Shown here: in pieces, positions 1 through 22,052 of the stretch | How positions within the stretch are numbered: the stretch's first letter is position 1 | How the letters are laid out: each line of letters starts with the position of its first letter | NCBI GenBank assembly: GCA_043739185.1 | Contig: JAYUEN010000050.1 | Location: 1 to 22,052 of the forward strand | Source: Bdellovibrionales bacterium | Lineage (GTDB): Bacteria; Bdellovibrionota; Bdellovibrionia; Bdellovibrionales; JAMPXM01 | DNA length: 22,052 nucleotides | Direction: 5' to 3' | The notes under the pieces: model-generated | Told to the model about the DNA's origin: nothing | Seen by the model: the letters and a program-made list of their open reading frames with translations, nothing else | The model's database searches: none | Translations under genes and position numbers: made by a program

Positions 1-60
1 TCCAGTTACCTCATAAGCTTTACTATTTAAAATAAAATAGATGGATTTTCGAGATTTCAT
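1..60 (-). CDS. 5' fragment of a gene running off the window edge; possibly a [2Fe-2S] xanthine dehydrogenase small-subunit-like N-terminus
   Basis: Manual translation from ATG at 60 gives MKSRKSIYFILNSKAYEVTG, open to the edge and preceded by GGGGGTG. F-x-L-N-x5-V resembles XdhA/CoxS N-termini, but only 20 aa are visible. Confidence 0.3.
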   Translation of the reverse strand, partial: MKSRKSIYFILNSKAYEVTG

Positions 61-132
61 CACCCCCATACGATTTCACAAATTTGATCTAGGGGCTAGT
101 GATTTTAGCTACGACGGGCTCTAAAATACGGA

Positions 133-537
133 CTATTCATCCTTGGGAAAAGTTGCTTGAATAAGCCTGGGCGCAGTTTTCGAGCTAATTTCGTTTGATT
201 GGGCAAGAGCCTGATCATAGTCAGTTTTTGATTTGATTAGTTTTGCATTGAATTGAATTTTGGGCTCAAGTTCAGACTTTAAACTTTGAACTTGGCGCTT
301 TTCAGCAGAGGTTTTGGGCTCAGTACAGAGCGCTATATTTGTGCTTTTGCGAGTGATAAGTGGTTGGCGCTCAGGCGCGATGCGAAGTATCGATATGACT
401 TCTTGCTTTTCGAGGCTGTCAAACTTGAGATTTTCAATTGCGCATAATTCTTCATTTGAATAGGGAATGCTCGTTGCACATGAAATTTGAATCCCAGCTG
501 TAGCGAATATCAGAAATAAACTAAAGTGATTTTTCAT
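133..537 (-). CDS. Hypothetical lipoprotein (134 aa)
   Basis: Hydrophobic N-terminus ending in a lipobox-like IQISC; no recognisable domain. Confidence 0.6.
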   Translation of the reverse strand: MKNHFSLFLIFATAGIQISCATSIPYSNEELCAIENLKFDSLEKQEVISILRIAPERQPLITRKSTNIALCTEPKTSAEKRQVQSLKSELEPKIQFNAKLIKSKTDYDQALAQSNEISSKTAPRLIQATFPKDE

Positions 538-577
538 TGCAAACCTTTTTCTAATTTGAAGATTCTGGTCATCTTTT

Positions 578-604
578 CTATCGGTTTTTTGAGAGCTCCT
601 CCTA
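578..604 (-). promoter_or_regulatory. Putative sigma-28 (FliA) promoter for 133..537
   Basis: Minus strand reads TAGG-N15-ACCGATAG versus consensus TAAA-N15-GCCGATAA, about 40 nt upstream of the ATG. Confidence 0.45.
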
Positions 605-620
605 AATGATTTACAGAGTT

Positions 621-635
621 ATCTCAATTTGAGAC
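621..635. promoter_or_regulatory. Palindromic operator-like site ATCTCA-ATT-TGAGAC
   Basis: Dyad TCTCAA-T-TTGAGA in a divergent intergenic region; a similar site lies at 5817..5831. Confidence 0.4.
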
Positions 636-636
636 G

Positions 637-665
637 TGGACAGCTTAAGTGACTAACTATAGACT
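637..665 (+). promoter_or_regulatory. Putative sigma-70 promoter, probably giving a leaderless transcript
   Basis: TGGACA-N17-TAGACT; the predicted +1 falls at or near the ATG at 672, and no Shine-Dalgarno is visible. Confidence 0.4.
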
Positions 666-671
666 TGCTTT

Positions 672-1331
672 ATGAGTGAAGAAAAAATTGAATTGGTTCA
701 CAAACATAGCCTTTGGCTCAGATGGCTCCACTGGATTCATTTTCCAGTTTTGATGCTCATGATATTAAGTGGTCTTCAAATTTATTGGGCCAATGATATT
801 TACACCAGAAGCTTTCTAGACCGTAAACTATTCAATTATTTAGGATTAGATCACAAGCTTGCCGACGGAATGTACCTTCATTTTACATTAGCTTGGATTT
901 TGGTGGCCAATGCGATCTTGTACATAGGCTATTTATTAGCTTCGGGCGAGTGGCGAGAACTATTGCCAGAACCTAGGTCCTTTCGGCAGGCCATCGTCGT
1001 ACTTCTACATGATTTAGGTCTTTCAAAGAATTTGCCGCCTCAAGGGAAATTCAATGCGGCCCAAAGAATTGCCTATACGTCGGTATTGTTTATCGGATTT
1101 ATCGCAATTGTCTCGGGAATTGCTATTTATAAACCAGTGCAATTGCTTTGGTTGACTCGATTGTTTTTCGGTTATGAGGGCGCTAGACTTATACATTTTG
1201 GCTCTATGCTGAGCCTCCTTGGTTTTTTTTGCATTCACTTGGCACAAGTCATTCGTTCGGGATGGAACAATTTCCAGGCCATGATAACCGGCTTTGAGGT
1301 AAAAAATGAACCTAAAAATAAAAGCCAGTGA
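672..1331 (+). CDS. Di-haem cytochrome b membrane subunit (Ni/Fe-hydrogenase cyt b / YdhU-PhsC-like family)
   Basis: About 4 TM helices with His ligands (RWLHW, YLHF, LIHF, CIHL), LSGLQIY, and a family-typical GKFNAAQRIAY; overlaps the molybdoenzyme gene. Confidence 0.85.
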   Translation: MSEEKIELVHKHSLWLRWLHWIHFPVLMLMILSGLQIYWANDIYTRSFLDRKLFNYLGLDHKLADGMYLHFTLAWILVANAILYIGYLLASGEWRELLPEPRSFRQAIVVLLHDLGLSKNLPPQGKFNAAQRIAYTSVLFIGFIAIVSGIAIYKPVQLLWLTRLFFGYEGARLIHFGSMLSLLGFFCIHLAQVIRSGWNNFQAMITGFEVKNEPKNKSQ

Positions 1332-2109
1332 TTGGAAAAAGAAATCTCGACGAAGTTTTATCTTAGCGGGCCTCACTTCACTTTTTGGAAGCCTAGGTTT
1401 TTGGGCACTACGAAACCAAACTGAAGAAGAAGATGAGGTCCCTTGGCCATTTCGCCGGGCACTCAACTTTAATGAGAAAATTTGGAATAAGCTTTTTAAT
1501 GCCGCTTCGGTTGATGAAAATCCTAAAGCCCCTGAAAAAGGCCTTGTGGCAAGGCTAAATGGCGATATTGGGATCGATGAAAAAATAGATCTGAATAGTT
1601 GGCGACTCATCGTTAGTCCTGGAGTCAAAATTGAGGAGGCCAATGACTTAAGAAATAAAATTCTCTCCCTAGAGGATTTAAAACAACTTCCTCAGATTAA
1701 TTTAACTGAAGTTTTTAAATGCGTAGAGGGTTGGAGTCAGGTCATTTCATATAGAGGCATACGTTTTAGTGATTTTTTAAATCATTATAAGCTAGCTGCT
1801 AAGACCGAAAAGGCATGGGGGAAGGATGTGGATCCTAACCAATTGTTTAAGTATGTGGGCTTAGAAACTCCAGATGCTGTCTATTATGTATCTATTGATA
1901 TGAAAAGTATGCTGCATCCAAAAACTTTGCTTGTTACTGAAATGAACGGAGAAATATTATCCCCAGGGCACGGAGCGCCACTTAGGCTCATAATTCCGGT
2001 CAAATACGGCATCAAAAATCTGAAGTGCATTGGCCGGATATTCTTTTCAGATGAGCAGCCGCCCGACTACTGGACGGAACAAGGTTATGACTGGTATGCA
2101 GGCTTGTAA
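1306..2109 (+). CDS. Tat-exported molybdopterin-dependent oxidoreductase (sulfite oxidase / MsrP-like family)
   Basis: Twin-arginine SRRSFI plus hydrophobic stretch; Mo-ligand motif FKCVEGWS; HGAPLRLIIPVKYGIKNLK; C-terminal YWTEQGYDWYAGL. Confidence 0.9.
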   Translation: MNLKIKASDWKKKSRRSFILAGLTSLFGSLGFWALRNQTEEEDEVPWPFRRALNFNEKIWNKLFNAASVDENPKAPEKGLVARLNGDIGIDEKIDLNSWRLIVSPGVKIEEANDLRNKILSLEDLKQLPQINLTEVFKCVEGWSQVISYRGIRFSDFLNHYKLAAKTEKAWGKDVDPNQLFKYVGLETPDAVYYVSIDMKSMLHPKTLLVTEMNGEILSPGHGAPLRLIIPVKYGIKNLKCIGRIFFSDEQPPDYWTEQGYDWYAGL

Positions 2110-2113
2110 ATTC

Positions 2114-2938
2114 CTAGAGGCGCAAGGACTCATCAACATTTGCTTTTAAATACTCAAACTCTTGCGAGCGTCTTGGTAGCTGGTTTAGTACCTCGAGAAA
2201 CCTGGGGGTATTTTCATTTGAAATAAAAGCCAAACTTTCTCGCGCCACAAGTTTACTGACATAACTTGAGCCCGAAACTAAACTTTGCAGTAAAAATGAA
2301 TCGACACGGGATTTTTCGTTTGTTCCGATATAGCGCTTAAGTTCTTGAATTCCTTTTTCGTAAAGTGGCGCGCTGACGCTCTCACTCAAGCCTGCAATGA
2401 GTGCTTCACAATTTATATTTGAGATAGGAAGACTCGCGGCCAAGCTGAGAGCCTGATCCTTGATATCGTCATCCGGAAACTCCAAAAAAAAGCGCGTAAT
2501 TTCAGATGCCCGTGTGAGGAGTTCGGTATCCTGATAGTTTTCCTTTTCAATGATTTTTTGAAATCCAGACATTTCATTCATTAGTGTTTCACGAAGCGCC
2601 GTACGATAGGATTGCGCACTCGACTGGTCAAAATTGCAATTTTCAGATTCAAAACACTTTAACAAGCGCTGCATTTCTTTTAAACTTCTATGTACACTTT
2701 TATTATTTTTATTGAATGGCTTTTCAAGTCCTTCAAAGTTTTTAATATCAAAAGCCTTTGACCCTATGGGCCCCCTCGTCGCAACATCCATGCTGGATGA
2801 AGACGACGAGGAGATTTCATTCCCTGTACCTGGCTGGTCCTTTTGTGTTCCCCGAAACTGGCTCTTTAAACTATGACTACCCCATAATAATACTGCTACC
2901 AAAATAATACCTAAACTTGTAACGCTCGAATTTTTCAT
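2114..2938 (-). CDS. Membrane-anchored or exported alpha-helical (HEAT-like) hypothetical protein
   Basis: N-terminal hydrophobic segment, Ser-rich linker, C-x5-C pair, then amphipathic helical repeats; its ATG directly follows the stop of the upstream gene. Confidence 0.7.
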   Translation of the reverse strand: MKNSSVTSLGIILVAVLLWGSHSLKSQFRGTQKDQPGTGNEISSSSSSSMDVATRGPIGSKAFDIKNFEGLEKPFNKNNKSVHRSLKEMQRLLKCFESENCNFDQSSAQSYRTALRETLMNEMSGFQKIIEKENYQDTELLTRASEITRFFLEFPDDDIKDQALSLAASLPISNINCEALIAGLSESVSAPLYEKGIQELKRYIGTNEKSRVDSFLLQSLVSGSSYVSKLVARESLAFISNENTPRFLEVLNQLPRRSQEFEYLKANVDESLRL

Positions 2939-4597
2939 CTACTCAATCCTTACAAATTGGTTCAACGTATTATTCGGAAAAGTGCGTCCGACATAAACGT
3001 AACCGCTGCTGTCTTGGTTTGTTATTTTCAAGAACATTTGATTATCACTACCGATAATTTTGAGATCTTCGACTATAAAATGGGTACCGTTTGAAAGCGT
3101 ACCAAGCGAAGATTTTTTATCTAGATCCGAATAGATTTTGAGTCCACCCTGCATGGTCACAACCAGTTTAGTGCCCGCAATTGGGAGGCTAATCGTAGTT
3201 GTCGCCACTGGCGCCTCAACTTTTTCAACAATGCTACTGTGGTCCTTGATGTTTCCCCCATTGAAATACCCATAGTGTCCCCTAGAACTTGCAATTTTAT
3301 AGTATCGTTCAAAGCTCTCTTGGCCTTTGATAGTATAATCAATGACTTGATAAACCTGATTTGAGGGTTTCAATGTGGCAATTATTTTTCCGTCAACTTC
3401 GTCATAAAGATTGATAGTTTTTTTGAGTTTTAAAAATTCGCCAGTTTTAATTAAATCGGGCACACGTAGACCGCAGAGTTCATCACGATTGGTATAAATT
3501 TTAGTATTCTTATCATTTTTAAGTAAGAGAAAACCATTTTCGAGCTTTTCGTCCATATTGATTTTAACTGCCGTTGATTGCACACCGAAGCACTGTGAAA
3601 GTCGCAATGATGATGCGCAAATAACATTGTGAACATCCGTGAAAAGAGGATCAACGACACAAGATGAACCGTCACTATAAATGAGTACTTTTTCAGTTGA
3701 ATCAGTTATGACGGCATCTTTTGGCTGAGGAAGATGACAAAACTCATCCCCATTATCTAAACAGGTTACATCGACTTTGGTTTTTAAATTTTCATCGGTA
3801 ACATATTTGCGCCAATCGCCTTTCACAAGATCCTGCAAGAACAATTTGTCATTGATACTCCACTGGGTATCTTTTCGAAATCGACAAAAGAATGAGCCGC
3901 TATTATAAGCTGCCCATGCCGAACGCAAGCGCAAATCAGGGTACTCTTTGCTCAGCTTTTCTTTCTTCGTGATGCAAGTAAGAGAACCATTGTCGATGCT
4001 CTCATCGATATACTTCTCATTCTCGTAAATCATTTCCATACCGAGGCTGAGATTGCCAAAGAGATCTAACGAATTGTCACGAGATCTTGAGGCATGAAAG
4101 CTCTGATTGATTTGCATAAGTCCGCGACTCACTAAGCGATTATCTGAGGCCATCAATTTAAATCTTTTATCTTTGCCGTAAGCATAGTGGGTGAACCGTG
4201 ACTCATGATAAGCGATCGACATAATTTCATCGGCAAATCTTTGCGTACGCTCTTTCAAAGCTTTTGGTTCATTCTTTTTCATAAACTGCTGGGCACTGGC
4301 TTTTACAAAGGCATAAAGTTGAGTAAGATACTTTGTCTTTTCATTTTCATTGATTTCAGTTCGATTGAAAATCAAATCACCATAAAGACTTTCAGAAAGT
4401 GTTGAATTTCCAAAAACATCTGCATCACAGAGGTTTGAATGTTGACCTAAATCTGTGCCATCTGATTCCCGATGATTGCACGCCGGAAAGATGACTACTG
4501 GTGATGCCTTCACGCTAGAAGGGACCCACATCAAACCCAAACTACTTACTAGAATCACAATGCTTAAAATTGCTTTCATGCTCATGGACTTCAGCAA
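2939..4597 (-). CDS. Exported SLT-family lytic transglycosylase with Cys-rich middle and probable SH3b-like C-terminal domains (true start may be ATG 4585 or 4579)
   Basis: Signal peptide (..SSVKA); three SLT motifs in order: IAYHES (catalytic Glu132), RGLMQIN, AAYNSG. The C-terminal beta-rich repeats (INLYDEVDGKIIATL; LKIYSDLDKKSSLGTL..SGYVY) resemble SH3b. Confidence 0.8.
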   Translation of the reverse strand: MLKSMSMKAILSIVILVSSLGLMWVPSSVKASPVVIFPACNHRESDGTDLGQHSNLCDADVFGNSTLSESLYGDLIFNRTEINENEKTKYLTQLYAFVKASAQQFMKKNEPKALKERTQRFADEIMSIAYHESRFTHYAYGKDKRFKLMASDNRLVSRGLMQINQSFHASRSRDNSLDLFGNLSLGMEMIYENEKYIDESIDNGSLTCITKKEKLSKEYPDLRLRSAWAAYNSGSFFCRFRKDTQWSINDKLFLQDLVKGDWRKYVTDENLKTKVDVTCLDNGDEFCHLPQPKDAVITDSTEKVLIYSDGSSCVVDPLFTDVHNVICASSLRLSQCFGVQSTAVKINMDEKLENGFLLLKNDKNTKIYTNRDELCGLRVPDLIKTGEFLKLKKTINLYDEVDGKIIATLKPSNQVYQVIDYTIKGQESFERYYKIASSRGHYGYFNGGNIKDHSSIVEKVEAPVATTTISLPIAGTKLVVTMQGGLKIYSDLDKKSSLGTLSNGTHFIVEDLKIIGSDNQMFLKITNQDSSGYVYVGRTFPNNTLNQFVRIE

Positions 4598-4677
4598 TCT
4601 ACAGACCAGGATTTCGTTTTGCTAAGCAGCTAGAAATTTTTACATATCTGGTTTTGGAGGAAAGGCTAATGTCCTGA

Positions 4678-4712
4678 TTTTCATAGCTCGGAAGAGAGCT
4701 CCGATATGAAAA
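4678..4712. other. Intergenic hairpin upstream of the transglycosylase gene
   Basis: TTTTCATA-(GC bulge)-TCGGA-loop AGAGAGC-TCCGA-TATGAAAA. Confidence 0.4.
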
Positions 4713-4806
4713 AAATATAAAGCCAATTGCCCGATCACTTTAAAGTAAATTACTCAGTATTTTAGTTTGAAATTTCTTCTAGAAAGGCTGCCGCAAAAAG
4801 GCAATA

Positions 4807-5772
4807 TTAGTAAAGTTCGACTAGGTCATTTTCTTTAAATCCGCTACCGGAATGAAGAACTCCTATGGCCCCGTCTTTTCCAAAATAACTAACAACTTCA
4901 ACTGTGCCCTTAACTCGTCCTGGCACCTTGCCAATGAGGGCACCGGTTTCAGGATCAAAGACGTCTTCGCCATCTTCTTCGATCTTTAAGATATCACCTA
5001 CCTGAATGCCCGAAAGCCTTCCTGCATTTAAAAATATGCGTTCGCCCTTAACTAGAGCCACTCGCCCTTCCCAAGAAAGCTTCTCAAGTGCGGCAACGAT
5101 TTTAGGAATGGTCCCCCCAAAGGCCTGAATAACTGCGGCTTGAACTAAATTAGGATCCTCAGCAAGTTCTTTATCGCTAAATGCCCGCTCAGCATAATGA
5201 GTGCTTGAATCTTCTACCTCTGCTTTTCGCATTTCATTTACCACAATGTGGCTGGTTTTAGTTGCAATTGCTTTGAGTTGAATCGAAACATTCATTTGGG
5301 CGCGAATTTCTCGCACCAAACCTACTTCGTCGCCAATCTTTTTCGCTCTCACATCTAAAATTTTACCTTCAATAATAGCCGCGACACCTATGTTCAATCC
5401 AAGCTTAGCCATTTCTTCGAGATCATATTCACCATTTTTATAAAAACTCGCAATATCCTTAGGAAAATCCGTATTCACTACGACCACAAAACTGTCGGTC
5501 TTATTGAGCCCTCTGATCAGTGCTTCTCTTGCATTCTTAGAGAGTTTATCTGAATGTGAAGCTCCGGTGGCATCAATGAAGGGAAGAACCAAAATTCTCT
5601 TTCGCGGATTTGCATCATTGGCCCGTGCTTGAAGAGCCGCATCGCGAACTTCAGGCCCCGAATTTTCAGTAACGCCTGTGACCACAGGTTCATGTTGGGA
5701 CTTAAGAGTAATACAGGAACTCTGCAGCCCGATAAGAAAGCACGCCACAATCAAAACTCTTATTTTTCTCAT
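4807..5772 (-). CDS. Lipoprotein with CsgG/TolB-N-like domain and FlgT C-terminal-like domain
   Basis: Lipobox LQSSC; RILVLPFID and AAIIEGKI CsgG-like pattern; C-terminal EGRVALVKGERIFLNAGRLSGIQVGD..DPETG..IG as in FlgT-C-like domains. Confidence 0.7.
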   Translation of the reverse strand: MRKIRVLIVACFLIGLQSSCITLKSQHEPVVTGVTENSGPEVRDAALQARANDANPRKRILVLPFIDATGASHSDKLSKNAREALIRGLNKTDSFVVVVNTDFPKDIASFYKNGEYDLEEMAKLGLNIGVAAIIEGKILDVRAKKIGDEVGLVREIRAQMNVSIQLKAIATKTSHIVVNEMRKAEVEDSSTHYAERAFSDKELAEDPNLVQAAVIQAFGGTIPKIVAALEKLSWEGRVALVKGERIFLNAGRLSGIQVGDILKIEEDGEDVFDPETGALIGKVPGRVKGTVEVVSYFGKDGAIGVLHSGSGFKENDLVELY

Positions 5773-5779
5773 ATGAAAT

Positions 5780-5809
5780 AGTTTAACACTTTGAATTGGA
5801 TTCTGTAAA
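5780..5809 (-). promoter_or_regulatory. Putative sigma-70 extended -10 promoter, probably giving a leaderless transcript
   Basis: Minus strand TTTACA-N18-TAAACT with TG-n before the -10; the ATG at 5772 lies 7 nt after the -10, with no SD. Confidence 0.4.
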
Positions 5810-5816
5810 AAATAAG

Positions 5817-5831
5817 ATCTTACTTTAAGAC
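5817..5831. promoter_or_regulatory. Palindromic operator-like site ATCTTA-CTT-TAAGAC
   Basis: Same length and pattern (ATCTYA-N3-TRAGAC) as 621..635. Confidence 0.35.
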
Positions 5832-5882
5832 TAAAGTCCTATTCGATTCTGAGGAAAACTCATTCTTGAATTGGGCTTATTC

Positions 5883-7121
5883 CTATTTGGTCCTGGTATG
5901 AACTTCGGTTTTAATCAATCGATCATTTGAATCCAAGTACTTATAATCAAAGCTATCAAGTTTGGCTGACTTAAAATGTTCGAGGATGGCATTTTCAGCA
6001 GAATTGTACTCCATTTCGAAGGTCACCTGACCACTTTCGAAAATACGCTCTTTCAAGGCTTTTATATCATGAATATTCTTGCGAATCTCATTTTTAAAAT
6101 CCTGAACTTGTTTGGGTGTGGCCAAGCCTTTAACAGAAAGCAAAATCGAATTGGAGCCGAGAGTACCCTTCTGCCAAGTCTCTAATATTTGGGCCGAAAG
6201 ATCTTTGGAAACCTCCGCAAAGACACTTTGCAATTTAACTTTCAAAACATTTGGTAAGTTCGCTCTTTCGATATTAATATTGCGAGTTACTTCCGCAATT
6301 TCTCGGTCGTTTGAATTTTGCGAAAGATTAATTCTGAGACTCATATCCATATTATTTTGTGTGGCGGCTTTGAAGATAATTTCGCCTCTTAATATTAAAT
6401 TGGCATGATAAAATCCCGCAAGATACTTCACTTCTTCTTTTTTCAAATTGGGAGTTCTCAATACCTCTGGGAGCAATTGAGATAATACCGAATTGGGCTT
6501 GAGCACAAAGAATGAGTTACGAAACATATCATCACTCAATGCGCTCTCAAAAAGCTGTGAGATTTCATTTAAATTTCTTTTGAGGTCATCATGACTATTC
6601 TCCCACCAACCGAAAGTATTCTTATCATCGCGAAAGACTAGAAGTGGCAAAATGACAGCAAGTTCATCTGAATCAACAAGCAATCCAGTGGCTTGAATCA
6701 TTTTTTTCAAAGAACTCAAGGATAATTTGAGCTCCACTTGAGCTTTAAAGTTTTTATCAGCATCCTGAACCAAGTTCTTAGAATTGCTTATTGGTATGAA
6801 CTTGGCCGCTTCGCCAACAATTTTCTTTTCAATTAAGCTTTTATTTTTTTGGTACTTTTTATCGCCCAAAATTTCAATCACTTGTTCGCGCGCCACATTC
6901 GACATCGCGTTTTGCATAATTTCTTTGGTCGCCTCAGGCGCATTGTCTGCTTTCGAACTCGCTTCAACATTAAAAGTTGCCAGGTCATCTGAAATTTCTT
7001 GGGCTAATATATTGTGACTGAACAAAAGTAAAAATGAAACCATTAGACTACGAACATTCTTGAACTTCACTGCGATCTTAAGTCGTTGATTCACTCTTAT
7101 TCCTTTCGAGGTCTGTCTCAA
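5883..7121 (-). CDS. Exported hypothetical protein, possibly FlgT-N/DUF2066-like (start uncertain)
   Basis: Signal-like LMVSFLLLFSHNILA; multi-domain alpha/beta pattern; TTG start 3 nt after the dnaE stop. The family call is tentative. Confidence 0.65.
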   Translation of the reverse strand: MRQTSKGIRVNQRLKIAVKFKNVRSLMVSFLLLFSHNILAQEISDDLATFNVEASSKADNAPEATKEIMQNAMSNVAREQVIEILGDKKYQKNKSLIEKKIVGEAAKFIPISNSKNLVQDADKNFKAQVELKLSLSSLKKMIQATGLLVDSDELAVILPLLVFRDDKNTFGWWENSHDDLKRNLNEISQLFESALSDDMFRNSFFVLKPNSVLSQLLPEVLRTPNLKKEEVKYLAGFYHANLILRGEIIFKAATQNNMDMSLRINLSQNSNDREIAEVTRNINIERANLPNVLKVKLQSVFAEVSKDLSAQILETWQKGTLGSNSILLSVKGLATPKQVQDFKNEIRKNIHDIKALKERIFESGQVTFEMEYNSAENAILEHFKSAKLDSFDYKYLDSNDRLIKTEVHTRTK

Positions 7122-7124
7122 TCC

Positions 7125-10100
7125 CTATATTCTAAGTTCAATAAAATCAGTTCGTCCAAATAAATTTTGCATTTGATCAAAGAATTCCGTACTTGGATCA
7201 ATTCCCTTGTGCCCTTCGAGATCGAGGGTCACCATTTTTTCAAGCTCGGGGATATCAATCAAAATTTCAATTGCAGTGGCGCCGGGGTACTGAAACAAAA
7301 GCTTATGAAGCTCTGCCATTTTTGGCTGCATACTGCCGTCAATCTTAAAAACTGCTTGTTTCGATTTCTTCAAAATGTCTTCAAGGCGCGCCACTTTATC
7401 AACCAAGATCTTTTTGCTATCCCCTTCTTTTTCAAGGGTCCCACCCAAGAGTACGGCATGATCTTCCTTTAAATGTTTTTCTGCCTCTTTATAAACATCC
7501 GGAAAAATAACCAGCTCAATGCTGCCGGTAAGATCTTCTAGCTGCGCAAATGCCATGCGCGTACCTTTGCGTGTAATAATCTCTCTTTGGCTGGTAATAA
7601 GCCCAGCTAAGACAACACGCTTTTTATTGTCGACATTTTTAAGTCCTTCGATTTCACAAGTGGCCCACGCCCGATACAGCTTTCCCAGACCTGTCAAAGG
7701 ATGTTCACTTAAGTAAAAGCCAAGAATCTCTTTTTCATAGGCAAGTCGTGCACTGCGATTCCAAGGAGTGACTTCATCTAGGACAATGCGCGCTTCACTA
7801 TTCTCTGGGCTTGAGTTTTCAAGCATATCAAATAACGATACTTGTCCGACTTCACGATCTTGTTTGGCAATGCTGGCTCGATTTAAGTATTTTTCGTAAC
7901 CGTTAAAAAGTTGCGCGCGATGCGGGCCGAAACCATCTAAAGCCCCAGCTTTTACTAAACTTTCAATCGTTTTCTTATTTACCTTGCGATCAATGACTTC
8001 AAAAAACTCCTCAAGGCTCTCAAATTTTTTATTGATTAATGAATTGCGCGCATTGATAAGACTTTCAACTGCAGCTTCGCCAACGCCCTTAATCGCACCA
8101 AGTGAAAAGAAAATAGTATCGTCTTTGATTGAGAACTTAAAATCAGAATAATTAATATTGGGTGGTCTGACCTCAATGCCATGGGCTCTTGCGTCCTTAA
8201 CATAGCGAACGATATCTTCCGTGCTGCTCATTTCAGTTGAAAGCAGAGCTGCAAAAAACTCAACTGGATAATATTTTTTTAGCCAGGCCGTTTGCGCCGC
8301 CACCACACAATAAGCCGCCGCATGAGATTTATTAAATCCATAACTCGCAAACTTTTCCATAAGGTCAAAGAGTTCCCCGGCCCGTTTCTCATCAAAGCCT
8401 TTGTCTTTTGCACCCTTTAAAAAACGAACCTTTTGTGCATTCATCTCAGACGCCAATTTTTTACCCATTGCTCGTCTGAGCATATCGGCTTCGCCCAGGC
8501 TATATCCACCAATGAGACTCGCAATCGACATCACTTGCTCTTGGTAAATAATAATTCCGTAGGTTTCACTCAAAACGGCTTCTAGTTCTGGAAACAAATA
8601 CTCAGCCTTTTTATCGCCATGCTTTCGAGCCGTATACTCCGGAATCATATCCATGGGGCCGGGACGATAAAGCGCATTGATAGCGGTGATATCTTCAAAT
8701 GAGGAGGGCTTGATTTTTCTTACGGTGTCGGTAATGCCGTCGCCTTCAAATTGAAAAATCCCGAGTGTGTCACCCTTCGACATAATTTCATAAATTCCGG
8801 GATCACTTACTGGAATATCTTGCGGTAATATTTTCTTACCGCGATTTTGCTCGACTAAATCGAGAGCGTTTTGAATATGGGTAAGCGTTTTTAAACCCAA
8901 AAAGTCAAATTTGATAAGGCCGATTTTCTCGGCATATTTCATATCATATTGAACGACGTTTTCGCCGTCTGCTCCTCGATACAAGGGCGCATATTCAACT
9001 AGAGGCCTATTTGAAATAATAATTCCCGCAGCATGAATTCCAGCGTGCCGAACCAAACCCTCGACTCTTTGAGCGAGATCCATGAGCGTGCCAATTTGTG
9101 GGTTTTGCTCCATTGCCTCTTTGAGTCGTGGTTCAAGCTCAATAGCTTCTTTTAAAGTAATCCCAAGCTTATCGGGCATCAATTTTGAAATCACATCGAC
9201 TTCAGAATACGCCATTCCCAAAACCCGGCCGACGTCTCGAATGGCAGCGCGCGCTTGCAATTTTCCGTAGGTAATAATTTGTGAAACATTGCTTACGCCA
9301 TATTTCTTGGTTACATAATCTATCACCTGAGGGCGTTTATCCTGACAAAAGTCGATATCAAAGTCAGGCATTGAAATCCGTTCGGGATTTAAAAATCTTT
9401 CAAACAGAAGTTTATAGCGAACCGGATCGAGATCGGTAATTCTCAATGAATAGGCGACCAAAGATCCCGCACCTGAACCCCGGCCTGGGCCAACTGGGAT
9501 TGAATGATCTTTTGCCCAATTGATGAAATCTTGTACGATTAAGAAATAAGAAGTGAATCCCATTTTCTCAATTACTGAAAGTTCAAAATCCAAACGTTTC
9601 ACATAATCAGGCTTGAGCTCAGGCTTTACTGCTTCCCCTCGTTTTTCAGCCTCTTGATAACGTAGTTCTAAACCCTCCAAGGCTTTACTGCGAATCAATT
9701 CGGCAGGCCCTTCGCCATTATCCGCGGTGAAATTTGGCAGGTGGTAAATACTTTTACCGGCTTCGTCTTTTAGTTTAAATTTCACATCACAACGTTCAGC
9801 GATTTCAAGAGTGTGATCACAGGCATGAGGTAAGTCTTGAAAAAGTCCGCGCATGGATTCAGTGCTCTTTAAATAAAACTGGTCTGTGCCGAGTTTAAAC
9901 CGCGACTCATCTTGCAGGGTTTTATTACTGCCAATGCAAATCAATACTTCTTGTGCAATTTGATCTTCTTGCTCTAAATAGTGAACATTATTGGTGGCGA
10001 CAATTTTAGTTTTGGTTTTCTCTGAGGCTTCGCAAAGAAATTCGTTATAAGCTTTCCATTCAGGTGAGGTCCGACAAACTTCAAGATAAAATCGATCGCC

Positions 10101-10613
10101 AAATATTTGTTTCAGGTCTAAGATTTTTTGAATCGCGACCTCAGCTCCATGACGCTCAAAAGTAGATATGATCTCTCCGGTTTTACCACCGCTCAAAGCA
10201 ATAATACCCGTATTGTATTTTGAAAGTACTTCATAGTCGATTCTGGGTTTGTAGTAAAAGCCCTCTTGAAATCCAATAGATGAAATTTTACAGAGGTTTT
10301 GATAGCCCTCTAAATTCTGCGCAAGTAAAACCAATCTGCGATTCGGTTGATTTAATGTTTCTTTATCCTCACCTTTTTGCAGTCGCGACTTCGGAGCTAA
10401 ATAAACATCTGTTCCTAAAATTGCTTTTAAGGATTTTTCTTTTGCAGCAAAGTAAAACTCAACCGCGCCAAACATATTTCCGTTGTCAGTCAGGGCCACC
10501 GCAGATTGTTTATAATCCGCAACCTTTTTTACCAATTGATCGGGGCGAATAGAAGCTTCTAAAAGTGAGTACTGCGAGTGAACATGCAAATGAACAAAAT
10601 CACTAGAACTCAT
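7125..10613 (-). CDS. dnaE: DNA polymerase III alpha subunit
   Basis: FVHLHVHSQYSLL, GPGRGSGAGSLVAY, FERFLNPERISMPDFDIDF, KFDFLGL, YGFNKSHAAAY and a C-terminal OB fold; 1162 aa. Confidence 0.99.
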   Translation of the reverse strand: MSSSDFVHLHVHSQYSLLEASIRPDQLVKKVADYKQSAVALTDNGNMFGAVEFYFAAKEKSLKAILGTDVYLAPKSRLQKGEDKETLNQPNRRLVLLAQNLEGYQNLCKISSIGFQEGFYYKPRIDYEVLSKYNTGIIALSGGKTGEIISTFERHGAEVAIQKILDLKQIFGDRFYLEVCRTSPEWKAYNEFLCEASEKTKTKIVATNNVHYLEQEDQIAQEVLICIGSNKTLQDESRFKLGTDQFYLKSTESMRGLFQDLPHACDHTLEIAERCDVKFKLKDEAGKSIYHLPNFTADNGEGPAELIRSKALEGLELRYQEAEKRGEAVKPELKPDYVKRLDFELSVIEKMGFTSYFLIVQDFINWAKDHSIPVGPGRGSGAGSLVAYSLRITDLDPVRYKLLFERFLNPERISMPDFDIDFCQDKRPQVIDYVTKKYGVSNVSQIITYGKLQARAAIRDVGRVLGMAYSEVDVISKLMPDKLGITLKEAIELEPRLKEAMEQNPQIGTLMDLAQRVEGLVRHAGIHAAGIIISNRPLVEYAPLYRGADGENVVQYDMKYAEKIGLIKFDFLGLKTLTHIQNALDLVEQNRGKKILPQDIPVSDPGIYEIMSKGDTLGIFQFEGDGITDTVRKIKPSSFEDITAINALYRPGPMDMIPEYTARKHGDKKAEYLFPELEAVLSETYGIIIYQEQVMSIASLIGGYSLGEADMLRRAMGKKLASEMNAQKVRFLKGAKDKGFDEKRAGELFDLMEKFASYGFNKSHAAAYCVVAAQTAWLKKYYPVEFFAALLSTEMSSTEDIVRYVKDARAHGIEVRPPNINYSDFKFSIKDDTIFFSLGAIKGVGEAAVESLINARNSLINKKFESLEEFFEVIDRKVNKKTIESLVKAGALDGFGPHRAQLFNGYEKYLNRASIAKQDREVGQVSLFDMLENSSPENSEARIVLDEVTPWNRSARLAYEKEILGFYLSEHPLTGLGKLYRAWATCEIEGLKNVDNKKRVVLAGLITSQREIITRKGTRMAFAQLEDLTGSIELVIFPDVYKEAEKHLKEDHAVLLGGTLEKEGDSKKILVDKVARLEDILKKSKQAVFKIDGSMQPKMAELHKLLFQYPGATAIEILIDIPELEKMVTLDLEGHKGIDPSTEFFDQMQNLFGRTDFIELRI

Positions 10614-12143
10614 TTATTCCCACTCAATTGTGCCAGGTGGTTTGCTGGTAATATCATAAACCACACGATTAACACCTTTGACTTCATTGGTTATTTTATT
10701 GCTTATATTTCTTAAAAACTCGGGCTCAAAATTATACCAATCAGCTGTCATACCGTCGGATGAAGTCACAGCTCGAAGTGCCAATACTTTTTCGTAAGTA
10801 CGGCCATCTCCTTGTACACCAACACTTCGAATGGGAAGTAATACTGCAAATGCCTGCCAAATCTTATCGTAAAGACCTGCACGCCTTAGCTCTGAAATAA
10901 AAATATGATCACATTCTCTCAAAGTCTCAAGATCTTCTTTGTTGATTTCTCCGATTGTACGAATGGCAAGGCCCGGGCCGGGAAATGGATGTCGATCAAT
11001 GACCTCGCTTGTAAGCCCAAGCTCTTTACCGAGTAGACGCACTTCATCTTTAAATAATTCACGAAGTGGCTCTACCAATTTTAATTTCATTTTTTCTGGC
11101 AAACCGCCCACATTATGATGAGATTTAATAGTGACTGATTGGCCTCTTATCGAAACACTTTCAATAACATCAGGATACAAAGTACCCTGAGCAAGCCAGT
11201 CGCTCTTGATATTTAATTTCTCTAGTGCCTTGGCAAAGACTTCAATAAATACATGGCCAATTGCTTTTCGTTTTGCTTCAGGATCGCTCAAGCCTTCAAG
11301 TGCCTTTAAAAAAGATTTCTCAGCGTTGACACCGACTACATTCAGACCAATCCCACGATACTTCGCCAGCACTTCCTGATATTCATCTTTTCTAAGGAGA
11401 CCATTGTTTACGAAAACACAATGAACGCGCTCATTCCCAATGGCCTTTGCTAGAAGTGCTGCGACGACACTTGAATCTACGCCGCCGCTCAAACCACATA
11501 AAACGTGATCCGTTGGCCCTACTTGTGCTTTGATTTTTTCAATGAGATGAGAGGCGATATGAGGTGGATCCCAATTCGGTGCGGCTTTGCAAAACTCAAA
11601 ACAAAAGGCTTTCAATAAGCCGAGTCCAAATTCGGTGTGCGCAACCTCTGGATGAAATTGTACCGCCCACATTTTGTCATTTCGAATGGCTGCAGGATGA
11701 TTGTTTTCTGAAGTTGCGATGATCGTAAATCCTGGAGGTGGAACTCTAACAATATCACCATGGCTCATCCAGACTTTTTGAAGATCGGGAATTTCGTGAC
11801 TAATCGACTGACTCCAAGTGATATTATTAAAACCATATTCTCGTTTAGAACTTGGTTCAACCACGCCACCTAAATCTTGTGCGATCAATTGCATTCCGTA
11901 ACAAATTCCAAACAGAGGAGCGATTTCTGAAAGTTCGCGAATGCTACGCTTTGGAGCTCCGGTTTCACTTACTGAACTAGGCCCGCCGCTCAAAAAGATT
12001 CCGCAAGGTCTTAAAGCCTGAATCTTTTCAATTGGAGTATTAAATGGAAGAATTTCAGAATAAACCCGAAGCTCTCTCAGTCTTCTGGCGATCAACTGCG
12101 TGAATTGTGAACCAAAATCAAGAACGACAAATCCACCCTGCAT
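10614..12143 (-). CDS. guaA: GMP synthase (glutamine-hydrolysing)
   Basis: LDFGSQFTQLIARR, GICYGMQ, QFHPEV, SGGVDSS, IKSHHNVGGLP, KPPGTIEWE. Confidence 0.99.
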   Translation of the reverse strand: MQGGFVVLDFGSQFTQLIARRLRELRVYSEILPFNTPIEKIQALRPCGIFLSGGPSSVSETGAPKRSIRELSEIAPLFGICYGMQLIAQDLGGVVEPSSKREYGFNNITWSQSISHEIPDLQKVWMSHGDIVRVPPPGFTIIATSENNHPAAIRNDKMWAVQFHPEVAHTEFGLGLLKAFCFEFCKAAPNWDPPHIASHLIEKIKAQVGPTDHVLCGLSGGVDSSVVAALLAKAIGNERVHCVFVNNGLLRKDEYQEVLAKYRGIGLNVVGVNAEKSFLKALEGLSDPEAKRKAIGHVFIEVFAKALEKLNIKSDWLAQGTLYPDVIESVSIRGQSVTIKSHHNVGGLPEKMKLKLVEPLRELFKDEVRLLGKELGLTSEVIDRHPFPGPGLAIRTIGEINKEDLETLRECDHIFISELRRAGLYDKIWQAFAVLLPIRSVGVQGDGRTYEKVLALRAVTSSDGMTADWYNFEPEFLRNISNKITNEVKGVNRVVYDITSKPPGTIEWE

Positions 12144-13615
12144 TAATATTCCAATCGATAGTTTGGCGCTTCTTTAGTAATGCTAACATCATGCACATGA
12201 GATTCTCTTAAGCCTTGGGGACTAATTCTGACAAAATCAGCTTTGGCTTGAAGTTCATCAATATTACTTGCGCCTAAATATCCCATTCCAGATTTCAATC
12301 CGCCAATGAGCTGATGTAAGATCGCACTTGCGGATCCTTTATACGGGACTTTACCTTCAATGCCTTCAGGCACCAATTTGTCAAAATCCGAAACTTCGGC
12401 CTGACCATAACGATCACGAGAACCAAGAGTCATGGCGCCCATACTTCCCATTCCACGATAGGTTTTGTAAGTTCGGCCTTGATACAAGATCGTCTCTCCG
12501 GGCGATTCATCGCTACCGGCTAAAAGATTTCCGATCATAACTGAATTTGCACCAAGTGCTAATGCCTTGGTGATATCTCCAGAATATTTAATCCCACCAT
12601 CGGCGACAATACTCTTCCCAAGTTTTTTGGCGATCCCTGCGCATTCTTGAATGGCGCTGATTTGAGGCATTCCTACCCCGGCTACAATCCGCGTGGTACA
12701 AATGCTACCCGGACCGATTCCGACTTTTACGACTTCAGCTCCTGCTTTAATAAGAGCTTCTGTCCCATCTTTGGTCACAACATTTCCGGCACTGATAATT
12801 GTATCTTTAAACTTTTTAGAAGCCCAAGAAATCATGGTTAAAACATTTTTTGAATGTCCATGAGCTGTATCAATAACTAAGACATCAACACCAGCACCCA
12901 CCAATGCTTCGGCACGTTCATAAGAGCTCGGATCGACGCCAGTTGCCGCACCAACAAAAAGTCTGCCGTGTTCATCTTTAGTTGAAATCGGAAAGGCATG
13001 AGACTTCTCAATATCCTTAATTGTAATAAGTCCTTTGAGTCGGCCCTTGTCATCAACAACCGGTAACTTTTCAATACGATGTTTTTGCAAGATCTTTTTG
13101 GCTTGCTCTAAAGTGGTTCCAACTTTTGTTGTCACCAAATTTTCTTTGGTCATAAGTTGCGAAACTTTTTGACTTAAGTTTGTTTCAAAACGCAAATCAC
13201 GATTGGTTAAAATTCCCACCAAAACGCCATCGACCACAACCGGTAAGCCACTTATTGAAAATTGTTTCATAAGGGCCATTGCATCCCCGACTTTTTGATC
13301 GGGTTCAAGGGTTACGGGATCTAAAATCATTCCGCTTTCATATTTTTTTACTTTTTCAACTTCGAGTGCTTGATTTTCAATAGTCAAATTTTTATGAATG
13401 ACACCTAAGCCGCCTTGCTGAGCCATAACTCTGGCAATTTTATTTTCAGTAACGGTGTCCATTGCTGAACTTAAAATTGGGGTATTGAGATATTTCTCTC
13501 GTGCAAAAAAACTTTTAGCCGATACTTCGCTCGGAACAATTTCAGAATACTGTGGCACGAGCAATATATCATCGTAAGTCAGAGCATATTTAATTTCGTC
13601 AAAATGTTTTGCCAT
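12143..13615 (-). CDS. guaB: IMP dehydrogenase with CBS pair
   Basis: [25 protein letters not shown], catalytic [29 protein letters not shown]. Confidence 0.99.
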
Positions 13616-13624
13616 TTTTAACTC

Positions 13625-14170
13625 CTAAAGTTCAAATTTCATATTTGCTGGTGGCCGTTTTGATGGATCTTCGTACCATGACTTGTACATTATATAATTA
13701 TTTGCAGACTTCGTAAGAAATTCGAGCTCCTCTTTTTTTAAAGCTCGAATGGCCTTTGCAGGTCTGCCCATGATTAAAAACCCAGGTTCGAATTGACTTG
13801 CTTCGGTTACCAGTGAACCCGCGCCCACAATACATCTTTCAGGAATATGCGCATTGTCCATTAGGATTGAACCCATTCCGATGAGACACAAATCATCTAC
13901 TCTGCAGCCATGAATAATAACACTGTGGCCTATGGTGACTTGATTGCCAATACTTGCAAAAGCCTTATTGAAAGTTCCGTGCAAAACAGAATTGTCTTGA
14001 ATATTGGTGTCAAAGCCAATCCGTATTGGACCAACATCTCCGCGAATGCTGACATTAAACCAAACAGAGGAGTTTTTTCCGATTTCGACGTTGCCGATAA
14101 CATCAGCGCTAGAAGCTAAAAATACGCCAGAACCCAATTTTGGAGTAAAGCCAAGACAAGAAGTAATCAT
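13625..14170 (-). CDS. Gamma carbonic anhydrase family (YrdA-like) hexapeptide-repeat protein
   Basis: IRGDV, NIQDNSVLH and IGHSVIIHGC with three His ligands; LIGMGS; left-handed beta-helix repeats. Confidence 0.93.
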   Translation of the reverse strand: MITSCLGFTPKLGSGVFLASSADVIGNVEIGKNSSVWFNVSIRGDVGPIRIGFDTNIQDNSVLHGTFNKAFASIGNQVTIGHSVIIHGCRVDDLCLIGMGSILMDNAHIPERCIVGAGSLVTEASQFEPGFLIMGRPAKAIRALKKEELEFLTKSANNYIMYKSWYEDPSKRPPANMKFEL

Positions 14171-14178
14171 CGAGGCGA

Positions 14179-14769
14179 TTACATCACATAAGCCTGTTTC
14201 TTGGAACCAATTTCAGGCTGTAAATTGAGGCTTTGTTCAAGCCCTAGGATCGCGACATCAAGGTCGCGGCATTGCATTATAAATTCTTGAGTGCTAAAAA
14301 ATCTAGCTTTCTGAGCTGAACAAAAAGGAATGGCTTCATCGGCCCGAACTCGCATTTCTTTAAGCTTAGGATGACCCGAAAGCTCAAGACGAACATATTG
14401 ATGATGACCCTGGATTTCATTAAATTCGCAGCGCTCAATCTTAATTCCGGCTGAATCGATTATTTTTAAAGAAAGCCCATGAAAATTCGTATTTTTTGAA
14501 AGGTCAAGAGCCGCAATACTCGCATCGATTTGGTTTAACCAAACTGGCAAATTTAGGCTTTCGGCTTGATCTCTAAAAATCAATACAGGCCTGGTCTGTA
14601 GTGGCCCCATTGAAATGGCATAGGGAAATAACTCGATCCAAATGGTCTCTGTATTTTCACTTTTAATTTTACTGCGATATTTTTGCTCTACAGGGTTAAC
14701 CACGGCGCGTACTTCGAGCTTGCGCCCAATTTTTCTGCCTACTGCTTTTATTCCACGAGTCGCTTTCAT
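14179..14769 (-). CDS. Bifunctional nuclease (DUF151) family protein, divergent
   Basis: PVLIFRD..LNLPVWL..IDASIA and RVRADEAI follow the DUF151 pattern; located directly behind miaB. Confidence 0.75.
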   Translation of the reverse strand: MKATRGIKAVGRKIGRKLEVRAVVNPVEQKYRSKIKSENTETIWIELFPYAISMGPLQTRPVLIFRDQAESLNLPVWLNQIDASIAALDLSKNTNFHGLSLKIIDSAGIKIERCEFNEIQGHHQYVRLELSGHPKLKEMRVRADEAIPFCSAQKARFFSTQEFIMQCRDLDVAILGLEQSLNLQPEIGSKKQAYVM

Positions 14770-16209
14770 TTAATTTAGCCCTTGAGTACTACTGATAAGC
14801 TCAGCTCGTAAAACCGTAGGAAAAGCCTTTTTAACTTTTACTTTTTGAATGCTGCCGATATAACTTTCTGGTCTTTCACTAGGCGCTAAAATATAAGTGA
14901 GCTTGTTTTGAGTGCTTCTTCCGACCAAGTATTTTTCTTCGCTCTTAAATTCTTCAATTAAAATTTCTAATTCAGCGTCGTTATAACTATCTGCAAGTTC
15001 AAAGGCGATGACTCTCTGTCTGTCGAGTAATTCATTTAAACGCCTAAATTTTGTGGGCTCATCTAATTGATCTTCAAATTTTGCAGCTTTTGTGAAAGGT
15101 CGCGGCGAATAAGCAAATGCATAAATATTTTCGAAGCGAACCTCTTCAATAAGCTTCATGGTATCTTGAAATTGCAGCTCAGTCTCACCGGGAAAACCTA
15201 CGATCAAATCGGTCGAAAGGGCTACGCCAGGAATTCCTTCGCGAATCATCTTCACTTTTTCGAGGTATTCATCTCTCGAATAATTGCGATTCATTCGGGC
15301 CAAGACTTCGGTATTTCCCGATTGTGCTGGCAAATGCAAATAGTCACAAATTTTACTTCGGTACTTCTGAGACAAATCAATCAATGCTTGATCAAAGTCT
15401 TTTGGATGAGGAGAGGTATACCGAATGCGAGAGATCTCGGTCTCTTCGCAAATATGTTTTAATAAATCTGTAAAATTAGCACCACATTCTGAGCGGTACG
15501 AATTTACGTTTTGTCCTAATAACGTGACTTCTTTAACTCCCCGCTCAGTTAGCTTTTTAATATCGCTTAAGAGTTCTTTCATCGATCTTGATTTTTCACG
15601 GCCACGAGTGAAAGGAACCACACAGAAACTGCAGAAATTGTCACAGCCTTTACCAATATTAACGAAACTTGCAACCCCAGGATTGCGAATCAGGGTTTCG
15701 ATTTGATAGGGTTCATCATGTTTGAATTTAGCAGAAACAATCTTTCTGTTTTCGAGTTGAACTTGAGCTACCAGTTCGGGAAGTTGATCGACCGCATCTG
15801 TCCCAAACACAAAGTCAACTAAAGGGGCGTCTTTGAGAAGTTTATCTTTTTCTTGTTGAGCCACACATCCGCCGACTCCGATTTTGAGCCGAGGATTTTT
15901 CTTCTTGAGTTCGCGGTATGTTCCAACTTCTGAACGCACTTTGTGCACTGGTTTTTCTCTGACCGAACAAGAATTAATCAAAATAAGTTCAGCGTCTTTT
16001 GGATCCTTCACTTCGATATAATTGCTCATCTCAAGTAAAGTGAGCATGCGTTCAGAGTCATTGACGTTCATTTGACAACCATAGGTCGAAATATACACAC
16101 CCCTTGGATCTTGGTGTGCCTTTAAAGCTTGGCTGGGAGCCTCAGCTGAGGGGTTCTTTGAAAGCTTTATAGGTTCGGTTGTAGTCATTTGAAAATTCCA
16201 ATTCTTCAT
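14770..16209 (-). CDS. miaB: tRNA-2-methylthio-N6-dimethylallyladenosine synthase
   Basis: TYGCQMN, NSCSVRE, GGCVAQ, radical-SAM CDNFCSFC, LLGQNVNSY, DLIVGFPGET and a C-terminal TRAM domain. Confidence 0.97.
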   Translation of the reverse strand: MKNWNFQMTTTEPIKLSKNPSAEAPSQALKAHQDPRGVYISTYGCQMNVNDSERMLTLLEMSNYIEVKDPKDAELILINSCSVREKPVHKVRSEVGTYRELKKKNPRLKIGVGGCVAQQEKDKLLKDAPLVDFVFGTDAVDQLPELVAQVQLENRKIVSAKFKHDEPYQIETLIRNPGVASFVNIGKGCDNFCSFCVVPFTRGREKSRSMKELLSDIKKLTERGVKEVTLLGQNVNSYRSECGANFTDLLKHICEETEISRIRYTSPHPKDFDQALIDLSQKYRSKICDYLHLPAQSGNTEVLARMNRNYSRDEYLEKVKMIREGIPGVALSTDLIVGFPGETELQFQDTMKLIEEVRFENIYAFAYSPRPFTKAAKFEDQLDEPTKFRRLNELLDRQRVIAFELADSYNDAELEILIEEFKSEEKYLVGRSTQNKLTYILAPSERPESYIGSIQKVKVKKAFPTVLRAELISSTQGLN

Positions 16210-16230
16210 TGTCTAGACTTGCCTGAACAG

Positions 16231-16259
16231 GTTATAATTGGGTAGACGAGGCCTGTCAA
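16231..16259 (-). promoter_or_regulatory. Sigma-70 promoter of the miaB-dnaE operon
   Basis: Minus strand TTGACA-N17-TATAAC, near consensus, 21 nt upstream of the miaB ATG. Confidence 0.65.
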
Positions 16260-16330
16260 AACGAGTCTTGAGTTATTTTGCTTAGTCATTTTACTGAGGG
16301 CGTTTTTAAGAAGTCTATGAGGTTTTTACA

Positions 16331-16870
16331 ATGAATCCCAGAAATCAAATTCAATCATCTTGGACCAGCATTCCTGAAGAATTTTCGTTCAAAGTATTAA
16401 ATGCCCTCGAGGCTGAATTCGCTAAACAGGCCAAGGCAGGTGAATTCATTGTCGAGGGAAAGATTTTTGATAACGAGATTTTGATTCGTATAGGCTACCT
16501 CGAAAGAGGCCGCCTACGTCAGATTAACTTTGAAGCCTCAGTCGATTATGATCGAGAAAGCTCTGAAATTCTCGATAGTTTTTACCTTTGCGTTGATTCC
16601 CTAGGCCTTTGGATGCATGAGTATTTTGAAAAGGCCGAACAAGATGAAGATCAGGATTTACCTCTGACTTGGCGGCCCGCTGAATTTAAAAATAATACTG
16701 TTTTTATGCAATTTAGCACGGTCAATTCAAGGCTTGAGCAAGAGGCAGATCGAATTTTGGGAATGAGCTCGAGCGCTCTTTTCAACGAAGAAATTGCTGG
16801 GGAAGACGCCTTCGAACACGCGATCATTGACCCTGATCTCTCAAGTGAAAAAGACCAGAGTACTCATTAA
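16331..16870 (+). CDS. Acidic cytoplasmic hypothetical protein (179 aa)
   Basis: GAGG SD before the ATG; globular composition; no recognised motif. Confidence 0.8.
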   Translation: MNPRNQIQSSWTSIPEEFSFKVLNALEAEFAKQAKAGEFIVEGKIFDNEILIRIGYLERGRLRQINFEASVDYDRESSEILDSFYLCVDSLGLWMHEYFEKAEQDEDQDLPLTWRPAEFKNNTVFMQFSTVNSRLEQEADRILGMSSSALFNEEIAGEDAFEHAIIDPDLSSEKDQSTH

Positions 16871-16970
16871 TTGAAAATTTCAGTATCGAGCATCCCGGTT
16901 TCGATAAACGACAGCAGAATCAGATTCTAGCTTCATGAACTGATTTTGTTTCCCCATCCTCACTAGTGCT

Positions 16971-17039
16971 TCGTTTCCCCCCAACATGACGCAAAAACCT
17001 CATGATGCCGTATACCAACGTCATGTTGGGGGAAAACGA
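16971..17039. repeat. 21-bp inverted repeat with 27-nt spacer
   Basis: TCGTTTCCCCCCAACATGACG (16971-16991) and CGTCATGTTGGGGGAAAACGA (17019-17039), 20 of 21 positions complementary. Confidence 0.9.
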
Positions 17040-17130
17040 TCCTATTACGCCCAACCGAGACCGAAACTGCCAATCGGTTAACAGCTGCTGCTGCCATAAA
17101 AAGAAGACTGCTCCCTAGCCAAGATCTAAG

Positions 17131-17162
17131 TTTTTAGCCAAAAGCCATAAAATGGCTAAAAA
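17131..17162. repeat. 10-bp inverted repeat with an alternative inner stem
   Basis: TTTTTAGCCA..TGGCTAAAAA; AGCCAT-AAA-ATGGCT competes for the same 3' arm. Confidence 0.6.
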
Positions 17163-17258
17163 GTGCCAAATTTGGGCTCACTGATTATAAATTTATCACG
17201 GTAGTACTGCTGAATTTAATCTGAGTTTGGCTTAATTATTGAAATTCGGCAATGTTCT

Positions 17259-18080
17259 ATGAAATTTTTGAGCGCCTTTTTAATTGCAAGTTTTTGCCTT
17301 ATTTCCTTGAGCGCAAATGCTCAAGATCGTTGCGAAGCGCTTTTTTCAATTCGAAACAGAAAACCAAGCGAACTCACACAGGTAAAAAAGGCCACATTAA
17401 AGCTCATGGGCGAGGATCATATACTTAACGCCAATGCCAATACCTTGTTTAAAAGTCGAGGTGAGGAGTCCAAGCAGCTTCTTGAAAACAGCATTGAAGT
17501 TGATTTTTTTGAAGCCAGTCCCTTTGGCCACGCTTATCTACGCATTGGGGATCGCCGCCTTTCATTTGATATGCCAGGTATTGTGAGATTCGAAACCTAT
17601 GATCCAGCTACTTATGTTCGCAGCGGTCATTTTGGCGCCCTTATCTTTGTTTCTAAAAAGAGAATTCAAAAACTTCTACCTGAAATTTTGAGATTTTATA
17701 CCTCTGCCAGCCTCTTTAATGTTCCACCAATGGATTCTTATGCTCCTGAAGTTGAACTCATTAAGGATCCAAAAGGAAGTTGGCAATTTCAAACACCCTC
17801 AACTGGTTATTATGCAGCCAAATCAGATTTTTTCGGAATCCCTGTTTTAGATGGCCCAAATCCACATATTGCAACTGTGAATGGCCTCGAAATTCCGCTA
17901 ATAGTAAAACCAGATGGTCGCATATACGTTCAAAGCTATTCATGTTCGAGCTCAGTCTCCTATATTTTAGAACAATTTTTTGGAGTTCGAATAATGGGTG
18001 TATCAGCAATGCTGGTAGGGGCTCAAATCTTGAGTGGTAAACTTGGCCCGGTGATTGATTACAACCGAGGTCCCAATTGA
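17259..18080 (+). CDS. Exported protein, probable permuted papain-like (NlpC/P60 superfamily) Cys hydrolase
   Basis: Signal peptide ending ANA; PFGHAYLRIG (His91) precedes YSCSSSVSYIL (Cys229), the His-before-Cys order of permuted papain folds. Confidence 0.65.
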   Translation: MKFLSAFLIASFCLISLSANAQDRCEALFSIRNRKPSELTQVKKATLKLMGEDHILNANANTLFKSRGEESKQLLENSIEVDFFEASPFGHAYLRIGDRRLSFDMPGIVRFETYDPATYVRSGHFGALIFVSKKRIQKLLPEILRFYTSASLFNVPPMDSYAPEVELIKDPKGSWQFQTPSTGYYAAKSDFFGIPVLDGPNPHIATVNGLEIPLIVKPDGRIYVQSYSCSSSVSYILEQFFGVRIMGVSAMLVGAQILSGKLGPVIDYNRGPN

Positions 18081-19327
18081 AATTGATGAAGCTATTTTTT
18101 TCGTTTTTCGTTGTTATTTTAACTGCCACCGCAGTACGCAGTGAAAATTTATGTCTAGATTTATTTCAAGGCCTTTCAAAGAGCACAGCCTATGCTCTTG
18201 GCATACAAGAACCTGGTTATCAAATAACCTATGGTTTAGAAGTCGAGTTCAACCCCCACAGCAAAAATCAACAAATTCTCAATGACTATCGACCAAAATA
18301 CTTCTCAGAAACACAGTGGCTCAGACTTTCACATGCAGAGCGTGCCTCATACTATGAGCCCGGCACCACAAGCTCTGAACGAGTATTGGTTCGAATGAAT
18401 ACTGCTCCGAAGTGGATGCCTGATAGTTTAACTAAAGAGGCCTATGAGGCGACTGGCCCAAAAATGATTTTTGGGGAATTCAATAAATTACAGCAAACTC
18501 TTAGAGACATGGAAGCCCGCTATGGGCGGGGCGCAGCTCAAGTGCATGTGGTTTTCCCGACTGATGCTAGACTCAAAGGAAATGCTGGTTTCATTGGCTT
18601 TTCAGGCGAAATGGCGCAGCTAAAGAATTTAGAAAATGGCTATGAAAAATATCTTAAGGATCCAAATAATATTCCTGGCAAAAACTTCGAACATAAAGAT
18701 CTTGCGACCATCGATAATGGTGTCATTAACTTAACTCGCGGGAGCGAACATTCGATATTTCATTGGCAAAGCCAAAGATGGATATTGGCCATGAAATTTT
18801 ATTTTTCAACGGTTTTAAGAGCAGGCATCTATGGGGACTTCGATCACGCCGGCTATGAGCATAGGCAATTCAACTACGATTACGATGGCCTTTTGGCTGA
18901 AGTCTTTCGTACGACTTTGATGCTCGAAAAAGGTATTATTAAAGAATTTGCGCCCTTTGATCGAAATTTCAAATATACTCCCCTTAAAAGATTAATGGCA
19001 AAAGATTCAGCCAATAAAGAAATCTGGCAAAGTTTCTTAGCTATAAAATCGGAGCTCAATTCCTTTCTTTTTGGATTTAGAAATTGGTCAGAACATCCAA
19101 TTCTAGATCTGCTTTCAAATGATGCCAAGGAAGAGAAAAAAGCGCTCATATCTCAAGCGCAAGCGGAACTCTATTTAGAATTTACTGAGATTTTAAACGA
19201 GAATAATGAAGCGTCTTTGCGTAGAAAGAAAATGCGCATTGCAATTGCGAAATTTGCACACAATGTGCAGCTTGGTAGTTTATTTGATCAATTTTACAAC
19301 CAAGCTCTTAATAGTAATAAAAACTAA
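18077..19327 (+). CDS. Exported protein, probable amidoligase-like COOH-NH2 ligase (glutamine synthetase / glutamate-cysteine ligase fold); alternative start ATG 18086
   Basis: Signal peptide; TYGLEVEF, YEATGP, AQVHVVF and GYEHRQF match in order the GxExE / E-x-x-SP / HVH / EFR motifs of Amidoligase_2. TTGA overlap with the upstream stop, and GAGG SD. Confidence 0.65.
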   Translation: MKLMKLFFSFFVVILTATAVRSENLCLDLFQGLSKSTAYALGIQEPGYQITYGLEVEFNPHSKNQQILNDYRPKYFSETQWLRLSHAERASYYEPGTTSSERVLVRMNTAPKWMPDSLTKEAYEATGPKMIFGEFNKLQQTLRDMEARYGRGAAQVHVVFPTDARLKGNAGFIGFSGEMAQLKNLENGYEKYLKDPNNIPGKNFEHKDLATIDNGVINLTRGSEHSIFHWQSQRWILAMKFYFSTVLRAGIYGDFDHAGYEHRQFNYDYDGLLAEVFRTTLMLEKGIIKEFAPFDRNFKYTPLKRLMAKDSANKEIWQSFLAIKSELNSFLFGFRNWSEHPILDLLSNDAKEEKKALISQAQAELYLEFTEILNENNEASLRRKKMRIAIAKFAHNVQLGSLFDQFYNQALNSNKN

Positions 19328-20229
19328 AATTCGTCGTCGTCTCGAGTCGTGCCGCCTTCGCTCGACATTCCACGTACTTCTTCGATAAATGACTGTGCTT
19401 CGTCTTCAAGATCGTTTTCTCCTGAATTATCATCTAACTCAAGTTCTTGAATTGCATTTAAAAAGTCTTTTTCGCTTCTCAAGTCTTTTCTTAACATTTC
19501 TAAATACTTATCTGGATATCTTGCGGTCAATTCTTCAACGTAACGCTCTAGTTTTCCTTCAGTTAAAATCTTCTTACGAACTTGAATTTTCTTCCAGAAA
19601 AGCAGGTAGTGATATCTGCAATAGGCATCTACACTTGAAATCTGATCACAATCTTTGACTCGGCAATATCTTCGACCTTCAGCATCCGTTAAAACAACTT
19701 CTTCGTCATTGTATTCGCGTTTGGCTTCAACCGGAGCGTCTTCAATTTTCTCTTCTTCAACAACTTTTTTTGCAGTCTTTTTAAGGGCTTTTTCTGATTC
19801 AAGTTTTTCAGCAGGAATCTTTTTAGTCTTCTTAGCTGTCTCTAAATTAGTCTTTTCTGGAAAAGCACTCTTCGTTTCAAGCTTAGTTTTTGTTAACAGA
19901 TCTTTTTTACTAGTTTTGGCGACTTCAATAAGTTTTTTTGGAACTTTTGCAATAGTGGGCTTAGGTGAACTTTTTTCGACTTTTACGACAGCCTTTTTAA
20001 TGGGCTTTGCCGCAACCACCGGAGACGACTTCTTTGCTGGCAGCTTTTTGGTAGCGGGCTTTGCCGGGCTCTTAGTCGCTGCTTTCTTGGCCGCAATTAC
20101 GGGCTTCTTTTCAGCCTTTTTATCAGCTTTTTTGAGTTTTGATTTGACGAGTGCTTTAAGTACTTTTTTGATTTTTTGCATAGGCGTGAATGATTGTTTG
20201 AAATCCTTATCTGAGTCAACAAAAATCAA
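19324..20229 (-). CDS. Protein with Lys/Ala/Pro-rich histone-H1-like N-terminus, C-x4-C-x9-C-x2-H zinc finger and acidic tail (true start probably ATG 20181)
   Basis: AKKAATKSPAKPATKKLPAKK tract; YCRVKDCDQISSVDAYCRYHY; D/E-rich C-terminus. Confidence 0.8.
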   Translation of the reverse strand: MIFVDSDKDFKQSFTPMQKIKKVLKALVKSKLKKADKKAEKKPVIAAKKAATKSPAKPATKKLPAKKSSPVVAAKPIKKAVVKVEKSSPKPTIAKVPKKLIEVAKTSKKDLLTKTKLETKSAFPEKTNLETAKKTKKIPAEKLESEKALKKTAKKVVEEEKIEDAPVEAKREYNDEEVVLTDAEGRRYCRVKDCDQISSVDAYCRYHYLLFWKKIQVRKKILTEGKLERYVEELTARYPDKYLEMLRKDLRSEKDFLNAIQELELDDNSGENDLEDEAQSFIEEVRGMSSEGGTTRDDDEF

Positions 20230-20310
20230 TGGACCTCATTCATATCTTACTCCGCAATAAAATGACGGAGCAAACGACGGCGCTTTAACTTTAAATACAG
20301 AGGAATGAAG

Positions 20311-21390
20311 TCAATGTACCCTTAGATTCCCTGACTTCGATTTTAAGAAAATACTGCCCTTTTCAGAGCCTGTAAAACGCCCGCTCGCCACCTTGAGATT
20401 GCCGATTTTGCCAGTCTTAAAACTCTCAGGAGCAGTAATTATACCCTCCTCAGATTGAAGCTTCGCAAAGGCAGCCGAATCTTCAGGTAGTTTAAAGCTC
20501 ATTGAACCCGAAGTGCTTTCAAGGGAAACATCAACATCTCCCAAAAGCTTAGCAGTTAAGCTGCCATCATCGTTTTGTCCGCGAATTTGTCCGTTGAATT
20601 CAAGAATATTAAAAGCTCCCTTACCATTTTCGATTTCAAGGCTTCCTTGTGATTTCGAGATGTGGCTGGTGCCAAGTTTACTCTGCAAATGGACACTCGC
20701 AGAAAGTTTTTCTAGAATTGATTCGCCGGCAAAATTTTTAAGTCTAAGACTACCCTCGGACTCTGAAATGAAAATTTTTGCTTTTAGACTTTCAATTTCG
20801 ACCCGACCCTTGTGATTCGATACATGAATTTCCCCAGATTCATTTTGTACATGAATTGAGGCCATACAGTGTGAAAGCACCAAATTGCCTTCAAGTAAGA
20901 CAATATTCAGCGAGGAGTTCCAGTTTTGAATATTGATTTGTCCGTCGCGCCAAGCAATATCAAAGGGCAAATTTGGGGCCTCGATTTCAAATTGAAATTC
21001 TGTTGAAATTTGACCCAATTCTTCCTTATTTAAATGAGATTCAAGTCCTCGAACTTCAATTTTTATGTTTTTATCTTCGTGTTTAGCGCCAAATATCCAA
21101 TTATCGTCAGATGCCGATTTCTTATCATCGATGATTTTTTTTGCATGAATGACTAACTTGCCTGGGGTTTTTGAGGGCAAAAGCCTAACACTTCCTTTAA
21201 TTCCGGTCACAATAATCTTCTGAGCATCGAGAACATCTATCGAAATATCATTAAAGCGAATTTCTTTAGCTTCAGCCGCCAAACTAAAAAGCACAGCCGC
21301 GAGAAATATGAGTTTTAACTCAAGTATGGGCCGCGCTACTAGGCCAGCTGATTTAAAAAAGAGCTTTAACTTATAATTAATATGGTTCAT
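20311..21390 (-). CDS. Exported DUF4097-type beta-strand-repeat (adhesin-like) protein
   Basis: Signal ending AEA; repeats of about 19 aa such as IHVQNESGEIHV, VHLQSKLGTSHI, VSLESTSGSMSF and IFLKSKSGNLRV. Confidence 0.8.
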   Translation of the reverse strand: MNHINYKLKLFFKSAGLVARPILELKLIFLAAVLFSLAAEAKEIRFNDISIDVLDAQKIIVTGIKGSVRLLPSKTPGKLVIHAKKIIDDKKSASDDNWIFGAKHEDKNIKIEVRGLESHLNKEELGQISTEFQFEIEAPNLPFDIAWRDGQINIQNWNSSLNIVLLEGNLVLSHCMASIHVQNESGEIHVSNHKGRVEIESLKAKIFISESEGSLRLKNFAGESILEKLSASVHLQSKLGTSHISKSQGSLEIENGKGAFNILEFNGQIRGQNDDGSLTAKLLGDVDVSLESTSGSMSFKLPEDSAAFAKLQSEEGIITAPESFKTGKIGNLKVASGRFTGSEKGSIFLKSKSGNLRVH

Positions 21391-21541
21391 TTGGTTGACT
21401 CGCTTTTCATGTGAAATTAGTCTCAGTTTTTATTTTGGCAAAGTCAATTTAGACCTCTTGCATAATTATGGCGTAGACAAGGCATGATGCTCAAGCACGC
21501 GATGAGCTTGCATATGTTTTAAAAATCTAAGGAGATTAATT

Positions 21542-22052
21542 ATGAGTCAGCAAAATTTTATACTTTCTGCAATGAGAACTCCAGTTGCAAGTTTTCAAGG
21601 TGCGTTTAGTGAGCTTTCTGCGCCGCAGTTGGGAGCCATTGCTATAAAGGCAGCTCTGCAAAAAGCTGGAGTATCAGCAGACAAGGTAGAGCAAGTCATA
21701 ATGGGTGAAGTCCTTTGTGCGGGAGTCGGTCAGGCCCCCGCTAGGCAAGCAGCCCTTTATGCGGGACTACCTAATTCTGTGGTTTGCCTAACTATAAATA
21801 AAGTTTGTGGCTCTGGTTTGAAAGCTGTGATGCTGGCTGATGATGCAATTAAACTTGGCCATGCCCAAGTTATTGTGGCTGGCGGCCAAGAAAATATGAC
21901 CCGTGCCCCCCATTTGCTAGAGAAATCTCGTTCGGGATTTCGCATGGGGAATGCCAGCTTAATTGACTCTATGATTACAGATGGCCTTTGGGACCCATAT
22001 AATAATTTTCATATGGGTACTGCTGCCGAGCTCTGCGTTACAGATCATCATT
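21542..22052 (+). CDS. atoB: Acetyl-CoA C-acetyltransferase (thiolase), 5' part, truncated by the window end
   Basis: Not in the ORF track. Manual translation gives MSQQNFILSAMRTPVASFQG..GQAPARQAA..TINKVCGSGLKAV (catalytic Cys)..AGGQENM..DGLWD; AAGGAG SD at 21529-21534. Confidence 0.96.
   Translation, partial: MSQQNFILSAMRTPVASFQGAFSELSAPQLGAIAIKAALQKAGVSADKVEQVIMGEVLCAGVGQAPARQAALYAGLPNSVVCLTINKVCGSGLKAVMLADDAIKLGHAQVIVAGGQENMTRAPHLLEKSRSGFRMGNASLIDSMITDGLWDPYNNFHMGTAAELCVTDHH

Follow-up and report, generated by a model that had tools for sequence, protein, structure and literature searches.

A tightly coupled gene pair for papain-like and probable ligase proteins with predicted export signals in a Bdellovibrionales genome, and its fused relatives

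What predatory bacteria secrete is usually taken to be a set of hydrolases. In a 22,052-nucleotide stretch of DNA from a Bdellovibrionales bacterium, likely a predator, an earlier note made from the sequence alone had pointed to two coupled genes, one for a papain-like hydrolase and one for an amidoligase-like ligase, both apparently exported. Do these genes form a functional module or a chance neighbourhood, and what would a ligase do outside the cytoplasm, where ATP is scarce? Our analysis of this stretch (hereafter the window) and of related genomes points to a two-step module, which likely remodels cell-envelope molecules outside the producing cell. The ligase-fold protein belongs to an unnamed family of 313 clusters at 50% identity; roughly one of every eight genomes sampled from the phylum has a member. 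The extent of this family, its signal peptides and its repeated fusion to papain-like domains suggest that predators also form bonds outside their own cytoplasm; if true, this would indicate where predators find ATP while they attack prey, and it might bring to light a lipid or protein modification not known before.

Gene layout and genomic context

ORF A lies on the forward strand at positions 17259-18080 and encodes 273 residues; ORF B, on the same strand at 18077-19327, encodes 416 residues when read from a TTG codon that overlies the TGA stop of ORF A (TTGA, 18077-18080, forward strand). Both frames and their overlap are present as the earlier note described them. An in-frame ATG at 18086, the start used by the database gene call, would give ORF B 413 residues, which makes the TTGA overlap one of two possible starts; the coupling is tight with either. 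Downstream, the collision without a terminator that had been remarked on before was seen again: the stop of ORF B shares 4 nt with the stop of a convergent gene (19324-20229), and a scan of 16800-19700 found no terminator-like site on the forward strand and a single one on the reverse strand, inside ORF B. The upstream spacer had been described as rich in hairpins and does fold better than shuffled sequences (z -4.75), but its hairpins are not specific to the pair, because the spacer carries two genome-wide repeats, and we therefore rejected them as a dedicated regulator. Promoter-like sites were at chance level (7 found, 6.2 expected), and an Rfam scan of the window gave no match.

Comparison with congeners places the pair in a variable slot between two convergent core genes (16871-19323). 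The slot is empty in two of three congeners, being about 39 and 75 bp wide, and is occupied by other genes in the third; no immunity gene is found in it. The locus was recovered in one indel-free contig in two of four sequencing runs, both of them possibly the source of this DNA, and as near-identical pieces in the remaining two, all four runs coming from one study. Four of the eight strain variants in the two genes alter the protein.

Folds, conserved residues and export signals

ORF A is assigned to the circularly permuted papain/NlpC-P60 cysteine enzymes, in a subfamily that we call PAP1. The permuted dyad proposed earlier, His91 (codon 17529-17531, forward strand) and Cys229 (codon 17943-17945, forward strand), is invariant in 37 of 37 aligned sequences. 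In the model the predicted catalytic His opens a beta-hairpin (strand 91-96) and the predicted nucleophile begins a helix (229-241), and the order of His before Cys is that of the permuted NlpC/P60 papain-like enzymes. E80 is likewise invariant (37/37) and, by sequence conservation, is a candidate third polar catalytic residue. The best fold match is TseH (PDB 6v98; Z 10.3 over 133 aligned residues at 3.0 Å, model pLDDT 85); further matches are YiiX (2if6, Z 8.0), the B. cereus structure 3kw0 (Z 7.9) and the isopeptidase DeSI (Z 5.4), with identities to TseH and YiiX of 14-17%. A permuted papain-like fold is thus strongly supported by the model.

Pfam gave ORF A no family at E<=1, neither TseH nor Peptidase_C92, LRAT or Lnb_N, and NCBIfam returned for the two ORFs together one irrelevant match (E 0.02). 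Word-based searches with ORF A, including one that used a 13-row alignment and lengths of 125-644 aa, recovered no protein but ORF A; the fused forms found elsewhere exceed that length range. The same genome encodes a paralog of ORF A, for which Pfam gave no family either, coupled to a different, IucA/IucC-like gene.

ORF A shares its fold, residue order and helix-start Cys with TseH, YiiX, 3kw0, Tox-Act1 and Lnb_N/DUF4105. The accessible part of PMC12994826 presents permuted NlpC/P60 enzymes as lipid-acting, and TseH and Tox-Act1 as antibacterial effectors with phospholipase activity. By that account, the nearest relatives of ORF A with a solved structure and a characterised activity act on lipid acyl bonds, not on peptidoglycan or isopeptides. 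Unlike the TseH group, ORF A has a predicted signal peptide rather than type VI delivery, matches no Pfam family, has no immunity gene in its slot and is tied to a ligase-fold partner.

Signal peptides had been proposed for both proteins. A rule-based test for such peptides accepts the N-termini of both and rejects those of six control genes of the window. That of ORF A would comprise residues 1-21 (17259-17321, forward strand), ending in A-N-A, after which the mature chain opens with a C-x-x-L-F motif; that of ORF B is predicted at 18077-18142 (forward strand), and ORF B also carries C-x-x-L-F. With signal-peptide-like ends in most members of the ligase family, export of both enzymes is supported at the level of sequence.

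In ORF B (numbered from the ATG at 18086) the COOH-NH2 ligase motifs noted before proved invariant among the aligned members of the family. The E-x-E motif (E52 and E54, predicted metal ligands; 18239-18247, forward strand) and the E-x-R motif (E258 and R260; 18857-18865, forward strand) are kept, together with Q152 and R245, in 72 of 72 aligned members, and D/E118 and E121 in 71 of 72. The GS/GCS order of motifs (ExE, two acidic residues, His/Gln, Arg, ExR) is found in the family, and its conserved residues presumably map onto the catalytic residues of GS/GCL. The best structural match, at Z 6.6 and 5.0 Å with a model built from 11 sequences (pLDDT 75) and a tool for which Z of 8 is the level of a clear match, is Dop (9cku), tied with PafA (4bjr); PafA also appears at Z 6.0. 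Among the 50 structure matches listed, the 12 that align at least 168 residues are without exception relatives of GS, GCL or the Pup ligase. The model thus gives moderate support to a glutamine-synthetase/Pup-ligase-like (GS/GCS-like) fold, a curved beta-sheet cradle, so that both folds expected in the earlier note were recovered at these two strengths. We read ORF B as a probable amide-bond-forming ligase. Foldseek searches of the PDB with either model returned nothing at E<=0.001.

Database searches do not name the family. Pfam, NCBIfam and PHROG hold no family that names ORF B (Pfam gives it none), PHROG searches with the 72 members gave no naming family, and Amidoligase_2, COOH-NH2_lig, GCS2 and Pup_ligase are absent from the 25 Pfam families listed, out of 29, that these members match at E up to 1. 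PF12224 has no match in this genome and PF04107 matches another gene; PDB sequence searches with two ligase profiles returned nothing relevant; and a profile comparison with the single GCS2 protein of the genome aligned only the ExE strand (probability 0.6%). Atlas feature neighbours of ORF B fall in Amidoligase_2, COOH-NH2_lig and GCS2 at 0.86-0.87 and serve as leads only.

ORF B resembles PafA, Dop, YbdK (1tt4) and glutamate-cysteine ligase (2gwc) in its fold over about 200 residues and in its ExE/ExR set. Known GS/GCS-fold ligases are, to our knowledge, cytoplasmic and ATP-requiring, whereas most members of the ORF B family have signal peptides. Of the 18 window genes scanned with Pfam, none matched the Pup, proteasome or ATPase genes of a pupylation system.

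The tie between Dop and PafA raises the alternative that ORF B is itself an amide hydrolase and the pair a small cassette of exported digestive hydrolases. The fold allows for this: Dop shares it and hydrolyses without ATP turnover, according to the accessible part of PMC3511204. Nearly all fused and adjacent partners of the family (see below) are hydrolases, and the problem of an ATP supply would disappear. The family, however, keeps the whole acidic/Gln/Arg set that we take to be typical of ligases, and the same genomes encode IucA/IucC-like proteins with signal peptides; exported ATP-type ligases therefore appear to exist in the group. On balance we hold this alternative to be unlikely.

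One peculiarity of ORF B is its E118-E121 loop, which is longer in all 71 of the remaining aligned members. This loop, the low model confidence at residues 106-126 and the protein-altering half of the strain variants would fit a module that is real in relatives but whose ligase copy is decaying in this genome. Against this, ORF B retains the six invariant residues, neither frame is broken, and contigs of further runs show the short loop again without indels; we regard decay as very improbable.

Fused relatives and exchangeable partners

The earlier note had let its reading depend on homologs occurring side by side, and they are indeed neighbours and often fused. One 709-aa frame holds both domains, aligning with ORF A at 29% identity over 209 columns (E 4e-25) and with ORF B at 27% over 388 columns (E 2e-36), and fusion is on record in Bacteriovorax sp. 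Seq25_V (WP_021274018.1). A strong relative of ORF A occurs in 11 other genomes, fused to the ligase in nine and adjacent to it in the window's order in one, where a ligase would be expected by chance in 1.4 of 11 (these genomes being related and not independent); the count leaves out four weak ORF A matches (E 1e-4 to 9e-4), long proteins without a ligase match at the locus. One ORF A relative (L059) stands alone. A further locus, L025, lies on a contig of high GC and was set aside as a chance hit. Seen from the other side, a His..Cys papain-like domain is present in 68 of the 71 ligase relatives that have more than one domain. The pair is genuine, not an accident of gene order.

Solitary ligases also occur. 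The nearest relatives of ORF B, at eight loci of one Bdellovibrionaceae lineage (33-39% identity), stand alone, with none of the four papain types described below encoded next to them, and no papain gene lies within 1.5 kb at 6 of the 30 best loci of the phylum and 7 of the 20 of the order. That each partner is also found without the other is consistent with two independent effectors that have no substrate in common and whose linkage or fusion serves only to express and export them together. Such an arrangement would also suit the congener whose slot holds other genes, as well as the spread of the export features: a signal peptide with C-x-x-hydrophobic-F gave 64 crude matches, some of them false, among the 4061 genes of the genome, and 7 of 63 such genes lie beside another, against 2% in shuffles. 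Fusion is nevertheless highly selective for papain-like domains, as the 68 of 71 proteins attest, and an exported IucA-like family has a weak papain-profile match at only 2 of 29 loci, a control that used profiles made from ligase loci and is biased against this explanation. Independent effectors seem to us quite unlikely.

The papain-like partners fall into four subfamilies that are only remotely alike. Partner type follows the ligase tree (131 rows; 19 of 150 representatives left out as truncated or without the ExE pattern, two closer relatives added), and in the sister clade of ORF B the fused partner is of the ORF A type; that clade also holds fusions to Lnb_N (a lipoprotein N-acyltransferase domain) and phospholipase D. 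Other add-ons, found in the 46 long ligase proteins scanned, are peptide deformylase (7), aldehyde dehydrogenase (2), PLD (2) and nitrilase (1), all of which would supply amines or acids; elsewhere the ligase has DmpA or GATase-like genes as neighbours.

A ligase and a cysteine amidase in one chain recall glutathionylspermidine and trypanothione synthetase/amidase, cytoplasmic enzymes in which a single polypeptide unites a ligase of the ATP-grasp type with a CHAP amidase that is not permuted (Cys before His). The fused relatives share with these the union of an amide ligase and a papain-fold cysteine enzyme, and differ in the GS/GCS-like fold, the permuted papain (His before Cys) and the predicted export. 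By analogy, ORF B might furnish a target with a gamma-glutamyl-type amide or isopeptide that ORF A then removes, as reversible marking or as a cycle of capping, modification and release. The resemblance of ORF A to DeSI and of ORF B to PafA would suit this explanation, and the aldehyde dehydrogenase fusions recall the gamma-glutamyl-putrescine route. An eraser should, however, be specific, yet the partner varies from the remote papain subfamilies to nitrilase and the DmpA/GATase-like neighbours; the best matches of ORF A are lipid-acting; and an eraser fused to its writer and exported with it would undo the writer's work if left unregulated, and there is no sign of a regulator. We consider this explanation improbable. 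Partner swapping among four papain subfamilies and other hydrolase folds is no less compatible with consecutive action of the two enzymes, or with a hydrolytic cassette, than with a writer and its eraser.

A possible sequential mechanism and comparison with known systems

Our preferred reading, held tentatively and at somewhat less than an even chance, is that the pair represents, in unfused form, a single module, whose predicted exported enzymes act in sequence on a single cell-envelope substrate. It builds on the coupling, the recurrent fusion, the conservation of predicted catalytic residues, and the modelled folds. Both proteins would leave the cytoplasm by the Sec route. With metal and ATP, ORF B would activate a glutamate-like carboxylate as an acyl-phosphate and join it to an amine, as in GS/GCS-fold ligases. 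ORF A, through an acyl-thioester on Cys229, would either free the amine or acid for the ligase or place a fatty acyl group on the ligase product. The likeliest substrate class would be a membrane lipid or lipid-linked amine, in the envelope of the prey or of the bacterium itself; the outcome would be a novel lipid or lipopeptide with an amide link. The scarcity of ATP outside the cytoplasm counts against this sequence of steps, for which ATP would of necessity come from a prey compartment. So do the Z scores of ORF B below 8, the Foldseek result, the tie of the hydrolase Dop with PafA, the solitary relatives, the different, IucA/IucC-like gene beside the ORF A paralog, and the short E118-E121 loop.

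A broader proposal, which we regard as doubtful, is that predatory Bdellovibrionota export ATP-dependent GS-fold ligases with exchangeable cysteine acyl-transfer enzymes into an ATP-holding prey compartment, where they write amide-linked marks on prey lipids or proteins, and that C-x-x-L-F is the cargo mark of a second export step common to dozens of such enzymes. If true, predators would possess a class of effectors that form bonds, in contrast to the degrading enzymes so far known.

Among known systems, Iyer et al. 2009 reportedly described amidoligase and peptidase neighbourhoods in which COOH-NH2 ligases lie beside amide-cleaving enzymes; we know of no exported version fused to permuted papain domains in that survey, which may list the family. 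In the accessible portions of the literature on amidoligases and COOH-NH2 ligases, permuted papains and Bdellovibrionota effectors, the module is not described. Phage clusters combine an amidoligase, a COOH-NH2 ligase and amidotransferases (PMC6209634, accessible part). The enzyme of PMC12632600, judged from the part available, is an ATP-grasp enzyme and was set aside as a parallel. Nearer in setting are two-gene secreted effectors of the Bdellovibrionota, in which CapCone-2 is paired with a hydrolase or acyltransferase proposed to act on prey membranes (PMC12419801, accessible part): like the pair studied here, these are two exported enzymes side by side in predators, and unlike it they have other folds and, as far as that part of the source goes, no ligase-fold partner.

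A permuted papain enzyme coupled to a ligase-like protein

ORF A (17259-18080, + strand; 273 aa) and ORF B (18077-19327, + strand) were confirmed in the sequence. So were the overlap between them, the 4 nt that ORF B's stop shares with the stop of the convergent gene, the hydrophobic start of each protein and the residues singled out in the earlier note. ORF B has two possible starts, TTG at 18077 and ATG at 18086, and its residues are numbered here from the ATG (P0003, the database call of ORF B).

The family libraries Pfam and NCBIfam give ORF A no name. One paralog occurs in the same genome (E 1e-7), and in an alignment of 37 rows, made up of this paralog and relatives from a profile search of genomes, E80, H91, R95, G97 and C229 are invariant. 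In the structural model (pLDDT 85), His91 lies on one strand of a hairpin and a helix begins at Cys229. Its best structural matches among 48,161 chains were TseH (Z 10.3, 133 residues aligned, 3.0 A), YiiX (8.0), 3kw0 (7.9) and DeSI (5.4); Foldseek returned no match to the model. The TseH match and the invariant His91/Cys229 pair bear out the permuted papain-like fold proposed earlier, and on alignment and model together ORF A is predicted to be an NlpC/P60 enzyme of the permuted kind; its subfamily is named PAP1 here.

ORF B belongs to an unnamed ligase-like family (hereafter the ligase), whose profile, built from 11 relatives, yielded 313 clusters at 50% identity and, across the phylum, matched 51 of 401 genomes; a 72-row profile matched 24 of 301 genomes of the order. 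The closest relatives are in records titled Bdellovibrionaceae or Bdellovibrio, which makes the source organism a likely member of the Bdellovibrionota. All 72 aligned family members share E52, E54, Q152, R245, E258 and R260, and 71 of them retain D/E118 and E121; the residues follow one another in the order known from GS/GCS ligases. The loop between E118 and E121 is shorter in the window's ORF B than in the other 71 aligned members. In the fold search, 12 of the 50 matches listed align over at least 168 residues. Every one of these 12 is Dop, PafA, YbdK, a glutamate-cysteine ligase or a relative of glutamine synthetase. Atlas features for COOH-NH2_lig, GCS2 and Amidoligase_2 (0.86-0.87) were treated as leads only. 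The GS/GCS-like fold claimed for ORF B stands on its residue set and on the type of its long matches, but the best structural match reaches a Z of just 6.6 (5.0 A), for a model built from 11 sequences (pLDDT 75), and no ligase-type Pfam or PHROG family is among those listed for the 72 members; the predicted fold is therefore graded as likely.

The same fold would also accommodate a Dop-like hydrolase, a reading that does away with the ATP requirement and that we consider improbable, at about one chance in five. Dop has this fold and does not turn over ATP (PMC3511204).

Fusion and adjacency of the two domains

Homologs of the two genes occur next to each other and are often fused, contrary to the chance juxtaposition that the earlier note named as a refutation. 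Locus L048, in a relative, encodes both domains in a single 709-aa frame, in which 209 columns align with ORF A at 29% identity and 388 with ORF B at 27%. Strong ORF A relatives (E<1e-20) were found in 11 of 400 other genomes of the phylum, four weak matches being excluded: nine are fused to the ligase, one lies directly upstream of a ligase gene, in the window's order, and one stands alone. By chance 1.4 of these 11 genomes would carry the ligase, a figure that treats kin as independent, which they are not. Among the best 30 ligase loci of the phylum, 15 are fused, nine adjacent (the window included) and six without a papain match within 1.5 kb; for 20 loci of the order, partly from the same genomes, the counts are seven, six and seven.

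Long extensions are present on 71 of the best 150 ligase representatives: PAP1 in 25, a second papain type in 24, a third type (spotted by eye before it was aligned) in 13, a fourth, Lnb_N-like type in six (five by Pfam, one by eye), phospholipase D in two and a nitrilase in one. The four papain types are only remotely alike (profile probability 2-38%). His and Cys are retained in 25/25 PAP1 and 13/13 third-type domains; of the 25 aligned second-type pieces, only 20 keep the one and 21 the other. Additional N-terminal domains, in 46 long proteins scanned of the 150, were peptide deformylase (seven), aldehyde dehydrogenase (two) and HAD (two). Seven proteins (P0101, P0116, P0120, P0122, P0131, P0148 and P0150; one from Elusimicrobiota) combine three parts: peptide deformylase, ligase and PAP1. 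Most of the seven begin with a signal-peptide-like sequence, which is unexpected for a deformylase. At L016:4245-6251 (- strand), a phospholipase D protein seemingly carries just the C-terminal helical part of the ligase.

A midpoint-rooted tree was built from 131 ligase domains. It groups ORF B with a few other unfused members (support 0.98), and the sister clade (0.96; jointly 0.998) comprises 24 PAP1, six Lnb_N-like and two phospholipase D fusions plus a single unfused protein; the remaining papain types lie in other clades. One subclade (P0107, P0130 and neighbours) consists mostly of members without signal peptides, two with an N-terminal HAD phosphatase, and is possibly a cytoplasmic version of the ligase.

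Several unfused ligase copies cluster with nitrilases, DmpA peptidase and a GATase-like BPL_N protein. Loci L012, L014, L015 and L031, from several families, share a conserved cluster of signal-peptide amide-acting enzymes around the ligase: one or two nitrilases, DmpA (S58), the BPL_N protein and up to four tandem papain-type genes.

Evidence against linkage comes from the nearest ligase relatives (eight loci of one lineage, 33-39% identity), which have no adjoining papain gene of the four types; a YiiX-like gene (by eye; no Pfam match) lies about 1.8 kb upstream in four of the five examined. Local decay of the module, as a reading of the window's pair, strikes us as very improbable. The ORF A paralog, for its part, has a stop/start overlap with an IucA/IucC-like gene (Pfam E 0.0025, under the cut-off), not with the ligase. 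In this second coupled pair (L003:328-3407, G000:C117), the IucA/IucC-like protein (657 aa, with a signal peptide and a C-terminal C-x-x-L-F) precedes the paralog. Relatives occur in 44 of 401 genomes; in the two closest (L074, L075) the next gene resembles the papain hairpin without the His, although the scores behind this are weak (E 0.15 and 0.32, with a profile probability of 11%). Elsewhere in the genome (L072:422-3759) the GCS2 gene has on one side what looks by eye like an ATP-grasp ligase and on the other a gene resembling N-formylglutamate amidohydrolase: another ligase/amidase neighbourhood, which seems to be cytoplasmic.

Export and a possible shared reaction

Export was scored with a crude rule-based signal-peptide test. 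The N-termini of ORF A and ORF B pass and six control genes fail; full-length ligase family members pass in 84 of 116 cases at the strict setting (background frames, 483 of 1296) and in 99 of 116 at the loose one (654 of 1296), and some members clearly have no signal peptide. The C-x-x-hydrophobic-F motif at the start of the mature chain, present on both ORFs, recurs on dozens of predicted exported proteins of the genome (64 crude matches in 4061 genes, some false, against 15 at control positions 70-100). It is found at the C-terminus of some proteins and on exported nitrilase, DmpA and glutamate-synthase-like proteins of relatives, and is possibly a trafficking or folding tag. Since genes with this motif are common and mildly clustered (7 of 63, against 2% in shuffles), adjacency by itself would be weak evidence, and two independent effectors that are simply exported together would account for it; we regard this as a rather poor prospect, somewhat below the Dop-like reading.

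The explanation that we rank first, tentatively and at somewhat less than even chances, is a relay of ligase and cysteine enzyme, for which a lipid of the envelope or an amine linked to lipid is the most likely substrate. In this scheme ORF B would use ATP to activate a carboxylate and join it in an amide; ORF A, by way of a thioester on Cys229, would either release one of the substrates or add an acyl group to the product. This ranking draws on the lipid-acting nearest folds, the Lnb_N and phospholipase D fusions of the sister clade and the add-on domains that could supply amines or acids. According to PMC12994826, permuted NlpC/P60 members bear a hydrophobic pocket that accommodates lipids, the substrates cleaved by Tox-Act1 are phosphatidylglycerol and phosphatidylethanolamine, and TseH showed phospholipase activity in one of two assays; deubiquitinases and desumoylases also fall in the permuted group (PMC10318531).

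Pairings of ligases with amidases are of a known kind. A writer/eraser pair, for which precedent exists, fits the exchangeable partners less well than the relay does, and we judge it unlikely, on a par with the Dop-like hydrolase. No ligase-papain module was described in the literature searched (titles and abstract openings), in agreement with the earlier note, which knew of no system with this layout; Iyer et al. 2009 or its supplements may list the family. A GS-fold family that is predicted to be exported, and whose permuted-papain partners are exchangeable, appears to be undescribed. WP_021274018.1 (Bacteriovorax sp. Seq25_V) is annotated as a hypothetical protein, and MBI3551334.1 (Elusimicrobiota) by the name of its add-on domain.

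A variable slot among core genes

The surroundings are indeed core-looking: the neighbours are a radical SAM/TRAM enzyme, IMP dehydrogenase, GMP synthase and DNA polymerase III alpha. The pair does not stand out from the window in GC content. In four sequencing runs, all of one study and two possibly the source of the window DNA, the locus lies on one contig without indels in two and in near-identical pieces in the others. Both flanking genes are kept in 5/5 relatives tested. The gap between them measures about 39 bp in one congener and 75 bp in another, but 3.35 kb in a third, where it is filled by other genes; in two members of the family it is about 200 and 650 bp. Searches of three congeners (88-100% complete) found neither ORF A nor ORF B. 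It follows that the pair is an accessory cassette and that the slot it occupies is variable.

The upstream spacer described as hairpin-rich does fold well (z -4.75), but it is uninformative about the pair specifically, because it contains genome-wide repeats. One is a long hairpin (16974-17039), of which about 17000-17045 recurs at about a dozen other genome sites; the other is an element of about 50 nt (17053-17102) with 127 profile matches in the genome and no Rfam match. The latter varies mostly at each third base, often has inverted copies nearby and may be a REP-like element or a tiny ORF; a same-strand C-x-x-F gene is next downstream of 7 of the 127 copies.

The convergent core gene (19324-20229, - strand), without a credible match in Pfam or NCBIfam, has an N-terminal half of low complexity, rich in Lys and Ala, and near its C-terminus a Cys/His cluster; this cluster is 91-95% identical across congeners. 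An acidic 179-aa gene without a Pfam match (16331-16870, + strand), divergent from the radical SAM gene, is kept in 5/5 relatives tested.
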